Shown here one piece after another: positions 1-64,000 of a DNA stretch of 64,000 nucleotides. Each line of letters starts with the position of its first letter. Within the stretch, counting starts at the first letter, position 1. The translations under genes were made by a program, and so were the position numbers. The stretch lies in NCBI GenBank assembly GCA_000146465.1, contig CP001949.1; one strand, 5' to 3'. The notes beneath the pieces are model-generated. The model worked only from the letters and a program-made list of their open reading frames with translations. It had not been told where the DNA came from and ran no database searches.

Positions 1-581
1 ACAAAGGAAGTGTAGTGGCTGGAGGATGGAACAAGAAAATTGTGTTTGTTAACGGATGTGTGGAAAATGTGATAAATACAGAGAAGAAGGTGTACTGTTC
101 GGATATTTTGAATGATGTTCTTCTAGTAGGCCAGCAAGAATATGTTGTGGCATATGACCTCCGCACAAATTCATTCTTCTTTAGAAGACAGTTCAACACA
201 GTTGTTAGATCACTAGCCTTGGGCCCAGGAGGTTTCTTTGCAGGTACAACCGATGGCCGGATATACTACGAGGACTTTGAGGACAAGTCCAGATCCTATG
301 TGTTCAATGCACATTACTCCATATCGGGAGACTCGAAAATCTTTTATCCTGTAAACTCGATAGTGGTGGGAAAATATCTTCTTTCAGGGGGATCTGACGG
401 AAGAGTACTCAGGTGGAAGCTTGAGGCAAAGAAAACTTACAAAGAAATTGCCTGTGACAAAGTGGGGGTGAGTGGTCTTTGCACAGCAGAGGAAAAAGTG
501 GCCATAGGCTTTTCTTACTCACATGATAGAGGAGAGAAAGAAGAGATGAGTTGCAGCAGAGTAGTGCTGGTTGATTTATAG
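1..581 (+). CDS. Hypothetical protein, 5' end lies outside the window (open frame from position 1; the track start at 15 is a GTG); beta-rich, WD/propeller-like C-terminal fragment
   Basis: Long open frame without an upstream stop or ATG in the window; ends TAG/TAA at 579-581; no recognisable family. Confidence 0.3.
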   Translation, partial: KGSVVAGGWNKKIVFVNGCVENVINTEKKVYCSDILNDVLLVGQQEYVVAYDLRTNSFFFRRQFNTVVRSLALGPGGFFAGTTDGRIYYEDFEDKSRSYVFNAHYSISGDSKIFYPVNSIVVGKYLLSGGSDGRVLRWKLEAKKTYKEIACDKVGVSGLCTAEEKVAIGFSYSHDRGEKEEMSCSRVVLVDL

Positions 582-652
582 GCGGCTTAGGAGTAAAAGA
601 TCTAAAGATAAGTTTCCTAAGGGGTTTATGAGCTCATTGCAAAACCCCCCAA

Positions 653-1153
653 ATGGACTTGAAAACATTAAAGCAAATCTACTTAGATAGACTTGCGCCA
701 AGGCCAGATGTAAGATGGGGAATAACAGGAGTGGCGTTTGTCCTGTACTGCATTCGTATATGGACAACAGGAGCTTTCTACCTAATAACATACTGTCTAG
801 GGATCTATCTTCTCCATGCTCTAATCCTTTTCCTCACGCCAAAGGGAGAGATGATTCCAGATCCTTTCGAGAATATCGAGGATGATGACTATGTTCCAGA
901 GGCAATAGACAACGAGTTCAAGCCCTTCATCCGGAATCTTCCTGAGTTTGACTTTTGGATGTTTGTCACAAAGACAGTCGGGGTAGCACTTGTGGGGACG
1001 TACTTTGACATATTGGACATTCCGGTGTACACACCGATTCTTGTGTTCTATTTTATTTTCATGGTTGGATATACCACAAAGCGCCTAGTTGCACACATGA
1101 AGAAGTACAACTACAATCCGTTTCTCCAAAGTAAGGAGTACTATAAGAAATAA
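653..1153 (+). CDS. RER1: RER1 Golgi-to-ER retrieval receptor
   Basis: 166 aa; aligns along its whole length with Rer1 (motifs RWG..TG..FV.Y..R, LGIY.L..I.FL.PK, PFIR.LPEF.FW, PILV.YF, YNY.PF); ATG preceded by CCCCCCAA. Confidence 0.8.
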   Translation: MDLKTLKQIYLDRLAPRPDVRWGITGVAFVLYCIRIWTTGAFYLITYCLGIYLLHALILFLTPKGEMIPDPFENIEDDDYVPEAIDNEFKPFIRNLPEFDFWMFVTKTVGVALVGTYFDILDIPVYTPILVFYFIFMVGYTTKRLVAHMKKYNYNPFLQSKEYYKK

Positions 1154-1240
1154 AGCACGGTAATTTCTGCATGTTGTCCTGGTTCTAAGCACCGTTGGTG
1201 CAAAAATACACCTGGGATCCACCCTAGGGAATCTTGAGCA

Positions 1241-3628
1241 ATGGAACGGATTAGACTACCACTGAAGCGGCACAAGATCGAGCAAGAGGGAAAAGGCTGG
1301 AGAGGCAGAGAGCAGAAGAAGGTGGATCTGAAACGATTTGTGGAAATGTTTGTCAACCAAGCCTTGAAGGAGATGAAGGAAGCACTTGGGAAATTCCATT
1401 CTATTTCCGAAATAGTGTGCAGAAGGGAATTGAGCGTGTTTTTCAAACAGAAGGCTGCAGACTTTGAATGTTTGTTTCTACTTATAAGTGGAGTTGAGTA
1501 CCTGAAAGAGGCAAATTCAAACAGACATAGGATGGAGAAGATCAAAGATGTAGATGGGGAATATGTGATGATGGCGGATCGACTTGCACATCTGTTTGGA
1601 TCCTTCAAGTCGATGATTGTACCCAAGAGTGATGTCTTTACCTCACTCCAGACGGTTTACAACAGCAGCTATCTTCTTCCAAGTCTTGTTGGAGATAGTA
1701 CTGAGCATGAGGTGGCAAGCTTCGAAGAAATCAATAGAATCACCCGAATGTACTTGGACAAGGAGGATCTGTCTGTTTATGACAGTGTTGTGATTGATCG
1801 AGGTATTACAGTTCTGTCGACCAGATTTTTTTCGTTTAGCCTTGCATTATGTGGAGAGATATCCAGGCCTGAATGGAAACTGATCAATGTCAGGGGAGAT
1901 AACGAGGTCTTCAACCGCCACCTTCTGTTTGGTATGCCCCATCAAATAGACAAGATATCGAGGTTTCTGAGGGTCTATGAGGCACACACGAAGGCCCGGG
2001 ATATATTTCTGATGGTGAAAAGATCTTCCGAGCGCATAGAACTGAGTATAAAGGGCCACTACAAGAGATTTGAGGTTTCTTTTCACGTGTTCAAGATGGC
2101 AGTGCATGTCGAATGCAGCGATATTAACGGGAAGTTGTTTATAGAAGAAGATGTGTTTCCTTCTGGAAAGAATGTGGTAGAGTCGTTTGAAAGTAGAGTT
2201 TCGGAGTATCTCTGCAGGGACGGAAGGAATGCTTCTTTTAGTTTTGAAAAGGGATTTGTAGCTCTTGGAGATGAAGAGATCCAAACCTTCAGAAGTTTTA
2301 CAGACCTAGATGTCTTCTTGGAAAGAAAGAAAGAAAATTCCAGCTTTTATAGCTTTTTTGAGGAAAGATTTCCCTGCTACAGAAACCATAGGACAAACAT
2401 GTTTGGGGATAGAAATGTCTTCATTATAGAAAACGGGCTTTTTGTGTGCATCCGTCTGGTGAGATTTGTAGATAGCCACATGGAGATAAAGGTAATAGTT
2501 GGGAGCTGTGAACTGGTAGACTTTCCGAGTTATACAGAAGTCATCATGGAAGAGGACGATAGAGGAGAGATAGTGGGGATTATAAACGGAGGAAAGGTAA
2601 AGCAATCGACGATCAAGACCGAATCATTGTGCAAATACTTTGAAAAAGGCATGGAGCTTTTGTTTCTTTCCTATAGGCTTCTCCCGATGATCAACGGAAA
2701 GATTAGTGTTGGAGAACAAATCTTGCTGAACCATAGAGTCAAGAATACACAAATTGATATTTATATAGAGAAGAGGGAGGAGAAGTTTATTGTTACAACA
2801 AGCAGATTTGGGGCAAGGACAGCCACAACCTCAGGGGATGTTCATAACTGTGTTGCTTTTGCGTTGCTTCTAATGGATATCTTTACAAGCTCAAAGGATT
2901 CGGAGCTATTGAATGTTATCTCGATTGACCTTTTCAAAGGAACGACGTTGAGAATTTCGGGTCTTCCCGTGTCTCTTAAGCTGGACTGTTCAAAATCCCT
3001 CAAGGCAAGTCCACTGGCTGTGAATTGTGGACTAAGAAACAGTTCTATCCTTGGGGCCCTGGGCCTTCTATACTGTTTCCATGGGTTCTTTTCCAATGGG
3101 CTTGTACCTACAGCTTCCACACCCACAAGTCTGATATTTGTGTTTAGACACCTGTTCAAAGGGCATGTGAAGGTAAAGATGGTTGATAGAACTAAGTACA
3201 TGGTTTCTCTGAATGGAGGTAGAATTAAGGACGCTCTTGGAGGCTTTGGACGTGAGATATCTAGCATGGACACGTCTTTTCCTCGAAAGCTATCTTCCTT
3301 CTACTTCAAGGAAAAGATTGGATTAATATCCGATGTGGCAAGGAAGAGTTATAAAATAACTGCCAGTGAAAGCGAGGTGAGCATTTCAACAGCCTGTGGA
3401 AACTTCAAGATCTATATCGAAGATTGCAGATGTAAATTTCAGATCTGCTCCATCAACACAGTCGAACCAAGCGATCAGTTCATAGAAGCCATCAGCGAGT
3501 ATTTTGGAGAGGCTATGAGTGAAGGAAGAGATATTCCTAGTTGTATAAAGCTTTTAGACAGTTCAGAAGAACTTAAGAGACTGTTTGAAAACATTGAGTC
3601 GAAGAGAAAAGGGAATTACAGTAACTAG
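1241..3628 (+). CDS. Hypothetical 795-aa protein (weak resemblance of the N-terminus to the Mediator Med14/Rgr1 N-domain; not supported further)
   Basis: Long intact ORF with an ATG start; upstream GGATCCACCC motif; no strong family signature. Confidence 0.4.
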   Translation: MERIRLPLKRHKIEQEGKGWRGREQKKVDLKRFVEMFVNQALKEMKEALGKFHSISEIVCRRELSVFFKQKAADFECLFLLISGVEYLKEANSNRHRMEKIKDVDGEYVMMADRLAHLFGSFKSMIVPKSDVFTSLQTVYNSSYLLPSLVGDSTEHEVASFEEINRITRMYLDKEDLSVYDSVVIDRGITVLSTRFFSFSLALCGEISRPEWKLINVRGDNEVFNRHLLFGMPHQIDKISRFLRVYEAHTKARDIFLMVKRSSERIELSIKGHYKRFEVSFHVFKMAVHVECSDINGKLFIEEDVFPSGKNVVESFESRVSEYLCRDGRNASFSFEKGFVALGDEEIQTFRSFTDLDVFLERKKENSSFYSFFEERFPCYRNHRTNMFGDRNVFIIENGLFVCIRLVRFVDSHMEIKVIVGSCELVDFPSYTEVIMEEDDRGEIVGIINGGKVKQSTIKTESLCKYFEKGMELLFLSYRLLPMINGKISVGEQILLNHRVKNTQIDIYIEKREEKFIVTTSRFGARTATTSGDVHNCVAFALLLMDIFTSSKDSELLNVISIDLFKGTTLRISGLPVSLKLDCSKSLKASPLAVNCGLRNSSILGALGLLYCFHGFFSNGLVPTASTPTSLIFVFRHLFKGHVKVKMVDRTKYMVSLNGGRIKDALGGFGREISSMDTSFPRKLSSFYFKEKIGLISDVARKSYKITASESEVSISTACGNFKIYIEDCRCKFQICSINTVEPSDQFIEAISEYFGEAMSEGRDIPSCIKLLDSSEELKRLFENIESKRKGNYSN

Positions 3629-3715
3629 GTTTATTAAACAGCCCTTCCTAGGAGAAATTCGGCCTGTTTTTTTCCTGTTTGTGGACACGAAGCTGTGATA
3701 TCTAAACTTATTTAT

Positions 3716-4822
3716 TTACACTTCCTCGATGCTGTTGACTGCCAGGGTATCGAATGTATTTCTTCTGCAGAATAGAATATAAAAAATCGAGCCAATGAAC
3801 GAGAAGATAAGGACAACAGCCAACGGGAGAGCAACAAGGACCATCTGGGGCCCAACCCCAAGAACAAGACATACAGTCAAGAGGGTCACAAGCATGCTGA
3901 TGTGTGCAGTAAGAACTCTTTTCCATCCAAGAACCTCTTCGTTTTCATCTTCCGAGGCCGTTTCAAGGAGCGCAAAGAAGTCATTCTGTGTTCTGTCTAT
4001 TTCAAAAAGAAAGTCGTCGTCTGCATCCAGGGTGTTCCTCCGGAAGTACTCTCTGATCTCCGGCTGCATCAGAAAGTCGTCGTCCGAAGCGAAATAGTTG
4101 GCACTGTACATCACGCTTCTTTCTGGAGGAATTGACTTAGGCATAGCTATTGTGCCTTTCTGAATCTTTTCTATGATCTCTCTGGGATTTTCCTCCATGC
4201 TACTTATCTTCAAGGATCGGTCGCTAGCATCGAGACTGTCTCTTGACTTATGACATCTCTTGTTGTCCTCCGATGCCTCTTCTACCTTGTGTCTGAACAC
4301 CTGTGAAAACGCCTTTTTTGTTGTTTTGCCTTCCACCTTGGTTTCTATGAAGAAATACTCAACAAGTGCTCTGTCGACTTCTTGGGGCGGGACTTTGTAA
4401 TAGTAAACCTGCCCTAGTATATACATGTTGTTAAGGGGGTTTCGAACCTTCATTCTGTGCAACAATCTTCTGTCAGACTCAAACCTGAATAGTATCCTAT
4501 TCAATTCTGATGCAGCGTAGTAGAAGTTGTATATGACGCTCTGGTCATCTGGATCTGGAGTTGTGACTCTTGCAAGTATGAAGTCCTTATTCTTCGACCT
4601 GCAGTCCAATACTATTGTTTTGAACTCTTCTAAAGTGAAAGTTTCAACAGTGTTTGCATCCAGTACGTCCAATTCATCGCCTTCTCCATATGCCAGGTTG
4701 TTTGGACCCCCGACTATCCTGATTTTGGATGGCATTCCCTTGGATTTCTCATACAGATCTAGTGTCTCTTTTGCCATCCGGCTTGAACTTGTTTGTAAAC
4801 AAATAAAAATATATTTGGCCAT
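3716..4822 (-). CDS. Tail-anchored membrane protein, family member A (paralogue of 11411..12232); the true start may be the internal ATG at 4777
   Basis: Shares a conserved ~110-aa N-terminal domain (FTLE.FK, KDF, VTT.DP, YYAA.ELNRILF, R.PINN, G.V.YYK) with the ORF at 11411; single C-terminal hydrophobic segment. Confidence 0.45.
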   Translation of the reverse strand: MAKYIFICLQTSSSRMAKETLDLYEKSKGMPSKIRIVGGPNNLAYGEGDELDVLDANTVETFTLEEFKTIVLDCRSKNKDFILARVTTPDPDDQSVIYNFYYAASELNRILFRFESDRRLLHRMKVRNPLNNMYILGQVYYYKVPPQEVDRALVEYFFIETKVEGKTTKKAFSQVFRHKVEEASEDNKRCHKSRDSLDASDRSLKISSMEENPREIIEKIQKGTIAMPKSIPPERSVMYSANYFASDDDFLMQPEIREYFRRNTLDADDDFLFEIDRTQNDFFALLETASEDENEEVLGWKRVLTAHISMLVTLLTVCLVLGVGPQMVLVALPLAVVLIFSFIGSIFYILFCRRNTFDTLAVNSIEEV

Positions 4823-4978
4823 GTGATTAAATTAAAAACAATGGCCTTCCTTCCCTTGCTTGGCGATCCATGCTTCTTTCCTGGAAATACTGTCCATTCG
4901 TGTTCTGGGGAGTTGTAAACCTTTTATTTGCTAATCTGAAACAGACAGTAATAAAAGAAGCTTGACAGTAAACAAAAA

Positions 4979-5572
4979 ATGCCTGGCATCAAGGAGGATA
5001 TGAAGACCTATACATTCAAGATGGTGGTTCTTGGATACTATTCGGTGGGTAAGAGCAGCTTGGTGCTCAAGTATGTCAAGGGGGAGTTCAATCCAAATGA
5101 GGAGAGTACCATAGGTGCATCGTTCTTAACAAAAACTGTTTTTACTCCTGAAGGAAGCATCAAGTTCGAAATATGGGACACTGCAGGCCAGGAAAGATAC
5201 AACAGCCTGATTCCGATGTATTACCGTGGGGCGCAGGTGGCCCTGATAGTTTATGATATAACTTCTGTGGAAAGCTTCGAAACTGCAAAGAGATGGGTTG
5301 AAGAGCTTAGCTTTGAGAAGCCAAGGGAGTTCATCAAGGTTCTGATTGGAAATAAGTCCGATCTAGAGGAAGACCGAAAAGTAGAGTTCCAGCAGGGAAA
5401 GGAATATGCAGATAGTCAAAACCTTCTATTCTTCGAGTCGAGTGCAAAGACAGGAAAAAACATAGCCGAGATATTTAATGCAATTGCAGAGAAAGTTCCA
5501 AAAGAGGAGGTCAAGAAAAACACAAAAGGATTTAGGCTGAGAGATGATTACATAAAATACCTTTGCTGCTGA
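4979..5572 (+). CDS. Rab5/Ypt51-family small GTPase
   Basis: G1 GYYSVGKSS, switch II WDTAGQERY, NKSDL, SAK; C-terminal CC prenylation motif; closest by eye to the Rab5 subfamily. Confidence 0.8.
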   Translation: MPGIKEDMKTYTFKMVVLGYYSVGKSSLVLKYVKGEFNPNEESTIGASFLTKTVFTPEGSIKFEIWDTAGQERYNSLIPMYYRGAQVALIVYDITSVESFETAKRWVEELSFEKPREFIKVLIGNKSDLEEDRKVEFQQGKEYADSQNLLFFESSAKTGKNIAEIFNAIAEKVPKEEVKKNTKGFRLRDDYIKYLCC

Positions 5573-5584
5573 TCTTTATTTACT

Positions 5585-6304
5585 TTAAATGTTTGTAATC
5601 TCGAGGACAGATCTTCTGAGTCTTATGTAAGACTCGATCGATCCACATTTCTCGAGGAACTTCCCTTCATCTAGTGCTTCGCAGAGCAGAGGATCGATTT
5701 TCAGCTCGCATATAAAGCGAACACCCATCTCCATTGCAAGTCTTTCTCCTCCTCTTGCCCCAAATATGTTGGTGGGGTTTCCACAGGACTCGCAGCAGTA
5801 TCCACTCATATTCTCCACAAGCCCGAGAATCTGGATTCCATTAGAAATGCAAAAGTCAATTGCTCTCGAAGAATCTCCTAGGGAGATGTTCTGCGGAGTA
5901 GTGGCAATCAAAACACTAATGTCCTTTCCAACCAGAAATCCATGTTCCTCAGATATTCCTGGAGGCATATCAATCACTACGTTATCAAAGCCATCGGCCG
6001 ATTCATAGAACATCGATAATACAGACATCTTCTTTGGACCTCTCCATATCACAGAGTCACTTTCCTTCATAAGCAAAGCCATCGAAAGTATGTACAAGTT
6101 CTCAGATGCTTTGGCCGGAATCAATCCCTTCTCTCCTTTGTATATCTTTTCCTTAATCCCAAGTCCACTAGCCACACTTGGCCCACACAGATCAAAGTCC
6201 AACAGCAGTGTCTTTCCTCTTTCGGACATCGCCGTGCTCAGCATGATAGAGATCGAGCTTTTTCCAACTCCTCCCTTACCACTCATAACAGCCACCATGA
6301 CCAT
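5585..6304 (-). CDS. Cfd1/Nbp35-type (Mrp/NBP35 family) P-loop ATPase, cytosolic Fe-S cluster assembly
   Basis: MSGKGGVGKS deviant Walker A at the N-terminus; C-terminal CxxC-type cysteines (GYCCESCG); ATG preceded by a CCCC run; convergent with the Rab gene at a 12-bp spacing. Confidence 0.7.
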   Translation of the reverse strand: MVMVAVMSGKGGVGKSSISIMLSTAMSERGKTLLLDFDLCGPSVASGLGIKEKIYKGEKGLIPAKASENLYILSMALLMKESDSVIWRGPKKMSVLSMFYESADGFDNVVIDMPPGISEEHGFLVGKDISVLIATTPQNISLGDSSRAIDFCISNGIQILGLVENMSGYCCESCGNPTNIFGARGGERLAMEMGVRFICELKIDPLLCEALDEGKFLEKCGSIESYIRLRRSVLEITNI

Positions 6305-6328
6305 ACAAGGGGTGCCCCAATCAGTCTA

Positions 6329-6937
6329 TCATTCAATTTCTTCCGACTCATTTACAGACGCCAGTTTCTTCACAAATACTCTTTCCTTCCTTTTCACTAC
6401 AGGCAATCTTCTTGGCTTGGCTGTTGGAAGTAGTATAGAGGGAAACTCCTTGATGTTATGCACCTTTGCATTAGGCCTGTCTTGGAATTTTATCTTTCTT
6501 TTCCGTCTTCTACTTATGTGCTCTGGACATCTGCTTTCTCCATCAAACACAAGAACAACATATCTGTATCCAGAATTCTTGAGAGTATTCTTTTCAACAA
6601 TTTCCTTCATACATTTTTTTTTTGTTCCCTTTGCATGACCATTCGAGTCCTTCTTGGCTAACGGATCTTTCCCCTTCCTCATTTGGTATCCAACAGACAC
6701 TTTTCTTTTCCTAATCGTCCCATCTTCTACAAGCTTTGCTTCCTTTTTCTTTCTAGGCTTCCTTCTTTTAAAAGCCCCGAAGCCCAACTCAGTCTTATTT
6801 TCTTCGAGCCTCTTCGCCATTCCCCTTTTCAATATCTCACTTCGGAGTCCGATGTTGTTTAGTAGTGAGTATTCCCTATTTAGAAGATACATATCTATCT
6901 CCCTCTTAGAAGGCCTTCCTATAAATATTTCATCCAT
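6329..6937 (-). CDS. Basic lysine/arginine-rich hypothetical protein (nucleolar-type composition)
   Basis: ORF downstream of ERCC4 on the same strand; first in-frame ATG (MDEIF) at 6937 overlaps the last codons of ERCC4; an alternative ATG lies at 6892. Confidence 0.3.
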   Translation of the reverse strand: MDEIFIGRPSKREIDMYLLNREYSLLNNIGLRSEILKRGMAKRLEENKTELGFGAFKRRKPRKKKEAKLVEDGTIRKRKVSVGYQMRKGKDPLAKKDSNGHAKGTKKKCMKEIVEKNTLKNSGYRYVVLVFDGESRCPEHISRRRKRKIKFQDRPNAKVHNIKEFPSILLPTAKPRRLPVVKRKERVFVKKLASVNESEEIE

Positions 6938-9116
6938 CAATTTCCTCCCCTGCTTTGGCTTTTGTTTTATTCTCTCCTCCGCCCTCCTGCCTGAAGAAGT
7001 TGTATATAAGAACACCATTCTCTCTCCCAAGAGTCAACTCAAGGCGATCCATGCTGGAGAATATGAGGTCCTTCAGGCTCTTGAAACATTTTCGAACCTT
7101 TAGGATGTTGAACTGTGTTATTCCAGGAATACTCAGAAGTATCTCATGGAGGACGGGGTCCATCTTATGCCTTTCAGAAACACTTGGTACATCTTCCTTC
7201 CTCTGAAGATCTCTTATCACCTTTGTGGAAAATAGTCTTGACTCAGACCAGATAACCCTCAGCATTCCGAAGTTAAACAGAAGCAAGGCAAACTTTGCTG
7301 CAATGCTGTTTTTGAATGTGTCCTGGTCATAGCGGTAGTGGTCAGACAGACATGGCCTTCCATCAAACTCAAGGAGGAGAACAGGGCTTGGATACCTGTG
7401 GCATAGCATGCTCATCTGAGAATAAAGCCTTCCTGTCCCTAGAGATGATATAAAGTCGGAGATCGATTTTCTTTCGATGCAGATTGTGGGCCCTATTAGG
7501 TAATCTCCAGTGGGAAGAGTGGAAATGCATATCTTGTTTCTTGCCCTGAACAGAAAGAAGGGAAGTTCGGCTCTTAGCTCCCTGGAGTCAACCACAACCG
7601 TGTAGTCCTTCTCTCCCGACTCATGCTCCTCTAGATCAATCACATCCTCCCCATCCAATTGCAAAGGAAGTCTTGATCTCTCTTCTATGAGCTTTTCAAA
7701 CGATGTCTTTTCTCTTCTTATCTCATTCAAGTATCTTTGTTCCTCTAGAGACGAGGAGTGCATAAGGAAAAACACTTTAACAGGATGCATCACCCTGTAT
7801 CTTTCTATCTTCCTAACGCTGTCCTGCCCAGATTCTACAAAAATCACATTCTCATAACTGCTCTCGTAATACTTGAACTCGTAGTGGGTCAAGATCTTTA
7901 CTGTGTTCTCCTTCTTTTCAATACTCTCGACAGAGACTAGACCAAACACAACAAAAACATTTAAGATCATGTTCCTGACTGCACGGTTGGAAACTAATAC
8001 TATCGACGATGCCTCTCCTAACTCCTGCAGAATCTCTATCAATTTCTTGATCTTTGGATTCAAGGTATAGAAGGCTCTTAACTTGGAATCGGAAAGTCCC
8101 AAGAGAGATTCCAGTTCATTCTTCTCATTTCTCTTTTCCTTCTGCTCCCTAATATCTTCTATTTTTTGGATTGCTTCTTCAAACTGTTCTCTGGCTCCAT
8201 CAATTAGTACATGAGATATTGGTAGATTGATCCATGTGCTATCCTTTCCAAGTTCTACTTGCTTCTTTACAATTTCCTTGACATATCCATAGAACGATCC
8301 TGGATCGCAAGAAAACAGCAGAAAAATCAATCCACGTATGTCATACAGATCCTCCATTATCCTGCTGTTCAAAACGTTCATCTGCTTGAATGTCTTGCGG
8401 ATACTTCCAAATATTATGGCCTCTGCATCCACCTCCTCTCGATCAGGACCTCTGAAGGCCATTTTCAGAAGCCCGTTGATGATCTCCAAAAGAATCACTT
8501 GGAGATGACTGCGGCTCTCCGACATTTTGAACTTGATCTCAACAACATCTGCATCCCCTTTCAAGGACTTCTCGACCGAGGAATGGAATCGTGGGAAAAA
8601 AACAACCTTGTTCATCTTCAGGCTTTTCATCTTCCTGGCTAGCGGAGAGAACCCAAGAGAAAGAGGCACAGGCGACTCCGAAAACCCGTTTATGAATCCT
8701 GTTTTATTCTTTGATCTGAAGACATGGCTGATGAAGGACTCCAGCGATGTCTCTGTTACTGTCTCTGCATGGTTGACAAGAATGCAATCTATTTTCTCAA
8801 CATCCACTGTGCCGTCAATCATGTCTGCAAGAAATACACGGCTACTTGCAATAAACACTCCTCCATTGAGATACTTTTCTCTCCTTCTTGTCCTTGGCAA
8901 AGTTCTTACATCATGAAGGAAAGGAGACTCCATCCTCAGAAGCATCGATTCGTCCTCTGTATTGAAATTCACCAGAAGCACAAGATAGGTCTTCTCCAGA
9001 TACTTCTTTACCACCTCCAAAATTATCCCTTGGATGTTAAGGCCTCCCCCCATTACAAGAAGGCTGTTTTGTCCGTCGCATGTTTGAAGTGCTTCTTTCT
9101 CGTACTCCAAGAGCAT
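6930..9116 (-). CDS. XPF/ERCC4 (Rad1) structure-specific endonuclease
   Basis: N-terminus MLLEYEK aligns with the XPF start (LLEYE...); helicase-like domain; C-terminal ERCC4 nuclease motifs (ERKS.SDF..S...GRL..Q) and a tandem HhH; the track ORF extends to 9581 but residues upstream of M156 are non-homologous and overlap Rpb4 on the other strand. Confidence 0.8.
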   Translation of the reverse strand: MLLEYEKEALQTCDGQNSLLVMGGGLNIQGIILEVVKKYLEKTYLVLLVNFNTEDESMLLRMESPFLHDVRTLPRTRRREKYLNGGVFIASSRVFLADMIDGTVDVEKIDCILVNHAETVTETSLESFISHVFRSKNKTGFINGFSESPVPLSLGFSPLARKMKSLKMNKVVFFPRFHSSVEKSLKGDADVVEIKFKMSESRSHLQVILLEIINGLLKMAFRGPDREEVDAEAIIFGSIRKTFKQMNVLNSRIMEDLYDIRGLIFLLFSCDPGSFYGYVKEIVKKQVELGKDSTWINLPISHVLIDGAREQFEEAIQKIEDIREQKEKRNEKNELESLLGLSDSKLRAFYTLNPKIKKLIEILQELGEASSIVLVSNRAVRNMILNVFVVFGLVSVESIEKKENTVKILTHYEFKYYESSYENVIFVESGQDSVRKIERYRVMHPVKVFFLMHSSSLEEQRYLNEIRREKTSFEKLIEERSRLPLQLDGEDVIDLEEHESGEKDYTVVVDSRELRAELPFFLFRARNKICISTLPTGDYLIGPTICIERKSISDFISSLGTGRLYSQMSMLCHRYPSPVLLLEFDGRPCLSDHYRYDQDTFKNSIAAKFALLLFNFGMLRVIWSESRLFSTKVIRDLQRKEDVPSVSERHKMDPVLHEILLSIPGITQFNILKVRKCFKSLKDLIFSSMDRLELTLGRENGVLIYNFFRQEGGGENKTKAKAGEEIDG

Positions 9117-9171
9117 TTTGGGATTAGAAGATGACATGCTCAAGTGAGAGATATTTTCAAGCCCTAAATCG

Positions 9172-9534
9172 ATGGAAATCGATGAGTGTGCTGAGGATAT
9201 AAAAGACTCCCATCCAGTTATGCTTGCCGAGGCAAGATATTTGCTTGAAGGACAGAAAGAAAGATTCCGAGCAGATTTTAGATCGAATGCATCGAAGATA
9301 TTTAGATCAACATTAGGATATTTGGACGAGTTCTGCAGGATTAAAGACAAGTCGGTTGCAGAAGACCTCCGAACAACCTTTTCTGGATTAGGGTTCAGCG
9401 AGGTTGAGATAGCCTTGCTTGGATCCCTATTCCCCCAGTCTGTTGAGGAGGCCAAGTCACTCATTCCATCTCTGGCGTCTAAGGATGATGACACAATCAG
9501 CCATGCTGTTGAGAAGATACAGCAGCTTATGTGA
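9172..9534 (+). CDS. RNA polymerase II subunit Rpb4
   Basis: 120 aa; C-terminal half FPQSVEEAKSLIPSL...EKIQ matches the Rpb4/HRDC-like signature (CPET.EEAKALIPSL...IQ); ATG preceded by GCCCTAAATCG. Confidence 0.6.
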   Translation: MEIDECAEDIKDSHPVMLAEARYLLEGQKERFRADFRSNASKIFRSTLGYLDEFCRIKDKSVAEDLRTTFSGLGFSEVEIALLGSLFPQSVEEAKSLIPSLASKDDDTISHAVEKIQQLM

Positions 9535-9610
9535 TGAGCTTTGGAAGGAAGGAAAGACACTATTAAATTCTTAAGACCCAAATACCATGTAAATTCTTGA
9601 AGTACAACCC

Positions 9611-10519
9611 ATGGAAGGAAAGTGTTGGATATCTCTTCGTACGGAAGAAGCCATTGACCTGGAGCTGACCTTGTTCAGTGGACAAGTGTTTTCATTCAAG
9701 AGGACGGGAGAGAAGGAATATACTGGGGTGCTGGGAGAATGTCTGGTGAGTTTTTTGCAAGATGGAAGTAGGGTCCTCTACAAGGTGCTCAGCGGAAAAA
9801 GGTCTCCAAAGGAAGTTGAGGAGGATATTTTTTATTTCTTTACATTAGATATAAAGCTCAAGCCTCTTCTGGAGAAATGGAAGGTTGATTCTGACGGCCT
9901 CCTAAACGGCTTAAGGGCTCTCCGATACGATCTAATTCCAACGATATTTTCGTTTATCTGCTCGTCCAACAACAACATTTCCAGAATAACAAGGATGGTC
10001 GAGTTTCTTTATTCAAAGGGAGAGTTTATCATGAAGTATAAGGGGATTGACTTCCATCGCTTTCCAAGCCTGGAGGAGTTGGTAAGCATTGAAGGAGAAC
10101 TCAAAGCTAAAGGGTTTGGGTACAGATCTTCATACATCTGCAATGCAGCAACATATCTACAAGAGAACTATTCCAAGCTACAGCAAAGGTCTAGAATCAG
10201 GGAGGCATTGGTTTCGATCAAGGGCGTTGGAGAGAAGATAGCCGATTGCATTTTGTTGATAGGTGTTGGCGAGCTGAGTGCTGTTCCTATTGACACACAT
10301 ATTTTCAAGCATTCTAAGAAGATGTTTAGAATCCATGGAAAGACATTGACTCGGAGGGCATATGGAGCTGTGCAGGAACTGTATAAAGAGAAGTTTGGGG
10401 AATATGCAGGGATAGCACAGCTCTATATATTTAAGAGGATGGTCGACCAGGCAAAGAAGAGGCAAAGAGGCATCGATAGGTTTGGACATCTTGGAATGTT
10501 GGATGAAAAGAAGAAGTAA
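9611..10519 (+). CDS. OGG1: 8-oxoguanine DNA glycosylase OGG1
   Basis: N-terminal OGG domain (L.L.L.SGQ.F.W); HhH-GPD with the catalytic region (KGVG.K.ADCILL...VPIDTH); ATG preceded by ACCC. Confidence 0.75.
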   Translation: MEGKCWISLRTEEAIDLELTLFSGQVFSFKRTGEKEYTGVLGECLVSFLQDGSRVLYKVLSGKRSPKEVEEDIFYFFTLDIKLKPLLEKWKVDSDGLLNGLRALRYDLIPTIFSFICSSNNNISRITRMVEFLYSKGEFIMKYKGIDFHRFPSLEELVSIEGELKAKGFGYRSSYICNAATYLQENYSKLQQRSRIREALVSIKGVGEKIADCILLIGVGELSAVPIDTHIFKHSKKMFRIHGKTLTRRAYGAVQELYKEKFGEYAGIAQLYIFKRMVDQAKKRQRGIDRFGHLGMLDEKKK

Positions 10520-10533
10520 AAGGACTCCCCTTG

Positions 10534-11301
10534 ATGAAATGGGATGTGGACAAAGAGTATTCGACTAACGAACCTCAAGAAGAGGTAAAGAGAGTCAAGA
10601 GGGCTATTGAGGGCATGGATGTCAAACCTATGGAGTCTGGTAGGGTCTCCTTAACAGCAGAAGAAAATGGGGTTGAAGGCCATGATCTGAACTTCAAGAG
10701 GCAGGTTAAGAAGAAGGTGAACGATTACAAGTACAAGACCCTTTACAACGTTGGGAAAACAAAGAATCCATATGCTCTCACACGTAATAGTGTGGTGATA
10801 GCCATGGAAGAGGAGCTAGGGGTGGAGATCCTTGTCAAGGGAAGTTACAAGCCAGAAGAGCTGAATGGAGACACAGACGATTCGGATGGGCTGGTGTATG
10901 AGATCTCGGCCCCGACGCCCGAGATCCTCCAGGAAGCAATGTTCAAAATTCCATCTATGGTCAAGACTGTGCCTGTGCTCCCATGGACCTCGTCCAGTAT
11001 CTTGGGAAGATATGTCTGGAAAAACGGCACCCGGTACCATTCGTACAGGATTTTTGTAGATCCTGACGATTTATCGGGGAAGATGAATGAGTTCCGCAAG
11101 GACATAGAAGCGGTTGCAGCCGATAAATCGGTAGACATTGCCATTAGAGGAAAGTTTTCTGGGCATGTGGAGCCATGCTTTGGTCAGGAGGCGAATGAGC
11201 CTCCATATATTCAAATACTAACAAAAACCAAGAAGGAAATAAGAGAAGTAAGAAAGGCATGCAGGGAAGTGATCTCCAAGCACAGCGAAATTTCTGGATA
11301 G
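10534..11301 (+). CDS. Hypothetical protein (possibly KH-like RNA-binding)
   Basis: The track start at 10531 is a TTG; the first ATG at 10534 is preceded by CTCCCCTTG; starts only 14 bp after the OGG1 stop. Confidence 0.4.
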   Translation: MKWDVDKEYSTNEPQEEVKRVKRAIEGMDVKPMESGRVSLTAEENGVEGHDLNFKRQVKKKVNDYKYKTLYNVGKTKNPYALTRNSVVIAMEEELGVEILVKGSYKPEELNGDTDDSDGLVYEISAPTPEILQEAMFKIPSMVKTVPVLPWTSSSILGRYVWKNGTRYHSYRIFVDPDDLSGKMNEFRKDIEAVAADKSVDIAIRGKFSGHVEPCFGQEANEPPYIQILTKTKKEIREVRKACREVISKHSEISG

Positions 11302-11410
11302 ATTTCTGGACTTTTGGAAGGGATTACTTCTCCCGAAGATGATTTGATATCTCAATTGGAATTCTGAAACACGATTGCTATAAAGGTAATTTGTTTATGA
11401 AGTGAATCCA

Positions 11411-12232
11411 ATGGACAGCAACGTGGCGGAAGTAGTTCTGAAAGGCCGATCCAGGATCGTATTTGGCGGGGAAGATTCCGGCCTACCGCTCTACACTCTT
11501 GATACGGAGGTTGTAGAGGCCTTTACTCTGGAAAGGTTTAAGGAGCTGATTGCCTCCAATGTTAAGGAAGGAAAGGACTTTGTAGTTGGGGAGGTGACTA
11601 CAAGGGATCCTCCAACGGGTTCAATCTTTAAGAACTACTATGCTGCAGTTGAACTGAACAGAATCCTCTTTTGTGTAGAGGGCCGTAACAACCTTTTGTA
11701 CAGGGTAATAGCTAGGAATCCAATAAACAACCTTGAGATTGAAGGAAAAGTCTTGTATTACAAGATAACATGGAAAGCTCTGTCCAGCGCCGTGGAGAAA
11801 AGGCATTCTTCCAAGGACGAGTTTCTGATAAAAGCAGACTACTTTGCTAATGATGAGGATCTGCTTTTTGATCCATCGGTTAGAAGATACTTTGCCAAGA
11901 ACTTTGCAGATGAAGAGTATTTCGTGCATCGACTCGAGAATATGGAAAGCCCAATGGTGATCTCGGAGGATCCGTTAGAAGGCTACCGCGATGACAAATT
12001 CGGGCTTAAGATCATACTCTACACAAACATAGGGACTATATTGGTTGTATTTGGAATGTGTATCCTCCTTGGGTCCAGAGAGGCTTTTTTTGTTGCAATT
12101 GCCCCTCTTTCAATGACACTCCTCTTTTCAATCCTCTTCCTTGTCCTCTACGCCTTGCTTTTCGAGGCTCCAGAGGGCCTTTCTTCGATATTCAACTTCC
12201 GAAAAACTAGATTTAGATACGAAAGCAGTTAA
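11411..12232 (+). CDS. Tail-anchored membrane protein, family member B (paralogue of 3716..4822)
   Basis: The track start at 11402 is a GTG; first ATG at 11411; conserved N-domain shared with member A; C-terminal TM segment. Confidence 0.45.
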   Translation: MDSNVAEVVLKGRSRIVFGGEDSGLPLYTLDTEVVEAFTLERFKELIASNVKEGKDFVVGEVTTRDPPTGSIFKNYYAAVELNRILFCVEGRNNLLYRVIARNPINNLEIEGKVLYYKITWKALSSAVEKRHSSKDEFLIKADYFANDEDLLFDPSVRRYFAKNFADEEYFVHRLENMESPMVISEDPLEGYRDDKFGLKIILYTNIGTILVVFGMCILLGSREAFFVAIAPLSMTLLFSILFLVLYALLFEAPEGLSSIFNFRKTRFRYESS

Positions 12233-12294
12233 TTAAAGCCATGTTGATCGAAAGGAGTTAAAGGCCTAAGGCCCATGGATTTCCAATAATGCAT

Positions 12295-12708
12295 TTATTT
12301 TTTCTTCTTTGTCTTTTTCTTCCTAACAAGATTAAGCTTATTCTCAACATACACGCCCTTCTGAACAACTCCATGCACCACCTTTCCATGGGCCTGCTTT
12401 CCTGAAGAAACACTGCCCCCACTTCTTGCAGAGGATCTCATCTCTGCAATCGTTTGGCTTACTCCCTCTACAACAAACAGTTTTCCATACTCCTTTTTAA
12501 TCCGGAACCTTCCATTGTTGAAGAAGTCTCGAGGATGCTTCTTCAAAGGCTCTTCGACACATTCGATTTCAAGTTTTTCCAAGGCATTTTTGATTTCATG
12601 GTATCGAGGCTTCTCAATGCAAATCTCTTTTCTATACTTCCTTCCCTCCGAAAGCGCCCTGGATGAATCCATGTAGGCAGGATACAAGCAGAAGTACTTG
12701 TTCTCCAT
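12295..12708 (-). CDS. SRP19: Signal recognition particle SRP19
   Basis: FCLYPAYMDSSRALSEGRKYRKE matches the SRP19 core (F.CIYPAY....T.AEGRR); lysine-rich tail; the track start at 12765 is a TTG; the ATG at 12708 is preceded by CCCC. Confidence 0.65.
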   Translation of the reverse strand: MENKYFCLYPAYMDSSRALSEGRKYRKEICIEKPRYHEIKNALEKLEIECVEEPLKKHPRDFFNNGRFRIKKEYGKLFVVEGVSQTIAEMRSSARSGGSVSSGKQAHGKVVHGVVQKGVYVENKLNLVRKKKTKKKK

Positions 12709-13038
12709 CAAGGGGAAGTTTTCTGGAAAATTATAATTGAGGTTTCTCTGCAAAATCCTTTCCAAGCTTCCTATCTAGCCTACCATTTTCAATCCTGGTC
12801 CATAAATCGACTTTGTTTACACCCTTTAATGTTGTCAAAGTCATTAGAGCCTTTCTTTGAAATGCCATCAGCATCAGGTACGGCAATATACATTGCCTGC
12901 TGATTTGTTGTCTTGGCATTTCTTAATATCTTCTATGCACACGAGTATCATTCCAAGGTTACAAAGCATATCACAAAGAAAATAGAAAACATCTTTATCC
13001 AAGCTCTTGTGTTATGCTTTTTAAACGGCATTCCAAAG

Positions 13039-14130
13039 ATGATTCTGATGGTAAATTTGTATAGAACCTTCCCCATACAGGTGTTTGCGTCGGCCATTTC
13101 AGGTACCACTCAAATCTCCATTGCAATATCTCTCGCTCTTGTTTTGATATTTGCCAAGACAAATTGTTTTGTCCACCATATAAGCTTCTATAAGGATGTC
13201 CTCTTTCTTGAAGCCTCCCATCTGCTTCTACTGATAATGTTCTCGAACACGGCAGATACTCTAACAATTCCAATTATGACCTTGAGTGTGTTCTTTGCCT
13301 TTCTGTTCAACACTTTCTCTCTGCCTGCATATATCTCGCAGGTACCGGCAGAAGCCCAGGACACCGTCTCTTCCCATCCTCAAGCTCCGCATCCATCCCT
13401 TGGCCTATACCCCATCCGATTCATATTCAACACCATCTTTCTGGACCCAGACCAGCTGTCTTCGTCCTCAAAGAAAACATCATATACAATCATGCTTTCT
13501 CCGGCGATCAGCCTTCTAGTAGGCATGGTACACTTTCGCATAGACATCGGACGCCTTGAATTCCTTCTTTCTCTTATCTGCTCCTTCTTTGCAGGCTTGC
13601 TTTTATACATGATGATAAGAAAAAGGATCTTCTCCACAATTTCATGTCTCTACACCTTGGCTGTTTCCATGCTCTTTTTCTCGATAATAATGGAAAATCT
13701 TGTGGATCTTACCGTTCGCATCAGCAATGCAACAGGATTAGGAATTCAGCTTCTTTCCGGTACGTTTCTTTCACTCCAATCAAATCTTACGGAAATAGTA
13801 ACATGTCTTAAATACAAGGGAAATGAGATGTTGACTGTGTCGTCTTGCTCCATCCTCTACACGCACATATTCAATGCTCTTCTCTTCTTTCCTACCATCC
13901 GGTTGCTACTGACCAAAGACGGGATCCTCCCTCATTCACAAAACATCTCCAATGCTCCCTTTGTATACTTTTCATATGTCTTTATCCTTGCTGAAATCAA
14001 AGTAATCTTTGTAAACTACCTCCTCAGACACCACAAGCTGACAAAGGACCTTGGGTACACACTCATAGCAATATATGCATTATTCATCATCGGATTTGCC
14101 ATAGAAGGTAAGGAGCATCTTTGTAAATAA
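13039..14130 (+). CDS. Multi-pass membrane protein, unknown family; 5' end uncertain
   Basis: Long hydrophobic ORF; the track start at 12913 is a TTG; the first in-frame ATG is at 13039, although the upstream in-frame segment looks coding (an upstream exon cannot be excluded). Confidence 0.35.
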   Translation: MILMVNLYRTFPIQVFASAISGTTQISIAISLALVLIFAKTNCFVHHISFYKDVLFLEASHLLLLIMFSNTADTLTIPIMTLSVFFAFLFNTFSLPAYISQVPAEAQDTVSSHPQAPHPSLGLYPIRFIFNTIFLDPDQLSSSSKKTSYTIMLSPAISLLVGMVHFRIDIGRLEFLLSLICSFFAGLLLYMMIRKRIFSTISCLYTLAVSMLFFSIIMENLVDLTVRISNATGLGIQLLSGTFLSLQSNLTEIVTCLKYKGNEMLTVSSCSILYTHIFNALLFFPTIRLLLTKDGILPHSQNISNAPFVYFSYVFILAEIKVIFVNYLLRHHKLTKDLGYTLIAIYALFIIGFAIEGKEHLCK

Positions 14131-14187
14131 ACATATTCCTACCGCCATTCTTTGGAGATATTAGCCTTGAAGATAAAAAAGATCGGT

Positions 14188-15195
14188 TTAATTAGTGGAT
14201 CTTATTGCAGATGGATCAAGCTTCTTAACAAACCTCAGCCTTTCCTTCATCTCTTCATCACTCAGCTTGAGCTCTGTCCTTCCCACAAACAGAGGCTCGT
14301 CGAGAATGGCCTGCACTGCATCACTGTAGAACAGCTCTTCAAGATCGTCATGGGCCACAATCCTGTCGGGAAGCTTGAATCCAGGAGTAAGCTCGGCCTC
14401 TCTCTCAACTCCTCCAAAGATCTTGTCCAGCTTCTCAAAGGCACTTTCGGTCCATATGATCAGCCTTCCTGGCAGTCCTCCCGGCGCAAGCTCAAGGAGA
14501 TCCAAGCTGTCAATGCTCATCTGATCTACTCCCCGAATGTTTCTGAACCCAAGAAGCTCAGAGGACTCTCCGTGCACAATAAGGATCCCTTTTCTTTGTG
14601 TATATCTTCTGTTCCTCATCTTCCCCTTACCACATCGCACTCCTCGGCTCTTTTCAATCCTCTTCAATTCCTCCTTCATGTTTAAGTCCTTGAGAATCTG
14701 TAGTGCATCCTTGGTCTTCTTGGCCTTTGAAATGTCGTCAGAGACAATGATGGGAAGCATCTTCACATTCGATACCCTGTGCCCCCGAGCTTCCACAAGT
14801 GATGTTTGTGCAGATGCTGCAACTGCCATGGCCTCGGCTATCTTCTTGGTGTTCTCCACAACCTTTCTAGCCCATCTCCTATGCGTCTTGGTTGGGTGTG
14901 CCATCCTACCCTTTCGGCAGAAGTTTGCAAATGCACCCTGTCCTGCCCTTCTTGTTCCTCCTCCCTTCACTCTCGGCACACGTGCAATCGCCCTCCCGGT
15001 TCCCCAGGACTCTGCAGAATGCTGCATACCTGCATACTTCGATACTGCATATGGCTGCCTGGTCTTCATCCTGTATATCGAGTACGTCTTCAGCACAAGA
15101 TCCTGTCTGATAGGTGTGGAAAACACCTCTGGAAGATCCAAGGTCTTCTTCACCGTCACCCCATCAACCTCATAACAGTTGATCTGTTGCTTCAT
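14188..15195 (-). CDS. RPL4: Ribosomal protein uL4 (RPL4)
   Basis: RQPYAVSKYAGMQHSAESWGTGRAIARVPRVKGGGT, GKGKMRNRR, LAPGG..GR motifs; full length. Confidence 0.9.
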   Translation of the reverse strand: MKQQINCYEVDGVTVKKTLDLPEVFSTPIRQDLVLKTYSIYRMKTRQPYAVSKYAGMQHSAESWGTGRAIARVPRVKGGGTRRAGQGAFANFCRKGRMAHPTKTHRRWARKVVENTKKIAEAMAVAASAQTSLVEARGHRVSNVKMLPIIVSDDISKAKKTKDALQILKDLNMKEELKRIEKSRGVRCGKGKMRNRRYTQRKGILIVHGESSELLGFRNIRGVDQMSIDSLDLLELAPGGLPGRLIIWTESAFEKLDKIFGGVEREAELTPGFKLPDRIVAHDDLEELFYSDAVQAILDEPLFVGRTELKLSDEEMKERLRFVKKLDPSAIRSTN

Positions 15196-15364
15196 TTCAA
15201 GCCCTCAGAGCAAATTTTTTTTAAATTCTGGGATTTTCAACCTAGCTGTCTTCTGTCCCAATTCCAAACTACTTGACGAGTCTTTCACCGTCTCCACTGC
15301 CAACTCCTTCTTCTTGCTTCCATTCCGTTTGGATTTAATACCTTTGCAACAATCCCCCAAGCTC

Positions 15365-17743
15365 ATGACTTATGTGAGATGGCTGAATGGAGAAGAGGAA
15401 TGGCTTATAAGAAGATCCCGCAAAAGATCTTCATCGAGAGGCTCACAAAGAACAATGAAGGCAAAGAGCTTGATAACAGTTGCAAACAATTTGTATGTCC
15501 GAAACGAGCTTGGAAAGTGTGTGGAAGTCCTCAAGGAAACAATATGTCTTGTGCCAAGAAATCCGCATCCATACTTCACTCTTGGGCTCATTTTTGAGGA
15601 GAGAGGAGAGATACCAAAGGCATATTACTGCTTTTTTGTTGCTGCACACCTTCAAAGAAACAACTACGGACTTTGGAGGAAGCTCTACGATTACTCACGG
15701 CAACTTGGTTACAACCGAGAAAGGATATACTTCATCGAGGTTCTGCAGAGGAAGGGGAACAAGAGAGAGATGGTTGTGGAGAAGATGGGCCTGTATTCTG
15801 GAGACAAGGTCAAGGAGCTGAGCTGCAAGATAGAGCTGTTTGAGTTTGATGGGGTGGATGATGGGATCTTTGATGCTATTCGTGGGGCGATAACACACAA
15901 GGCTCGGCTTGCACGGCTGGCAAAGAGGCTTCTAAATCATCTTACAAAGGACGAAAGCTCGTGCTCGGACTATTATGTTAAGCAGCTTGTCATTCTGAAG
16001 TACGAAGCTTCCGACTTCATTGGGATGAAGACAATGTTCGACAAGTATCTCTTTAAGAGACGTGTTGAACTCTGCACAAAGCTCAGAGTGATATACATAA
16101 TGGCATGTCTCCAAGATGGAGGAGGAAGCGGCACCGAGGAATGTATTGGCCTCTTCCTGGAAGATGATAGGCTGTGGTCAGAGATTGGAGAGATAGATCT
16201 TTTGAAGCATCTTGCCGATATACTCATAGAGCATGGAAAGACTGACGAAGTGATAAAGTTACTTGGGAGGATAAGAAACAAATTCAACGACCAGAAGGAA
16301 TTTGTATATTGGAAGCTGGGAAGGATGCTCCATGACAAAGAGAATTATGACGAAGCTCTGCTGTACTACAGGCTGGTGCTTGAAATTAATCCTATCAACG
16401 ACGATGTTAAGTCACGGATGCATTCTATCTACACAAAGCAAGGAAACCACGAAATGGCCAAGAAATATGAAACGATTGCCCAGCTGATTGGGATTGTTGA
16501 TGAAAGAAATAAGAAAGGATGTGCATATTCACCTGAAATGTGCATGAGCATAAGGGCTCTCTACGAGGAAGCCAGGACTATTGGGGATGACTGCAGGAAA
16601 TTTATTGAATCGAATGGGGTTCTGGTGGATGACTTTCTGAAAAACAGATTTATCTTTGAGAAGAGAAAGAAAAGACCCTCTGGATCCATAAAGTTATATA
16701 GACAAAGATATATTGGGAATGGCATCTCTTCCGAGGGGAGAGGGGAGGACAGGATCATGAAGGAAGGATGCAGAGAGGGATTCCGATTTGGGGATCTTCA
16801 TGGGCTGAGTGTTGATGAATGGTTCAATGTTGTTTTGAGCCAGATTGTTGGCCTACTTTCTGTCTCCCGCAATGAGGAGGCTATGTCTCTAGTGTTTCGA
16901 TCCCTGGAGGCATATATCTTCCGTCACCGGAGTGACATCATATGTAAGCTTGTGTTTGTTGGGCTGAAGGCATCACTGATGTTTGGAGATTTTGGAGACT
17001 TTGTCACCTTGGTGAGAAGTGTGATCTGCCATACAGGAAATTATTCCTATGCTTATCTACTGTTTTACTTCAGCAACTTCTTTATGTGCTTCCAAAGGAA
17101 CAACGACTTTTCCTACTTCCAGAAGTACCTTCAGAGAGTGTGCAGAAGGAGGCTTAGAATCCTTCCAAATCTCGGAGAAGACCTGTCTTCGGAATCTTGT
17201 GGAGACTCTTCCGAATCCAGAAGCATAAACGACGAAGGCCATAAGGAGGAGACTTGCGAAAATGCTCATAAGGAAGACGCTACAAGAAGAAGAGCCATAG
17301 GGGTGTCCCACTTCCTGTTCTTGAACTCGCACATTCCAAATCTCCTGCAGTCGAAAACTGTGGAGATGATGTCGTCTCTCCAAATGGAACGGAACACATC
17401 TGAAAGTATAATTCTTGCGTCGATGTTCCTCATCCACTCGAAGTCGAGAAGAGTGAGCGATAGGAATATGTTTATAAGAAAGGGAATATCCATCCTCAAG
17501 AGTCTAAAAGAGAAGACTCAAGGAGAAGATGGATGTGTAGTTTCCTACAACATTGGAAAAGCCTATCAGTTCTTTGGGTTTCCGGGGCTTGCAGAAAGCT
17601 TCTACATGGAAGCGTTGGGCACATCGGATGTTGAACTTCGAAGGCTTGTACAATTCAACTTGTATCTTATATACAAAAAGAATAACACAATGGAGCTATT
17701 TAAAGACATTCTCAAAAGCAAAGAGCCCTCATTCGCGGAGTAA
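15365..17743 (+). CDS. TPR-repeat protein, TFIIIC subunit Tfc4 (tau131/GTF3C3)-like
   Basis: N-terminal TPR block with the pattern TLGLIFEERGE...KAYYCFFVAAHLQ...LWRKL; the track start at 15179 is a TTG; the ATG at 15365 is preceded by CCCCCAAGCTC. Confidence 0.5.
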   Translation: MTYVRWLNGEEEWLIRRSRKRSSSRGSQRTMKAKSLITVANNLYVRNELGKCVEVLKETICLVPRNPHPYFTLGLIFEERGEIPKAYYCFFVAAHLQRNNYGLWRKLYDYSRQLGYNRERIYFIEVLQRKGNKREMVVEKMGLYSGDKVKELSCKIELFEFDGVDDGIFDAIRGAITHKARLARLAKRLLNHLTKDESSCSDYYVKQLVILKYEASDFIGMKTMFDKYLFKRRVELCTKLRVIYIMACLQDGGGSGTEECIGLFLEDDRLWSEIGEIDLLKHLADILIEHGKTDEVIKLLGRIRNKFNDQKEFVYWKLGRMLHDKENYDEALLYYRLVLEINPINDDVKSRMHSIYTKQGNHEMAKKYETIAQLIGIVDERNKKGCAYSPEMCMSIRALYEEARTIGDDCRKFIESNGVLVDDFLKNRFIFEKRKKRPSGSIKLYRQRYIGNGISSEGRGEDRIMKEGCREGFRFGDLHGLSVDEWFNVVLSQIVGLLSVSRNEEAMSLVFRSLEAYIFRHRSDIICKLVFVGLKASLMFGDFGDFVTLVRSVICHTGNYSYAYLLFYFSNFFMCFQRNNDFSYFQKYLQRVCRRRLRILPNLGEDLSSESCGDSSESRSINDEGHKEETCENAHKEDATRRRAIGVSHFLFLNSHIPNLLQSKTVEMMSSLQMERNTSESIILASMFLIHSKSRRVSDRNMFIRKGISILKSLKEKTQGEDGCVVSYNIGKAYQFFGFPGLAESFYMEALGTSDVELRRLVQFNLYLIYKKNNTMELFKDILKSKEPSFAE

Positions 17744-17769
17744 CTCATTATTTTGTTTATGCCCCTGGG

Positions 17770-18558
17770 ATGAGCGAAGGCCAGATACTTAATGTGTGGA
17801 AGGACAACCTCCATGGAGAAATGAAAAAGATATCCCAGCTTATAAGCAGATACAACTACATAAGCATGGACACGGAGTTTCCAGGGGTTGTAGCGAAGCC
17901 TGTTGGAAGCTTCAAGTCGCCCTCCTCGTTTGCGTACCAGCAGCTGAGATGTAATGTGGACATATTGAATATCATCCAGCTTGGGATATCTCTGAGCGAT
18001 GGGGAAGGAAACCGGCCATGCCCCATAAGTACGTGGCAGTTCAACTTTGCATTCAGCCTGGAAACAGACATGTATGCACAGGAGTCGATTGATTTGCTGA
18101 TCCAAGCCAAAATAGACTTTAAGGAGCACGAGAGGAGAGGAATCAGAGTGGAAGAGTTTGGAGAGGTTCTAATGACCTCGGGATTGGTGATGTCTTCAGA
18201 CGTTGTATGGGTTTCGTTCCACTCCGCCTATGACTTTGGATATCTTATCAAGATCCTGACATGCAACCCTCTTCCGGAAAGAGAAGAGGACTTTTACAGG
18301 TTCCTCGCAGCTCTGTTCCCAGATTTCTACGATATAAAGTTTCTTGTACAGAACAGCAGATATCTGAAGAAGGGACTTCAGGAGATATCCAACGACCTCG
18401 GGCTTGTGCGAGATGGAATTCAGCACCAGGCGGGGAGTGATGCACTTCTGACATCCCACGCGTTCTTCAAGACCAAGGAGGTTCTTTTCAACCGAAGCAT
18501 CGGAAAGGATCTCATGTGTAAGTTGTTTGGAATTGAGGTCAAAGACCCCCTACAGTAA
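17770..18558 (+). CDS. CCR4-NOT deadenylase subunit CAF1/POP2 (CNOT7-like, DEDD nuclease)
   Basis: YNYISMDTEFPGVVA, LRCNVDILNIIQLG, SFHSAYDFGYL; strong full-length match. Confidence 0.85.
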   Translation: MSEGQILNVWKDNLHGEMKKISQLISRYNYISMDTEFPGVVAKPVGSFKSPSSFAYQQLRCNVDILNIIQLGISLSDGEGNRPCPISTWQFNFAFSLETDMYAQESIDLLIQAKIDFKEHERRGIRVEEFGEVLMTSGLVMSSDVVWVSFHSAYDFGYLIKILTCNPLPEREEDFYRFLAALFPDFYDIKFLVQNSRYLKKGLQEISNDLGLVRDGIQHQAGSDALLTSHAFFKTKEVLFNRSIGKDLMCKLFGIEVKDPLQ

Positions 18559-18581
18559 AGATCTTCTAGAGAACTGCTTTA

Positions 18582-19097
18582 TTAAAAGCCTAAGCTTTCC
18601 TCGTCACTTAGACTGTTGTTTGTTTCTACATCTATCTTCTCTTTGGTTATGGGAATGGCATACTTCTTGACATAGCTTCGAACAACTTCGTTGTACTTTT
18701 CTCTGTTATTGAGATACATCGAGCCGGCCTCGCAATTGAGAGGATCTGCAGCATTTGGGTAGGATAGAAGCTGGGGAAGAAGAATGTCGACGATGTTTAG
18801 GAGGTCGTATATGGGAGACCATATCTGGTTGAGAACGTCGAGGCATATCGAGCCGCTTGTTTCATCGACATTTGGATGAAATATCCTGGTTGTGAATCCT
18901 ATCGAAGGACTTTTGAATGGATAGTTATCTGGAAGAAGTATGTTAACGATGTACTTTGCACCGTAGTACGGAGAGTCTTCGGGGCCATTTATCAGGACCT
19001 CCATCTGCGTATGCTTCCCCTCAAGCATCCGGACCTCGTAGTTTGCCCTGTAGAGTTTCTGGATCTCGTTCTTAACCCGTGGATTGAGCTTGACCAT
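18582..19097 (-). CDS. Ubiquitin-conjugating enzyme E2 (UBE2H/Ubc8-like)
   Basis: UBC fold with YPFKSPSIGF...IFHPNVDE.SGSICLDVLNQ.W. Confidence 0.85.
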   Translation of the reverse strand: MVKLNPRVKNEIQKLYRANYEVRMLEGKHTQMEVLINGPEDSPYYGAKYIVNILLPDNYPFKSPSIGFTTRIFHPNVDETSGSICLDVLNQIWSPIYDLLNIVDILLPQLLSYPNAADPLNCEAGSMYLNNREKYNEVVRSYVKKYAIPITKEKIDVETNNSLSDEESLGF

Positions 19098-19313
19098 GTC
19101 CTTTCCTTGTGTAAATTTATTGTGTCTTCATTACGTTTTTATGTGACAGGTTTCAGAAACTTCTGCGAATCGATTTGGCTCCTGGAAATCAAATCTGGAC
19201 GGCAAATTTCTTTGTGCATGAAACATTTAGCTTTTTTGAAGAAATGGGATTGGGCTGTGGGCTCCACCAGCCAATAAGCTGAGTTTTGATGGCGAAAAAA
19301 ATTTGCCCTAAAA

Positions 19314-20120
19314 ATGCCGACTGGACACCGCGACCATCTGAAGCGAAAGACTGCACCGAAGTCATGGATGCTGAACAAACAAGGAGGAACGTTTGCAATG
19401 ATGCCGGCCAGCGGGCCTCACAGGAAGACGGAGTGCATTCCGCTTGGATACTTGATCTCAAGGTTTCTCAAGTATTCTAGTAACTCCAAGGAGCTTAGAA
19501 TAATCCTGGATGGAAAGAACGTTAAGGTGAATGGAAAGGTACGCACAAACTCGCACTTTCCTGTTGGTCTGTTTGATGTGGTATCTATCGAGAAGACTGG
19601 AGAACATTTCAGAGTTCTATACAATGTGCACAAGAAGTTCCATCTTCACAGGATCAATTCATCGGAGGCTAGCTACCGCCTTGCAAAGGTCACAAAGAAA
19701 TACGAGTCACAGAATGTGCCATATGTTGTTTCGAGCTGTGGACTAAGCATCCGTTTCTGCGACCCGGCGATCGACGTTGGATACACAATCAAGATCTCTA
19801 ACGAGACGTCCAAGGTGATTGAATATATTGAGCCGGGGGTGGATAAGGTTGTATTTGTGTCTAGTGGAAAAGCTAGAGGACGAATTGGAGTCATAAATAC
19901 CATCAGCATCCAAGGAAAGGAAGTTGTCTACGGCATGACCGACTTTGCAGGCCATACCTTCTCTTGTACAAGCAAGAGTTGCATACTGATTGGAGAATCG
20001 GAGGAGAATATCCTGATCACGCTTCCGAAGGAGCGGGGGATACGACTTTCCAGTCTTGAGAGGATCAATGCTCAGCTGGGGGAAATGGTCGATATAGGAG
20101 TAGTTGAGGTCTGCGAATAA
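19314..20120 (+). CDS. RPS4: Ribosomal protein eS4 (RPS4)
   Basis: [22 protein letters not shown]...; S4/KOW regions; ATG preceded by GCCCTAAAA. Confidence 0.9.
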
Positions 20121-20159
20121 AATATTTCTTCTTTAATGTTATATTCACTTCTGAGAGAG

Positions 20160-20876
20160 TCAAAAAAAGCTACTAGGACATTTGCTTCTGATACAACACT
20201 CTTCACATTTTGGCCTTCTTGCAACACAGACTGTTTGGCCGTATCCTACCAGAACTCTATTAATTGTCTCCCACTCTCTCTTTGGAACGATCTTCTCCAG
20301 CTCCCTTCGAGTGCTTTCGGCATCCTTAGTCTTGACCAGCCCTATTCTATTGGAGATTCTGTGTACATGTGTATCCACACTTATTCCAACCACACTGCCG
20401 CATGCATGGTTCATGTACAGAATGGCCATCTTGTTTCCAATTCCAGGAAGAGACACAAGATCCTTCATTTCTTCTGGAAGTCCCTTTTCTCTGAGAATTT
20501 CTGTAATCCTCTTCAAGTTTTCGGCCTTTTTGGTATGGAACCCAACTCTCTTGATGCAGGAGTCGATGTATCCAACACTCGAACTCGTTACATTCTCCAT
20601 GGTCAGGCCACAGTCTCTGCCATCTGCAGCACCACCTTCTGGAAGAAGAGTCCTCAGCCTCTCCATGGCCTCATATGTTATCTCGTCTTTTGTCTGCGAA
20701 GAAAGAAGAAGAGAAACCAGGATATGAAATCTCCTTTCTTCTTCCGTCTTATATGACGGGGTAACAAAGCACCCCATGGTATCCACAGGAGATACAATGT
20801 TCTCCCTCTGTTTTTTGATTTCTAAGTAAAGTTCTAGAGACTCTTTTTTCCTTTCTTTAGAGGAGGTGTCTTTCAT
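20160..20876 (-). CDS. Endonuclease III (Nth1) DNA glycosylase/AP lyase
   Basis: HhH-GPD (LPGIGNKMA, VDTHVHR) and C-terminal 4Fe-4S cysteines C..C..C...C. Confidence 0.8.
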   Translation of the reverse strand: MKDTSSKERKKESLELYLEIKKQRENIVSPVDTMGCFVTPSYKTEEERRFHILVSLLLSSQTKDEITYEAMERLRTLLPEGGAADGRDCGLTMENVTSSSVGYIDSCIKRVGFHTKKAENLKRITEILREKGLPEEMKDLVSLPGIGNKMAILYMNHACGSVVGISVDTHVHRISNRIGLVKTKDAESTRRELEKIVPKREWETINRVLVGYGQTVCVARRPKCEECCIRSKCPSSFF

Positions 20877-20891
20877 AGTCCACTGTATAAG
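20877..20891. promoter_or_regulatory. 15-bp bidirectional inter-ATG region between endonuclease III (-) and kinesin (+)
   Basis: The two start codons are 15 bp apart. Confidence 0.4.
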
Positions 20892-22247
20892 ATGGGAATG
20901 GGCCCTCCTATTGTATTTTGCGATAAAACACCAAAATCAAAGCTTCCCATCTGGAAAGCAATGCTCAACAACGTCAGGACATACCTTCGGATCAAGCCAC
21001 AGGAAATCCCAGAAGACATTGCAGTCAGCAAGGACTCGATGGTTATAGATGGAAGCAAGTTCTGCTTCGATAGGATCTTTAGAGGCTCCACCCAGCAAGA
21101 AATCTTCCAAGAGATATCAAGGAGTCTTTTGGTGGAGTGTATGCAGGGATACAACTGCACTCTCTTTGCCTATGGGCAGACAGGAAGTGGGAAGACCTAC
21201 ACCATACAAGGAAATGAACACAACATTGGGATTGTCCAAAGGTCTCTGAGTCTTCTGCACAGAAACACAGACCTAAAGATCTCTCTCTCCTTTGTTGAGA
21301 TATACAACGAGACAATGCTGGATCTGTTTGATCCCGAGGCCAATCTGTCCATACGCGAAGATCCTCTTTACGGGGTAGTTGTCGACAACCTAACGACAGT
21401 GGAATCAGACAGCTACGAGAAGAGCATGGAAATGTACACGAAGGGAATAAGAATAAGAAGAACATCGTCGACGTCAATGAACAAGGAAAGCAGTCGGAGC
21501 CATTCGATATTCACTGTGTATCTTAAGAGCAATGGAGAAGTGATGAAAAGGTCATCAAGGCTGTGCTTTGTAGATCTTGCAGGGTCGGAGAGGCTTAGAG
21601 AGCGAGGAGTGGAAGAGATGAAGATGAAGGAGGCAGCTAACATAAACAAGTCTCTTTTATGTCTTGGAAAAGTGATCAATAAACTTAGCAACGGCGAGGA
21701 CGGGCATATAGGGTATAGGGAGTCCAAGCTTACTTTTTTACTAAAAGACTCTCTTGGAGGAAATTGCAAGTTGACGGTCATTGGAAATGTCTCTCTTGAG
21801 AGCAGAGGTGACAGCATAAACACAATGAACTTCCTCCAGAGGTCCAAGATGATAAGAAACCTTGCTGTTGTGAATTCAGACGTAAGCGGGGAGTTGGAAG
21901 AGGTGAAGAACAAGCTGAAGATTCTAGACTGTGAGAACCAAAGCCTGAAGGCCAGGATTGCTCTGATGGACTCGCAGATCCAAGAGGAGTCTGGGATTCT
22001 CCCCTCCTACCACTACGACATTGCAAGGGTGAGAAGTGCAGTTGACGAGATCATGAACACGGTTCTGGAACTGGAAGCCATTGCCAAGAAAATCCCTGGA
22101 GTTGAATTTGGCAAGAACAGGAATCTTCTTCTTGGAATCCACGAATGCTTCATGGCTCTGCATGGAAAGGAGCAGAAAGACACAGACACGATGAAAAGAA
22201 AGCGAATGGGCGAAAGAGAGCAAACAAATAAAGAAGCTATGTTCTGA
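20892..22247 (+). CDS. Kinesin motor-domain protein (short, 451 aa)
   Basis: P-loop GQTGSGKTYT, switch I SSRSHS, switch II DLAGSE; short coiled-coil tail. Confidence 0.8.
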   Translation: MGMGPPIVFCDKTPKSKLPIWKAMLNNVRTYLRIKPQEIPEDIAVSKDSMVIDGSKFCFDRIFRGSTQQEIFQEISRSLLVECMQGYNCTLFAYGQTGSGKTYTIQGNEHNIGIVQRSLSLLHRNTDLKISLSFVEIYNETMLDLFDPEANLSIREDPLYGVVVDNLTTVESDSYEKSMEMYTKGIRIRRTSSTSMNKESSRSHSIFTVYLKSNGEVMKRSSRLCFVDLAGSERLRERGVEEMKMKEAANINKSLLCLGKVINKLSNGEDGHIGYRESKLTFLLKDSLGGNCKLTVIGNVSLESRGDSINTMNFLQRSKMIRNLAVVNSDVSGELEEVKNKLKILDCENQSLKARIALMDSQIQEESGILPSYHYDIARVRSAVDEIMNTVLELEAIAKKIPGVEFGKNRNLLLGIHECFMALHGKEQKDTDTMKRKRMGEREQTNKEAMF

Positions 22248-22301
22248 GGTGGATGCTGTAATACAGTCCTTAGGCTTATGGGCTGTAAATTTGGATATTT
22301 T

Positions 22302-22311
22302 GGATCCCTGA
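22302..22311 (+). promoter_or_regulatory. GGATCCCTGA element 7 nt upstream of the eIF4E ATG (an instance of the CCC-type upstream motif)
   Basis: The same GATCCCTGA sits 3 nt upstream of the RACK1 ATG, and GGATCC(A/T)... occurs upstream of the genes at 1241 and 57807. Confidence 0.3.
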
Positions 22312-22317
22312 TTTACT

Positions 22318-22839
22318 ATGAACTTGGCGTCGCAGTGGGTTCTTTGGCAGAACAACAACGACGAGTCGAATGCCAAGAGCTGGGGAGACGACCTCATGGT
22401 TGTTGGGGAGGTGTCGACGATACCGGAGTTCCTGTATCTCTGTGACGAGATATCGAATGTCGGGGTTGGAAAGCTGTGCACAATGAATCTGTTTAAGAAA
22501 GGAATCAAGCCGATGTGGGAGGATGAGGGAAACATAGAAGGAGGAAGAATTATAATGGATGTTCCTGTGGTGGGCAAGGACAGTATTGATGAGCTGTGGA
22601 AAAGAACCATGGCGTTCTGTGTCTCGAATACCGTCGATAACATATGCGGGTGTGTACTCAGTGAAAAACAGTCGTTTTACAAGGTGGCAATCTGGTTTGG
22701 GAAAGATTATAACCAGGATTCGATTAAGGACATGTGGCAAGAAGCCCTTGGAGGGGGAAAGCTATCCATCTACTCTTTCTTGCACAAGAAGTCGTTGGAC
22801 AGCAACAAAGGAAAAAAAAAGTGGGGAGGAAGAAGGTAG
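22318..22839 (+). CDS. Translation initiation factor eIF4E (cap-binding)
   Basis: Conserved Trp pattern and KPMWED; ends at TAG; ATG preceded by GGATCCCTGA. Confidence 0.8.
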   Translation: MNLASQWVLWQNNNDESNAKSWGDDLMVVGEVSTIPEFLYLCDEISNVGVGKLCTMNLFKKGIKPMWEDEGNIEGGRIIMDVPVVGKDSIDELWKRTMAFCVSNTVDNICGCVLSEKQSFYKVAIWFGKDYNQDSIKDMWQEALGGGKLSIYSFLHKKSLDSNKGKKKWGGRR

Positions 22840-22899
22840 AGCACGGAGAAGTTTCAATAAAGTTATCTTTGTTTAATTGTCTGAGAGACAACCCTAGGC

Positions 22900-23778
22900 C
22901 TATTTCCTTCTGGACCCTTTTCTTGTTACAGGTGTGACCTTTACAAAGCCATCTGGGCAAATATCCGAGAGGATCGACAGCTTCGACTCATCAAGAAATA
23001 GGTTAAGAAACTCCTCGCATTCGGTCTTGCTGAGCCCCGAGGCATGGGAGATGATCTTAACGGCTTCAGAAAAAGACTTCCCCGAAATCCTCCTTTCCAT
23101 GGAGCCAAGGGTCACCGACGGGTTTCTGGAATGTAAGAAGTTCTTTGATTTGACACAGGCTTCAAGGATCTTTGAGCGGTCAAGATCCTTCTTTGGATGC
23201 TTCTTTAGAGACAAAGAAGAAAGATCCTCAAAGAACTCCTGAGGCTTTTCAAGAGGCTTCTTAACGGCAGCATGGCTTTCAAAGTACTCGTCTAGCTTCT
23301 CTGAAGAAAGGAAATCTCCAAGATCTGCTGCAAGGCTATCGTAGGATACAAATCCCTTGTCTATATCTCTTCTGACCTGTGTATTTTTTAGTTCTTGGGT
23401 GTTTATCTTCTCTCTCATTTCCCGGTCAGTGAATGGTCCTTGGATGTCTTCTCCCCTTCTCACCAGCCACATAAAGGAAAGGCTCGGAGCAGCTCCGAGA
23501 ACAAAGTTTCCTCTTTGGTCGAAATGCCCTTGGTCCGACCTTGTTAGATCTACATCCCACATTGATTCAGACTCTCTTTTCAATGCCTTCTTCTGGGGCC
23601 ATCCTCCCTTCCGGCTTGCAAGTGCCAGTATCCGCCTTCGAAGGACGCACGCCTTTTCTTCCTTTGAATATTCCTGAAGAATCCTTGGTGTTCTACTCTC
23701 CTTAGTGCATATTGTCTTGTCAAAAACAAAGTCATTTGGCTTCGTCGAGCAGATCTCCATAAAGTTTATTGGCAGCAT
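22900..23778 (-). CDS. GYF-like domain protein, otherwise hypothetical
   Basis: MWLVRRGEDIQGPFTDREM resembles the GYF core (W.Y.D..G.IQGPF...M). Confidence 0.35.
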   Translation of the reverse strand: MLPINFMEICSTKPNDFVFDKTICTKESRTPRILQEYSKEEKACVLRRRILALASRKGGWPQKKALKRESESMWDVDLTRSDQGHFDQRGNFVLGAAPSLSFMWLVRRGEDIQGPFTDREMREKINTQELKNTQVRRDIDKGFVSYDSLAADLGDFLSSEKLDEYFESHAAVKKPLEKPQEFFEDLSSLSLKKHPKKDLDRSKILEACVKSKNFLHSRNPSVTLGSMERRISGKSFSEAVKIISHASGLSKTECEEFLNLFLDESKLSILSDICPDGFVKVTPVTRKGSRRK

Positions 23779-23858
23779 GGGTGCCCTGATCCCACAACTA
23801 AAGTAAATTTAATCTGGAGTGTCTTAAGATTACTCCAAAAGACATTTGGATTACACGT

Positions 23859-24296
23859 TTAATAAGGAGGAAACCGGGAGTTCTTGTCTGGCTTGTAGTG
23901 GTCGGGGTCTGGCTCAAAACTGTCCTTCCTGTTTCTTGAGGGTGTTATAGGATCTATGTTGATCAACGGGTCTGTATCCTCGTCCTCAGAAGGTCGTCCA
24001 GAAGGCAAGCGAAAGATGCTTGGGTCCGCCAGAGATCCTCTTGGATGTTTTCTGACTGTTCTGAGAACACTAATTTCCTCGGTGTCTGGAAACAGATCAT
24101 CTCTCCCGACGTTTCTGAAGCCGGCCAAAGGGGAGCCCAACAAATCGAAGATCCTGTTTATGCAGAGCTGGTCGCATAGCTCGGACTCATGGATTTTCAC
24201 ACGTCTATCTCCATTTGAGACAACGTATGTACCGTCTGGGATTCTCTCGACATTGTATTTTGCTTTTAGTGTGTCCAGGAACTTATTAGGTTTCAT
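23859..24296 (-). CDS. Hypothetical 146-aa protein
   Basis: The track start at 24380 is a TTG; first ATG at 24296 preceded by AATCCCACC; acidic, proline-rich C-terminus. Confidence 0.35.
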   Translation of the reverse strand: MKPNKFLDTLKAKYNVERIPDGTYVVSNGDRRVKIHESELCDQLCINRIFDLLGSPLAGFRNVGRDDLFPDTEEISVLRTVRKHPRGSLADPSIFRLPSGRPSEDEDTDPLINIDPITPSRNRKDSFEPDPDHYKPDKNSRFPPY

Positions 24297-24379
24297 GGTG
24301 GGATTATTCGCAGACGGAATATAATACTTGGGCTTTGGATGAAGAAGGCCAGATAAGAGAAGAAAAATCCCTCCCTTCA

Positions 24380-25357
24380 ATGAGTAGAGACGAGAAGCTT
24401 TTTGAGGAAATTGGAAACAAGATCAAGGACCTGAAGTTTCGAGTCAACGAAGATGTTGTTCAGACGATTTATGAGATGGTTGTGAAGGAAAAGGGTGCAA
24501 CCGATGATCTGGGTGGATTTGTGAAGAGGCTAGAGGAAGACGGGACGCTGATGAATCTGCAACTGAACTCGAAAGGAAGAGACAAAGAAAGCCTTGGAGG
24601 AAAATGGAGGGCATTGAGGAGAAGTGGAGTTTACTCGGAAAGAATTACACCCGAGACGTTTCAGCTGAGCTACTACCCGAAGGATGAAGAAACAATGAAG
24701 TTTCTTAGTTCGATTCTTGTTAGTGACATTCCATTTGGATTTCTGAATCCCGAGCAAAAGATAAGACTAATTGAGTCGATGGAGCCGGTGGAGATTCCAT
24801 GTGGGACATTTGTAATCCGTGAAGAGGACGTTGGATCGCAGATGTACATTGTGGACCACGGGGAGTTTGAGGTTTCGAAGAGAGGACAGTTTCTTAGGAA
24901 GCTGTCAAGAGGGAACTTCTTTGGAGAGATAGCTCTTCTGCACAACATCCCCAGGACGGCCTCTGTCAAGGCAGTTAGTGATGGAAAGGTATGGGTTGTG
25001 GAGCAGACGTCGTTTTCTGGAATAAGGATGATGGACCGGATTTCCAACAAGAGAATCATCATGGAAGGTCTGAAGGAACACAAGGTTTTCCCGTCATTTG
25101 GAGACGAGGACTATGAGCATATTCTGAACTCATTAAGTTTTGAGTACTACAAGAAGGGAAGCAGAGTTGAGGTGAAGGATAGCGAGTTTTTGATGAGTTT
25201 ATTTGAGGGGGAGATTGACGATGGAGAGCGAAGGAAGATCCAGGCAAAGGAGATGATTGGAAAGAGCTTTATGGCGATAAGTGAGATCCAGGGAGCACAT
25301 ATATGTAGGGAGTATGAGAGACCTAGGTGTTATGATTCTGGGGGGTCTGGAAGATAA
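24380..25357 (+). CDS. cAMP-dependent protein kinase (PKA) regulatory subunit
   Basis: Pseudosubstrate-like RRSGVYSE; cNMP-binding domain with a phosphate-binding cassette FGEIALLHNIPRTASVKA; a second CNB-like region is degenerate; the track start at 24335 is a TTG; the ATG at 24380 is preceded by TCCCTCCCTTCA. Confidence 0.7.
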   Translation: MSRDEKLFEEIGNKIKDLKFRVNEDVVQTIYEMVVKEKGATDDLGGFVKRLEEDGTLMNLQLNSKGRDKESLGGKWRALRRSGVYSERITPETFQLSYYPKDEETMKFLSSILVSDIPFGFLNPEQKIRLIESMEPVEIPCGTFVIREEDVGSQMYIVDHGEFEVSKRGQFLRKLSRGNFFGEIALLHNIPRTASVKAVSDGKVWVVEQTSFSGIRMMDRISNKRIIMEGLKEHKVFPSFGDEDYEHILNSLSFEYYKKGSRVEVKDSEFLMSLFEGEIDDGERRKIQAKEMIGKSFMAISEIQGAHICREYERPRCYDSGGSGR

Positions 25358-25436
25358 GGAGTGGATTGAGCAATAAAGTCCTATTGGGCGCCTGGGGGCC
25401 TTATGGTGAGATCGGGGGTTGTGGGGGGTATGGCAA

Positions 25437-25509
25437 GTGACCTTAGTGTAGTGGTTATCACGTTCGTCTAACACGCGGAAGGTCCCCAGTTCGAGCCTGG
25501 GAGGTCGCA
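25437..25509 (+). tRNA. tRNA-Val (anticodon AAC)
   Basis: 73-nt cloverleaf: 7-bp acceptor gtgacct/aggtcgc, T-arm cccag-ttcgagc-ctggg, anticodon AAC at 25470-25472; near-identical architecture to metazoan tRNA-Val-AAC; followed by TTTTT. Confidence 0.85.
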
Positions 25510-25517
25510 TTATTTTT
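25510..25517 (+). terminator. Pol III T-tract terminator for tRNA-Val
   Basis: TTATTTTT immediately 3' of the discriminator base. Confidence 0.5.
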
Positions 25518-25548
25518 GCATTGGGTTTTGGGCCAAAAGGATTGTCTG

Positions 25549-25554
25549 AAAAAA
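25549..25554 (-). terminator. Pol III T-tract terminator for tRNA-Tyr (A6 on the + strand)
   Basis: TTTTTT on the minus strand 3 nt beyond the tRNA 3' end. Confidence 0.5.
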
Positions 25555-25557
25555 GAC

Positions 25558-25641
25558 TCTCCCAAGCTGGAGTCGAACCAGCGGCCATTCGATAACGGCA
25601 TACTTCTACAGTCGAATGCTCTACCACTGAGCTATTGGGAG
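25558..25641 (-). tRNA. tRNA-Tyr (anticodon GTA) with a 12-nt intron at the canonical 37/38 position (intron 25594..25605)
   Basis: Acceptor ctcccaa/ttgggag, D-arm gctc-agtggta-gagc, anticodon stem ttcga/tcgaa, loop CUGUAG|A, T-arm gctgg-ttcgact-ccagc; 84 nt = 72 + 12. Confidence 0.85.
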
Positions 25642-25742
25642 TTGCCATGCTCAGCCCTTCCAGACTTCACAAAACAAGAACCTAAAAACATAAGATATTT
25701 AATGAAAAGACCCAGATCCTAACACGAACTAGAGGCACATCC

Positions 25743-26117
25743 TCACAGCTCTCGAATGTTCTTCGACTTGAATGGCGATCGAGGAAATGAGGAAAATAAA
25801 AGATCCATCTCGGTTTCATCCTCTTGGGATGCTCTGTTCATTTCTTGTGCCGGAGGCTTTGTCTTCTCTGTGATCTCTCTCAGCGCTGTGTATCTCTTCC
25901 TCTGCTTTACCTTGGTAGGTGTAAACTCCTTGATGTGTGGATTGTAGTTCTCCTTCTCAGGTAGGTTGTCAAACCCTGCACCATCTGGTCTTTCACATCT
26001 CATGTTAGGGATTCCTCCTATTGTCCAATAAGTCCATTTTGGAGGGAAGATTCCAAGACCTTGCAAAATAACAGCATTCAAAGCCCTAAGAAGAGTACAG
26101 AATTTATTGTTACACAT
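25743..26117 (-). CDS. 124-aa ORF immediately downstream of the multi-exon membrane gene; either a 4th exon (via the non-consensus 28-nt intron GTAACA...CTTCTTAG at 26086..26113) or a separate small gene
   Basis: Frame can be reached from exon 3 only through a non-consensus intron; it has its own ATG at 26117. Confidence 0.25.
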   Translation of the reverse strand: MCNNKFCTLLRALNAVILQGLGIFPPKWTYWTIGGIPNMRCERPDGAGFDNLPEKENYNPHIKEFTPTKVKQRKRYTALREITEKTKPPAQEMNRASQEDETEMDLLFSSFPRSPFKSKNIREL

Positions 26118-27087
26118 CCGGAATGCCCTTGTCCCTCTTTACCTTCAGTACATTCCGCTCTTTCCCTGCGGGGTAAAACAACTCCTTTAGCCCAGATCCG
26201 AAGTACCTGTAGTCCAAGACCGAGTAATACAGAAAAATCAGGTTTATAACTGCCTCGAAGTTATTCCTTATGATGAAGAGCCTAAAATTAAAAATGCTCA
26301 CTTACCTCCTCAGATGCCAATCCAGAGCGTCACTGTTCCTATGTCTCGAAACCTGGGATGTACAGTACGAAAGATTCAAGGCTGTTGCCATGATTAGAGA
26401 CATCCTTTGGCCCTCATTTTCTTCATTAGGCCTCATGAACATTAAGAAAAAGGTGATAACCTCGAGAATATGGTCAAGCACCATCAAGAAAGCCTCTAAA
26501 GAGTTTACAGTGTAGTATTTGATCCCCTCGATCTGAAGATATATCCCCTGGATGGCTGCTAGGATCATTAGAAACTTCGATGCATCGTACCGGGCCCTTG
26601 CTTTGTATGCAGCTTAAAATTATATGTGTCACTTACCTTTCAGCTTGCTGCTAACACCCCCCTGCTTAAAATAGTACCATTCAAACATGTCTCCATATTC
26701 CTTGCATACGAAGTACATCCTAATAAACTCTCCAACGCATAGTCCTAAATACAAAAGGGAAAAAGCCACAACTCCCAGGTTGTGATTGGTAAACTTGAAA
26801 ACGCTTTCCACAATCACAGATGCCTCCAGAGAAGCTATGAGAATGATAACCCAGTATGCCTTGCACTGCTCAAGGTTTTTTCTCGACATTGCATTTTCAA
26901 GATAGATAAACATGTAGACGTTTGTAACACATATGGACAGACACATCGATCGGATTATGACCATTTGCTTACCGATAATGTTTTTCCGGTAAAATCCAAT
27001 TCCGATGACTAATATCCTCAAAAGCAAGTACATAAACGAAACCTTCCTCCCTTTGTTCAACAGTTCGTCCTTCCCCAACAAGTCCAT
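26110..27087 (-). CDS. Multi-pass membrane protein encoded by at least 3 exons (27087..26637, 26612..26306, 26281..26110), tentatively TLC/TRAM-LAG1-like; a possible 4th exon is 25743..26085
   Basis: Three consecutive minus-strand track ORFs in different frames join exactly when two 24-nt introns (GTAAGTGACACATATAATTTTAAG, GTAAGTGAGCATTTTTAATTTTAG) are removed; phases match and the continuous frame is hydrophobic; the ATG at 27087 is preceded by GACCCATTGA. Confidence 0.55.
26282..26305 (-). other. Spliceosomal intron, 24 nt, GTAAGTGA...TAATTTTAG
   Basis: Removal joins exon frames (phase 2) without a stop. Confidence 0.65.
26613..26636 (-). other. Spliceosomal intron, 24 nt, GTAAGTGA...AATTTTAAG
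   Basis: Removal joins exon frames (phase 1) without a stop. Confidence 0.65.
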
Positions 27088-27266
27088 TCAATGGGTCTGT
27101 GCCATTTCAAAAAAAATATCATTTATCACAGGTTTAGATCCACTGATCTACTTAAATTATAAAATTTCAGAAGGCAATCTATCTCTAATTAGTTGGAATT
27201 CCCTGCTAATGCAATTCTGATAAATTAAATCATGCCTGTGTTATTGATCCGATCCGAGATAGCATC

Positions 27267-28151
27267 CTAGAACCCGTTCCTTGTGAAGACAATTTGGCCA
27301 TATGCTTTCTTCTGCACAGGTATAATGTCCCCTCTTGAGCTCATCAAAAGAATGGAATAGAATGTCCTTGCTCTTGTCCTTCTGCTTGTGCCAGCATACT
27401 CGTCGAAGTCTCCATTGCTCAGCAGGATGCTTGCCATGTCTTCGCTGGAAGTGCTGTTTGAAAAGTCCTCTCTACTCGAATGCCTAGACCAATTACGTGC
27501 TTTTTCTACAGAGTCAAAGGAAGACATCCCGGCATACAACATCCCAGTCCCCTGGATTGGAGGTCTTATCTTCTTAACTTCCCTGGTGATAAAGGCTTCT
27601 TCTTCAAACACCCGGGTTTCAGCCCTCTCTTCATGCTTGGATGTTCTTGAAGCTCCTGCTTTATTGATATTCAGTACTGTTGTGCTGTCCACTACATTCT
27701 AAAGACGCTTTCTGGATATATGTTCCGGCCCGTCCACAACTCCAAATGTTTCGCTGTAGCTAAACATTATACTATCCATACAATCGACCCCATCCAGTTC
27801 GGAGCTACAGACACTTGCCACATATCCTGTTTCAATCGAAAGCATGTTCTTCTTTTTTCTTTCCACCGTCCTTCTCCTCTTTTTTCTTCTATCTAGTATC
27901 CCAGCTAGCGATCTAATTTCAAGCAGCTGAATCCTAACTTTGGCTTTATAGATTCTTATCAGCATTTGAAGAAATACCGAGGCTCCTCTTAACGCATACA
28001 CCGGAAAGATGTCCACCACAGCCTTCACAACCCCTGGAATCCAGATCTTTTCCACAGCCTTTCTTCCAATTCGGACTTTCCTCCCCCTCTTCCCAAGTAT
28101 TCGGAGAAAGGTCAATGCTTCTTGATTCCTAAGGAGATTTTGGAAAGCCAT
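27267..28151 (-). pseudogene. Rad21/Scc1-type kleisin (cohesin subunit) reading frame interrupted by one in-frame TAG (plus strand 27699..27701)
   Basis: N-terminal kleisin motif (EKIW...VYALRGASVFLQMLIRIYKAKVRIQLL) and C-terminal winged-helix motif (TRARTFYSILLMSSRGDIIPVQKKAYGQIV) lie in the same frame on either side of the TAG; the track shows two ORFs, the second starting at a GTG. Confidence 0.55.
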
Positions 28152-28212
28152 AAATATTCATCTCATACACCATTTAATTATTTTAAGATATATACTAAAT
28201 AAAAAGCACTGC

Positions 28213-29079
28213 TTAACCCCCCTCCAGGCCTCTTCGACTCCTATGCTTGTTAACAACATCCACCAAGTCTCCCGGCTCAAGGGGCATCAAGAGAGTCTCT
28301 GTCACCCTTATCCCCAAAATACTCATATATTCGCTTTTGAATCCTTCGTCTACAACCAAAACAATAGGAACATCCTCGTCCTCGCTTCTTATTCGGCTCA
28401 CAACCTTGCTGCACTCAGGCGCATCCGCATATAATACAACTACATCATACTTCCATTTCATCACATTCTTCATGTCTGTACTTTCTTCTACTATTGTCAA
28501 AGAGTAATTGGGAATCTTTAGAGCACTGTATATCCACTCAGACCCAGGAACATCCTTCTTGACAAACAGCACATTTGTCTTGGAAGCAATCCTCATCCTC
28601 TCGTGATAAATGTATTTCTTTATCTCGTTGATGTCCTCGACAACAGTCTGAAGATACTTCGAAATACTCCGGATGGCATTCAGCACATGCGACTGGTAGA
28701 CTATGCCGCTTTCAATCTGCTTTGGATTCGAGCCTCCAGACACCCCGCACTCGCTCGGTGCTTTCTTCCTACGGATCTTGTCCAGAAGCTCCGGCCTTCC
28801 TCTTTGGAAATATTTGTTTCGGTATTCCCATTGTGCCCTCTCCCCATCCCTCCGTACCTTGTAAAAATCATATTTGTTGAGCTGTCTAACAAAGGAGCTC
28901 CAGTTCTTGTGTCTAAAATGCCTTTCGAGAACAAACTCAGAGAATCCCTGAATATCAGATATGACAAAGCTTCTTCCGTCGGGACTCCATGATATGTATG
29001 GATAATTCTCAGGCTCCTCCAACATCTGAAAAAGCTTCACTACAAACTCAGACCCCATGGTCAACCTCATGGACTCCAT
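28213..29079 (-). CDS. HSF-type DNA-binding domain fused to a C-terminal response-regulator receiver-like domain (Skn7-like transcription factor)
   Basis: HSF DBD (FV.KLFQMLE.PE....ISWSPDG.SFVI.D...F...VL...F.H.N..SFVRQLN.Y.F.KV); C-terminal YDVVVLYADAPE...VPIVLVVDEG...GIRVTETLLMP resembles a CheY-like receiver. Confidence 0.6.
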   Translation of the reverse strand: MESMRLTMGSEFVVKLFQMLEEPENYPYISWSPDGRSFVISDIQGFSEFVLERHFRHKNWSSFVRQLNKYDFYKVRRDGERAQWEYRNKYFQRGRPELLDKIRRKKAPSECGVSGGSNPKQIESGIVYQSHVLNAIRSISKYLQTVVEDINEIKKYIYHERMRIASKTNVLFVKKDVPGSEWIYSALKIPNYSLTIVEESTDMKNVMKWKYDVVVLYADAPECSKVVSRIRSEDEDVPIVLVVDEGFKSEYMSILGIRVTETLLMPLEPGDLVDVVNKHRSRRGLEGG

Positions 29080-29201
29080 CCGACCTAAGGCCTTAACTAA
29101 TCAATAATTCCCATATCAATTAAGCCATATTAAAAGATAATCCCCTTCCATATCCGGAAGCATCCAAAAAAGAATAAACATTTATTTCTACCCCAAACAC
29201 A

Positions 29202-29918
29202 TTATCCCCTACTTTTCTTGAAGTACAGCTTTCCGTTTCTTATATCAACATCGTTTCCTTTCTGTGGCCTGAGCCCTATTTTCAGTCTAAATATGGTGTT
29301 TCTCTTACTCAGCTGTTGTCTGTATCTTTTCTGAGCTCTTTGTTTTCTTCCGTCCCCATAGACAGAATTTATGTATCTTTGCTGATAATACAAAAGCAGC
29401 TCGCAAACCAGTGTATCCTCAGTTGCTAGGGGCCTGTTCTCAAGAACTGTTATCTCCTTGAGTAGTCCCATCATCTCGTCTATCTCCATCGAGATTCCAT
29501 CCACCTCTTTGCTATTCATAAACAGCATGTCTTCATACAGGTCAAACCCAAATATATGATATGGAAGAAGACACTCGTAAGCATGGTTGAGATTCATGAA
29601 TCTCCTCAGATCAGGCCTCCCAATCTGGAACAGATCCTTCTGCAGGAACCCAAGAACCTTCTGTCTCCGTGCCTGTGCCTGTTCATACAGATTGCCGTAC
29701 AAGTGTCCATATCCTCCCCCGTCAATCCCCCGTGTCTTTCGGTAAGGCCCACGAACTCCTTTTGTCCTTTCCATACTCTGGCCCTCAAGGGACTTCTTCA
29801 CTGGCGAGGACCCTTTGCTCTCCAATCCAACCAATTCCCCCTTTTCCAGGGCCCCGCCTCCATTCAACCCTCCCATTCCACAATCAGCCCCTTCAGGCTT
29901 ATCCGACGGCCTCTCCAT
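29202..29918 (-). CDS. Hypothetical protein (Gly-rich N-terminus)
   Basis: The track start at 29930 is a TTG; the ATG at 29918 is preceded by GGGCCTAAAA (the same motif as upstream of RPS4 and RPB4). Confidence 0.35.
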   Translation of the reverse strand: MERPSDKPEGADCGMGGLNGGGALEKGELVGLESKGSSPVKKSLEGQSMERTKGVRGPYRKTRGIDGGGYGHLYGNLYEQAQARRQKVLGFLQKDLFQIGRPDLRRFMNLNHAYECLLPYHIFGFDLYEDMLFMNSKEVDGISMEIDEMMGLLKEITVLENRPLATEDTLVCELLLYYQQRYINSVYGDGRKQRAQKRYRQQLSKRNTIFRLKIGLRPQKGNDVDIRNGKLYFKKSRG

Positions 29919-29972
29919 TTTTAGGCCCAAAAAATTTCAAGAATTTACACCAAATGGCTCATCCTCGGAAAC

Positions 29973-30242
29973 ATGTATCTCCACATGAAGCTAAGATGCG
30001 GCAAGATCTCAACAGGAAACACTGCAATGATGTGCGATAAATGCTCGGGAAAATGCTATGCATGCGGCCTGGACACCAGAGAGTCCGTGGAAAAGGTCTA
30101 CATTTGCACCCCGTGCTTCCATTCCACGTACAAAGACAGATGCATCGTTTGCAAGCTTAAGGACCCGAGAAACAATGCATACTATTGCAGGGAATGCAAG
30201 CTCCAGAAAAACCACGACAGATGCCCTGTCCTCGCCCAATAA
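29973..30242 (+). CDS. PHF5A: PHF5A/Rds3 (SF3b splicing factor, zinc-knot protein)
   Basis: Cys pattern C.KC.GKC..C...(C)...C..C......RC..C......AYYC.EC......D.CP matches PHF5A; the exact N-terminus is uncertain (ATG at 29973 or 29985). Confidence 0.75.
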   Translation: MYLHMKLRCGKISTGNTAMMCDKCSGKCYACGLDTRESVEKVYICTPCFHSTYKDRCIVCKLKDPRNNAYYCRECKLQKNHDRCPVLAQ

Positions 30243-30276
30243 ATCATAGACATGTTTAATAAAGTAGGTGTGTATC

Positions 30277-30750
30277 TCATCCCCCACCACTATTTGTTGG
30301 CCACTTGTTGGGACTGTTGTTTGAAACATTCTTCACATGAGGAAATAGTTGCTCCACGTCAATCTCGTGCCCACTAGAGAAGTATTTCTCAAGAGCCCTG
30401 TGGTCCTGCATCTTCACCTTGAAGTTTATTGCCGGGTCTTTCGCAAAGTCCGGAACAACAAAGTCTGGGTCCAAGATGGCATCATTTTCGTCTACTTGCG
30501 GTATCTTTGTCTTTGGCCTGTAAATATGCTGTGGGACCCTTCCTGTCGATCTGAGGAGTTGATAATCAATGGCTTGTTTGTAGAGATTCCCTCCGTTGAA
30601 CCTCTTGCCTGTCTCTGTCTCTTTTCCTCTCACTCCAAGAGAATCCAAATCTGCTTGGTGCAGAGGCATCATCTCAGGCTTGCTTATCTCCTTCTCTAGT
30701 AAGCTTTCCTGCCCTTTCTTGCCATACTCAGATTCATTTGCCTTCTCCAT
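30277..30750 (-). CDS. Hypothetical protein; may be the 3' part of a frameshifted gene with 30783..31385
   Basis: The track start at 30786 is a TTG; first ATG at 30750; abuts the previous ORF in the +1 frame. Confidence 0.25.
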   Translation of the reverse strand: MEKANESEYGKKGQESLLEKEISKPEMMPLHQADLDSLGVRGKETETGKRFNGGNLYKQAIDYQLLRSTGRVPQHIYRPKTKIPQVDENDAILDPDFVVPDFAKDPAINFKVKMQDHRALEKYFSSGHEIDVEQLFPHVKNVSNNSPNKWPTNSGGG

Positions 30751-30782
30751 ACATCTTTTCTTCAGCTGTTGCAAGGCTGCAT

Positions 30783-31385
30783 TCAATTTGGAATTTGCAT
30801 TAAGGTTCCTGATGCCCTTTGCTGCAGTTCAAGTAGTCTCCTTCCAATCCCATTTTCCAATTCTGCATCATTGCATTGTGCTTCCCCCATCTCTCTTTTC
30901 TTCAATAAGCTGGGAAAATCCCCGATTACAGAAGGCTTCTTGAGTCTTGTTCCCTTGTAGATCTCTCTAGAATCCATGTCTATTATCCGAGGACTTTCTC
31001 TCATGGAAATCTCCTTGTAGCCACCCTTGCATCCTTGGCTTACTTTCTTACAAGAAACCGAAGGATGTCCATTCATTCCATTCCTTTCACTCTCCTCAGA
31101 GGTCCTTTTGCCCAGGCCTCCATCCTTGCTCTTTATGACTGGAATGTGCCCTGGAATCAGGCTTTCCTGATCAAATGCACTTCCATCAAAGTCTCCATCA
31201 TACAAAAATTCCTCATTCTCCTTGTCCCTCTCATAACCATCTCTTCCCTTTCCCCCATTCGATATATTCTTCAAATCCTTCATCTCGTATCCACTCTCCA
31301 CATTCATTTTCTCACACATCACACGGTCCTTCACACCTGCAATTGCATTTTTCCATTCCTCAAGAAATTCCTTCAGAAACTCCAT
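30783..31385 (-). CDS. Hypothetical 200-aa protein (low complexity, Gly/Asp/Glu-rich)
   Basis: ATG at 31385; ends 31 bp downstream of the preceding gene's stop. Confidence 0.25.
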   Translation of the reverse strand: MEFLKEFLEEWKNAIAGVKDRVMCEKMNVESGYEMKDLKNISNGGKGRDGYERDKENEEFLYDGDFDGSAFDQESLIPGHIPVIKSKDGGLGKRTSEESERNGMNGHPSVSCKKVSQGCKGGYKEISMRESPRIIDMDSREIYKGTRLKKPSVIGDFPSLLKKREMGEAQCNDAELENGIGRRLLELQQRASGTLMQIPN

Positions 31386-31419
31386 AAGGGATTAAAAACC
31401 CTTGGTTACATACACACAC

Positions 31420-33468
31420 TCATACAGTCTTGTCCAAAAAATCAAAATTCATCATCCTCCATCCTGCTTCAAGCTTGCTTCCAACATCCACTCTGTTCCT
31501 GACTCTAGGCCAGTAACTTCCTCCTCGAGGATCAAAAAACTCAACCATCCTCACGAGCTCTCCATCAACCCCTCCGCCCACGCAATAGTACAAGATGTAA
31601 TTGTCTCCGTTGTCCTGGTCTTTCATTATCTTTTCTCTATAATACTCCTTCATCCTCCCTACACAGTCTAGGCACATCCCGCCAATGTTACACTCCTTGA
31701 TCCTTGCTCTCCTGTATGCATAGAACCCAGAATACTTGCTTTCCTCAGATATTTCCTTGTTCTCATAATACTTTATCTCCGACTCAATCAGTTCCGATCT
31801 CACATGCCTCCGGGAGTTGTAGAGAACAGACAGCGATATCTTTCCCAGCTTCCTGAATATTACAAATCTCTCAAACCACATCCATTCCTCAGACATAAAT
31901 CTCTTTGCAAGCTTGTCACTCATCTCCAAGGCCTTTTTCATGTCCTTTCTCTTCAGATACCTCAGATACCCAATTCCAACCTTGAAGTTCTCGGGATATC
32001 GAGACATGCATTCTTCGTATATTCCACTGGCATCTATCCCTCTTCTCTCTCCAAGCTCTGCATATAGAAGCCAGTGCTTATAATCAAACAGATCCTTTCC
32101 TAACTCCTCAAAAGCCCTTTCCAGGCTTATTTGAGACAGGATTACATATTTTCTTATTGTCCTCATCTTTCCAGGAATCACAGAATAGCTGCTGTGGAAG
32201 TCTCCTCCCATGTAATACATCTTCGATCTAGCAAGGATAAATGTTTTCTTCTCTCTCCCGTACTGTCTCATTCCGCTCCTTAGAATCTTCTCGGCCCTCC
32301 GGAAATATCCAATCTCCTTGCTCCCCACAAACAGCTTCCACCACTCCTTGGCCTTCATCAAATCAACAAAATACCTACGAGGCTCCATCACAAAAAATCT
32401 CTCAATGAACTCGGAGTCCAGAAAATACTCCTTTGCAACATTATAGCAGGAAATAAACGTCTCGTCGTCATGGAGCCCATGCTTGCTCATCGAGACAAAC
32501 AGAGACCAGAGGTCAGAAGGAAGAGCTGACATCGGCTCAGGTCTCTCCCCTTGCAGGTAGAGGAGAAGGGTATCTTTGGAGAGGATGGGGGACGGAAGCT
32601 CGACCCTCCGCTTTCCTCTTCGAAGAATCCGAAGAGTTCCTTCCAGTCCAAGTCTGAGAAGATCTTCAACCACCATCGAGTTGTCTCCATCTTCCACCAG
32701 ACAGCTCAGAAGATGCTCCGAGTAGATTCCTTTGTCCCTAAGGACTCTGTACAGAGACTCCACAAGCCCATGGTTGGGTTTTGTGCCAATAAACAGATCT
32801 ACAAGTCTCTCCTCATGAGTCTCAACCACACTTTCATATAGGAACATCTGTTTCTCCAAAATATCTTCCAGATTCTCGCTCATCATTTTTCGGAGACCAA
32901 AACTCCTGGGATGTCTTGAGACCCCAGCCCTCAGGATCTTGATGTCTCTGTCTTTTCGAAACAGATCTTCATAAAAGCCTTCATCTCCGTCTACAACCTC
33001 CAATGCCTCGTCAAGCATGTCGGATGCATAGTATCTACTAATAATCTCTCTCCACAGTCTCTCGTCCTTGATGTCTCGGCCCTCGAGCAATATCTTTGAA
33101 CCCTCGTTTCTCCCAACAAGTCTACTGAGTCTGATTCTCGCATCCACATTCAAACGGTTCTTCTTCAATAAGTTCCTTAGGACGTGGGTCTTCCATTCGT
33201 TATTTTCCTGGTCCTGCTCTCCATCCATCTCCACTTCCTCTATTCCTTTCCAAGAAGGAATGTGTCTGGAAGTGGCTTCCTCTATATCCATCTTTCCAAG
33301 AGCCTCCACCTCCTCTCTGGAAAGTATCCTTTGCTTTGGATCCTTTATTTTCCTCTTTCTTTTTTCTTCTATTGCTGTGTAGATCTCGTCCTCCTCTCCG
33401 TCATATCTAGATGCAGTGTTCTGTTCAAACAGACTCCTTATGTCAAAGAGCTTTCTTCCTTTTCCCAT
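31420..33468 (-). CDS. HAT/TPR-like helical-repeat protein, candidate RNA-processing factor (Utp6/Clf1/Rna14 type not resolved)
   Basis: Repeated W..Y...E...G helical-hairpin pattern; the track start at 33474 is a GTG; the ATG is at 33468. Confidence 0.4.
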   Translation of the reverse strand: MGKGRKLFDIRSLFEQNTASRYDGEEDEIYTAIEEKRKRKIKDPKQRILSREEVEALGKMDIEEATSRHIPSWKGIEEVEMDGEQDQENNEWKTHVLRNLLKKNRLNVDARIRLSRLVGRNEGSKILLEGRDIKDERLWREIISRYYASDMLDEALEVVDGDEGFYEDLFRKDRDIKILRAGVSRHPRSFGLRKMMSENLEDILEKQMFLYESVVETHEERLVDLFIGTKPNHGLVESLYRVLRDKGIYSEHLLSCLVEDGDNSMVVEDLLRLGLEGTLRILRRGKRRVELPSPILSKDTLLLYLQGERPEPMSALPSDLWSLFVSMSKHGLHDDETFISCYNVAKEYFLDSEFIERFFVMEPRRYFVDLMKAKEWWKLFVGSKEIGYFRRAEKILRSGMRQYGREKKTFILARSKMYYMGGDFHSSYSVIPGKMRTIRKYVILSQISLERAFEELGKDLFDYKHWLLYAELGERRGIDASGIYEECMSRYPENFKVGIGYLRYLKRKDMKKALEMSDKLAKRFMSEEWMWFERFVIFRKLGKISLSVLYNSRRHVRSELIESEIKYYENKEISEESKYSGFYAYRRARIKECNIGGMCLDCVGRMKEYYREKIMKDQDNGDNYILYYCVGGGVDGELVRMVEFFDPRGGSYWPRVRNRVDVGSKLEAGWRMMNFDFLDKTV

Positions 33469-33501
33469 AGGCACAGCACAAAGAACACAAAAATAAATCC
33501 G

Positions 33502-35325
33502 ATGTGGGGCATTAAAACTTTAGAGATGGGCGAGGAGAAAGACACAAAGAAGAAGAGGGTTTCGTTTGCACCTGAGCCTCAGGTGATGTATATATATCCT
33601 GAAGAGGAGAACAAAAGCAACAAGGCTGTAGACTCTGGAATGATGAGCGAGGATGAGATATCTGTGGAGCTGACGGTAGATCATCTTCGAGGGAGGAAGA
33701 CAGAAGACGGAGGAGATGGAGAATTTTTGAATGCAGAGCTGAAGGATTTGATGGAGGATAGTGAGGTTGGGTATGGAGCCATGGGTGACAACAGTGGAAA
33801 AGAAGATGAGGTGGAAAAAGAGAAGTGCAAGGAGAACTATGGGGTGGAGGAAGGAGAGATTAAAGAAGTCAAGGATGATGAAGAGTGTAAGGAAGGAGGG
33901 GCTGAGAACAGCGAGACAGGGTGGAGAGAAGGGCCCTGTAGGAATGAACAGGAGGAATTTGAAGATACTCTGATGAGCAATGAGACAGTGAATGTAGAAG
34001 AGATCATCAACACCCAAGATCTTCGGAAGATAATTCCACAAGTGAGGAAAGAGATGGTGAATGTTTCTGAGCTACTGGTTTCCAAAGGAATCAGATTTCT
34101 GGACAGTCTTGTTGTGTCGAATACAAGAAGGGATACAATGTCGAAGTCGCGGAACGAGGTACATCCTCGGCAGGAAAGGTTCTACGAGAGTTTCCTGGAG
34201 CCTCGGACACGGTTCTTCTTGGAGTTCAGTTCTGATCTTGAGGATAGGATGTTGCGGCAGGAGAAGGTGAACGAGGAGCTGGAAAGAGAATTCAGGATTG
34301 CAGGGACTGTTTTTGAGAGCCCGGATGCCTCAAGCCTTCTGAGAGCTTTGAAGACGGAATGCCGGATGAAGTCTAAGATTGAGTGGTATGAGCTTCGTAA
34401 AGAGAAGGAAGTTGAGTTCAATAGAGAGGTAACTGATAGAAGGAATCGGCTTGCTGAAGAGTATAATCATCTTGGAGGATGTCTGAAGGAAACCTCTGAG
34501 AAGGTTGAAGAGAGTAAAAGAAGGAATGAAGAGATGGAGGAGCAGATACGCAGAATAAAGAATAGGCTTGGGATGGATGGGGATGGGAGGCACCAGAAGA
34601 TCTCTGAGCTGAGAGCATTGATGAGTAAGCAGGAGGGAACGATTGAGAGTGGAAGGAAGGAAGTGAAGAGACTTGAGGAAGAGAGAACAAGGAAGCAAGC
34701 CGAGAGACGTGTGCTGAAAGAAGCATTGGAGAAGATGGAGATGGAAATTAGAGACCTTGAGGAAGTGTTAAAAACCCAAAACATAACCGAGGGTGATGTG
34801 AAGGAAATAAGACAGGAGTTCCGGACATTGTGTGCAGCCTTTGGAATGGAACTAATGAAAGTAGATACAAGCGAGGTTAGGCTCCGAATACTGGAATACA
34901 ACCTCAAGATAAATCTAGGGGCTGGCTTCGTGATTGAATCGATTGAAGCCACTCCTCTGTGCGATAGAAAAGACCTGGGGCATCTCTACCACCACTTCGG
35001 AAAATACTTTGAAGGAAAGGGATGCAGCTTCTTCAAGGGAATTAGAGACGCCATGTTTATGTCGGCGATGGTGTCAGGGCTATGTAAAGAGTTGTCTGGA
35101 ATTAAGAAAAGACACTCTGTAGAATGCAGCGGGGAAGACAACGAAGCCATTGTTAGGATCTTAGCATTGGATGTGGAAAAGTGCACCAAGCATGAGATTT
35201 CCATCAAGATAAAAAATGGATTTGAATGCTTGATCCAATGGAAAGACAGAAGCCAGATGTGGGATCTTAAGAAGGATGTAGGTATAATATCCAGATCGGT
35301 CGAAGAAGCACTTGCAAATCGCTGA
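33502..35325 (+). CDS. Coiled-coil protein with an N-terminal PP1-docking RVxF motif (KKKRVSF); KNL1/Spc105-like kinetochore candidate
   Basis: RVSF at residues ~19-22 after the ATG at 33502; acidic middle; long C-terminal heptad-rich region; the track ORF start at 33184 overlaps the neighbouring gene and is not used. Confidence 0.35.
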   Translation: MWGIKTLEMGEEKDTKKKRVSFAPEPQVMYIYPEEENKSNKAVDSGMMSEDEISVELTVDHLRGRKTEDGGDGEFLNAELKDLMEDSEVGYGAMGDNSGKEDEVEKEKCKENYGVEEGEIKEVKDDEECKEGGAENSETGWREGPCRNEQEEFEDTLMSNETVNVEEIINTQDLRKIIPQVRKEMVNVSELLVSKGIRFLDSLVVSNTRRDTMSKSRNEVHPRQERFYESFLEPRTRFFLEFSSDLEDRMLRQEKVNEELEREFRIAGTVFESPDASSLLRALKTECRMKSKIEWYELRKEKEVEFNREVTDRRNRLAEEYNHLGGCLKETSEKVEESKRRNEEMEEQIRRIKNRLGMDGDGRHQKISELRALMSKQEGTIESGRKEVKRLEEERTRKQAERRVLKEALEKMEMEIRDLEEVLKTQNITEGDVKEIRQEFRTLCAAFGMELMKVDTSEVRLRILEYNLKINLGAGFVIESIEATPLCDRKDLGHLYHHFGKYFEGKGCSFFKGIRDAMFMSAMVSGLCKELSGIKKRHSVECSGEDNEAIVRILALDVEKCTKHEISIKIKNGFECLIQWKDRSQMWDLKKDVGIISRSVEEALANR

Positions 35326-35410
35326 CGGCCATTGGAGTCTTTGATAAATTGTTAATCCCGGGACAGGAGTCCGAGTAATAAACAATTAGTTTATTGATAG
35401 ATCACATTTG

Positions 35411-35773
35411 TTATAATTTGTCCTTCTCTTCTTCGGAGTCCTGGGGCTTTGAATTCCCCGGGAGTGCATAGTACTCTTGCAGAGACCGGTTGAAGTCTTC
35501 AAGACATCTTATCAGTACGTCTTCCTCCATGTTCTCAACCTGCATTCCCTCGTACAAAGAAACAGCCTTTTCATAAACAAGTCTCTGATGCTGGATGGAC
35601 TTGGATAGAAGCTCCAGGTCCTCCTTAGGACATGTCTCCGAGATATCCCCAACAACCCTGTCTAAGATGGTTCTAAGAACAGACAAGCTTTCGAGATGCT
35701 CTCCTTTTCTTATGGCTTTCTCTAGCTTTAAGTAGTTCTCCCTGTCCATAGGAAGGGCCACGAATCTAAACAT
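35411..35773 (-). CDS. Small helical hypothetical protein (120 aa)
   Basis: Intact ATG ORF in a gene-sized gap. Confidence 0.3.
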   Translation of the reverse strand: MFRFVALPMDRENYLKLEKAIRKGEHLESLSVLRTILDRVVGDISETCPKEDLELLSKSIQHQRLVYEKAVSLYEGMQVENMEEDVLIRCLEDFNRSLQEYYALPGNSKPQDSEEEKDKL

Positions 35774-35911
35774 TTGATTCCAGGAAGCCTAGATTAAGAA
35801 TTAGATTTTGAAAGCTCCCAGAAATATCTTAATATATAGTCCAGTGATATAATTCTCAATTGATATCTATTTAATTAAAGGATAAAAAGCCAGAGCATCC
35901 AAACTCTCTTA

Positions 35912-36876
35912 ATGGAGAAGAATCAGGCCGAGCCAGAAAAGAACATAAGTTACACAAAACTTGCATTTTTCTTTTTCGTAATAAGAACAGTAGTAATAGG
36001 TCTGGCCTTACTATCGGGACCATACTTTGCACTAGATGACGAAACAACAACATTCAAGATGTTTATAATTTTCTTGGACATAACAAACATATTACAGTTT
36101 ATATTTCAATGGGACATAATTCAGCGTAAGATTCTATTTCAATATCTTCTATATATTCCTGTCCTTGCTTACTCTCTGACTCTTACAATCACGTTAATAG
36201 TTGATGCACACAATACTAACAGTTGTAACTTCAAAGTAGAAGGTAAAATTAAGAAATTAGCTATTGGATATATCTATACATATATGGGAATTCTTCTTGG
36301 GGAAGTTGCTCTCCTTCCAATCATATACAGAAGACTCAAGAGTGACTTTATGTGGGCAAACTTCAAAAAGCTAGGAGCTAACACAGCTATTAATGGTAAG
36401 TGGAGATAAGTAATTTTAGATGCCTTCGGGAGGAGAGAACAGTTTAGTGCAATAAGAAGATTTATGTTGATTTTTCTGTGTGGAGAAGTTGCAAGTTTCA
36501 ATATAAGCATAAGAGATAACAAAGATGTCTTCTTTTTTGTAGCAGGGACACAGATATTTGTGATTTTCCTTTCTTTTATATTTTTCAACGAAGAATATGT
36601 ACATCAGAGAAGGTTTCTTCTGGGATTTTCCGGACTGTGTACATTAGGAGGAATAGCATACACTGTGATTTATATTGTTATGGCTAGTAGGAGTAGCGAA
36701 ATAAGAAAGTAAGTGAAGATGTTAATTTTAGAGGAGTTATTTCCGAAATTGTATTCTATACAATTACAATGCTTATTTTCTTTGTTGGAGCCTTTAGGGA
36801 TTATCAGACATTTGGGAAGGGACTAAAAGATTATTATAGTGGAAGTCTTGGAATAAGAAAAAAACTCACACCTTAG
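35912..36876 (+). CDS. Multi-pass membrane protein encoded by 3 exons (35912..36395, 36420..36708, 36732..36876), 305 aa
   Basis: Two track ORFs plus an unlisted 3' frame join precisely after removing introns GTAAGTGGAGATAAGTAATTTTAG (24 nt) and GTAAGTGAAGATGTTAATTTTAG (23 nt); total CDS is 918 nt in frame and ends at TAG 36874-36876. Confidence 0.55.
36396..36419 (+). other. Spliceosomal intron, 24 nt
   Basis: GTAAGTGG...TAATTTTAG; phase 1; restores the frame. Confidence 0.65.
36709..36731 (+). other. Spliceosomal intron, 23 nt
   Basis: GTAAGTGA...TAATTTTAG; phase 2; restores the frame. Confidence 0.65.
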
Positions 36877-36894
36877 GCAGAGCAGAATACTTTT

Positions 36895-37298
36895 CCACGA
36901 GACAATAAAAACCAAAGACTTTATTTCTCTTGGGGACTCCCCGCATACACCGTCATCCGGCTGTTCCCCAACACCTTCTCAATCACCCCCTCAGACGCTA
37001 GGTGCCGCAACACATTCTCCGCAACCCCGAGGTTCAGATTGTACTTGCTCCCAACACCATACCGCGTCACAACACTCGCTCGGCACACATCCTTGCGCAC
37101 CTTCGACAGGAGCTCCTCGGTCACCGTCACTCCCCTGCGCACTTCCTCCTTCTTCTTTCCGTCGCTCCACTTCTTCTTGTCCTTCCTTGTTCCAGACATG
37201 GCCTTGAGTGCCTTCTTCTCCTTCGACTCCTGGATCTTCTTGGCCATTTGTGGGAGTCCAATTTTCCCACTTCAAATCCCATCCCAGAAACTCCCAAA
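36895..37298. repeat. Left arm of a ~404-bp perfect inverted repeat (partner 38722..39126) containing the entire RPS25 gene plus its 5' CCC motif and 3' flank
   Basis: Reverse complement of 38722..39126 matches base for base where checked (boundaries and the first ~120 nt of the CDS); all three overlapping frame translations are identical between the copies. Confidence 0.8.
36921..37247 (-). CDS. RPS25: Ribosomal protein eS25 (RPS25), copy 1 (inside the left arm of the inverted repeat)
   Basis: 108 aa with an eS25 signature (KKKWS.GK.K......V..TEEL..K...D.....V.T...V.....N......L..L...G). Confidence 0.85.
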   Translation of the reverse strand: MAKKIQESKEKKALKAMSGTRKDKKKWSDGKKKEEVRRGVTVTEELLSKVRKDVCRASVVTRYGVGSKYNLNLGVAENVLRHLASEGVIEKVLGNSRMTVYAGSPQEK

Positions 37299-37365
37299 GA
37301 AGCCCATAGCCTCCGAATGCCAGGAGTGGATTTCTGGATTGGAAAAATTTGCCCTCAATCTAAAG

Positions 37366-37812
37366 ATGGCAAAGATGCATTCTAGCGGAAGAGGACGCTC
37401 GGGGAGCGTTAAGCCGTATGCAACAGTGTTTCCAACATGGCTGACAAAGACGGCTGATGAAATTAAGGCCGATGTTATCCAGATGGGAAACAAGGGGATT
37501 CCTGCACCTGATATAGGGAAAAAGCTAAGAGACGAATATGGAGTCGGAAATGCCAAGGACGTCCTGGGGTGTGAAATCACAAAGTTCCTTGAAGAGAATG
37601 GGGCATCTCCAAAGATCCCATTTGATCTTGAGTCTCTGGTTCGCCGAGCGAACACCCTCCGAAGTCACTTGAACATCTATAGGAAAGACAACTCTGCAAA
37701 ATACAGACTTATCCTTGTTTCATCCCGGATGTATCGTGTTGCAAGGTACTACAAGCGCAAGATGAGGATTCCAGGGAACTGGAAGCCAAAGCTTGTTGAG
37801 CTCATTAAATGA
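37366..37812 (+). CDS. RPS13: Ribosomal protein uS15 (RPS13)
   Basis: MAKMHSSGRG...PTWL...KKG..PS.IG..LRD..GV...YRKD...KYRLIL.ESR..R.ARYYK; the ATG is preceded by GCCCTCAATC. Confidence 0.9.
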   Translation: MAKMHSSGRGRSGSVKPYATVFPTWLTKTADEIKADVIQMGNKGIPAPDIGKKLRDEYGVGNAKDVLGCEITKFLEENGASPKIPFDLESLVRRANTLRSHLNIYRKDNSAKYRLILVSSRMYRVARYYKRKMRIPGNWKPKLVELIK

Positions 37813-37930
37813 TCTTCTTGAAGTCTCGAACTGGCTGTTTCAAGGCCACCTCTGTGTGTTTTTGACGTCTTTCCAACAGGCGATTTTATTTGCGAAGAGA
37901 GGTATATTTTGTGAAAAACAAACCCCGTGA

Positions 37931-38626
37931 ATGTATGAGGAGCTCTTGAACTTTCTGCTGGCGAGGAAGAAGAGGCTGCTGTCTGAGGAAGAGGCCGATA
38001 GACTTATGGAGCTTATTACCCAGTCGATGGAAGCCAGAGAGGGCCGGGAAGGGAAAGAGGACAATACAGCATTGATAAGGAAGATCCTCGAAAATGTGGA
38101 TATGGACCAAGCTTACGAAACAGACACTGAGAGCATGGAAAATGCTATGGAAGATTTGCTTTTTGATGGCTACAGCAGCGAAATTTACAGCAACGATACT
38201 ATAGACTTGAGCGAGTCTGACAACGACACAGAGCCTCTGTCTGAGCGGAAGTTCCAGAGAGGAGAGTTTAGAGCTGGAGTGAAGGCTTCTGAGAATGAAG
38301 AGGAGCCGAAGAGGAGGATTGGGCTCAAAGACAAAGCAAAAGAAGGGGAATGGAAGGATCTGTCGGGAGGGAAGGATAACGATCTCCAACCACCAAAGGA
38401 TAGCACAGGAGTTCTGTCGGAGGATGGGGAAGGCCCCAAGAGAAGGGAATTCAAGCTCCCTGGATTTAGTAAGGAGAAGAAGGAGAGATCATTTGAGATG
38501 AGGGATGGCGGGGACTTTAACTTGCCAGGGTCTGTGGAATTTGAGTTTGATCTCGGAGAACTAAAGAAGGTGAATAATACCGGGCCGAATGTGAAGTTTT
38601 TCGACGAGGATGGAGAAGAGATCTGA
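37931..38626 (+). CDS. Acidic Glu/Asp-rich hypothetical protein (231 aa)
   Basis: ATG preceded by AAACCCCGTGA; lies between the repeat arms. Confidence 0.4.
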   Translation: MYEELLNFLLARKKRLLSEEEADRLMELITQSMEAREGREGKEDNTALIRKILENVDMDQAYETDTESMENAMEDLLFDGYSSEIYSNDTIDLSESDNDTEPLSERKFQRGEFRAGVKASENEEEPKRRIGLKDKAKEGEWKDLSGGKDNDLQPPKDSTGVLSEDGEGPKRREFKLPGFSKEKKERSFEMRDGGDFNLPGSVEFEFDLGELKKVNNTGPNVKFFDEDGEEI

Positions 38627-38721
38627 AAGTCTTTGGTTTTGAATGTAGAGTAATAGTGACTGTTTTATGGATGAATTATCTTTATTAAAGTAGCAAGTTC
38701 TCTCAATGATTGTGTTTTTTC

Positions 38722-39126
38722 TTTTGGGAGTTTCTGGGATGGGATTTGAAGTGGGAAAATTGGACTCCCACAAATGGCCAAGAAGATCCAGGAGTCGAAG
38801 GAGAAGAAGGCACTCAAGGCCATGTCTGGAACAAGGAAGGACAAGAAGAAGTGGAGCGACGGAAAGAAGAAGGAGGAAGTGCGCAGGGGAGTGACGGTGA
38901 CCGAGGAGCTCCTGTCGAAGGTGCGCAAGGATGTGTGCCGAGCGAGTGTTGTGACGCGGTATGGTGTTGGGAGCAAGTACAATCTGAACCTCGGGGTTGC
39001 GGAGAATGTGTTGCGGCACCTAGCGTCTGAGGGGGTGATTGAGAAGGTGTTGGGGAACAGCCGGATGACGGTGTATGCGGGGAGTCCCCAAGAGAAATAA
39101 AGTCTTTGGTTTTTATTGTCTCGTGG
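38722..39126. repeat. Right arm of the inverted repeat (partner 36895..37298)
   Basis: See the left arm. Confidence 0.8.
38774..39100 (+). CDS. RPS25: Ribosomal protein eS25 (RPS25), copy 2
   Basis: Identical translation to copy 1. Confidence 0.85.
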   Translation: MAKKIQESKEKKALKAMSGTRKDKKKWSDGKKKEEVRRGVTVTEELLSKVRKDVCRASVVTRYGVGSKYNLNLGVAENVLRHLASEGVIEKVLGNSRMTVYAGSPQEK

Positions 39127-39192
39127 CAGCATTGGAACTTTTCTGTTGAGTGGCTGTTATCTTAAAATATCGCATTAAAAATTTACCCCACA

Positions 39193-40674
39193 ATGACATA
39201 CAGAGGGTATAGTGGAGATAGAAGAGGGTTTCGGACGTCGCCCAGATTTGACAGAGGGGGCAGATATCCTCCTCGGGAAAGACGTGAGGGACAGAGATAC
39301 GATCCTCTTCCAGAGCTTCCTCCTGTGGAGTTTCAGAAGAACTTCTACAAGGAGGCGGAGTCTATCAGTAGAATGAGTTCGCGCGATGTCGATTCGTTCA
39401 GGAAGACAAACGAGATGACGGTCAAGGGGATGGATATTCCACATCCGATCAGCCGGTTTGAGGAGGCAGGGTTTCCCTCTAGGATTGTGGAGGAGCTTGA
39501 AGGAAAGGGATTCAGTGGGCCCACGCCTATCCAAGCACAAGGATGGCCGATGGCATTAAGCGGAAGGGATATGGTAGGGATTGCACAGACTGGATCTGGA
39601 AAGACACTGAGTTTTATTCTTCCTGGGCTTGTGCATGCAAAGGATCAGCAGCCTCTGCGAAGAGGGGACGGGCCTATTGCGCTTGTGCTTGCGCCGACTC
39701 GGGAGCTTGTGATGCAAATCAAGAAAGTTGCCGACGAGTTCTGTGGGATGTTTGGACTAAGGAGTACAGCGGTTTATGGAGGAGCTTCATCGCAGCCACA
39801 AATAAAGGCTTTGCATGAGGGGGTAGAAATAGTTATTGCAACTCCTGGAAGGTTGATTGACCTGCATGAGCAAGGGCATGCACCGCTTAGCAGAGTGACA
39901 TTCCTTGTTCTTGACGAGGCCGACAGGATGCTTGACATGGGGTTTGAGCCGCAGCTCCGAAAGATTATTCCAAAGACAAATGGAAACAGACAGACATTAA
40001 TGTGGAGTGCAACATGGCCGAGAGAGGTGCGAGGACTGGCAGAAAGCTACATGAATGATTACATTCAAGTGGTTGTTGGAAATGAAGAGCTTAAGACAAA
40101 CAGCAAGATCAAGCAAGTGATTGAAGTCTGTAGTGGACGTGAGAAGGAGGACAAGCTGCTTGGAGTTCTTGACAAATTCAAGGGAGACAAGGTCATTGTG
40201 TTCTGCAACATGAAAAGAACATGCGACGATTTGGAGTATGTTCTGAATAGATCTGGGTATGGGGCTGCAGCATTGCATGGAGACAAATCGCAGAACATTC
40301 GAGATAAAGTTCTTGATGACTTCCGATCAGGGAGGAGGCCGATTCTAATTGCCACAGAGGTTGCAGGAAGAGGACTTGATGTAAATGACGTCAAGCTTGT
40401 GATCAACTTCGACTTCCCAGGGACATGCGAGGACTATGTGCATCGAATTGGAAGGACGGCAAGAGGCAACACAAAGGAGGGGATATCGCATACATTCTTT
40501 ACAATCAACGACAAAGGAAATGCACGGGAGCTGATCCGGATGCTAAGAGAAGCCAATCAGACGGTTCCTTCTGATCTCGAGGACATGGTGAGAGTGTCGA
40601 ACGATAGATATGGATCCAGGGGTGTCAAACACGACTACAGAGGAAGACCTGGGAGATTTCCTTATCGAGGATGA
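39193..40674 (+). CDS. DEAD-box RNA helicase (DDX5/Dbp2-like)
   Basis: Q motif, GSGKT, PTRELV, DEAD, SAT, HRIGRTAR; C-terminal RG-rich tail; the ATG is preceded by TTACCCCACA. Confidence 0.85.
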   Translation: MTYRGYSGDRRGFRTSPRFDRGGRYPPRERREGQRYDPLPELPPVEFQKNFYKEAESISRMSSRDVDSFRKTNEMTVKGMDIPHPISRFEEAGFPSRIVEELEGKGFSGPTPIQAQGWPMALSGRDMVGIAQTGSGKTLSFILPGLVHAKDQQPLRRGDGPIALVLAPTRELVMQIKKVADEFCGMFGLRSTAVYGGASSQPQIKALHEGVEIVIATPGRLIDLHEQGHAPLSRVTFLVLDEADRMLDMGFEPQLRKIIPKTNGNRQTLMWSATWPREVRGLAESYMNDYIQVVVGNEELKTNSKIKQVIEVCSGREKEDKLLGVLDKFKGDKVIVFCNMKRTCDDLEYVLNRSGYGAAALHGDKSQNIRDKVLDDFRSGRRPILIATEVAGRGLDVNDVKLVINFDFPGTCEDYVHRIGRTARGNTKEGISHTFFTINDKGNARELIRMLREANQTVPSDLEDMVRVSNDRYGSRGVKHDYRGRPGRFPYRG

Positions 40675-40813
40675 TCTCCAGATTGGACAACTCAAAAACA
40701 AAAGATACTGAATGAACCAGGGGATCCTTGGCTCTCGGAAGTTACCTTCTACTTTGGAGAGAAGCCAGATAAAATTCATCAAATAAAATTTTGTTTAATA
40801 TAATCTTCAGGGC

Positions 40814-42493
40814 TTAGCATAGGTCCTTGACCATGTACGGGCCCTCCAGGACATACCCAAACTTGGAGTAGTAGTTCCTGGTCCCTACTCCCGAGATAAT
40901 TGCGATCTTGCTTGATCCATGCTCGTCCCTTGCAATCCTCTCGGCTTCGGCTATCAGGAGTGTGCCATATCCCCGGTGCTGGTACTTTCTTTCATCGCTC
41001 TTGTTTATGGCCACCGCACTCCCGTACACGTGGAGTTCTCTTATCATGGATGCATTTCCATTAACCACAGCAGGATGGTATTTCCCTCCCCGAGGACTTT
41101 CTCCACCTGTTTCCGAAGGTGGATCTAGGCCCTTCAACTCCTTTCGAAACGTGTCCACACTGCATTTGCGCAGCCTCAAAAGCCCTATCAAAATATCCTG
41201 CTTCACATCTTCATAGCTAAGGAATGTCTCCCAACCCTTGTTGGCCACATAATCTCTCCTCACAAGTTCTACTTCTTCTGGTAAGACACTTTCATGAATA
41301 TTCTTGATTCCAACCTCTCTAGTCCTTACATCTCTGCACCTTGTTCTGTAGTCCTTCATTCTGGCAAGTGCGAGTTCTCTTATGTTGCCGTGTTCCACCC
41401 CAGAGCTTACCAATGTCATCGGAATGTCTCTTTGCACTCTGTAGACTCTCATCCATGGAGGTACAAATGAAAGAATCCTTGCTAGGAGATCAATCAGCTC
41501 GTCGGGGGAATAGTTCTTATATTTGTTGTTCTTCCACAACTCAAAAAGTCCTGTCCCCTTAATTACGAGAGTAGGATATATCTTCAGCCCGTCACTCCGG
41601 AACCTAGGGTTATCGAAGTATTCTCGGAACTGTGCAAGATCCCTCTTCATAGGAACATTTGGAAGGTTAGGCATCATATGTGCAACTATCTTGAACCCGG
41701 CATCCTTAGAAAGCCCAAAGGATTCACACACACTTCCAACCGTGTGTCCTCTGTTGGTATCCAGGGCAACATCTTCATACACGCTTTGAACACCTATCTC
41801 AATCCTCGTGCATCCATAGCTTAGCATCTTACTGAGGTGTGGACGCACACAGAAATCCGGTCTTGTCTCTATTGTTATCCCAACACATTTCAACCGTCCT
41901 TCTGCTCCAACCCTCACTGCCTCTTCTACCGAGGCAGATGTATGCCCGCTCAGGGCATCATGCAGCCTTGAGATAAAGTGGTCTCTATAGGATTCGGGCA
42001 GGGACATAAACGTTCCCCCCATTATTATGTACTCGACTTTGTCCACATTATGCCCAAGGCTTTTGAGTTGCTTGAGTCTTTCTCGTGCTTGCTCAAATGG
42101 ATCATATCTACTTCTTATGGCTCTCATGCTTGTCGGCTCATATCCCGTGTACGATTGTGTAGAATATTCAAAGTCGGAGTCGGGGCCTCCAGGGCAGTAT
42201 ACACATATGTTCCCCGTTAGTGCTATGTGGGGGCATCTGTGGGGCTTGCACATCACTGCAACAACAGCAACCCCAGATGCAGTCCTAACCGGCTTCACCC
42301 TAAGCTGCTGAATCAGATGCCCATACTCGGGTGGAATAAACGAGATTATGTCCACCACACGCGGAGTAGCCCCGAGGTTGTACTTCTTGCACACCCTGGA
42401 CTTGATTGCATTCACATCTATCTTCTTCTCTTGCTTGTAGAGTCTAATGATCTCGCCAGAAATTTCGTTACATGCCTTGAGGAAGTCGGACAT
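40814..42493 (-). CDS. ELP3: Elongator subunit Elp3 (radical-SAM plus GNAT acetyltransferase)
   Basis: Radical-SAM CxxxCxxC ([17 protein letters not shown]) and a C-terminal GNAT domain; strong full-length match. Confidence 0.9.
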
Positions 42494-42619
42494 TCTTGGG
42501 GAGGATGGAGTCTGGAATTAATTCCTTAGAAAGAGGAGTTGGGCTTCCATGTGAGCAATGGGCAATGCTGGCTGGAAGTGCACTTTGGGATATTTTGTAT
42601 TCGATTTTGAGCCCCGAAG

Positions 42620-45079
42620 ATGCAGGCTTCTCTGTACCTAAACACATCAACACGGATGAGGAAAGACGAGATAATGCAGAAGCTGGGGTCGAACAACGAG
42701 GAGGACAAGGCTGAAGGAATGAAACAGATAATAGCACAGATGAGCCAGGGAGAGGACTTTGGCTCTCTTACACACAAAGTAACAAAGGAGACCTTAGTGG
42801 TGAAGAGCAACGAGCTTAAGAGGCTATTCTATTACTATCTAGAGCTACTTCCGAAATCCAGAGGATCTCAGTCGTTTGAGGAGATACTTCTTCTGTCTAA
42901 TCAAGTTCGAAAGGATCTTGAGCATCCAAATGAGTATGTCCGAGGGTTTGTAATGAGATTTGTCAGTACTCTGGACGACCAGGAACTTGTAGGGAACTTC
43001 TACAAGTTGATCAAAGACAACCTCAACCATCCGAACGCATATGTTCGAAGAAATGCATACTTCTGTCTTGGAGAGATCTTCCTGAAGATGGACACATACA
43101 AGGAAATTCCAGACCTTCTGTACCATGCACTGCTCAGAGACCTGGATCCAAACTGTTTGCGGGAGGCCTTTGTCTCTCTGCACCAGACGGATCCAGACTT
43201 GGCATTGAAGTATGCTAACGAGGTGGACTTGTCGATACCAAGCGAGCTTTCCACGGCCATCATAGAGAAGACTAGCGACCCAGGCCTTCTGGAGAGGTTC
43301 CTTTTTTCCGGGGATTTCCAAACGGCGCTTGAAGCGGGGATATCGATTCACAGGATTAGTAGCGACGAAGAGTTGTTGAAGAGAAGTACAGACACCATAC
43401 TGAGGTGTCTTGCAGATCTTCCCGAATTCAGAGAATATGCTGTTGACGAGCTTCTGCTCTCCACATACTCGTTTTCAGGATATGCAATGAGCTTCTTGGA
43501 ACTTATAGACCCGTACGACTTGAGTCTTTGTTCAAAGTGCCTGGACCTTGCTTTCAAGATTGCAGAGACCCACGAGTTTCTGCGAATCTCCGAGTTCCTG
43601 GGATCGAAGTTCATTGATACTCATGATGCATCATCGCAGAACCAGAACTTCAAGGTGCTTCTCCTGAAGAAGATGGCATACTTTGCTGATGTCTATTCAT
43701 CCTACAGCGAAGAGATGATTTCTGAGTCATTGAAAAACATTGTGTCGGACAATCCGGAGATGAGCTATGGATCCTTGGTATTTCTCTCCTCTTGCTTCGA
43801 GGTCATGAGGAAGAATACTATGCCTGGGCAGAGAGAAACAATAGGATATATCGGCCATCTGAAGACATTGGTGAATAAGATAAACGCGGTGAAGTATGGG
43901 AAGATATTGAGGTGCTGTTTTGAGGTTCTTAGGAAATATGCCACAAAGGAGATCTTCCTCAGTACTGTTGAGATGCTGGACTGTTCGTTTGAGCTTTCCA
44001 GCAAGCCTTTGTATTTAGAAAACACACAGACGTTTTTGGGAGCATTTATGTGCATTGAATTGGCTAAGATGTGCAAGACATTTGGAGAAGACCAAAAGGA
44101 CAGGGTTATTGGGATCATGCTAAAGTTTGTTGAATACGGGAAGGAAAGCAAGACTATCGATGTGAGTTCCCATTCGACAATAATATCATGTATTAGATCT
44201 CTGATGTCTTGTGATGAGGAGGTGGGGATTGAGTTTGATAGGCAAGTACGGTGCAGGGAGAATGTTCTGGACCCTATTGTACTTCCTGGGGTGCGACCCG
44301 GTGATGAAAGGAATCAAAATAAGCTTTGCGAGTTTCTGAGAAAGGATGAAGGCGGGAGCGGAGAAATGAGGAATGTAACCCAGCTGACAGGGCTGTCGGA
44401 TCCCATCTATGTTGAGGCCACTACAAGTTACACCCGGCACGAGGTTGTGATGGATATGCTTCTTATCAACCAGACCTCGTCCTATCTTCAAAACATACTA
44501 CTGGACTTTGTGACCAGCCAGGGATTTAATGCAACATTCATCAACACGCCGTTTTCGTTGTCCAGTAGGTCAGTGGTGACCAAGAGATTTACATTCAGAA
44601 TCATCGAAGGATCGAATGGGTTTATAAGTGGATCCATAACCTTCAGGTATCCTGACGAATGTGGAGAGTATGCCAACACGGTGTATACAATCAATTTGGC
44701 GGAGGTAAGAACGGCAGTGTCGGAGTTTCTCGAGCCAAAGAAGATGGACTCTGACGAATTCCGAGAGACGTGGAAGGAGCTTGAGTGGGAAAACACATAC
44801 ACACTCAAGTTTGTTACCAGAAGAACCTTGGAAGAGATATTTGAGGAGGTGAGCAAGGTCCTGAACGGGGAGATACTGGACATCGAGTACGACGAGAGCT
44901 ATGCTGTTGGGAACATAGCTTGTATGACTCTCCAGAACGTATGTGTGCTGATCAATGTATGTCTTAGAAAAGGGGAGTATGTGCACTTTGAATCTAGGAT
45001 CCGTAGCAGAAGGGAGGGGATAGTAAAGTCTGTAAGCGCAGTGGTTGGGGATGTCCTGAAGTCGCTTAAGAATAAATGA
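42620..45079 (+). CDS. Coatomer subunit beta (COPB1/Sec26)
   Basis: Adaptin-N trunk with RKDLEHPNEYVRGFVMRF (compare YRKDLQHPNEFIRG.TLRF); the ATG is preceded by GAGCCCCGAAG. Confidence 0.8.
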   Translation: MQASLYLNTSTRMRKDEIMQKLGSNNEEDKAEGMKQIIAQMSQGEDFGSLTHKVTKETLVVKSNELKRLFYYYLELLPKSRGSQSFEEILLLSNQVRKDLEHPNEYVRGFVMRFVSTLDDQELVGNFYKLIKDNLNHPNAYVRRNAYFCLGEIFLKMDTYKEIPDLLYHALLRDLDPNCLREAFVSLHQTDPDLALKYANEVDLSIPSELSTAIIEKTSDPGLLERFLFSGDFQTALEAGISIHRISSDEELLKRSTDTILRCLADLPEFREYAVDELLLSTYSFSGYAMSFLELIDPYDLSLCSKCLDLAFKIAETHEFLRISEFLGSKFIDTHDASSQNQNFKVLLLKKMAYFADVYSSYSEEMISESLKNIVSDNPEMSYGSLVFLSSCFEVMRKNTMPGQRETIGYIGHLKTLVNKINAVKYGKILRCCFEVLRKYATKEIFLSTVEMLDCSFELSSKPLYLENTQTFLGAFMCIELAKMCKTFGEDQKDRVIGIMLKFVEYGKESKTIDVSSHSTIISCIRSLMSCDEEVGIEFDRQVRCRENVLDPIVLPGVRPGDERNQNKLCEFLRKDEGGSGEMRNVTQLTGLSDPIYVEATTSYTRHEVVMDMLLINQTSSYLQNILLDFVTSQGFNATFINTPFSLSSRSVVTKRFTFRIIEGSNGFISGSITFRYPDECGEYANTVYTINLAEVRTAVSEFLEPKKMDSDEFRETWKELEWENTYTLKFVTRRTLEEIFEEVSKVLNGEILDIEYDESYAVGNIACMTLQNVCVLINVCLRKGEYVHFESRIRSRREGIVKSVSAVVGDVLKSLKNK

Positions 45080-45112
45080 TCTTTGGTAAAGCGGATTTCT
45101 TTGAAAATTTTT

Positions 45113-45121
45113 GATCCCTGA
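45113..45121 (+). promoter_or_regulatory. GATCCCTGA element directly upstream of the RACK1 ATG
   Basis: See above. Confidence 0.3.
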
Positions 45122-45123
45122 AA

Positions 45124-46128
45124 ATGTCATCGGCCGAGCTGGAGGTTTTGGAATATCTGAACGGGCACAAGGACGAGGTCAAGGGCCTGAAGGTTGTGCG
45201 AGTATCTGGAAAGGAGATCCTGTACTCCTCATCGAAGGACAAGAAGGTTTTCAGCTGGGATCTGCACAGCAAGATTGACTCTGAGTTTGGCAAGATACTT
45301 AAGTTATATGAAGGGGGGCATAGCAAGAGAATTAACGGGATTGATGTGTCTAAGGACGGAAGCATGATGGTGACTGTTGGATCTGACGGGATAGGGAGGA
45401 TCTGGGACACAGAGGCCAAAAAATCAAAGCCCCTTGAGGGGCATAGTAGAGATGTTCTGTGTGTGAGCATCAACAGCAACGATACAAAGATAGTCAGTGG
45501 GTCTGTTGACAGGACGATGAACCTCTATAACACAAGAGGGGAGCTGATTGCAAAGATTGGGAAGGAGACGGAAAAGATGCATCGAGGATGGATCAACTGT
45601 GTTGCGTTCCACCCGATTGAGGAGAACATTCTCGCAAGCGGATCCACAGATGGGACTGTGAAGATCTGGGACTTGGATGCTCCGGAGCACATGCAGACAT
45701 ATCTTGGAGGGATGTATGTTGACTATGAGAAGGCAAAGGAGAAGAAGGTTTCCCCTGCAGACTACGACGAGTCGAAGAGTGTCACTGCAATGGCATTTTC
45801 GAAGGACGGGTCGATTCTGACATATGGAGAGAAGAGTGGGAAGGTATATCTTGTGAAGCTAGACTCCAAGGAGTGCATACAGAGTCTTGACACGCTCATT
45901 CCTGTTAGGTCGATTGCAGTTGGAGAGACTGAGCCTGTGATTGCATTAGGGACAGATGAGTCCGTAATTATTTGGGAGACAATCAGCTCAAGGATTATTG
46001 CAAATTATAACCTTAAGGAAATTGGAAACGGAGTTCGATGCCTATCCCTAGCGTTTTCTGGCAACACTCTTTATTGCGGATTGTCTTCTGGGACAATTGT
46101 CCCATTGGAGCTTAGAAAATCGGATTAA
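45124..46128 (+). CDS. RACK1/Asc1 (guanine nucleotide-binding protein beta-2-like, ribosomal WD40)
   Basis: Seven-blade WD40; LEGHSRDVLCVS...IVSGSVDRTMNLYNT...WINCVAFHP parallels RACK1; the ATG is preceded by GATCCCTGAAA. Confidence 0.8.
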   Translation: MSSAELEVLEYLNGHKDEVKGLKVVRVSGKEILYSSSKDKKVFSWDLHSKIDSEFGKILKLYEGGHSKRINGIDVSKDGSMMVTVGSDGIGRIWDTEAKKSKPLEGHSRDVLCVSINSNDTKIVSGSVDRTMNLYNTRGELIAKIGKETEKMHRGWINCVAFHPIEENILASGSTDGTVKIWDLDAPEHMQTYLGGMYVDYEKAKEKKVSPADYDESKSVTAMAFSKDGSILTYGEKSGKVYLVKLDSKECIQSLDTLIPVRSIAVGETEPVIALGTDESVIIWETISSRIIANYNLKEIGNGVRCLSLAFSGNTLYCGLSSGTIVPLELRKSD

Positions 46129-46174
46129 ACTGGTTCTTTGGTTTTCTTTTTAGTTTCCTTTCTGCCTCCCTGGG

Positions 46175-48034
46175 ATGGACAGGATCGAGCTATACGAATC
46201 CCAGAAGTTATTTATAGAAGATGCGAGGAGGGTGATTGATGGCGGATCTGTTGGAATATTCTCGAGTCCTACCGGAACGGGCAAAACGATCTCTCTTCTC
46301 AGCGCAGTGGCAGATTATATGGACATAGAGGAGACAGAGATGGATTGTAGAAACAGAATGCTGGAGAAGATACTTTTCCAGGGGTCCAGGAAAGCAGTGT
46401 TCTATTGCACAAGAACACATACTCAGCTGGCACAAGCTATTAATGAACTCAAGAAGCTAGGTGTAAGATGCAATTCGGTTGTACTAGGATCCAGAAAGAT
46501 CTACTGCCTGAATGAAGAGATTCGGAAGTATAAGAGCTCCGATGAAATGAACGAAGCGTGCAAGGAGGCAGTCAAGGAGGGAAAGTGCATGCTCCATGAC
46601 GGATGCGAAGAGTTTGATGGATATGGGGTGATTGATGTGGAGGATCTACTTGCTACAGGGGGGAGAGAGAGGTTCTGTCCGTACTATACTGCCAGAAGCT
46701 ACTCGCAGCAATGCGACATTGTATTTCTTCCCTATCAGTTGTTATTCACCAGAGAGGGAAGGAAAAGTGCAGATATTGATGTGAAAGGAAGTATTGTGGT
46801 TGTGGATGAAGCACATAACATTTATGATTCTGTGATACAGATGAACACAGCAAGTATATCGTTTGGAACAGTAGATAGATATGTCAAAGCGATGGAACTC
46901 TACAAGAAAAGATATGGGGGGAGGATGAAAAGGGATGGGCAGTTTGAGAGGGTTATGGAGGTACTCAAGAAGATAGGGAGCTTCAGGTGTGTACACTGCA
47001 GAGACATGGAGGGAGATGAAGGAGTGATGGGTGTTTCGGAGTTTCTGCTCGGGGCTGGTATTGAGGACTTCAACATGCTTGAGATCGAGGACTACATAGC
47101 CGTTAGCGGGATTTCAAGGAAGCTGGAGGGGTTTGAGAAGGACCTGAATATGAAACTTCCTGAGATATCGAAGTTTCTGTCTCTTCTAACAATGAGTGAC
47201 AAAAGCGGGAGGATCCTTTACAGTTCAAAGGGAATCAAATTTACACCTCTAGATGCATCCATGTACTTTGAAGATGTGCTCGAATGCAGGTCGTTGCTAC
47301 TGGCTGGAGGGACGATGGAACCTATTGACCAGCTTGTCTCTGCACTTAGAAAGAGAAGCCCCAAATACTTTTCATATGGAAGTGTCTGCAAGGACTTCTT
47401 GCCGATTGTGATTCGGTCAGGGCCGTCTGGAAAAGAGATTGTAGTGAACTATGAAACAAGGGAGAGTCCAATGTCTATCAAGGACGTAGCTTCATCCATA
47501 CTCAACCTATCGAATGCAGTCAGAAGTGGAGGGATGGTATGTTTCCTGCCCTCAAAAGCATATCTCAAAATACTTAAGGAGGCATGTGGAGATACGATAG
47601 GATCGAAGAAAGCTCTCTACGAAGACTCGGTAACCTTTGAGGAATACGTGCAGGAGGTTAGAAGAAGCCCTTGTATTCTCTTTGCTGTGATGGGGGGAAG
47701 CCTTAGCGAAGGAGTAAACTTCAACGATAGTCTCTGCAGACTACTTGTGGTTGTTGGAGTTCCCTATCCAAGCCAAGATCTAGAACTTAAAGAAAGAGCC
47801 AAATTCAACGGGAGTGGATACACTACAGCCATAGCAATGAAAACGGTGAATCAAGCTCTGGGGAGGGCGCTGAGACACAGAGACGACTATGCCGTACTTG
47901 TGCTACTGGACAAGAGATACGTCCAGCTCTCAAGACTCACTAGCCCATGGATAAGGGAAAAGATAATTCACTGCAACTTTGGAGATGGACTTTTCAAGAC
48001 TAATAAGTTCCTGAATAAAGATAGATGCCTCTAA
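46175..48034 (+). CDS. Rad3/XPD-family Fe-S DNA helicase (Chl1/DDX11- or XPD-like; short, 619 aa)
   Basis: PTGTGKT, VVDEAHNI, Cys cluster between motifs I and II including FCPYY, C-terminal helicase motifs (GG.SEG.NF); the ATG is preceded by CCTCCCTGGG. Confidence 0.7.
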   Translation: MDRIELYESQKLFIEDARRVIDGGSVGIFSSPTGTGKTISLLSAVADYMDIEETEMDCRNRMLEKILFQGSRKAVFYCTRTHTQLAQAINELKKLGVRCNSVVLGSRKIYCLNEEIRKYKSSDEMNEACKEAVKEGKCMLHDGCEEFDGYGVIDVEDLLATGGRERFCPYYTARSYSQQCDIVFLPYQLLFTREGRKSADIDVKGSIVVVDEAHNIYDSVIQMNTASISFGTVDRYVKAMELYKKRYGGRMKRDGQFERVMEVLKKIGSFRCVHCRDMEGDEGVMGVSEFLLGAGIEDFNMLEIEDYIAVSGISRKLEGFEKDLNMKLPEISKFLSLLTMSDKSGRILYSSKGIKFTPLDASMYFEDVLECRSLLLAGGTMEPIDQLVSALRKRSPKYFSYGSVCKDFLPIVIRSGPSGKEIVVNYETRESPMSIKDVASSILNLSNAVRSGGMVCFLPSKAYLKILKEACGDTIGSKKALYEDSVTFEEYVQEVRRSPCILFAVMGGSLSEGVNFNDSLCRLLVVVGVPYPSQDLELKERAKFNGSGYTTAIAMKTVNQALGRALRHRDDYAVLVLLDKRYVQLSRLTSPWIREKIIHCNFGDGLFKTNKFLNKDRCL

Positions 48035-48057
48035 GTGCTTTATTTGAACGGATAACC

Positions 48058-48591
48058 CTACTCAAAAAACCCATCCATCTTCTTAACAAGCTTCATTGTG
48101 ATCCGGGGCCCTATTTCATTGAACCCAACCTTTATGTCTTCCTCCTCTTTTGTGAGAATGGCATAATGCCTTATGTGAATAAGATCTCCATCGAAGTAGA
48201 AGTGCAGGCTTCTCTTGAATGCTTCGGGCTGGGACGACAGAGATAGAAACAAGCCTTTGAGGTCGCTTTCTCCTGTGAACGTAATGCAAGGATCGCTCTT
48301 GTAATACTCTTCTTCCACCCTAACGTATTTCGGGTTGTAGTCGACTACGTTGAATACATATGTAGGACCCTTTGGCCGGACTCCGATCTTGATGTCTCTT
48401 GCATCCACCAGAATGAAGTGAGATAGCTCCAATGCATCGGCAACATCTAGATAAGACTTCACTGTTGTGTTTCTGTCTCTAAGTTTGGCAGTGACATTAG
48501 GCTCCAGCATCCTACGTATGTGCATGCAGATTTGTTTCGACCTCTTTGTGGGCTTCTTCACAGTTATCACCAACTTGTTCAGGAACCCCAT
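48058..48591 (-). CDS. Brix-domain ribosome-biogenesis protein (Imp4/Rpf/Brx1 family, short form)
   Basis: KGPTYVF...LF..L...P...R..HFYFDGDLIHIRHY...EIGPRITMKLVK pattern; the ATG is preceded by GACCCCTC. Confidence 0.55.
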   Translation of the reverse strand: MGFLNKLVITVKKPTKRSKQICMHIRRMLEPNVTAKLRDRNTTVKSYLDVADALELSHFILVDARDIKIGVRPKGPTYVFNVVDYNPKYVRVEEEYYKSDPCITFTGESDLKGLFLSLSSQPEAFKRSLHFYFDGDLIHIRHYAILTKEEEDIKVGFNEIGPRITMKLVKKMDGFFE

Positions 48592-48633
48592 GAGGGGTCT
48601 CCAAACCCCGCCTTTGTTTCGTTTGCAATGGAG

Positions 48634-49578
48634 TTAGATATTTGGAATTGTGGAAACATCCATCATATCGTCCCCACTCCTGTGTTCAAGATTTAAGAAA
48701 CCCGACGCAACATGCTTCTTTATGCCTTCCATCTTCTGGATAGACTCACAGATGCCGTTCCCCGGGGTAACCAGGAACTTAATCGAGTAGTAGCATAGCC
48801 CCACGAAGAAGGCCGTTTCTGCAAGCGAGTTGGTAGGAATTCCCAAGCCATATTCTACAGGAAAAAACATCCTTGCCATTCTAAATGCTCCGGAAGCCAT
48901 GTCCGCACACAAATATGCCATAATGCCAACAATCTTGGGGCTGACCCTTCCAAGAACCTCTTCGATCTCAAACTTGGTGATGATCTGTGTGTATGAGAGG
49001 ACATCATGCATCTTCCATATTTTTTGAAGCAATGCAAAGTACAGTAAAAGCAGCAGGGAATTCTCTGCTATGTTTAGAACTTCTACCAAATAACCTCCAA
49101 GATCATATCCATTGGAAACGTGGAAGATAAACGGATACAAAAAACTTCCAAAGAGTGAATAGTACCTTACAAATGCAATTGAAACCTTTTCGTCGACACC
49201 CAGCACCCGGAATCTCCTCGATGACACCAGAGGAATGACAAGGGCAGTTGCATAAAACATAAAGCTTTTTTGAATGTTTCTGGTACACAGCTCAAGCATC
49301 TTCAAGGAATGGCTGTCCATGCGGATCACCTTGAGAAAGTTGGGAGGACTTCCCTCGAGGTAGTTCTGTGTGCAAAGGAAGTAATAAATGCTTGTAAGCA
49401 CAAGAACCAGAAGAAGGAACATGAGTCCCTTTGCTCTTGTGGACTGGATTTCCTCTATGTACTTTGTGCCAGAGACCTCCGGACTGCTATTCGCTCTCAA
49501 CACAATGAGATTTACGGCAGTGGCTCCAAGAACAAGCACTGCTGCAAAAAGCAGAAGTGGTGCGATGGCAGAGTCCAT
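48634..49578 (-). CDS. Multi-pass membrane protein, unknown family (314 aa)
   Basis: ATG ORF with about 6-7 hydrophobic segments. Confidence 0.4.
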   Translation of the reverse strand: MDSAIAPLLLFAAVLVLGATAVNLIVLRANSSPEVSGTKYIEEIQSTRAKGLMFLLLVLVLTSIYYFLCTQNYLEGSPPNFLKVIRMDSHSLKMLELCTRNIQKSFMFYATALVIPLVSSRRFRVLGVDEKVSIAFVRYYSLFGSFLYPFIFHVSNGYDLGGYLVEVLNIAENSLLLLLYFALLQKIWKMHDVLSYTQIITKFEIEEVLGRVSPKIVGIMAYLCADMASGAFRMARMFFPVEYGLGIPTNSLAETAFFVGLCYYSIKFLVTPGNGICESIQKMEGIKKHVASGFLNLEHRSGDDMMDVSTIPNI

Positions 49579-49749
49579 TTTTGTTTATCTTGGAGAAAGG
49601 GAATTGTGGTAACTGTAAATGGCTCAAACAGATTTTGAAACAGATCAAGGGAGACAAGTACAAAGAGAAGAATAATCAAAACACTTAATTAACATTCTTC
49701 TGGCAACTCGAAAGTGTATTCAAATTATTTTTCTTCTAGTGCCCTGGAA

Positions 49750-50640
49750 ATGGTTATCCAGCTAATTTATCTAGGCGTGTCATACATGATGTTGAAGATA
49801 CTCCCGACCATATACCAGTACATATACTCGAAGTGTAGAAACCATCAAGTGTGGGAAGGATTGAAGAAGAAGTATGTTCTCATCAATGGAGCAACAGGAA
49901 AGGTTGGAATGGGGCTGGCCAGGAAGTTTGCAGAAAAAGGAATGAAGATTCTCCTTGTTGGAAGAAGCGAGTCCCGGCTCACAAGACTCCATGCAAAGAT
50001 AGGGAGGATGACCGAGTGCCACATGCACATTGTGGACTACAAAAGAAACCCCAACCTGTCGTTCATAGAAAGATATGACATAGGAATTCTGATCAACTGT
50101 GTAAGTGCAATAGAGGACAGCCCAGCATACTTTGTGGAGCAAACTGTAGAAGACATCATGAATGCTAACCTTGTTGGGGTGATGTCTCTGACAAGACATG
50201 TGCTTGTCAACATGATGGACAGCGGATATGGGTATGTCATCAACATCGGATCTTTGATGGCAGAAGCATCGACACCTCTGTATTCTGCATTTGGATGCTC
50301 GAAACAGGCCCTAAAGACTTTGTCGGACTCTCTCTATTATGAGTTGTCTGGATATAACATAAACATAGAGTATATGGGAGTTGGGAATGTATCGTGCGAG
50401 GACTATGGAGAGAAGTCTTCGTTCCTGAGGCCGTCCTCGGACACACTTGCATCATCGATCCTGGGCACATTTGGGTCGGCAAAGATGTCTATACCGTACT
50501 TTCCCCATTTTATTATGTATCTTCTAATGCTTTGCATTCCCTCTCCGCTTCTGAGCAGACTAGTCCTCCATAAAAATAGACAGGAAATGCTTGAGATGAG
50601 AAACAATGAGTCCAGCTTTGAAGAACGGAAAGTGAAATGA
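49750..50640 (+). CDS. Short-chain dehydrogenase/reductase, probably a membrane 3-ketoacyl-CoA reductase (Ifa38/KAR-like)
   Basis: Hydrophobic N-terminal anchor, Rossmann GATGKVGMG, catalytic Y...K region; the track start at 49714 is a GTG; the ATG at 49750 is preceded by GTGCCCTGGAA. Confidence 0.6.
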   Translation: MVIQLIYLGVSYMMLKILPTIYQYIYSKCRNHQVWEGLKKKYVLINGATGKVGMGLARKFAEKGMKILLVGRSESRLTRLHAKIGRMTECHMHIVDYKRNPNLSFIERYDIGILINCVSAIEDSPAYFVEQTVEDIMNANLVGVMSLTRHVLVNMMDSGYGYVINIGSLMAEASTPLYSAFGCSKQALKTLSDSLYYELSGYNINIEYMGVGNVSCEDYGEKSSFLRPSSDTLASSILGTFGSAKMSIPYFPHFIMYLLMLCIPSPLLSRLVLHKNRQEMLEMRNNESSFEERKVK

Positions 50641-50713
50641 TTTCCTGTCCTGATACTCAAGACAAGTAAGATACAAAGCTTTAGACCACGTCAAGAATAA
50701 AACTGGTTTATTG

Positions 50714-51154
50714 TCAGTTGATAGACGATGCTTGGGATGATATCTTAGGCCACATGTCGGCAACTTCTCTGGGGACTGGGCCAGCTATCTGGGCTCCTCT
50801 CAACTCTCCCTTGTTGTTGATGAGGACTGCAGCATTGTCCTCAAACATAATGTGAGATCCATCTGTGCGCCTCCAGATCTTCTTCTGCCTTATAAGAATG
50901 GCATAATGCACCTTTTTTCGGAGCTCAGGCTTTCCCTTTTTAACGGACACGACACATATATCCCCAGGCGCTGCTGCAGGAAGCCTGTTGAGCCTTCCTC
51001 TGTACCTCTTTACTCCAATGCATCGGAGGATCTTTGCTCCACTATTGTCGGCACATTTCATGAGAGTCTCCACCTGAACACCCCTTGTTATCTTGTTGCG
51101 GGGCTTTATTGAGATCTTCTTCTCAAGAACTTCTGTCTTCTTCTCGGCAGCCAT
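50714..51154 (-). CDS. RPL23: Ribosomal protein uL14 (RPL23)
   Basis: CADNSGAK...[11 protein letters not shown].....[16 protein letters not shown]...RR.DG....FEDNA.V. Confidence 0.9.
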
Positions 51155-51211
51155 ATTTCCGGGGCTTCTGTCGAAATTTTTTTCTAGAGAGATGTTCGCC
51201 CTAGAACTTCA

Positions 51212-51442
51212 TTAGAGGCTGTATCCCTCATAGGCTTCATTGGCCCTGTAAAGATCCTTTGTGGTAGCAGTTGGCCTTGATATTCCCGATTTCATCTCCT
51301 CCTTTCTTCCAAGGAGCTGCCATATTCTTTGCCTTAGCTCTTTAATCTCCTCTTTTCCAAGGTCCTCAGTAAGCATCTTATCTATGGCAAGGAGTTTTAG
51401 CCTTATCTTCGTTTTGATCTCAAGGTCTTTGGAAGTGTCCAT
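51212..51442 (-). CDS. Small helical hypothetical protein (76 aa)
   Basis: The ATG is preceded by TCCATCCCACTATACAGA; no family assigned. Confidence 0.3.
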   Translation of the reverse strand: MDTSKDLEIKTKIRLKLLAIDKMLTEDLGKEEIKELRQRIWQLLGRKEEMKSGISRPTATTKDLYRANEAYEGYSL

Positions 51443-51536
51443 TCTGTATAGTGGGATGGAACCCAGATGGATTTACCCTGTTTTAAAGTCTCTTTGATAG
51501 ACTTCTTGGATAACAATTATATGCAGACCCCATCAG

Positions 51537-51911
51537 ATGAAGCCGTTTCTTCTAGGCCTCCTCAAGTGCAAAAGATGTTCGTTTACATCAAGACTAGTTC
51601 CTCGATGCGAAAAGGTGAAGAGAAGCAGCATAGATGGAAATGCAAAGATTTTCAACAAGCATACGTTTACAGAGAATGGAGGAGAGAGACTCAAACTTCT
51701 TGTTGAAAGTCTACAGGGCTTTTTTGGCAATTTACTTTCGGAGCAGGAGATCGGATCCTTTGTCGAGGATCCAGACGACGATGAAAGGATAAAGGAGCTT
51801 TTGTTTGGAGTCGATGTTGTAGAGGGAAGCCTGACGTGTGATGAATGCGGCCTTATATACCCGATTAGGGATTCCATTGTGGAGACAGTCGATACTCTTG
51901 AATCTAAATAA
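51537..51911 (+). CDS. TRM112: Trm112 methyltransferase activator
   Basis: MK..LL.LL.C..C N-terminus and a C-terminal zinc-ribbon LLFGVDVVEGSLTCDECGLIYPIRDSI (compare LLEVEVIEGTLQCPESGRMFPI); the ATG is preceded by GACCCCATCAG. Confidence 0.7.
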   Translation: MKPFLLGLLKCKRCSFTSRLVPRCEKVKRSSIDGNAKIFNKHTFTENGGERLKLLVESLQGFFGNLLSEQEIGSFVEDPDDDERIKELLFGVDVVEGSLTCDECGLIYPIRDSIVETVDTLESK

Positions 51912-51974
51912 AATGTTTTTCATGATTGGTGAGTTGATCGTTTCTAGAGAAATCTCTCTCCATTAGCCCTTGGA

Positions 51975-54770
51975 ATGTCGGACATAGAGGCCTTTGTGGC
52001 TTTTTACGAGCATCTGAAGTCTCAAGGAAAGGGAGATTCCGAGCTCCGGAGCGAGGAGCTGGAGAGGGCCATGAGGGAGATGCTGAGGAGAGCAAAGATA
52101 ACGGACTTTAAGGAGTATGCACGAAGTTACAAGTACAAGAGGAGGGAGCTGAGTGGTTTTCAGGAAGTACTGGTGTGGGGAAAGAGGAATTCCATATGGA
52201 ATGGAATGGGAGACATGTTTAGAAGCAGTATGGAGCTTCTCGGGCATTCTGGACAGGTTGATAGAATATGCTTTGACCAAGGAAATAGATTCTTTATGTC
52301 TGGAGGCTCTGATGGAATGATCAAGCTCTGGGACATTTACTCAGGGCTTTTGGTATACAGCTTCATAGGCCACCGAAACCTTGTGAGCGACCTTTGTGTT
52401 AGTAGTGATGGGAAAGTCCTTGTTTCGTGTGATTCCCACGGATTACTGAGCATCTGGTCCTTGGAGAGGTTTGAAATGCTCCTCCAGCTTGAACTGGAAT
52501 GCGAGATTGTCTTTACCGAATTTTTTGACACAGACGACCTATCTACCTATAATCTGATTGTTGTTTTGTCGAAGGGTGTTATCAAGACATACAGGTTTGA
52601 TGAGAGAAGGATAGTGTCTGAGTCTGAAAACCTTTGTCTTCTTGACGAGTCCATCAAGGGCCTGTGCTTTACAGATGGGGGAAGGTTTCTTCTGTGTAGT
52701 GGATGGTGGCCATTTCTTGTTGTCTTCGACACCCAGAACTCCGATGGATGCATAGTTCTTGAGACAAATGGAATGCCGGTGAATACCATATGCGGATCGA
52801 AGAAGGGTCTTAAGATAGCAGCAGCGTGCGACTCTCAAATATTCCAATGGACATTCTTTGCAGAGGGAAATCCTGGAATGGGAAACTTCAAAAGGAGAAC
52901 AAAGGACACGTCGTTAGAGGGACACTGGAAAAGATCTATCACCAAGATTGACATTGGGGAGAACGAGTCGATCGAGAGGATATGCTATCTCCGGGACAAT
53001 TTTCTCGTTTGCATATGCACTGATTTGAAGATAAGGATATTTGCGGGATCTGAGCTTAGATGCATAATAGACATACCGGAAATGGGGATTGCATATCCAC
53101 ATCCTCTGGAGAACATATTTGCCCTCTGCGGTAGTAGCCTTCGAATATATAGCATGGACAAGCTGATCTACGAGGAGATGCTGAGCTTTGCAGCCAATGA
53201 TGGCCAGTTTTCGAATGATGGAGAGTTCTTTGTGTTTGGAGACGAAAGAGGAGTGGTAAGGGTACTTTCGATGAGTTTCCTACCAAAGCCACCGAAGGAG
53301 CAGTTTTTTGAATCCGACCTTGACCACCTTAACTCTACTGAGTGGAATGGAGTTGTTGAGTGCAGGAGAGAATCCACTTATGAGTCGGATAGAAAGAGGA
53401 ACGAAGATTGGTTCCAAGTGGAATATGCCATTACAAAGAAGTCCAACGACTGTGTAAAGGTTGAGGATCTGGGATCAAAGCACTTTGTGAAAGACTTTGT
53501 AGGTCTTGAAGCATTCCGAAAAAAGTACATGAACATTCCCTTGCCTGGGGAGACACAGTCTGTGGAGCAGACAATGATATCTGAGTATAGCAGCAGCATC
53601 CTAGAGGGAGACACATCCAGTGGGTTTTACGAGGAATCTACAGACATGACAGGAGATGAAGAAATATTGTTTGAAGACAAAGGGGCACCTGTAAGAAGAT
53701 CCCTTGTTATCAGTGATGAGTCCTCGGAGATGGTGCCTGTTTTGAGAAGAAACACCCGGGTCTCGGAGGATGTTGAGAACGATTTAAGTCCAACAGGAAT
53801 TGTAAGAAGGTTAAGGAGATTCAATAGAGACCAGGCTGTGGAGGATGAAGAAAACGGAATCCGCATTCTGTCGCTAGAGGGAGGGGACGGTATGGACAGG
53901 AGGGGTGCTGAGCATTGTGCAGGACCTCGTAGTAGTATTAACGACAGCGAAAGAAGTGAACTAGCAGAAAACAGTGATGACCGATATGTGATTGGATTGT
54001 CTGGAGGGATAGGGCATGGAGAGCAGGAGCTAAGGCAGTATGTTCAATCGTGGCTGTCGTCTCCAAGTATGGTACCTCAGCCGGGAGATGTTGTTTACCT
54101 AAACTCCGAAGGCCTGAGAGAATTTCAAATGTTTGATGGGAGAAAGAAGTTTAAGGGGCAAGAAATATGCTCTGGATACTACGAAGTGAGAAGTCTTGAG
54201 GCAGTCAGGTACAGCCCACCATTTCTTAAGGTGGGGCTGGGCCTTAGAGACGAGAGCTTTTCGATAAGATACTACAGGTATCCTGGATCATCTCCTGTGC
54301 TCTTGTTAAGAGAACAGATGAATGCTGGGGCAGGGGATTTTATAAGTTTTGTGTCAAATGGGATAATATCTCGAGGAAGGGTGTCTGGAGTTCGAGGAAT
54401 CCATCTTGTAGTTGATTCTGGAGGGACTTCTGTCCTGGTTGAGAGGCTGGACATGTTAATTCCAAGGGCATTATTTCCTGGGGATATGAAGACCGAGATG
54501 TTAAAAGTACTCAGGCAAAGGAGAATGCACAGAGGACTTTACGTAACCCTGAGAAGAGAGTCAAATCCGTCTTACTACGAGAATGCAACTTCTACTGTCA
54601 ACCTAGGGATTATTGAAGAAAAGATCCTCCACGACTTATATCGGACAATAGGTGGACTGGAGTTTGATCTTGACATGGCAGTTAGTAACTCATTATATTT
54701 GGGGCCAGTTCTTCATGAGCATTGTCAGCAGGCTGTGGAAGGGGTCCGAACGATTATAAGAAGGATTTGA
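51975..54770 (+). CDS. Large WD40-repeat protein (931 aa), family unresolved
   Basis: N-terminal WD40 blades (GHSGQV...SGGSDGMIKLWD...); long C-terminal region without a recognised domain; the ATG is preceded by TTAGCCCTTGGA. Confidence 0.5.
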   Translation: MSDIEAFVAFYEHLKSQGKGDSELRSEELERAMREMLRRAKITDFKEYARSYKYKRRELSGFQEVLVWGKRNSIWNGMGDMFRSSMELLGHSGQVDRICFDQGNRFFMSGGSDGMIKLWDIYSGLLVYSFIGHRNLVSDLCVSSDGKVLVSCDSHGLLSIWSLERFEMLLQLELECEIVFTEFFDTDDLSTYNLIVVLSKGVIKTYRFDERRIVSESENLCLLDESIKGLCFTDGGRFLLCSGWWPFLVVFDTQNSDGCIVLETNGMPVNTICGSKKGLKIAAACDSQIFQWTFFAEGNPGMGNFKRRTKDTSLEGHWKRSITKIDIGENESIERICYLRDNFLVCICTDLKIRIFAGSELRCIIDIPEMGIAYPHPLENIFALCGSSLRIYSMDKLIYEEMLSFAANDGQFSNDGEFFVFGDERGVVRVLSMSFLPKPPKEQFFESDLDHLNSTEWNGVVECRRESTYESDRKRNEDWFQVEYAITKKSNDCVKVEDLGSKHFVKDFVGLEAFRKKYMNIPLPGETQSVEQTMISEYSSSILEGDTSSGFYEESTDMTGDEEILFEDKGAPVRRSLVISDESSEMVPVLRRNTRVSEDVENDLSPTGIVRRLRRFNRDQAVEDEENGIRILSLEGGDGMDRRGAEHCAGPRSSINDSERSELAENSDDRYVIGLSGGIGHGEQELRQYVQSWLSSPSMVPQPGDVVYLNSEGLREFQMFDGRKKFKGQEICSGYYEVRSLEAVRYSPPFLKVGLGLRDESFSIRYYRYPGSSPVLLLREQMNAGAGDFISFVSNGIISRGRVSGVRGIHLVVDSGGTSVLVERLDMLIPRALFPGDMKTEMLKVLRQRRMHRGLYVTLRRESNPSYYENATSTVNLGIIEEKILHDLYRTIGGLEFDLDMAVSNSLYLGPVLHEHCQQAVEGVRTIIRRI

Positions 54771-54808
54771 GGGTTGCGGACATGTAATCAAGGGCTGGGG
54801 TTACCCTG

Positions 54809-55525
54809 ATGTACTACGACGTGAATATTAGTCTGGATTATCCAAAGCAAGATATCGAGGAGCTGGAGAAAAGTGAATACGAAGGGTTTTGTGTGAATAA
54901 GACTATGAGGCCCAAGGACCTCGAAAGACTTTCCCATGGATCTCTTGAGTTTCCTGGGGCAAAGCGTTACTACAACCGTGCGGAGATTGTATTTGGAGAG
55001 GGAGAGCAGATTGGATACGACTTTAGAAAAGCAATGAGATATGATCTGTTTGTTGTGAAGCTGAGCGGGACAGAGGGAATGGATAAGATAATAAAACATC
55101 AGCCAGATATGATTACATTTGACTATGGTGGAAAAGTCCTTCCATTTAAGCCCGGACTTGTCAAGACGGCAATCAGGGAAGGCATATTCTTTGAGATACC
55201 GATGAGAGAGGGCTTGAGAGGAGGGTCTTTAACCATCATGTGGATCCGGAATGTACGGAGACTGCTGTTTATTACAAATGGGAAGAACATTGTAGTTAGC
55301 AGTGGGGCCCAATGCTCCATGGAGATTAAGAAAGTCAGAGATGTTGTTAAGATGCTTGAGATGTTTGGACTTGGGGAGAAAAGAGCACTGGAAGTGATGC
55401 TCAACTCGGAGAGGCTTTTAAAGAGGTGTGCAATGAAAAGGCATTGCTACAGAGACTCGATTGTGCACAGTGTGGATGAAGGGGCCCTAAAAAGGGACTT
55501 TGTACTGTCTCTGTACAAAAATTGA
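54809..55525 (+). CDS. RNase P/MRP protein subunit Rpp30 (Rpp1, PHP/TIM-barrel)
   Basis: Aligns with Rpp30 end to end: MYYDVNISL (MAVFADLDL), GF.VN, MITFDY, GIFFEI, GKNIVVSSGAQ..MEI....DVVKMLEMFGL.EKRALEVM (GKNVIISSAAERPLEIRGPYDVANLGLLFGLSESDAKAAV); the ATG is preceded by TTACCCTG. Confidence 0.7.
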   Translation: MYYDVNISLDYPKQDIEELEKSEYEGFCVNKTMRPKDLERLSHGSLEFPGAKRYYNRAEIVFGEGEQIGYDFRKAMRYDLFVVKLSGTEGMDKIIKHQPDMITFDYGGKVLPFKPGLVKTAIREGIFFEIPMREGLRGGSLTIMWIRNVRRLLFITNGKNIVVSSGAQCSMEIKKVRDVVKMLEMFGLGEKRALEVMLNSERLLKRCAMKRHCYRDSIVHSVDEGALKRDFVLSLYKN

Positions 55526-55589
55526 TTTTTTACAAAATAAAGTCTACGACTAATAAGACTTGTATTTTTGATTACCTTTCCAAGGCTCG

Positions 55590-56243
55590 ATGTTCTTTGA
55601 TGTAAATGTAAGTAACAGATGCCCAAGAGGGGATCTGGATGTTTTAAAGGAGCTTGGATGGGATGGAATCTGCATAAACACTGTTGTTGGCTTGGACAAC
55701 CTGGAAGGATGGAGCAGTCCCCTTCTTGATGTGTGGAAGGACGAGAAGGCCTATGAGAGGATAGAGGTAAGATACAAGGATAATGAGAAGTGGAGTGAAG
55801 TTAGAAAGATGGTGAATCCTGATGTGCTTTCGGTGAGAATAGAAGGGGTTGAAGACTTTAAGAAAGCTCTCGAGGTTTCTCCAGACGTGATTACATTTGA
55901 TTATTCCAGGAGCTTCTGTCTCGGAAAGGACGAAGTTTTTGAAGCTGTGAAGAGAAATATATTTCTTGAGATTCCATTGGTGTGTGGGATGTATGGCCAG
56001 AGAAACAAAGTTGTATGGATGAGAAATGCCAGAAAACTTGTGGAGATCACGGGGGGAGTGAATGTTGTGGTTGGGAGCGGGGCGTCATGTTGTACAGAGA
56101 TGAGAAGTTCCCATGACATTATAAAGATATTGGGAGGACTTGGAACGAGTGGAGACTGTGGAAGGAAGATACTGCAGAACTCTGGGAGGCTGATCAGGTC
56201 CTGCAGAATAAGAAAAGGATGTGTTATGAAGGAAGAGATATGA
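55590..56243 (+). CDS. Divergent Rpp30-like paralogue, tandem to 54809..55525
   Basis: Shares MFFDVNVS, VITFDY, NIFLEIP, GVNVVVGSGASC.TEMRS..DIIKILGGLG with its neighbour. Confidence 0.55.
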   Translation: MFFDVNVSNRCPRGDLDVLKELGWDGICINTVVGLDNLEGWSSPLLDVWKDEKAYERIEVRYKDNEKWSEVRKMVNPDVLSVRIEGVEDFKKALEVSPDVITFDYSRSFCLGKDEVFEAVKRNIFLEIPLVCGMYGQRNKVVWMRNARKLVEITGGVNVVVGSGASCCTEMRSSHDIIKILGGLGTSGDCGRKILQNSGRLIRSCRIRKGCVMKEEI

Positions 56244-56327
56244 TTGGTTCCTTGAAGATGAGATTCTGAAACATCTCTAGTTCTGTGACTACTGAGATAA
56301 ATAGAATTCTGAATCCAAACCAAAGGC

Positions 56328-57674
56328 ATGGGAGCAAGAAAAAACAGGATGAGAGGACGAGGTAGAATTCAAGGGGCTGGGAGAAGTATTGTTATTGAGA
56401 GAAGTGAGGTTAAGAAGGAAGAGAAGGCGGAAGGGAAGTTCAATGTCGATTTCCAGGAGCTTAACGAAGAACTATCTGGCATCGAATTAAAAGAGGAGAA
56501 TTCAAAGTGCTCTGATGTTGATGAGATGGTGTGTGAGAGAGTCTGCAAAGACGACAAAGTTGAGGAAGTACCTGAGGTATCCGAGATTAATAGGGAAAAT
56601 ACAGTGGATGAAGAGGTGGAGGCTGAGAAGAAGGAAGAGAATATCGAAAACAGAAAGGAAGAAGGAGAAGATGCTGTAAAAGCATCGCAAGCCCTCTATC
56701 CAGCAACACCCAGTGTATTGACCACTGTTATACCTCAGACACCAATGAGGAGGGTACTTCATGAGGAAGGAAGCCATCTTTTTGTTAAGGAGGAAAGTAT
56801 GGCTCTTCCTGGGAAGGTGATTATCAATAGGTATCCGGGACATTTGTTTATTCATATAGACCAGGTCGAGAGGTTCATGACATCCAGGAAGGAGGTGGAG
56901 AGTGTATCTATTAAGATTGAATCGAAGGGGATCTTCTATGAGACAAAGAAATATCCAGTGCAGCCGGACATAGGAATCAACGAGATGCTGCAAGTCCCCA
57001 TCAACAAGGCCGAGAGCAATGGAACACCTCTGAGATTTATACTTCTCCTGTACCACAGGTCTGGAAATATAGTAAAGTCGTGTGAAACTGTGCTTGTGGT
57101 TGACGGAAGTAGAATCCGCTCAATACATAACAATCTTCTCGAAAGTAGATTGGCATGGGACAACTATGTGTCGAGGAATCTATTTAAAAGCATTCGAAGC
57201 TTTTTTACAAGTGGAGCACCTGATGCATGGAGCCTGAAGATTTACTTGTCGTTTGTGTCGGACGATGAGCTTAGGTTGATTCCTGCGCCTCTTCCTCAGG
57301 ACCTTAAGTCCCTCAGCAAGTGGCTGGTGGTGAAGAAGTTTTCTTATAACATATGGTTTAGAGGATTTGTGAATGTCCGGGGAGATGTTGAAAAGGCATG
57401 TACCAACCTATGGAAGAGAAGATATGTTCGATGCTATGGATACATGATCTTTATATTTAACGAGCATTCGAGAAGCCTTGTTGGGACAATAAACCTCGTG
57501 GATGCAAGCTTTGATCCAAGCACGAGTAACAAGGTATATTTAGAGAACTTTCTTCGGATTAATGTTGGGGAGAAGGTGGTTGAGTTGCATTTTGACACAA
57601 AGGACAAATATAATACATGTAGGAGCGCACTTACCATGATGCTTCCACGAACACTGTTTCACAAGAAGGGGTGA
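56328..57674 (+). CDS. Protein with an acidic N-terminal half and a C-terminal PH-like domain
   Basis: C-terminal block LVVKKFSYNIWFRGFVNVRG...WKRRYVRCYGYMIFIFNE...INLVDASF...LHFDTKDKYNTCRSALTMM fits the PH-domain pattern. Confidence 0.4.
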   Translation: MGARKNRMRGRGRIQGAGRSIVIERSEVKKEEKAEGKFNVDFQELNEELSGIELKEENSKCSDVDEMVCERVCKDDKVEEVPEVSEINRENTVDEEVEAEKKEENIENRKEEGEDAVKASQALYPATPSVLTTVIPQTPMRRVLHEEGSHLFVKEESMALPGKVIINRYPGHLFIHIDQVERFMTSRKEVESVSIKIESKGIFYETKKYPVQPDIGINEMLQVPINKAESNGTPLRFILLLYHRSGNIVKSCETVLVVDGSRIRSIHNNLLESRLAWDNYVSRNLFKSIRSFFTSGAPDAWSLKIYLSFVSDDELRLIPAPLPQDLKSLSKWLVVKKFSYNIWFRGFVNVRGDVEKACTNLWKRRYVRCYGYMIFIFNEHSRSLVGTINLVDASFDPSTSNKVYLENFLRINVGEKVVELHFDTKDKYNTCRSALTMMLPRTLFHKKG

Positions 57675-57806
57675 TCTGGCAGACGATGTGTTTCCTGAAA
57701 CCTATCTTATTAAAGAATTGAATACGGCCTTTCTCTATGTTCTGATGGAGGGAAGTTTTCCCGCCAAGCCTAAGGATTTCAAGAAAATCCAGGATCCTGG
57801 GAGTTT

Positions 57807-58112
57807 ATGCGGCCTGTTTTGAACGAGACAACGAATGCTACCAAAAGACTGGAGACAAAGAGTAAGGAAGGGGAAAGTGACAAGGGAAGGGTGCTCCACT
57901 TCCTGAAGGGTGTCTACGCAACGACCAGGGACTATTCGTTGAAGTATGACCTGAAGAAATGTATGGAGATAATTGAAGGGAAAGAGAACCAAGAGGTCAT
58001 CGACCTTAAGAATGCGTTGTCTGAAGCTCTTATAGAGAACGAGACGCTGTTTGCAGAGAAATGCGAGCTTGCAGTTACTCTGGAATGTATGAAAGCAGAA
58101 AGAAAGGAGTGA
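57807..58112 (+). CDS. Small hypothetical protein (101 aa)
   Basis: ATG ORF; upstream CAGGATCCTGGGAG. Confidence 0.3.
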   Translation: MRPVLNETTNATKRLETKSKEGESDKGRVLHFLKGVYATTRDYSLKYDLKKCMEIIEGKENQEVIDLKNALSEALIENETLFAEKCELAVTLECMKAERKE

Positions 58113-58196
58113 TCACTGGACTCTGATATACATTAAAGGACTTATTTACTATTTGGTATTGAGAGATGGATTTTTGGCGGGACACCCCTCGGCTGA

Positions 58197-58472
58197 ATGG
58201 AGTTGCGATATAGATTGTAAGTGGAAGCAACTAATTTTAGGGTTTTTGGCAGAAAGGGTGTTCTGATCGAAGACCGAGCTCTGAAGGAGTTTGTGAGCGG
58301 GCTTATCCGGGGCTTTGGGGGCCTTGATTTGCTGAGCAGAGTTAGTGTAAGATGTGATGGAGGAGTGATCAATATCTCGGCGGACAAAGAGGCTTCTAGC
58401 ATTGTGCATGGATCTCTATTTCTCTGCGGAGAGTATAAGTCTGTTGGATGTAGATTTGAGCGAATCGATTAA
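58197..58472 (+). CDS. Small two-exon gene (exons 58197..58216 and 58241..58472), 83 aa, probable ribosomal protein eL38 with a short N-terminal extension
   Basis: A 20-nt first exon (ATGGAGTTGCGATATAGATT) followed by the consensus 24-nt intron GTAAGTGGAAGCAACTAATTTTAG joins in phase to the track ORF, whose apparent start is a GTG inside the intron; VSVRC...ADKEASSIVHGSL parallels eL38 VKFKVRC...DKEKAEKLKQSL. Confidence 0.45.
58217..58240 (+). other. Spliceosomal intron, 24 nt
   Basis: GTAAGTGG...TAATTTTAG. Confidence 0.6.
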
Positions 58473-58529
58473 ATGGTTTATCAAGTGTCATTACTATAAA
58501 TTATTCCAAATGATTTGTTTAAAAAACAG

Positions 58530-59804
58530 ATGCATAGAAAAACAATGACAGAGAGCTTGGATGGATACAGGGAGATAACCGAGATCCGGAGAGACAGGAG
58601 GATTGTGATAAGCTCTGCCGTAGATGTAGTGACTGGAGAAAAGGTTATTCTTGAGGAGGCAGATCTTTCTGGGATTTCTTCGTACTACCAGCCGTTATTG
58701 ATGGGTTTTTTACTAGAGCATGAACTCAACAACTCGCCTTATGTGATGAAGGTGATGAGGGTTTTTGAGAGCTCTAACCGAATTTATGTGGTACAGAGGC
58801 ATATGTCTCTTGGGCCTGTGGATACTACGATTGGAAACCAAATCTTTGTGAGCGATGACTTTGTGTTCTATGTATTTATGCAAGTGGTGTATGCCATGAA
58901 GCTGAACGGGGAAGAGGGATGGTTTTGGGACCGAATGTCGCCAAGATACATATGGATTGATGAGGATGGGAAAGTCCGAATATGCTGGGCAGATGTTGTA
59001 TTGGGGAATATGAAGGCGATGGTTAAGCAGTTGGATAAGTGGAACGGAAGAATGAAGAGTGAAGAGAAGACAACAGGGGGAGATAAGGTTAATTCTGGGT
59101 GCGAGGGGTCGGTGTCCTTTGGAAATCTAAGAAGGATTTTTGTGTCGCTAGCTCTGGGTGTATCGGAAGTGTCGAAAGTCATGTATTCTTGGAACGGCAG
59201 GATTGGGAGATCTGGATTCTTGGGACATATCCAGGGTCTTTCGCCGGATCTAGACGGGCTTGCATCGCTTCTGTTTGAGGATGGAGTCGGGATAAAAGAT
59301 CTTGAAGAGTATACACGGAGGATGATCCAAGAAAAGAGAATAGCCAGTAATCCTCGGGAGATATTCAAATCCCTGGGAACTGTTTTGGAAGAGATGAAAA
59401 GAGACGAAAACAAGACGTTGGAAGAAACAAGGGCATGGAATGGAAAGTCCCCGAGAACAGAAGAACCGGAAAGCGGAAGTGGGTCTGAGGAGAGCGGGAG
59501 AAATATGAGCGAGAGTGGGAGTAGAGGAGATGATGAAAGAGTTGGATCTTTTGGGACAAGAGAGTACAGAAAAGGGAGATTCTATGTATGCGATGCCATT
59601 CCCTTAGGAGAAAGAGAAAAAGGCCTAGGGATGAATGATCAGATGAAGAGAATGGGCCGAATTGTGAATGTACAAAATCGGCAGATAAGTCTTCTTACAG
59701 GTGTAATGAGGAAATCAGGACTCCTAGACAAGGAGACAGATGCAGAACTTGGAGAATTAGAAGATCTAGTGAATTTTCTGTTGTTTGGAGTGGAGAGGCA
59801 GTAG
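58530..59804 (+). CDS. Protein-kinase-like protein, probably a pseudokinase
   Basis: Kinase-fold landmarks are degenerate (no GxGxxG; HRD replaced by WDRMSP; DFG replaced by WAD); the track start at 58515 is a TTG; the ATG is at 58530. Confidence 0.35.
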   Translation: MHRKTMTESLDGYREITEIRRDRRIVISSAVDVVTGEKVILEEADLSGISSYYQPLLMGFLLEHELNNSPYVMKVMRVFESSNRIYVVQRHMSLGPVDTTIGNQIFVSDDFVFYVFMQVVYAMKLNGEEGWFWDRMSPRYIWIDEDGKVRICWADVVLGNMKAMVKQLDKWNGRMKSEEKTTGGDKVNSGCEGSVSFGNLRRIFVSLALGVSEVSKVMYSWNGRIGRSGFLGHIQGLSPDLDGLASLLFEDGVGIKDLEEYTRRMIQEKRIASNPREIFKSLGTVLEEMKRDENKTLEETRAWNGKSPRTEEPESGSGSEESGRNMSESGSRGDDERVGSFGTREYRKGRFYVCDAIPLGEREKGLGMNDQMKRMGRIVNVQNRQISLLTGVMRKSGLLDKETDAELGELEDLVNFLLFGVERQ

Positions 59805-59867
59805 AAACATATTATAGATAAAATCTGTTTAATCTATTTCTTCTTTGAACGATCTCCAAGCCCTCGA

Positions 59868-60758
59868 ATGGAGGAAATCGTTTACTTATGCGATTTGAGC
59901 TTTTACTCGTCGTCTGTGGCAGGAGATTCGCTAATTGCCTCGGACAAGATGGGGGGAGTACACATAATAGCTCCGGAAATAAGCACAGTGAATATAGATC
60001 ATTTCAAGAAGGATGTTAACTTCTATCCTGTTGATGATTTATGCTTCACCACCACAGACATGTTCAAGGGAATACGGGTGTGGGATAGATGCCGGGGAGA
60101 CATAGTGTATTCATATAAAGAAGATAGCATCAAGATGCATACATACAGCAGGACGGGATGTTTAGCAGCTGTTGGAGAAGGATGTGTGAAACTTTATGAT
60201 CTCCGTGTCAGGTACAATATTGATGCAGTGCCTCTAAAGATGTGCAAGAAAGCAGAATGGGGAAATGACAGGATTTATTGCATCAACGACGAGTGTGTGG
60301 TTGAATATGATACTCGGAACATGAGTAGCATGGTATGCGGAGAGAAGAATGAGGCCTATCTGAAGAAAAAGAATATTGAGGGAATTCTCGACCTTATCAG
60401 TATTAGTAAGGGGGAGTTTTGTACGGTGAAAAGAGATGGGGTCCCATATCTCATGAGATTGTCTGGGGTAGATGTGATGGAAGGGACAAGAAGAGCATCG
60501 ATTGGATGGAAGATGATAAAGGTTAAGGATACGTCTGATGATTTTGTGATTGGAATGGTAAGCGAAAACACTGTAGGATTCTACGGGTATAAGGACACGT
60601 GGACTCATGAATTTGATGGGATTAGTCATGTGGACTGGATGTGCTTTTCCAAAAGGAAAATCTATATGTTTGCAGATAAAAAGATTTATCTCATAGAGAG
60701 AGAGTACGAAGGGTTGAAGGAGCTTATGAAGGAAGGGCCTGGGTCCTTGGAAGAATGA
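59868..60758 (+). CDS. Hypothetical beta-rich (WD-like) protein, 296 aa
   Basis: The ATG is preceded by CAAGCCCTCGA. Confidence 0.4.
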   Translation: MEEIVYLCDLSFYSSSVAGDSLIASDKMGGVHIIAPEISTVNIDHFKKDVNFYPVDDLCFTTTDMFKGIRVWDRCRGDIVYSYKEDSIKMHTYSRTGCLAAVGEGCVKLYDLRVRYNIDAVPLKMCKKAEWGNDRIYCINDECVVEYDTRNMSSMVCGEKNEAYLKKKNIEGILDLISISKGEFCTVKRDGVPYLMRLSGVDVMEGTRRASIGWKMIKVKDTSDDFVIGMVSENTVGFYGYKDTWTHEFDGISHVDWMCFSKRKIYMFADKKIYLIEREYEGLKELMKEGPGSLEE

Positions 60759-60820
60759 GCAAGGAAGCCCCTGGAGATTGTAGTGAATAAAAATGGATTA
60801 GGAGATGGGCTGTAAACAAA

Positions 60821-62986
60821 ATGAAATTCAAGAGGACAATACAGAAAACATTTGGATCGTCGAAGATAAAGAGTATACAGGTGCATCCTACCAAGCCGAT
60901 AGGGATAATGGGGCTGTTTTCTGGGGATATCCAGGTTTGGGACATCGACAAAATGGGAATGATAAACAGCATCCATGTGTGTAATGAACCGATAAGAACC
61001 TGTGCAATCTTGAGTAGGATGGACTGGGTACTTGTGGGAAGTGACAACGGAAAGGTTAGCATATACGAACTGGGAAAGTACAGGAAGATCAAGATGTTTC
61101 ATGGGCATGACGACTTCATCAGGAAGATCGAGGTCCACCCACAGGAACCGATGTTTTTGACTGCCTCCGATGATTCGACACTGAAGAGCTGGACATATGA
61201 AGAGGAGATTGTTCAGAAGATGGTATACACAGGACACAAGCACTTTGTAATGGATGTTTGTTTTTACCCGAATGACTGCAGTAAGTTCGTATCGTGCTCT
61301 CTGGACTCCACAATCAAGGTATGGCACATAGGACAGCCGCATTGTGTGAAAACGTTCAAGGGACACGCGTCTGGAGTAAACAGTATATGCTTTCTGAGTG
61401 GAGATTATCTGGTTTCTGGGGCAGACGACCTAACATTGAAGGTTTGGGACTTCCAAACAACACAGTGCATAACAACCCTCGCAGGACATACAAACAATGT
61501 CAACAAGGTGTATCCGTTTAGTAGCTTCTCTCTTTTTGCTTCATGTGGAGAGGATGGAAGCATGCGGCTATGGAACAGCAAGACATTCAAGCAGGAGGAT
61601 CTGATTATGCTGCAAGGGGGAAGAGTATGGGATGTGAAGGAGAAGGACGGAAGGATAATTGTTGGGTGTGATGAAGAGCTTGTCTTTATCAATGCTTGGC
61701 AGGGATCATCTCTTGTTCGGATGAGTAGGAACAGAATATTCTACTCTGCATCTGGGTCTATGTTTGGTACCAGGAGTGACAACATAGGTGTGGTCAAAGA
61801 GTTGCATAACATTGGATTCTACCCCGACGAGTTAGAGGTGTCCCCGAGTGGAAAGACAATAGCAGTTGGGAACGAGGGAGAGTTTAAGATCTTTTCATCT
61901 CTGGGATTTCGAAACAAGTTTGGCGGAGAGGGAAGAGATTTCCACTTCATAGAGGATGATGAATTTGTTGTGAGAAACGGAGAGGTTGTGAACTTCTACA
62001 AGAAGGCCGAAGTGATCCGAAGTATTAGCATCAAGGGGATCAGCAAAGTGTTTTTTCTAAGTCCTAGGTTGATAGGATGCAATGTCTGCGATCAGACGAG
62101 AATTTACCTATCTACTGGAGAGTTCGTGTCATCTGTTAGTCATGCGTCCGACCATCTTGCCATGATCGGAGACTTTCTGATTGCATGTGGAGCATTTATA
62201 AGCATCTACAGAGTGGACCATGAAGTGATCAACGGGTTTATTGAACAGGAGATTGAGATTCCAGAGGAAGGGATAAAGGAAGCATTAATACATCTTGGGA
62301 CTGAGTACTATTCGGTAGCATCCTGGTGTGCAAAAGAAGATGTTTTCTACTTTGTATCAAATGGTAAGGGATACTATCTCATCCTGGGAGACAAGCCATA
62401 TGTATATCATTTTTCATCTATTGACGGCACAATTGCCGGAGTTGAGAACGGAGTTCTGTTTTATCTCCGCGACAAATCAATTGAGTGCAAAAGGATAGAT
62501 GGGGAGTTTCTTGAGTTCCAAAGATCTGTAATACTTGGGAAAGAATACAAGGTGACGGAGGGGATCCGCAGTAAGGCGATTGCATTTTTCGAGTCTCTGG
62601 AAATGCACGAGAATGCTCTAGATCTTTGCATAGACGACAACCAGAGATTTGAGATTCTTCTCAAGCTGGACAGGTATGATGAGGCATTTTCAAAAGCAAA
62701 CAGTATAGTCAAGTATGACAAGCTTGGAAGATACTTTCTCAGGGCCGGAGAGCTTCCGAAGGCATCTGAATGCTTTCTTAAGTCGAGGAACTGGGTAAGC
62801 TTGCTCCTTTCAGACATTCTATCTTCGAAGAAAAATCTTTCTCTTGCAGCATCCGAGTGTAAAAAAGAGGGAAGGCTGAACCATGCATTCTTCGCATACC
62901 TCAAGAGCGGACAGTATATTGAGTGTGCCAAACTGCTGGAAAAAACTCCTTTCTCGACCTTGTTTGCTAAGAACTATCTTGATTAA
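60821..62986 (+). CDS. Coatomer subunit beta-prime (COPB2/Sec27), short form
   Basis: N-terminal WD40 propellers (IQVHPTKPIGIMGLFSGDIQVWD... compare [23 protein letters not shown]) and a C-terminal alpha-solenoid. Confidence 0.85.
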   Translation: MKFKRTIQKTFGSSKIKSIQVHPTKPIGIMGLFSGDIQVWDIDKMGMINSIHVCNEPIRTCAILSRMDWVLVGSDNGKVSIYELGKYRKIKMFHGHDDFIRKIEVHPQEPMFLTASDDSTLKSWTYEEEIVQKMVYTGHKHFVMDVCFYPNDCSKFVSCSLDSTIKVWHIGQPHCVKTFKGHASGVNSICFLSGDYLVSGADDLTLKVWDFQTTQCITTLAGHTNNVNKVYPFSSFSLFASCGEDGSMRLWNSKTFKQEDLIMLQGGRVWDVKEKDGRIIVGCDEELVFINAWQGSSLVRMSRNRIFYSASGSMFGTRSDNIGVVKELHNIGFYPDELEVSPSGKTIAVGNEGEFKIFSSLGFRNKFGGEGRDFHFIEDDEFVVRNGEVVNFYKKAEVIRSISIKGISKVFFLSPRLIGCNVCDQTRIYLSTGEFVSSVSHASDHLAMIGDFLIACGAFISIYRVDHEVINGFIEQEIEIPEEGIKEALIHLGTEYYSVASWCAKEDVFYFVSNGKGYYLILGDKPYVYHFSSIDGTIAGVENGVLFYLRDKSIECKRIDGEFLEFQRSVILGKEYKVTEGIRSKAIAFFESLEMHENALDLCIDDNQRFEILLKLDRYDEAFSKANSIVKYDKLGRYFLRAGELPKASECFLKSRNWVSLLLSDILSSKKNLSLAASECKKEGRLNHAFFAYLKSGQYIECAKLLEKTPFSTLFAKNYLD

Positions 62987-63054
62987 ATAAGTCGGTGGCT
63001 ATGTTCTTCTTTCCAGGACCCGGGATACACAAATTCTGATAGGAAGGATCCCTG

Positions 63055-64000
63055 ATGGAGAATCTAGAAAAATGGTATCCGATAGAGGTGACCACACACA
63101 ACTTGCATTTCCATGAGGAAGCATCCATATTCACAATGCATGGGAATGAAGAGTTTATAGCCACGGGAGGAGGGGATAAGGATATAAGACTGTGGAGGGT
63201 GGAAAAAAGTGCATCTAAGAACAAGGATTTTTGTTATACCACGGCAGCCAACTCCTCTATAAAGATAAGATATCACACAGTACTTTCTGGACATCACAGG
63301 AGCGTTAATTGTGTCAGATTTCAAGGGGATCTATTAGCATCTTGTTCCGATGGTGGAGAAGTCATCTTGTGGAGCGGAGAAAAGCCGCATGTAGTCCGAA
63401 GGATTGATGGAGATGATGCATATGAGCTTGTCTGGGGAAATGGGCATCTCTTTGTTGGGTTTTCCAGCGGAAACATATTGGTGTACCAGGTGACTCTGAA
63501 CAACGAATCTCTTAGAGGGGACGAAAACCATTCCAACTCGAGAGCTTCAAAGGACGAGGATGAGAAAAAGAAAGATTGGAGCCAGGAGATATCTACCAAG
63601 TTGGTGCAGAAGGTACAATGCCATGGAGATATAATACAGGGATTGGCATTTAACCATCGCTTTGGAGTCCTAACATCTTTAAGCAAAGACCGCACGGGAA
63701 GGACGTTTGTGTTTACCGACAAGCTTGTTGCAATAGAGAAAATGGAATATGTTGATGGAGAGAGGCTCTTTACAGCGGGAAGAGGCTTCTTTAGAAGGTT
63801 TTCATACTCTCCAGATGGGAAACTTTTATATCTTGCATGCTGCAAATCCAACACTGTTGCTGTACTTCACTATCCATTCCGAATGGAGCACATGTATGGA
63901 ACAATGGGACCCTTTGACTCGGAACCTTTGAGAATAATGTGTGATGAAAATAAGGTGTTTATTGCAACCAAGAAGAACTTGTATGTGTTTGCGGATCAGA
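63055..64000 (+). CDS. CAF-1 p60 (Cac2/CHAF1B)- or HIRA-like WD40 histone chaperone; 3' end lies outside the window
   Basis: IFTMHGNEEFIATGGGDKDIRLWRVEK...SGHHRSVNCVRFQ.GDLLASCSDGGEVILW and FFRRFSYSPDGKLL parallel the CHAF1B N-terminus; ATG at 63055; the frame stays open to the end of the window. Confidence 0.6.
   Translation, partial: MENLEKWYPIEVTTHNLHFHEEASIFTMHGNEEFIATGGGDKDIRLWRVEKSASKNKDFCYTTAANSSIKIRYHTVLSGHHRSVNCVRFQGDLLASCSDGGEVILWSGEKPHVVRRIDGDDAYELVWGNGHLFVGFSSGNILVYQVTLNNESLRGDENHSNSRASKDEDEKKKDWSQEISTKLVQKVQCHGDIIQGLAFNHRFGVLTSLSKDRTGRTFVFTDKLVAIEKMEYVDGERLFTAGRGFFRRFSYSPDGKLLYLACCKSNTVAVLHYPFRMEHMYGTMGPFDSEPLRIMCDENKVFIATKKNLYVFADQ

What the first reader, a model, noticed from the sequence alone, without database searches (positions are those of the whole stretch)
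36396..36419. Uniform 23-24-nt spliceosomal introns with a near-invariant GTAAGTG...TAATTTTAG
Five introns in three genes share the same architecture:
- 26613-26636 and 26282-26305 on the minus strand
- 36396-36419, 36709-36731 and 58217-58240 on the plus strand
Each has 5' GTAAGTG(A/G), an 8-10-nt variable core, and 3' TAATTTTAG (once TAATTTTAAG). Removing each one fuses adjacent ORFs in phase with no stop. The likely branch adenosine sits only about 6-8 nt from the 3' AG. This degree of length and sequence constraint is characteristic of highly reduced spliceosomes. The PHF5A (SF3b) gene at 29973 is consistent with a retained spliceosome. Phase-0 copies of the motif contain no in-frame stop and could therefore be hidden inside long ORFs.
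Basis: partly seen in the sequence, partly recalled or inferred. Interest (0 to 1): 0.65.

Follow-up and report, generated by a model that had tools for sequence, protein, structure and literature searches.

The report
Known ultra-short microsporidian spliceosomal introns
The five 23-24-base segments are very probably genuine miniature introns of the parasite Encephalitozoon intestinalis, a class described since 2001 in which a stripped-down splicing machinery accepts only introns with nearly fixed ends and length, so the finding is correct but ordinary.

Summary
GTAAGTG-N7-12-TAATTTTA occurs 5 times in the window against 0.00 expected from 100 shuffles, and relaxed scans find no credible further copy. 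The window is Encephalitozoon intestinalis (microsporidia). Removing the segments gives a 309-aa protein (gene A), a 305-aa protein (gene B) and an 83-aa protein (gene C). All three are conserved in E. cuniculi, E. hellem and/or E. romaleae.

The comparative evidence for splicing is strong:
- All five introns sit at the same codon and phase in every relative examined (28 copies).
- Their lengths drift by single bases (20-25 nt), while exon indels are multiples of 3.
- The intron ends are about 81-94% invariant, the cores are free, and the exons show codon periodicity.

Genes A and B are old paralogues (21% identity) that share both intron positions and phases. These introns also occur in Ordospora and in three unnamed lineages. 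PHF5A is confirmed. No snRNA gene lies in the window.

This is the published Encephalitozoon intron class: GTAAGT, branch motif CTAAYTT, 22-76 nt, 36 introns per genome, spliced in E. cuniculi RNA-seq. Useful by-products are missed or mis-set introns in several deposited annotations.

The parts
26637..27087 (-). Gene A exon 1 (451 nt; orphan ~300-aa helical membrane protein, orthologue of E. cuniculi ECU08_0950)
   Evidence: Spliced translation gives 309 aa. It is 59% identical over 98% of its length to ECU08_0950, and 58% identical to E. hellem KMI_01g01590.
26613..26636 (-). Intron A1, 24 nt, phase 1, GTAAGTGACACATATAATTTTAAG (3' end TTTTAAG)
   Evidence: It sits at the same position in E. 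cuniculi (25 nt), E. hellem (23 nt), SRR23946965 (24 nt) and SRR21633403 (23 nt). If retained, it reads GK then a stop.
26306..26612 (-). Gene A exon 2 (307 nt)
26282..26305 (-). Intron A2, 24 nt, phase 2, GTAAGTGAGCATTTTTAATTTTAG
   Evidence: The orthologous copies are 23-25 nt. The split codon R253 aligns with K258 of gene B.
26110..26281 (-). Gene A exon 3 (172 nt including the stop)
35912..36395 (+). Gene B exon 1 (484 nt; paralogue of gene A; the E. cuniculi orthologue is a 305-aa hypothetical protein, P0001)
   Evidence: Spliced translation gives 305 aa. It is 69% identical over 99% of its length to P0001. The A/B comparison by BLASTP gives 2e-11 and 21% identity.
36396..36419 (+). Intron B1, 24 nt, phase 1, GTAAGTGGAGATAAGTAATTTTAG (the coordinates of the finding)
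   Evidence: The orthologous copies are 24, 25 and 25 nt in Encephalitozoon, 25 nt in Ordospora, and 22 and 20 nt in unnamed lineages. The split codon D162 aligns with A151 of gene A.
36420..36708 (+). Gene B exon 2 (289 nt)
36709..36731 (+). Intron B2, 23 nt, phase 2, GTAAGTGAAGATGTTAATTTTAG
   Evidence: It is 23 nt in all four Encephalitozoon taxa, one of which has GTAGGT.
36732..36876 (+). Gene B exon 3 (145 nt including the stop)
58197..58216 (+). Gene C exon 1 (20 nt, ATGGAGTTGCGATATAGATT)
   Evidence: Read directly from the sequence. Exon 1 is 20 nt in E. romaleae and E. hellem too.
58217..58240 (+). Intron C, 24 nt, phase 2, GTAAGTGGAAGCAACTAATTTTAG, of the 5'-biased type with a full CTAAT branch motif
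   Evidence: It is 23 nt in E. romaleae and in two E. hellem strains.
58241..58472 (+). Gene C exon 2 (232 nt including the stop; the product is 83 aa of unknown function)
   Evidence: The spliced product is identical to the deposited E. intestinalis protein P7C66_08s3g13240 (P0008). It is 69% identical to EROM_081240 and 65% identical to E. hellem KMI_01g01900.
29973..30242 (+). PHF5A/Rds3-like gene (an SF3b component), 89 aa. It supports the presence of a spliceosome but is not part of the introns.
   Evidence: Pfam PF03660, 53.6 bits against a cut-off of 26.7, E 2.8e-14. The syntenic PHF5 gene is called in E. cuniculi, E. hellem and E. intestinalis.

Best explanation
These are five ordinary members of the known class of ultra-short U2-type (GT-AG) spliceosomal introns of Encephalitozoon, here in E. 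intestinalis.

Almost every base of each intron is a splicing signal:
- Positions 1-6 (GTAAGT) pair with the ACUUAC at the 5' end of U1 snRNA (and later with U6).
- TAAT, at intron positions ~15-19, is the core of the branch site (published consensus CTAAYTT). Its second A is taken as the branch nucleotide.
- The 3-4 T that follow are a vestigial pyrimidine tract.
- The first AG after the branch is the 3' splice site.

Because the 5' site and the branch site nearly abut, only 6-7 nt are free to vary and the length is held at 23-25 nt in the genus. Failure to splice gives a premature stop in all five cases.

Shown here:
- the sequence signals;
- restoration of the reading frame;
- conservation of position and phase across species and across paralogues;
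- non-coding substitution and indel patterns.

Inferred from the literature, not shown here:
- actual excision in E. intestinalis RNA;
- which A is the branch point;
- the snRNA pairings;
- low splicing efficiency.
For: (1) Motif frequency: 5 matches against 0.00 expected.
(2) Removal gives full-length proteins of 309, 305 and 83 aa. The unspliced reading stops inside or at each segment.
(3) The organism is E. intestinalis. A 931-aa window protein is identical to one on JBLUPK010000019, which is ATCC 50603.
(4) There are 20 orthologous copies in E. cuniculi, E. hellem, E. romaleae and an unnamed Encephalitozoon-like contig, all at identical positions. Lengths are 23 (8 copies), 24 (8) and 25 (4) nt. 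The branch A is followed by 5-7 nt.
(5) Every internal 1-nt gap within the coding sequence lies inside an intron, while exon gaps are 3, 3 and 9 nt (two gaps of 1 and 6 nt in the gene C alignment fall at or upstream of the start codon). Exon third positions are invariant in 21-41% of columns, against 52-76% for first and second positions. The intron 5' 8 nt are 81-88% invariant, the 3' 9 nt 89-94%, and the cores 19-57%.
(6) Splicing at the motif-defined borders gives 302-311-aa ORFs in all four taxa for both A and B.
(7) Both A/B introns are also present, in phases 1 and 2, in Ordospora colligata and three unnamed lineages. They yield 276-306-aa proteins. In addition, 11 ORF-called exon-1 fragments in a 1.84-billion-protein library end with the xGT-ARG read-through signature GK/GR/SK.
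(8) In 28 of 28 copies the first AG after TAAY is the 3' splice site.
(9) Literature:
- The E. cuniculi branch consensus is CTAAYTT, and TAAYTT is present in all 13 introns examined (PMC2483917).
- E. cuniculi has 37 introns of 22-76 nt with strict motifs, and RNA-seq confirmed that all previously annotated ones are spliced (PMC3629993).
- Each Encephalitozoon species, including E. intestinalis, has 36 introns of 23-76 bp (PMC4313915).
- U1 snRNA with ACUUACC occurs in all four species (PMC5499648).
(10) The E. cuniculi GB-M1 record annotates both orthologues as spliced genes of 311 and 305 aa.
(11) PHF5A lies in the window.
Against: - No RNA evidence for E. intestinalis could be examined here.
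- Published splicing of the short E. cuniculi introns is inefficient (below 20% on average; PMC6349667), so most transcripts may stay unspliced.
- I could not confirm from a held table that these particular orthologues (ECU08_0950 and the gene B orthologue) were among the introns verified by RNA-seq. Only their expression is on record (ECU08_0950 at FPKM 82-189).
- The A/B introns have weak branch motifs ([G/T]TAAT rather than CTAAT).
- No snRNA gene lies in the window, so the pairing could not be tested on this genome's own RNAs.
Confidence: 0.95

Rival explanations
1. The segments are disabling insertions or frameshifts, so genes A, B and C are pseudogenes or separate short genes. This is how several deposited annotations treat them.
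For: The 2025 E. intestinalis drafts call gene B as separate 165-aa and 82-aa ORFs, and gene A as 152 + 88 aa or 249 aa. Logan and JGI gene calls for relatives are likewise fragments.
Against: All exons stay open, show codon periodicity and are conserved across at least 8 taxa. Every interrupting segment keeps GTAAGT...TAAY...AG and a length of 20-25 nt, and 1-nt indels are confined to the segments. Pseudogenes would not preserve this. The fragment calls come from prokaryote-style gene finders that cannot model introns.
Confidence: 0.01
2. The segments are copies of a recently mobile, introner-like element that inserted at five sites, which would explain their similarity.
For: The five copies share 16-17 of 23-24 bases.
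Against: The shared bases are exactly the splice signals, and the 6-7-nt cores are unrelated between loci. Each copy is at an orthologous position in several species and genera. The two positions are shared by paralogues that are only 21% identical. The insertions would therefore predate the genus. No extra copies occur elsewhere in the window.
Confidence: 0.02
3. The segments stay in the mRNA and are skipped or tolerated during translation (ribosomal bypassing, frameshifting or stop read-through) rather than being spliced.
For: Published splicing levels of short E. cuniculi introns are low (PMC6349667).
Against: GT-AG borders, a branch motif and U1 complementarity are spliceosomal signals, not recoding signals. 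Spliced reads were reported for all previously annotated E. cuniculi introns (PMC3629993). Lengths of 23 or 25 nt plus in-frame stops would require a different recoding event at each site.
Confidence: 0.01
4. They are true introns, but they are kept because inefficient splicing serves a purpose: it throttles or times expression of these genes through premature-stop transcripts. On this view they are not merely introns that escaped loss.
For: - The A/B introns have persisted at the same two sites since before the A/B duplication, in lineages with 17-56% GC, while more distant homologues are contiguous ORFs.
- All five give a stop when retained.
- The A/B branch motifs are weaker than the published CTAAYTT consensus.
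- Splicing differences between time points, and between introns of one gene, are reported in E. cuniculi (PMC3629993).
Against: Persistence may simply reflect a lack of reverse-transcriptase-mediated loss. There are no expression data for these genes in E. intestinalis. No regulatory splicing factors are known in Encephalitozoon (PMC3629993).
Confidence: 0.2

Closest known systems
Short spliceosomal introns of Encephalitozoon cuniculi and its congeners (Katinka 2001; Lee et al. 2010; Irimia & Roy 2008, PMC2483917; Grisdale 2013, PMC3629993; Pombert 2015, PMC4313915)
   Same: GT-AG borders, GTAAGT 5' site, TAAYTT branch motif next to the 3' AG, and a length of about 23-25 nt. They occur both at the 5' end of genes (gene C) and internally in non-ribosomal genes (A, B). 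The E. cuniculi orthologues of A and B are annotated with the same two introns.
   Different: Nothing essential differs; these are the E. intestinalis orthologues. Details I did not find stated in the papers I could read:
- G at +7 is invariant in all 20 Encephalitozoon copies but is T in 5 of 8 copies outside the genus.
- A and B share both intron positions and phases.
- Copies of 20-22 nt occur in unnamed relatives.
Long microsporidian intron family in the poly(A)-binding-protein and S23 genes (Whelan et al. 2018, PMC6349667)
   Same: Same organisms, same spliceosome, GT-AG borders, and a conserved 5' site and branch site.
   Different: Those introns are about 76 nt long, have a hyper-extended branch/U2 pairing and an internal conserved stem-loop, and are spliced at about 80%. 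The introns here are 23-24 nt with a minimal branch motif and no room for internal structure.
Introns of intron-poor yeasts such as S. cerevisiae (GTATGT ... TACTAAC ... AG)
   Same: Intron paucity goes with near-invariant 5' site and branch site signals, the general pattern described in PMC2483917. The first AG after the branch is used.
   Different: From established knowledge, yeast introns are far longer, with branch-to-3' distances usually of 10 nt or more. Here the branch A lies 17-19 nt from the 5' end and 5-7 nt from the 3' end.
Other miniature introns: chlorarachniophyte nucleomorphs and Paramecium (cited in PMC3629993 and PMC2483917)
   Same: A narrow distribution of very short lengths.
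   Different: Those lineages have many introns, weak 5' sites (GT(A)) and no recognisable branch motif (PMC2483917). The Encephalitozoon introns are few and carry strong signals.

Membership tests
Encephalitozoon-type ultra-short U2-dependent spliceosomal introns | GT...AG borders | tested here: met
   5 of 5 in the window and 28 of 28 across relatives.
Encephalitozoon-type ultra-short U2-dependent spliceosomal introns | 5' splice site GTAAGT, complementary to the U1 snRNA ACUUAC(C) | tested here: met
   GTAAGT in 5 of 5 in the window and 27 of 28 overall, with one GTAGGT. The U1 sequence motif is taken from PMC5499648. This genome's own U1 gene is not in the window, so the pairing itself is inferred.
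Encephalitozoon-type ultra-short U2-dependent spliceosomal introns | Branch motif TAAYTT (consensus CTAAYTT) a few bases upstream of the 3' AG | tested here: met
   TAATTT in 5 of 5 in the window, with the full CTAATTT only in intron C. The branch A is followed by 6-7 nt. The published consensus is in PMC2483917.
Encephalitozoon-type ultra-short U2-dependent spliceosomal introns | Length within the published range (22-76 nt; short class about 23-30 nt) | tested here: met
   23-24 nt in the window and 23-25 nt in the genus. Published ranges are in PMC3629993 and PMC4313915.
Encephalitozoon-type ultra-short U2-dependent spliceosomal introns | Removal restores a conserved ORF; position and phase are conserved in orthologues; evolution is non-coding | tested here: met
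Encephalitozoon-type ultra-short U2-dependent spliceosomal introns | Excision demonstrated in RNA (spliced reads or RT-PCR) | not testable with these tools
   No E. intestinalis transcript data were reachable. No contig or protein with the spliced A or B sequence of E. intestinalis was found in the protein collection. For E. cuniculi, RNA-seq confirmed all previously annotated introns (PMC3629993).
Encephalitozoon-type ultra-short U2-dependent spliceosomal introns | The host genome encodes a spliceosome | tested here: met
   PHF5A (SF3b) lies in the window. A complete snRNA set is reported for the genus (PMC5499648). No snRNA gene lies in this window.
Long microsporidian intron family (Whelan 2018) | Length of about 76 nt, an internal conserved region with a stem-loop, and a hyper-extended branch site | tested here: not met
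   The introns here are 23-24 nt with 6-7 nt cores. The family is described in PMC6349667.
U12-type (minor spliceosome) introns | 5' site (A/G)TATCCTT and branch TCCTTAAC (from established knowledge) | tested here: not met
   The 5' site is GTAAGTG in all copies.
Introner-like mobile introns | Many near-identical copies, including their interiors, at non-orthologous sites, with presence/absence variation | tested here: not met
   The cores are unrelated, the positions are orthologous across genera and paralogues, and no further copies occur.

The most novel reading that the evidence does not exclude
The two introns of the A/B membrane-protein family are unusually old and persistent. They predate the A/B duplication (21% identity). 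They survive at the same codon and phase in Encephalitozoon, Ordospora and three unnamed lineages whose loci span 17-56% GC. In one lineage they shrink to a predicted 20 nt, below the 22-23 nt lower bound published for microsporidia, while more distant homologues are intronless. This could mean that they are kept for a function (splicing-limited expression of this family). It could also mean that about 20 nt, with GTAAGT and the branch site almost abutting, is the working floor of a U1/U2-dependent spliceosome. That would imply that U1 and U2 cannot occupy such an intron side by side.
Probability: 0.15. Interest if true: 0.45.

Novelty: already known. Interest (0 to 1): 0.2.

Why it matters
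As biology, this re-finds a textbook feature of the smallest eukaryotic genomes. It confirms that a sequence-only reader can recognise it.

The practical value lies in annotation:
- Deposited E. intestinalis draft records split gene B, and partly gene A, into fragments.
- E. hellem records carry a mis-set intron 2 in gene B, which gives a frameshifted C-terminus.
- The Ordospora colligata record calls only the exon-1 read-through.

The motif GTAAGT-N(8-14)-TAAY-N(3-6)-AG, combined with a frame test, would correct all of these.

The conservation of two intron positions across paralogues and genera gives a small, clean data set on intron persistence and minimal intron length in reduced spliceosomes.

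Tried and rejected
- Hidden or extra introns. Both are judged chance matches. The six other GTAAGT sites lie inside long ORFs or on antisense strands and have no branch motif.
- snRNA genes in the window. Rfam found none at gathering thresholds or at E<=1; it found only two tRNAs. I could therefore not test whether the invariant G at +7 pairs with this genome's U1.
- U1 sequence from the literature. PMC5499648 has no supplementary text held.
- Lee et al. 2010 (PMC3809491), the paper most likely to list these very introns, is not held. Searches for the locus tags found nothing.
- Spliced E. intestinalis A or B products in the protein collection. None were found, so no indirect transcript evidence is available.

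Full report
**Observation**

A strict regular expression finds only these five on both strands. The pattern GTAAGTG-N{7,12}-TAATTTTA gives 5 matches, against a mean of 0.00 and a maximum of 0 in 100 dinucleotide-preserving shuffles. All four copies of TAATTTTAG in the window, and 5 of the 7 copies of GTAAGTG, belong to them.

Removing the two minus-strand segments gives a 309-aa ORF (gene A: 27087..26637, 26612..26306, 26281..26110). Removing the first two plus-strand segments gives a 305-aa ORF (gene B: 35912..36395, 36420..36708, 36732..36876). Unspliced, both ORFs stop within or at the segments.

The fifth segment does not join the neighbouring large ORFs. It joins a 20-nt first exon (58197-58216) to 58241-58472, giving an 83-aa protein. 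That protein is identical to a deposited E. intestinalis protein.

**Organism**

A 931-aa ORF of the window is identical to a protein on GCA_051312795.1 contig JBLUPK010000019. JBLUPK is Encephalitozoon intestinalis ATCC 50603 (PMC12697097). Gene density and synteny with E. cuniculi chromosome VIII (AL590448) agree with this.

**Comparative test of splicing**

I fetched the orthologous DNA from the following sources:
- E. cuniculi (L002).
- E. hellem (L003, L006, L007).
- E. romaleae (L005).
- An unnamed Encephalitozoon-like assembly (L004).

All five introns are present at the same place in every taxon, giving 20 copies in total. Lengths are 23 nt (8 copies), 24 nt (8) and 25 nt (4). The putative branch A (the second A of TAAYT) lies at intron position 17-19 and is followed by 5-7 nt.

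The pattern of change is non-coding in the introns and coding in the exons:
- Every internal single-base gap within the coding sequence falls inside an intron. Exon gaps are 3, 3 and 9 nt. Two further gaps of 1 and 6 nt in the gene C alignment fall at or upstream of the start codon.
- Exon columns show codon periodicity. Third positions are invariant in 21-41% of columns, against 52-76% for first and second positions.
- The first 8 intron bases are 81-88% invariant, the last 9 are 89-94% invariant, and the cores are 19-57% invariant.

Splicing at the motif-defined borders gives ORFs of 302-311 aa for A and B in all four taxa. Length changes of one base inside an otherwise in-frame, conserved gene are compatible only with removal before translation.

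**Age of the A/B introns**

Genes A and B are paralogues (BLASTP 2e-11, 21% identity).
- Intron 1 splits codon D162 of B and codon A151 of A. Intron 2 splits K258 of B and R253 of A.
- Both pairs of codons are aligned residues, and they share phases 1 and 2 respectively.
- Both introns therefore predate the duplication.

A profile search of 1.84 billion representative proteins found 39 relatives.
- Eleven are exon-1-only ORF fragments. They end just after the intron-1 site with GK, GR or SK, the translation of xGT-ARG.
- Others cover only exon 2 or only exon 3.
- The only named fragment is from Ordospora colligata.

DNA for four of these relatives shows both introns in phases 1 and 2, at 20-25 nt:
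- L011, O. colligata.
- L012, unnamed, 41% GC.
- L013, unnamed, 17% GC.
- L014, unnamed, 56% GC.

All four splice to proteins of 276-306 aa.

Thirteen more distant homologues are contiguous ORFs from prokaryote-style gene calls, and so are presumably intronless. For the Logan and JGI contigs, the calling method is my inference. One of them was checked on L015.

Over all 28 copies, GTAAGT occurs 27 times. Position +7 is G in 20 of 20 Encephalitozoon copies but T in 5 of 8 copies outside the genus. The first AG after TAAY is always the 3' splice site.

**Mechanism**

The signals match the published ones.
- Irimia and Roy gave CTAAYTT as the E. cuniculi branch consensus, with TAAYTT in all 13 introns, and a strong (GT)AAGT donor (PMC2483917).
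- Belkorchia et al. found U1 snRNA with a human-like ACUUACC 5' end in all four Encephalitozoon species and concluded that the snRNA set is complete (PMC5499648).

The anatomy is therefore a U1/U6 site (positions 1-6, perhaps to 8), a 6-7-nt spacer, a branch core TAAT, a 3-4-nt T tract and AG. That about 70% of each intron is signal explains both the near-identity of unrelated introns and the fixed length. The pairings and the identity of the branch nucleotide are inferred, not shown here.

Intron C carries the full CTAAT motif. The A/B introns have [G/T/A]TAAT, which pairs less well with U2. This fits the published low average splicing of short E. cuniculi introns (below 20%; PMC6349667), but it is not evidence for it.

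Retention yields a premature stop in all five cases.

**Spliceosome**

The ORF at 29973-30242 is a PHF5A/Rds3 homologue (PF03660, 53.6 bits). It is syntenic in E. cuniculi and E. hellem. No snRNA gene is in the window.

**What is known**

- The class was described with the E. cuniculi genome, which reported 16 introns.
- Lee et al. 2010 extended it to 34-36 introns. Many of the new ones are internal and lie in non-ribosomal genes.
- RNA-seq confirmed it (PMC3629993).
- Pombert et al. list 36 introns of 23-76 bp for E. intestinalis itself and 30 for Ordospora (PMC4313915).
- The E. cuniculi GB-M1 record annotates the A and B orthologues as spliced genes of 311 and 305 aa.

The finding is therefore correct and already known. 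I could not read Lee et al. 2010 to check whether the shared A/B intron positions or the +7 G are mentioned there.

**Host genes**

- A and B belong to an orphan family with no Pfam match.
- A confident AlphaFold model shows nine helices (pLDDT 82, pTM 0.80).
- It has no specific structural relative in the PDB.
- Gene C is an 83-aa protein of unknown function, conserved in the genus.

**Verdict**

- Observation: confirmed.
- Interpretation: supported.
- Novelty: already known.
- Interest: low (0.2).

The residual points of interest are the annotation errors, the age and persistence of the A/B introns, and the predicted 20-nt introns in an unnamed, extremely AT-rich relative.

Noticed in passing
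window 36895-37298 and 38723-39126 (with 37299-38722 between them): A perfect 404-bp inverted repeat (100% identity). Each arm carries an RPS25 gene copy. The 1.4-kb segment between the arms holds the RPS13/S15 gene and a 231-aa ORF, and it is inverted relative to E. cuniculi GB-M1. The 2025 E. intestinalis draft contigs end about 600 bp after gene B, that is, at this repeat.
   Followed up: partly
L003 255-1195 (-), and proteins P0002-P0004 (E. hellem gene B models): The deposited E. hellem models (296-300 aa) end in a non-conserved tail, VYPRGN... Using the 23-nt motif-defined intron 2 instead gives a 305-aa protein with the conserved C-terminus ...RDYQTFGKGLKNYY.... The intron border in the deposited annotation appears to be mis-set by 2 nt.
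   Followed up: yes
L008/L009 (E. intestinalis JBLUPL and JBLUPK drafts), equivalent to window 26110-27087 and 35912-36876: Gene B is annotated as separate 165-aa and 82-aa ORFs. Gene A is annotated as 152 + 88 aa or as 249 aa, so these introns were missed or only partly modelled. Gene C is annotated correctly as spliced. The Ordospora colligata record likewise calls only a 197-aa exon-1 read-through, OCOL_001728.
   Followed up: yes
L013 1943-1962 and 2258-2277 (Logan SRR25018382, locus GC 17%): Two predicted introns of only 20 nt (GTAAGTTAATTAACAATTAG and GTAAGTTATATTTTAATTAG) lie at the conserved A/B-family positions in an unnamed, extremely AT-rich eukaryote. This is shorter than the 22-23 nt lower bound published for microsporidia. 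There is no RNA evidence.
   Followed up: partly
L013, about 2367-2369: In the same gene, an in-frame TGA sits where the family has the invariant Gly of FG-x-GLKE (the sequence reads F N K TGA L K E K). It could be a sequencing error, a truncation or pseudogene, or a reassigned TGA. This is a single case.
   Followed up: no
window 54809-55525 (+) and 55590-56243 (+): Two adjacent genes both match RNase P subunit p30 (PF01876), forming a tandem pair. The pair is conserved in E. romaleae and E. hellem.
   Followed up: no
window 25437-25509 (+) and 25558-25641 (-): tRNA-Val(AAC) and tRNA-Leu(TAG) are convergent and 48 bp apart, a few hundred bases downstream of gene A. The tRNA-Val was missed at the Rfam gathering setting although it scores 53 bits.
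   Followed up: no
window 26110-27087 (-), 35912-36876 (+), and alignment A5: The A/B family is an orphan family of ~300-aa, nine-helix membrane proteins. Its conserved motifs are FKK-GA---IN-AF-TR, N-EN--QRK and DY--FGSGLKEY. It has no Pfam family and no specific PDB fold match despite a confident model. Intron 1 falls between helices 4 and 5, that is, between the two halves of the protein.
   Followed up: partly
L004 (Logan SRR23946965, 101-kb contig): An Encephalitozoon-like genome that is syntenic with the window. Its gene B product is 73% identical to that of E. intestinalis and differs from E. cuniculi and E. hellem. The species is not identified; it could be E. romaleae or another taxon.
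   Followed up: no

Follow-up and report, generated by a model that had tools for sequence, protein, structure and literature searches.

An inverted duplication of the eS25 gene in Encephalitozoon and Ordospora: concerted evolution of the arms and opposite orientations of the enclosed segment

Encephalitozoon provides the textbook example of genome reduction in eukaryotes, and the cores of its genomes are described as almost repeat-free. In the stretch of 64,000 nucleotides analyzed here (GenBank assembly GCA_000146465.1, contig CP001949.1; hereafter the window), two complete copies of the gene for ribosomal protein eS25 (RPS25) lie in opposite orientation on either side of two other genes and are identical to the last base. 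How old is this duplication, what keeps the copies identical, and does the segment between them turn over? An earlier note on this DNA had named a very recent duplication, ongoing gene conversion, a segment able to flip by recombination and an assembly artefact as the options. The window sequence matches a 247-kb record (GCA_024399295.1, CP075165.1), which we take to be chromosome VIII in the nanopore telomere-to-telomere assembly of E. intestinalis ATCC 50506.

The two arms occupy positions 36895-37298 (minus strand) and 38723-39126 (plus strand). A repeat search in the window showed that each is 404 nt long and that they are 100 % complementary (404/404, zero mismatches), with 1,424 nt between them. 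The base-identical inverted duplication of the entire gene was thus borne out by the alignment, as were the coordinates of the left arm; the inner edge of the right arm, previously put at 38722, was one base off. An entire eS25 transcription unit is contained in each arm: a 51-nt 5' region, the coding sequence (CDS) and a 26-nt 3' flank. Copy A of the CDS (36921-37247, minus strand) is an open reading frame of 108 amino acids matching Pfam PF03297 (E=2.6e-26), with a GC content at third codon positions (GC3) of 0.771, and copy B (38774-39100, plus strand) is the same. GGG motifs and CTCCCACAAATG are located in the 51 nt upstream of the gene, while an AATAAA overlaps the stop codon in the 26-nt 3' part. 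A chance origin of the match is excluded, as no second direct or inverted repeat of at least 45 nt was found in a scan of the whole 64-kb window. The arms contain further long open reading frames outside the eS25 frame, which were dismissed as mechanical by-products of biased, purine-rich, stop-poor sequence. A scan for bacterial-type promoters and terminators, uninformative in a eukaryote, gave counts at shuffle level.

The arms enclose a unique spacer (37299-38722; 1,424 nt) that contains, as had been noted, both the uS15 (RPS13) gene and a gene for an acidic protein. The uS15 CDS (37366-37812, plus strand; 148 amino acids; PF08069, E=1.3e-21, and PF00312, E=9.5e-9) is arranged head-to-head with eS25 copy A, at an intergenic distance of 118 nt. 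The acidic protein gene (37931-38626, plus strand) encodes 231 amino acids without a Pfam match and is restricted to this microsporidian clade. In an alignment of its orthologs, a conserved motif, MYEELLNFLLARKKRLLSEEE, is seen in the N-terminal part and another, KFFDEDG, in the C-terminal part. Nine orthologs were likewise without a Pfam match, a profile search of PDB sequences gave none either, and an exhaustive phmmer search of 1.84 billion representatives returned only 11 homologue clusters, all confined to the clade. A 15-nt match between the 3' flanks of eS25 and of the acidic protein gene is present in E. intestinalis only and is not conserved in the other species, for which reason it was left out of the mechanism discussed below. 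On the left, a membrane-protein gene with three exons (35912-36876, plus strand; 305 amino acids when spliced, as is its ortholog in E. cuniculi) ends 18 nt before the arm. On the right, a DEAD-box helicase gene (39193-40674, plus strand; PF00270 and PF00271) starts 66 nt past the arm. These two genes served as the fixed flanks against which the orientation of the spacer was scored.

The complete identity of 404 nt would by itself be what a young duplication, specific to E. intestinalis, leads one to expect. Comparison with the syntenic regions of relatives, however, recovered the inverted eS25 pair at the orthologous locus in a further five species, drawn from two genera, with the same gene order, flanks and spacer genes: in three assemblies each of E. 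cuniculi, E. hellem and Ordospora colligata, and in one each of E. romaleae and O. pajunii, the second arm of the latter being assembled over its inner 178 nt only (178/178 identical), where the contig ends. Six independent duplications of the same gene in the same place are not credible, so that youth rather than homogenization as the cause of arm identity has a negligible probability, and the very recent duplication proposed earlier is rejected. The arms match at 420-421 of 421 positions in E. cuniculi, at 401/401 to 403/407 in E. hellem and at 100 % over 768-834 nt in O. colligata. In E. romaleae, 392 of 402 positions agree (97.5 %), with mismatches mostly at the inner arm edge, a core of 378/380 and an identical CDS. 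Taken together, arm identity is 99-100 % in the eleven assemblies other than that of E. romaleae, over arms of 0.4-0.83 kb, and mismatches sit mostly at arm edges. The boundaries themselves vary by species: those of Encephalitozoon lie at -44 to -55 and at +17 to +46 nt, those of O. colligata at -116 and at +280 to +346.

The genomes that share the pair are substantially diverged, the published average nucleotide identities being 74-81 % among Encephalitozoon species and around 68 % across the genera (PMC11118330). Genes neighboring the locus show a dS of 1.1-1.8 or saturation between species. The sequence comparisons place the duplication before the split of Encephalitozoon and Ordospora and after the split from a more distant lineage that lacks it: a metagenome contig of a distant microsporidian (L019) carries the ELP3-DEAD-acidic-uS15 synteny with no eS25 within 8 kb. 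Of the 80 loci returned by a metagenome scan with a uS15 profile, none has eS25 beside uS15; most were split matches or had little identity with the query, and L019 alone was informative. In two uncharacterized relatives (L013 and L014), the uS15-acidic cassette is bounded by inverted repeats of a different gene content, so that one duplication event cannot be the full history of the locus. Alternative repeats at the locus involve the membrane-protein gene.

If the pair is old, its identity has to be maintained. The eS25 CDS copies within a genome are identical in all complete pairs, with the exception of one E. hellem assembly, in which they differ by a single SNP. Between species, eS25 is only 73-86 % identical at the nucleotide level, so that the paralogous arms within a species are more alike than the orthologous arms of different species. 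The strains of E. hellem, which differ by 1.6-3.7 % in the flanks, carry a strain-specific allele in both arms at columns 184, 394 and 406 of the arm alignment; one further SNP is still confined to a single arm. Such SNPs in both arms show arm-to-arm conversion to be ongoing, and this option, raised at the outset, is supported by the data. In O. colligata, the copy number of a 33-nt tandem unit is equal between the arms in two assemblies, subject to an assembly caveat. Given arm identity, orthology, the greater likeness within than between species and the variants shared by both arms, the pair is an inverted repeat, or palindrome, under concerted evolution. Purifying selection, to which a conserved ribosomal protein such as eS25 would be exposed, might be thought to keep the arms identical without any conversion. 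Yet the identity extends over synonymous sites and 77 nt of non-coding flank (reaching some 460 nt in O. colligata), the same arm sites differ freely between species, with a dS of 0.4-1.1 and a dN of 0.1-0.26, and the strain-specific SNPs occur in both arms. Selection alone can hardly be given any credence. The dS of eS25 is lower than that of its single-copy neighbors, a low value (0.39-0.78) that rests on 108 codons.

The arms are also unusual in base composition. The GC3 of eS25 (0.771) compares with 0.505 ± 0.066 for 63 open reading frames of the window, and in each of the six species eS25 ranks first in GC3 among the genes compared. Single-copy ribosomal protein genes are not raised in this respect (uS15, 0.50-0.53; uL14, 0.54). 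Judged from composition, the excess appears to fit GC-biased conversion; it could also owe something to the richness of eS25 in Lys and Glu and to a codon bias linked to expression.

The orientation of the spacer differs between species. In blastn comparisons of E. intestinalis with E. cuniculi, E. hellem and E. romaleae, the flanks aligned in the plus and the arm-spacer-arm segment in the minus orientation, and the spacer was inverted relative to O. colligata as well. The same pattern was obtained for O. pajunii against both O. colligata and E. cuniculi. Alignment maps and gene orders thus document the two orientations of the spacer against the unique flanks, and put the breakpoints within the arms. 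Orientation was read from the assemblies, for E. intestinalis from one long-read assembly, and the three assemblies of O. colligata, being virtually identical in the flanks, are not independent. As the E. intestinalis orientation is unlike that of its relatives, the outgroup O. colligata included, the flip must be derived there whatever the branching order of the ingroup. The gene orders suggest that at least two flips are needed, one in E. intestinalis and one between O. pajunii and O. colligata; the O. pajunii orientation is less secure because the contig stops 178 nt into the second arm.

Could the structure, or at least its orientation in E. intestinalis, be a product of assembly, through a collapsed or misjoined repeat or an arbitrarily placed spacer? 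Reads shorter than the arms leave the orientation intrinsically ambiguous. Short-read assemblies of E. intestinalis indeed break exactly at the arms and leave the spacer as a separate, unplaced contig, either of 1,424 bp (L007) or of 1,484 bp with 30-nt terminal inverted repeats (L008). Since the two isomers share all their k-mers, they look alike in short-read and k-mer data. The assembly of the window, however, is presumably a long-read telomere-to-telomere assembly, based on reads that easily span the 2.2-kb structure. Moreover, assemblies of six species, 12 in total, contain the repeat, whether they were built from Sanger, Illumina or nanopore data, and an independent assembly of 2010 yielded "two chromosomal inversions" relative to E. 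cuniculi, the positions of which are not given in the text (Corradi et al. 2010). An artefact is very improbable on these grounds, and the suspicion of one was dropped. One of the few inversions reported between species may be the repeat-mediated flip described here, rather than the result of random breakage.

Whether a flip does anything is a separate matter. The earlier note had proposed that it would reverse the uS15-acidic cassette relative to both eS25 promoters. Direct reading of the four arm-spacer and arm-flank junctions contradicts this, as their sequences are the same in both isomers: in either one, uS15 faces one copy of eS25 head-to-head, and the other copy follows the acidic protein gene tail-to-head. 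A role as a promoter switch is unlikely because the identical arms leave every local junction unchanged. A site-specific invertible switch was considered and rejected: there is no dedicated recombinase gene within ±10 kb, short sites are lacking (the arms are whole genes of 404 nt), and no promoter or coding end is re-aimed. The genes in that range are helicases, WD40, coatomer, ELP3, PHF5, HSF, a Rad21-like gene and orphans.

The segment might nevertheless be an active flip-flop, with isomers coexisting appreciably within a strain or population and an orientation that matters, for instance through read-through transcription or the direction of replication. Both orientations occur among the species, the arms are perfect substrates for recombination, and short-read and k-mer data, being blind to the isomer, are compatible with coexistence. 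Fast flipping would, however, randomize the orientation among strains, while a single one was seen across the three assemblies each of E. cuniculi, E. hellem and O. colligata, and four of the six species agree. Together with the unaltered junctions, the lack of a recombinase gene within 10 kb and the absence of a promoter re-oriented toward a target gene, this makes a flip-flop unlikely. The idea of a flippable segment consequently holds on an evolutionary timescale, as the inverted spacers of E. intestinalis and O. pajunii show, and fails for frequent switching, the nine assemblies of three species being uniform within each species. Read-through transcription is common in these compacted genomes, and in four assemblies at chromosome level the locus falls 50.4-52.5 % of the way along the chromosome, close to the exact midpoint. 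A bistable segment, in which coexisting isomers differ in uS15 and acidic protein gene expression via read-through from the flanks, or a centromere- or replication-associated inverted repeat tied to the midpoint, is nonetheless quite improbable. If true, the repeats of different content in L013 and L014 would imply selection for an inverted repeat around the uS15-acidic cassette and not for two eS25 copies.

The reading we favor, and consider highly probable, is that of an old inverted eS25 duplication the arms of which have been homogenized by mutual conversion, while rare crossovers inverted the spacer and became fixed, probably at least twice. The whole of eS25 would have been duplicated in inverted orientation, flanking uS15 and the orphan acidic protein gene, before Encephalitozoon and Ordospora diverged. 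The arms may pair within the chromosome and be repaired against each other. Non-crossover outcomes would appear as gene conversion, leaving the arms base-identical in each genome while the pair diverges between species, and an apparent GC bias of this conversion would account for the exceptional GC3 of eS25. Rare crossovers of the same intermediates would invert the 1.4-kb spacer, and the inverted form would have been fixed in E. intestinalis and, within Ordospora, in either O. pajunii or O. colligata. Such a flip is probably near-neutral, because the identical arms keep every local junction unchanged. The redundant copy plausibly survives extreme reduction since inverted repeats that recombine turn the DNA between them around instead of removing it, and plausibly also since conversion would expose a null allele of one copy to selection.

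The locus belongs to a known class, that of palindromes or inverted repeats with concerted evolution and, in all probability, recurrent inversion. The arms of primate sex-chromosome palindromes, such as P1-P8 of the human Y, are reportedly homogenized by arm-to-arm gene conversion, and human X palindromes are homogenized likewise. As in the eS25 pair, whole genes lie in inverted arms with about 99.9-100 % identity within a genome, orthologs are found across substantially diverged species, and GC-biased conversion and spacer inversions occur. The primate arms, however, measure 9 kb to 1.45 Mb instead of 0.4-0.8 kb and carry testis-expressed genes rather than a housekeeping ribosomal protein gene, while the eS25 pair occupies a core position in a genome of 2.3 Mb that has no sex chromosomes. 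A 48-kb segment at FLNA-EMD on the eutherian X, between 11-kb inverted repeats, is said to have undergone recurrent inversions. There, as probably at the eS25 locus, a unique multi-gene segment was flipped independently in several lineages, with breakpoints in the repeats and intact genes, albeit on a scale about 30 times larger and with documented polymorphism within species, whereas the eS25 locus is known from single-orientation assemblies.

The plastid inverted repeat shares with the eS25 locus the copy correction, the arm boundaries shifting between lineages and the lower dS of an arm gene. It differs in that equimolar isomers are present in every plant, whereas the eS25 locus is nuclear, in a single-copy chromosome context, with one orientation per assembly that is uniform across strains. 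Hsp70Aa and Hsp70Ab of Drosophila (87A) form an inverted duplicate with concerted evolution that is linked to inducible dosage. They resemble the eS25 pair as two complete inverted genes, a kilobase or two apart, with long-term homogenization by conversion; we know of no essential genes in their spacer and of no reports of lineage-specific inversions. The bacterial switches (hin, fim, shufflons) likewise consist of a segment bounded by inverted repeats and found in two orientations, but they use short sites (about 10-30 bp), a dedicated site-specific recombinase and a re-aimed promoter or coding end, none of which is present at the eS25 locus.

No published description of this repeat, or of an eS25/S25 duplication in Encephalitozoon, was found in a literature search; the repeat search in the telomere-to-telomere paper was limited to repeats of at least 1 kb. 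In practical terms, assemblies from short reads will be interrupted at the arms or fail to place the spacer, and eS25 gene trees will mislead as to the timing of the duplication. For the biology of these parasites, the findings would mean that homologous recombination is active in Encephalitozoon cores, with conversion outpacing the divergence of strains over copies of 0.4 kb and occasional crossovers inverting genes. The locus offers a natural, PCR-sized reporter for the rates of conversion and crossover and for conversion bias in organisms for which genetic tools are absent and the sexual cycle is debated. It also suggests how a redundant gene may persist under strong deletion pressure, as inverted repeats invert and do not delete.

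The repeat finder returned a single inverted pair in the region, with arms of 404 nt that are 100 % complementary and lie 1,424 nt apart (left arm 36895-37298, minus strand; right arm 38723-39126, plus strand). The arm-to-arm alignment for which an earlier note had called thus bears out the perfect inverted duplication described there; its coordinates were all correct save for the inner edge of the right arm, which was one base off. As no other direct or inverted repeat of at least 45 nt was present in a scan of the whole 64-kb window, chance can be excluded. Each arm carries a complete 108-aa ORF for eS25 (36921-37247, minus strand, and 38774-39100, plus strand; Pfam Ribosomal_S25, E = 2.6e-26 for both), together with 51 nt of noncoding sequence upstream and 26 nt downstream. 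On reading the sequence, the start codon in each arm was found to be preceded by GGG motifs and CTCCCACAAATG, while AATAAA overlaps the stop codon, which makes each arm a self-contained gene unit. The spacer contains the uS15 (RPS13) gene (37366-37812, plus strand; PF08069 and PF00312) and an acidic 231-aa ORF without a family match (37931-38626, plus strand). An exact match to the eS25 protein is located on CP075165.1 of GCA_024399295.1, a 247,125-bp record that we take to be chromosome VIII in the nanopore telomere-to-telomere assembly of E. intestinalis ATCC 50506. E. cuniculi, E. hellem, and E. romaleae have the closest eS25 proteins (81-83 % identity).

Look-up of the eS25 and uS15 proteins retrieved the same locus from three assemblies each of E. 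cuniculi (GB-M1, LFTZ01, and T2T), E. hellem, and O. colligata, and from E. romaleae and O. pajunii. The syntenic comparison proposed in the earlier note thus places the inverted pair in five other species. Every retrieved locus has two inverted eS25 genes around uS15 and the acidic-protein gene, with a membrane-protein gene on one side and the DEAD-box helicase and ELP3 genes on the other. The arms are identical at 420-421 of 421 nt in E. cuniculi and at 401/401, 409/410, and 403/407 nt in the E. hellem assemblies. In E. romaleae, 392 of 402 nt match (378/380 in the core), eight of the ten mismatches falling within the final ~22 nt before the inner edge. The O. colligata arms span 768-834 nt at 100 % identity, one assembly differing by a 33-nt unit, and in O. 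pajunii, where the contig end cuts the second arm, 178/178 nt agree. Within genomes, the two eS25 coding sequences are identical except in one E. hellem assembly (GCA_018342045.1), in which a single-arm SNP in the DEAD-proximal copy brings the stop one codon forward; the annotated proteins of 108 and 109 aa there reflect a SNP that has not yet been converted. Between species, eS25 nucleotide identity is only 73-86 %. Synonymous divergence (dS) of the neighbouring DEAD and ELP3 genes is 1.1-1.8 among Encephalitozoon species and has reached saturation in comparisons with Ordospora. According to published values, members of Encephalitozoon share 74-81 % average nucleotide identity, and the two genera about 68 % (PMC11118330). 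Arms that match perfectly inside each genome while the species lie far apart are the hallmark of concerted evolution and not of a young duplication; by these comparisons the inverted pair is old. The very recent duplication once considered is therefore untenable, the orthologous pair being present in all five species next to deeply diverged neighbours.

Gene conversion between the arms, also put forward earlier, finds support among the strains of E. hellem, which show 1.6-3.7 % divergence over the spacer and the 2-kb flanks. At the three arm sites that differ between strains (alignment columns 184, 394, and 406), the strain allele is found in both arms; one further arm SNP occurs in a single arm and is not yet converted. 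E. cuniculi GB-M1 and LFTZ01 have one single-arm SNP each. The inner limit of arm identity varies by about 10 nt across E. hellem strains. Relative to the eS25 coding sequence, the arm limits are -44 to -55 and +17 to +46 nt in Encephalitozoon and -116 and +280 to +346 nt in O. colligata; the edges therefore shift while the core stays identical. Judged from sequence comparison, conversion is ongoing and keeps the arms identical. The outer (3') part of both O. colligata arms contains a 33-nt tandem unit, ATGAGTGTGTGCTATAGTAGTGAATGTGGAAGT, whose copy number varies between assemblies that are otherwise identical over 5.4 kb (0+0, 1+0, and 2+2 extra units in the two arms); the number is the same in both arms in two of the three. 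This variation could reflect fast repeat turnover plus conversion, or an assembly effect (collapse).

The base composition of eS25 was also unusual. Its GC3 is 0.771 against a mean of 0.505 ± 0.066 for 63 nonoverlapping ORFs of the window; eIF4E is second among true genes (0.62), and the single-copy ribosomal protein genes uS15 (0.50-0.53) and uL14 (0.54) are ordinary. In all six species, eS25 ranks highest among the compared genes (GC3 0.65-0.78). Its dS within Encephalitozoon, 0.39-0.78, is about half that of its neighbours, over 108 codons only. High GC3 with low dS, in a gene of only 108 codons, is indirect evidence of the kind expected from GC-biased conversion; the pattern parallels that of palindromes and plastid inverted repeats, and arm conversion is probably GC-biased.

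With all loci set with the DEAD helicase on the right, blastn of E. intestinalis against E. cuniculi, E. hellem, and E. romaleae aligned both flanks in plus and the entire arm-spacer-arm block in minus orientation. The order in the one long-read assembly of E. intestinalis is flank-eS25(-)-uS15(+)-acidic(+)-eS25(+)-DEAD, and that in the three relatives and O. colligata is flank-eS25(-)-acidic(-)-uS15(-)-eS25(+)-DEAD. O. pajunii has the intestinalis-type order, its spacer being minus relative to O. colligata on a contig that ends 178 nt into the second arm. Other E. intestinalis assemblies present the spacer as a separate 1,424-bp contig (in three samples), and a Logan unitig (L008) consists of the spacer plus 30 nt of the inverted repeat at each end. 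When 1,981 residues from the locus were concatenated, the neighbour-joining tree was (O. colligata,(E. cuniculi,(E. intestinalis,(E. hellem,E. romaleae)))), E. intestinalis being placed with 70 % bootstrap support; under any ingroup topology, the spacer orientation of this species differs from that of all Encephalitozoon relatives and O. colligata. Since O. pajunii in turn differs from O. colligata, the alignments would require at least two flips, one on the E. intestinalis lineage and one, given the incomplete O. pajunii contig, within Ordospora. The segment can thus flip, as had been suspected: both orientations relative to fixed flanks are found among species assemblies. [quoted passage not shown] 2010; PMC4355639), and the spacer flip may be one of these.

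Spacer orientation does not vary among strains within E. cuniculi, E. hellem, or O. colligata; the three assemblies of the last are virtually identical and hence not independent in this respect. Crossovers thus become fixed far more rarely than conversions. No recombinase gene was found within 10 kb of the repeat. In homologous recombination between short inverted repeats, non-crossover outcomes dominate, and the rarity of fixed flips would fit general recombination of this type. A flip leaves the sequence of all four junctions, two between arm and flank and two between arm and spacer, unchanged, since the two arms do not differ. In both isomers, one eS25 5' region faces uS15 head-to-head and the other follows the acidic gene, and only at distances above 404 nt do the isomers become distinct. 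The suggestion that flipping would turn the cassette around with respect to both RPS25 promoters therefore fails.

Several features of the neighbourhood were noted. The membrane-protein gene left of the repeat (35912-36876, plus strand) encodes a multi-pass protein and has two tiny introns, GTAAGTGGAGATAAGTAATTTTAG (36396-36419, plus strand) and GTAAGTGAAGATGTTAATTTTAG (36709-36731, plus strand). Removal of both yields a product of 305 aa, as long as the E. cuniculi ortholog; gene calls on the E. intestinalis record split it into ORFs of 165 and 82 aa. GC content in this region is unusually low (0.32-0.34). A 15-mer, AAAGTCTTTGGTTTT, follows the eS25 stop in both arms (39099-39113, plus; 36908-36922, minus) and occurs a third time right after the acidic-gene stop (38626-38640, plus), giving three matches against 0.26 expected. 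Only E. intestinalis shows this match, E. hellem having another shared 3' motif, TGTTTTATTATGGAG; a common 3'-end signal or a footprint of micro-conversion could account for it. Neither Pfam nor PDB gave a match for the acidic protein, and among 1.84 billion representative proteins its homologues form only 11 clusters. Strong conservation across nine species is nevertheless seen in the first ~33 residues and in a C-terminal (V)KFFDEDG motif; the gene is linked to uS15 in every relative examined, and the protein appears to be conserved and clade-restricted. In four chromosome-level assemblies, the repeat lies virtually at the chromosome midpoint: E. intestinalis (52.4 %; centre at about 129.5 kb of CP075165.1), E. 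cuniculi T2T (51.9 %), E. hellem T2T (50.4 %), and O. colligata JBLVQE01 (52.5 %); as synteny is conserved, this is in effect one observation with a prior of roughly 5 %.

A uS15-profile scan of metagenome contigs yielded one useful locus, on a 124-kb contig of 38 % GC (Ga0308170_10000161, 3393-8441). It encodes ELP3(+), DEAD(-), an acidic-protein homologue(-), and uS15(+), with 76, 57, 23, and 52 % identity to the window proteins, respectively, and represents a more distant microsporidian with conserved synteny. Its uS15 and acidic genes are head-to-head, not in tandem. No eS25 was found within 8 kb of this locus; the pair therefore dates from between the divergence of this lineage and that of Encephalitozoon from Ordospora, unless this lineage has lost it. 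Inverted repeats likewise enclose the cassette in three Logan unitigs of relatives (uS15 72-79 % identical), whose terminal 30 nt are exact inverted copies of each other. The terminal 30 nt of one (L015) resemble the eS25 5' region. In SRR21023573 (L013), both ends (1-195 and 2197-2391) carry diverged paralogues of the adjacent membrane-protein gene in inverted orientation, and in SRR29713749 (L014) the bounded unit includes this gene (277-1062), which immediately precedes uS15 without an intervening eS25.

In conclusion, the eS25 inverted repeat is real and old, and has occasionally inverted. Tests for what defines an inverted repeat under concerted evolution came out positive at the locus, as did that for a repeat-mediated inversion; functionally, the locus is the same kind of object as sex-chromosome palindromes, the FLNA-EMD region with its recurrent inversions, plastid inverted repeats, and the Drosophila Hsp70Aa/Ab pair. 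A site-specific invertible switch was ruled out, the locus having no recombinase gene within 10 kb, no short sites, and no re-aimed promoter. No published description of the repeat was found; the T2T paper catalogued only repeats of at least 1 kb. Its interest lies mainly in its setting, the most reduced eukaryotic nuclear genomes, and in its value as a natural reporter of recombination.

What the first reader, a model, noticed from the sequence alone, without database searches (positions are those of the whole stretch)
54809..56243. Tandem pair of divergent Rpp30 (RNase P/MRP p30) paralogues
Two adjacent same-strand genes (238 and 217 aa, 64 bp apart) are clearly paralogous to each other. The first aligns end to end with the Rpp30/Rpp1 PHP-barrel subunit. 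Eukaryotic RNase P/MRP normally has a single Rpp30. A retained, diverged duplicate in a streamlined genome suggests subfunctionalisation (for example P-specific versus MRP-specific) or a new partner of the RNase P RNA.
Basis: partly seen in the sequence, partly recalled or inferred. Interest (0 to 1): 0.55.

Follow-up and report, generated by a model that had tools for sequence, protein, structure and literature searches.

The report
Tandem Rpp30 paralogues in Encephalitozoon
Two neighbouring genes in the parasite Encephalitozoon intestinalis both encode the Rpp30 protein of the tRNA- and rRNA-processing enzymes RNase P and MRP; because each enzyme carries two Rpp30 copies in different places, the two genes probably now supply one place each, which is a modest but real variation on a well-known machine.

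Summary
The window is E. intestinalis chromosome VIII. Genes at 54809-55525 (A, 238 aa, Eint_081190) and 55590-56243 (B, 217 aa, Eint_081200, annotated "uncharacterized") lie 64 bp apart on the + strand. They are 32% identical (E 3e-36). Both pass Pfam RNase_P_p30 (122.6 and 85.9 bits; cutoff 35), and both models fold like yeast Rpp1 and human Rpp30.

The pair is old and kept. The same A-B tandem in the same gene neighbourhood was checked in E. romaleae, E. hellem, Ordospora colligata and three unnamed relatives, with partial copies in a fourth. Both genes are under purifying selection (dN/dS 0.06-0.08 for A, 0.15-0.18 for B).

A is the conservative copy. It is basic and keeps the C-terminal DEGxLKRDF tail found in nearly all microsporidian Rpp30s. 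B is the derived copy: net charge about +2 against +10.6, a segment that is basic in the other Rpp30s compared turned neutral or acidic, and no tail.

Solved yeast and human RNase P/MRP hold two Rpp30 protomers in non-equivalent positions. My best reading (about 50%, inferred) is that A and B each fill one position. This is a new variant of a known kind, of moderate interest.

The parts
54809..55525 (+). Gene A (Eint_081190), 238 aa: the conservative Rpp30/Rpp1 paralogue
   Evidence: ORF. PF01876 at 122.6 bits. PDB sequence hits to yeast Rpp1 (8e-8) and human Rpp30 (3e-6). AF2 model pLDDT 89.6. Foldseek top hits 6agb_J, 7c79_J, 6w6v_I, 6ahr. dN/dS 0.06-0.08. pI about 9.4 and net charge about +10.6 across the clade.
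55590..56243 (+). Gene B (Eint_081200), 217 aa: the derived Rpp30 paralogue, annotated 'uncharacterized'
   Evidence: ORF. PF01876 at 85.9 bits. AF2 model pLDDT 79.7. Foldseek top hits 6w6v_I, 6agb_J, 7c79_J, 6agb_I, 6ahr_I. dN/dS 0.15-0.18. pI about 8.0 and net charge about +2.3 across the clade. Keeps the family-wide invariant residues D4, D78, D99, E127, S163, A165, N197.
55526..55589 (+). 64-bp A-B spacer, with AATAAA at 55536-55541 just after A's TGA stop (55523-55525)
   Evidence: Read directly from the sequence. That this marks separate transcripts is inference only.
55442..55522 (+). C-terminal tail of A (residues 212-238, HCYRDSIVHSVDEGALKRDFVLSLYKN), absent from B
   Evidence: The DEGxLK(R)DF motif is conserved in all 12 A orthologues and in most single-copy microsporidian Rpp30s. 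It is missing from all 11 B-clade proteins. The start of the tail aligns to yeast Rpp1 residues 240-254 and to the archaeal C-terminal strand region.
55127..55171 (+). Basic segment of A (residues 107-121, GGKVLPFKPGLVKTA)
   Evidence: Net charge is +1 to +4 in 51 of the 53 non-B Rpp30s compared; two score 0. It aligns to P. horikoshii Rpp30 R107/K108.
55905..55946 (+). Corresponding segment of B (residues 106-119, SRSFCLGKDEVFEA), neutral to acidic
   Evidence: Net charge is -4 to +1 across the B clade, with a D/E-rich pattern ending in a near-invariant Glu. The same pattern occurs in P0031.

Best explanation
Both genes encode Rpp30/Rpp1-type subunits of nuclear RNase P and RNase MRP. They arose by a tandem duplication that predates the Encephalitozoon-Ordospora split, and both have been kept under purifying selection. 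A is the conservative copy and B the derived one. The most likely mechanism is position-specific subfunctionalisation. The holoenzyme contains two Rpp30 protomers in non-equivalent places, one on each side of a Pop5-type dimer. Only one of them is linked through its C-terminus to Pop4/Rpp29 and lies against substrate and RNA. I propose that A fills that position: it is basic and keeps the conserved C-terminal tail. B would fill the other, less constrained position: it has lost about 8 positive charges and the tail. This would repeat, on the Rpp30 side, what happened early in eukaryotes on the Pop5 side, when one Pop5 copy became the acidic, non-RNA-binding Pop8/Rpp14. Shown here: paralogy, family membership, fold, conservation of the tandem pair, purifying selection, and asymmetric divergence. 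Inferred: that both proteins sit in the same complex, and which position each takes.
For: Identity and family.

Tandem pair conserved. The same neighbourhood (WD40 gene, A, B, an unnamed gene of about 340-470 aa, DUF5101) was checked in E. romaleae, E. hellem, O. colligata and three unnamed relatives. Two partial metagenome contigs show it as well.

No gene conversion. A and B orthologues form separate clades.

Purifying selection. A has dN/dS 0.06-0.08 and B 0.15-0.18, against 0.04-0.16 for neighbouring genes.

Asymmetric divergence. Of the alignment columns, 32 are conserved in both copies, 22 only in A and 3 only in B. The A-only columns cluster at residues 92-117 and in the last helix (L204, A208, R211), which are also conserved in other microsporidia. 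Mean pI and net charge are 9.4 and +10.6 for A, 8.0 and +2.3 for B, and 9.0 and +7.4 for single-copy microsporidian Rpp30.

Charge loss in the segment at A 107-121, and loss of the DEGxLKRDF tail in B.

Literature. Yeast P and MRP contain Pop5-Pop8-(Rpp1)2, and only one Rpp1 copy lines the substrate pocket (PMC7351766). Human has Pop5-Rpp14-(Rpp30)2, with Rpp29 contacting only one of the two Rpp30s (PMC8509007). The Rpp30 C-terminal tail docks as a beta strand on the Rpp29 barrel, and this link is conserved in human (PMC6565675). Pop8 is acidic and structural (PMC6061874).

Solved structures. Chain J of 6agb has 293 residues, the full length, while chain I has 242. For 6ahr the figures are J 247 and I 236. 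This is consistent with the C-terminus being ordered in only one protomer.
Against: There is no direct evidence that A and B are in one particle; no co-purification, expression or multimer model was available. Named relatives outside this group each yielded one Rpp30, so a second paralogue is not required for function: Nosema granulosis, N. bombycis, Vairimorpha necatrix, V. apis, Hamiltosporidium, Spraguea, Binucleata and Gurleya. B keeps a short, poorly conserved hydrophobic stub after its last helix (for example YVVK or CVMK), so some C-terminal docking cannot be ruled out. I had no coordinates of the solved complexes, so the A-only and B-only columns could not be mapped onto the two protomers' contacts. 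Which residues are missing from chain I of 6agb is inferred from chain lengths only.
Confidence: 0.5

Rival explanations
1. Complex-specific paralogues: one copy serves RNase P and the other RNase MRP.
For: [quoted passage not shown] Paralogue pairs that distinguish P from MRP exist elsewhere in the complex: Rpr2/Snm1 and RPP21/RMP24 (PMC7351766, PMC12819141). B's altered charge could reflect a different RNA partner.
Against: [quoted passage not shown] No organism is known with a P- or MRP-specific Rpp30. A complex with two B protomers would lack the conserved C-terminal tail and much of the basic surface. Other microsporidia serve both enzymes with one Rpp30.
Confidence: 0.15
2. B has left RNase P/MRP and taken a new role, as another RNP, a regulator, or a decoy that binds Pop5.
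For: B has lost about 8 net positive charges, the conserved tail, and 22 constraints that A and other microsporidia keep. It evolves about twice as fast as A (dN 0.154 against 0.074 for E. hellem versus E. romaleae). Its AF2 confidence is lower.
Against: B keeps 32 columns conserved with A, including the residues invariant or nearly invariant across the 40 eukaryotic Rpp30s aligned: D4, D79, D100, E129, S165, A167, N199 in A numbering. It has the same barrel fold, with Rpp1/Rpp30 as best matches. It gained very few constraints of its own (3 B-only and 2 switched columns), which looks like partial loss of function and not gain of a new one.
Confidence: 0.15
3. B is a redundant or slowly decaying duplicate with no distinct role.
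For: B has a higher dN/dS than A and fewer conserved columns. One species' annotation calls it 'uncharacterized'.
Against: An intact ORF of 212-221 aa lies at the same position in seven lineages whose loci I checked (a further metagenome contig, L005, carries a 194-aa B). These reach back to the Encephalitozoon-Ordospora ancestor and share only 41-64% identity. dN/dS of 0.15-0.18 is close to the top of the range seen for neighbouring genes, 0.04-0.16. B-specific conserved features exist: E118, K140 and the acidic segment. Microsporidian genomes are compact and would not be expected to keep a useless gene (general knowledge, not tested here).
Confidence: 0.1

Closest known systems
Rpp30 / Rpp1 subunit of nuclear and archaeal RNase P and of RNase MRP (Pfam PF01876; PDB 6AGB, 6AHR, 6W6V, 6K0A)
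   Same: Both proteins pass the family profile and share the barrel fold and the family-wide invariant residues. A also keeps the basic character and a conserved C-terminal tail.
   Different: Other eukaryotes described in the papers I could search use one gene for both protomers. Here there are two diverged genes (32% identity), and one of them (B) lacks the tail and most of the net positive charge.
Pop5 and its paralogue Pop8 (yeast) / Rpp14 (human) in the same tetramer
   Same: A symmetric archaeal (Pop5-Rpp30)2 module became asymmetric through duplication of one component. One copy lost RNA-binding character: Pop8 is acidic, with pI 4.6 (PMC6061874, PMC6565675). B shows the same direction of change.
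   Different: That duplication affected the Pop5 side and dates to early eukaryotes. This one affects the Rpp30 side and is confined to one microsporidian lineage. B is only less basic (pI about 8), not acidic. No Pop8 has been found in microsporidia (PMC1636426).
Rpr2/Snm1 (yeast) and RPP21/RMP24 (human): paralogues specific to P or to MRP
   Same: A duplicated RNase P/MRP subunit with divided roles.
   Different: Those pairs bind the specificity domains, which differ between the P and MRP RNAs. Rpp30 binds the shared catalytic domain (PMC7351766, PMC12819141).

Membership tests
Rpp30/Rpp1 (PF01876 RNase_P_p30) | Sequence match to the family profile above the curated threshold | tested here: met
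   A scores 122.6 bits and B 85.9 bits; the cutoff is 35.
Rpp30/Rpp1 (PF01876 RNase_P_p30) | Alpha/beta barrel fold closest to solved Rpp1/Rpp30 chains | tested here: met
   The AF2 models (pLDDT 89.6 and 79.7) have as top 13 PDB matches only Rpp1/Rpp30 from yeast, human and archaeal structures, with TM 0.57-0.79 normalised to the query.
Rpp30/Rpp1 (PF01876 RNase_P_p30) | Residues invariant or nearly invariant across the 40 eukaryotic Rpp30s aligned (D4, D79, D100, E129, S165, A167, N199 in A numbering) | tested here: met
   All are present in A and in B (B numbering D4, D78, D99, E127, S163, A165, N197).
Rpp30/Rpp1 (PF01876 RNase_P_p30) | Conserved C-terminal tail beyond the barrel, which in archaeal and human enzymes links Rpp30 to Rpp29/Pop4 | tested here: inconclusive
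   A has a conserved tail that aligns to the yeast and archaeal tail region. B lacks it apart from a variable stub of 4-10 residues. Only sequence was tested, not binding.
Rpp30/Rpp1 (PF01876 RNase_P_p30) | Physical presence in RNase P/MRP, bound to a Pop5-type partner | not testable with these tools
Position-specific paralogue pair within one complex (Pop5/Pop8-like) | Both paralogues retained together across descendant lineages | tested here: met
   Full tandem A-B pairs were checked in seven lineages, plus two partial contigs from an eighth.
Position-specific paralogue pair within one complex (Pop5/Pop8-like) | Asymmetric divergence in which one copy loses contacts used at only one position | tested here: met
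   There are 22 A-only against 3 B-only conserved columns. Net charge is +10.6 against +2.3. B has lost the tail and the charge of the basic segment.
Position-specific paralogue pair within one complex (Pop5/Pop8-like) | One protomer of each paralogue per holoenzyme | not testable with these tools
   Needs purification with mass spectrometry, or a multimer model.
P-specific / MRP-specific paralogue pair (Rpr2/Snm1-like) | Each paralogue associates with only one of the two RNAs | not testable with these tools
   No RNA-association data. The window holds no P or MRP RNA gene (Rfam scan).
Pseudogene or decaying duplicate | Disrupted reading frame or neutral substitution pattern | tested here: not met
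   ORFs are intact in all lineages examined, and dN/dS is 0.15-0.18.

The most novel reading that the evidence does not exclude
[quoted passage not shown] That would be a second, independent break in the symmetry of the ancient (Pop5-Rpp30)2 module, made on the Rpp30 side, in a lineage where no Pop8/Rpp14 has been found. The asymmetry that other eukaryotes encode with Pop5/Pop8 would then be encoded, at least in part, by Rpp30 paralogues. It would also be a clear case of a homomeric pair turning heteromeric in a genome that is otherwise shrinking.
Probability: 0.45. Interest if true: 0.55.

Novelty: new variant of a known kind. Interest (0 to 1): 0.4.

Why it matters
RNase P and MRP are essential and ancient. 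How their protein shell went from a symmetric archaeal assembly to an asymmetric eukaryotic one is known mainly from a single event, the Pop5 to Pop8/Rpp14 duplication. A lineage-specific Rpp30 duplication with clearly asymmetric divergence offers a natural second example. It shows which Rpp30 features (tail, basic segment, last helix) are probably needed at only one of the two positions. It could also be tested directly by co-expression or purification from a minimal enzyme with few subunits. Practically, Eint_081200 and its orthologues labelled 'uncharacterized' or 'hypothetical' can be annotated as Rpp30 paralogues. The finding does not change how RNase P is thought to work.

Tried and rejected
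1. Dating the duplication by phylogeny. A neighbour-joining tree of 65 Rpp30s with 200 bootstraps supports the microsporidian clade (96%) and the B core (79%). The backbone is unresolved (0-6%), and B plus P0031 has only 41%. The tree therefore cannot say whether B arose before or after the Nosema/Vairimorpha split. No maximum-likelihood software was available.

2. Looking for B-type copies elsewhere. A full HMMER search of 1.84 billion representatives found 1079 Rpp30s. I scored 39 top hits and the 28 short ones among the lower-ranked hits against A and B profiles. Only the Encephalitozoon/Ordospora group and P0031 are B-like. A few non-microsporidian hits score slightly higher on the B profile only because they are truncated.

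3. P0031 and P0024. These come from two short contigs of 22.6% GC in one sequencing run. I checked whether the contigs abut as a tandem pair and found no overlap; a different ORF fragment lies upstream of P0031. They may belong to one organism, but co-infection by two species is not excluded.

4. Archaeal mutational data. I tried to link B's changed segment to published mutations of P. horikoshii Rpp30. The literature search found nothing usable. My recollection that R107 matters for activity is memory only and carries no weight here.

5. Other database routes. Sequence searches against solved structures with B alone gave mostly noise, such as RSV fusion protein at E about 0.5. The profile search was needed. 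An AFDB fold search to find named species with two copies was not possible because that library was unavailable.

6. Local context. I looked for RNase P/MRP RNA genes or other subunits near the pair. The Rfam scan found only a tRNA. The ten neighbouring genes scanned are unrelated or have no Pfam match.

7. Literature on the duplication. No paper in the searchable library pairs Encephalitozoon with Rpp30. None of the six papers found for Rpp30 with 'paralog' and 'duplication' has a title or abstract about such a duplication, and the one I read (PMC10966300) does not mention it. The 2006 subunit inventory lists Rpp1 in microsporidia without mentioning two copies.

Full report
**What is there**

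The window is chromosome VIII of Encephalitozoon intestinalis ATCC 50506. All four proteins I looked up are exact matches to its records.
- Gene A (54809-55525, +, 238 aa) is Eint_081190, annotated 'RNase P subunit p30-like'.
- Gene B (55590-56243, +, 217 aa) is Eint_081200, annotated 'uncharacterized protein'.
- They are 64 bp apart. An AATAAA lies at 55536-55541, just after A's stop codon.

A and B align over 213 residues at 32% identity with two gaps, E 3e-36. Both pass Pfam RNase_P_p30: A at 122.6 bits and B at 85.9 bits, against a cutoff of 35. A finds yeast Rpp1 and human Rpp30 among solved structures by sequence alone. B alone finds Rpp1 only weakly, but a family profile finds both clearly.

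AlphaFold2 models are good for A (pLDDT 89.6) and acceptable for B (79.7). For both, the top 13 PDB matches are Rpp1/Rpp30 chains from yeast RNase P and MRP, human RNase P and archaeal RNase P. PHP-type enzymes follow far behind.

**How old and how stable is the pair**

B orthologues exist in E. romaleae, E. hellem and E. cuniculi, and A orthologues also in Ordospora. I fetched loci and found the same order each time: a WD40 gene of about 930 aa, then A, then B, then an unnamed gene of about 340-470 aa, then DUF5101. Loci with the full tandem pair:
- E. romaleae
- E. hellem
- O. colligata, two assemblies
- three unnamed relatives assembled from public sequencing runs

Two partial contigs from one metagenome study add a further lineage. 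The duplication therefore predates the Encephalitozoon-Ordospora split.

A and B orthologues form separate clades with no sign of gene conversion. Within Encephalitozoon, dN/dS is 0.06-0.08 for A and 0.15-0.18 for B. Neighbouring genes range from 0.04 to 0.16. dS is 1.0-2.4, close to saturation, so these values are approximate. Both genes are under purifying selection, and B changes about twice as fast as A at the protein level.

**How far back does it go**

A full HMMER search of 1.84 billion representative proteins found 1079 Rpp30s. The named microsporidia among the top hits each appear once: Nosema granulosis, N. bombycis, Vairimorpha necatrix, V. apis, Hamiltosporidium, Spraguea, Binucleata and Gurleya. 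The N. granulosis gene has no tandem partner.

One exception is informative. A single sequencing run (SRR25435973) yielded two short contigs of 22.6% GC.
- One carries an A-type protein (P0024).
- The other carries P0031, which has B's acidic segment but still keeps the C-terminal tail.

If both contigs come from one organism, the duplication is older than the Encephalitozoon/Ordospora group, and the tail was lost later. The tree cannot settle this: the backbone has 0-6% bootstrap support, and B plus P0031 has 41%.

**How the copies differ**

A behaves like the single-copy Rpp30 of other microsporidia. B is the derived copy.
- Conserved columns: 32 alignment columns are conserved in both copies, 22 only in A and 3 only in B. 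Two are conserved in both but with different residues.
- Where the A-only columns lie: they cluster at residues 92-117 and in the last helix (L204, A208, R211). The last-helix positions are 100% conserved in other microsporidia.
- Charge: mean pI and net charge are 9.4 and +10.6 for A, 8.0 and +2.3 for B, and 9.0 and +7.4 for the single-copy proteins.
- The basic segment: the stretch at A 107-121 (FKxGLVKT) carries +1 to +4 in 51 of the 53 non-B Rpp30s compared, microsporidian and other eukaryotic. In the B clade it is -4 to +1, with a D/E-rich pattern ending in a near-invariant Glu. It aligns to R107/K108 of P. horikoshii Rpp30.
- The tail: A ends in a 27-residue tail carrying the motif DEGxLKRDF, which most microsporidian Rpp30s share. 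A related acidic-DF-hydrophobic ending occurs in several non-microsporidian eukaryotic sequences. B stops a few variable residues after the last helix.
- What B keeps: every residue that is invariant or nearly invariant across the 40 eukaryotic Rpp30s aligned.

**What is known about the complex**

- Yeast RNase P and MRP both contain Pop5, Pop8 and two copies of Rpp1 in a heterotetramer. It binds the catalytic domain of both RNAs in the same way, and only one Rpp1 copy lines the substrate pocket (PMC7351766).
- Human RNase P has Pop5-Rpp14-(Rpp30)2. One Rpp30 contacts Rpp40, and the other contacts Rpp29 (PMC8509007).
- The archaeal ancestor is a symmetric (Pop5-Rpp30)2. There, the long C-terminal tail of Rpp30 forms a beta strand on the edge of the Rpp29 barrel, and this link is conserved in human RNase P. 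Eukaryotes broke the symmetry when one Pop5 became Pop8/Rpp14 (PMC6565675).
- Pop8 is acidic and structural (PMC6061874).
- In the solved yeast enzyme one Rpp1 chain has 293 residues, the full length, and the other 242. In human the figures are 247 and 236. This fits a C-terminus that is ordered at only one position.
- Microsporidia have a reduced subunit set: Pop1, Pop4, Pop5, Rpp1, Rpr2 and Rmp1. [quoted passage not shown]

**Best explanation**

A and B most likely fill the two non-equivalent Rpp30 positions of one holoenzyme. A would sit at the Pop4-linked, RNA- and substrate-facing position. B would sit at the other, where the tail and part of the basic surface are not needed and could be lost. 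This accounts for four things:
- the joint retention of both genes;
- the one-sided loss of constraints;
- the loss of charge, which parallels Pop8;
- the loss of the tail.

Co-residence in one particle, and the assignment of each copy to a position, are inferred and not shown. I put this reading at about 0.5.

**Rivals**

- P-specific versus MRP-specific copies (0.15). This is possible because no Snm1 is known in microsporidia. It is disfavoured because the tetramer binds the shared catalytic domain, and because known P/MRP specificity lies with Rpr2/Snm1-type and Rmp1-type subunits (PMC7351766, PMC12819141).
- B working outside RNase P/MRP (0.15). This fits the lost features, but not the retained family core or the near absence of new B-specific constraints.
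- A redundant or decaying copy (0.1). Conservation across seven checked lineages and the dN/dS values argue against it.

**Novelty and limits**

The gene models and their Pfam assignment are already in public databases. Some species' records name both copies as p30-like or RPP1. I found no paper that notes or interprets the duplication. I rate it a new variant of a known kind, of moderate interest.

I could not do the following:
- run a multimer prediction;
- search the whole genome for Pop5/Pop8 paralogues;
- map the divergent columns onto the coordinates of the two protomers;
- obtain expression or proteomic data.

Noticed in passing
L007:665-1363 (P0031) and L008:945-1676 (P0024), both from run SRR25435973: An unnamed, very AT-rich (22.6% GC) microsporidian sample carries an A-type Rpp30 and a B-type Rpp30 that still has the C-terminal tail. 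They are on separate short contigs and do not appear to be adjacent. This looks like an intermediate stage of B's divergence and may push the duplication further back.
   Followed up: partly
window 56328-57674 (+), 448 aa, Eint_081210: An unnamed gene with no Pfam match sits immediately downstream of B. A gene of about 340-470 aa occupies the same position in every related locus examined (dN/dS 0.12-0.15). Its function is unknown.
   Followed up: partly
window 57807-58112 (+), 101 aa: A DUF5101 protein (PF17031, 128 bits), syntenic downstream of the Rpp30 pair in all the relatives examined.
   Followed up: no
window 25437-25509 (+) and 25558-25641 (-): ARAGORN finds two convergently oriented tRNA genes 48 bp apart: tRNA-Val(AAC) and an 84-nt tRNA-Leu(TAG). 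The Rfam scan at gathering threshold reported only the Leu gene.
   Followed up: no
P0035 (Vairimorpha necatrix) and P0039 (V. apis), in the alignment: The Vairimorpha Rpp30s have a six-residue deletion exactly in the helix after the basic FK/FR motif, the same segment that changed charge in B. This surface seems unusually changeable in this part of the tree.
   Followed up: no
window about 51500-63000: Every clear gene in this stretch is on the + strand: Trm112, WD40, Rpp30 A and B, the 448-aa gene, DUF5101, a 429-aa and a 296-aa gene, and a coatomer beta-prime-like gene. GC skew is strongly positive here (0.26-0.36), which probably reflects coding-strand bias.
   Followed up: no
window 51975-54770 (+), 931 aa: A large protein with WD40 repeats only in roughly its first 300 residues. 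The remaining 600 or so residues have no Pfam match. It is always immediately upstream of Rpp30 A in the related loci.
   Followed up: no
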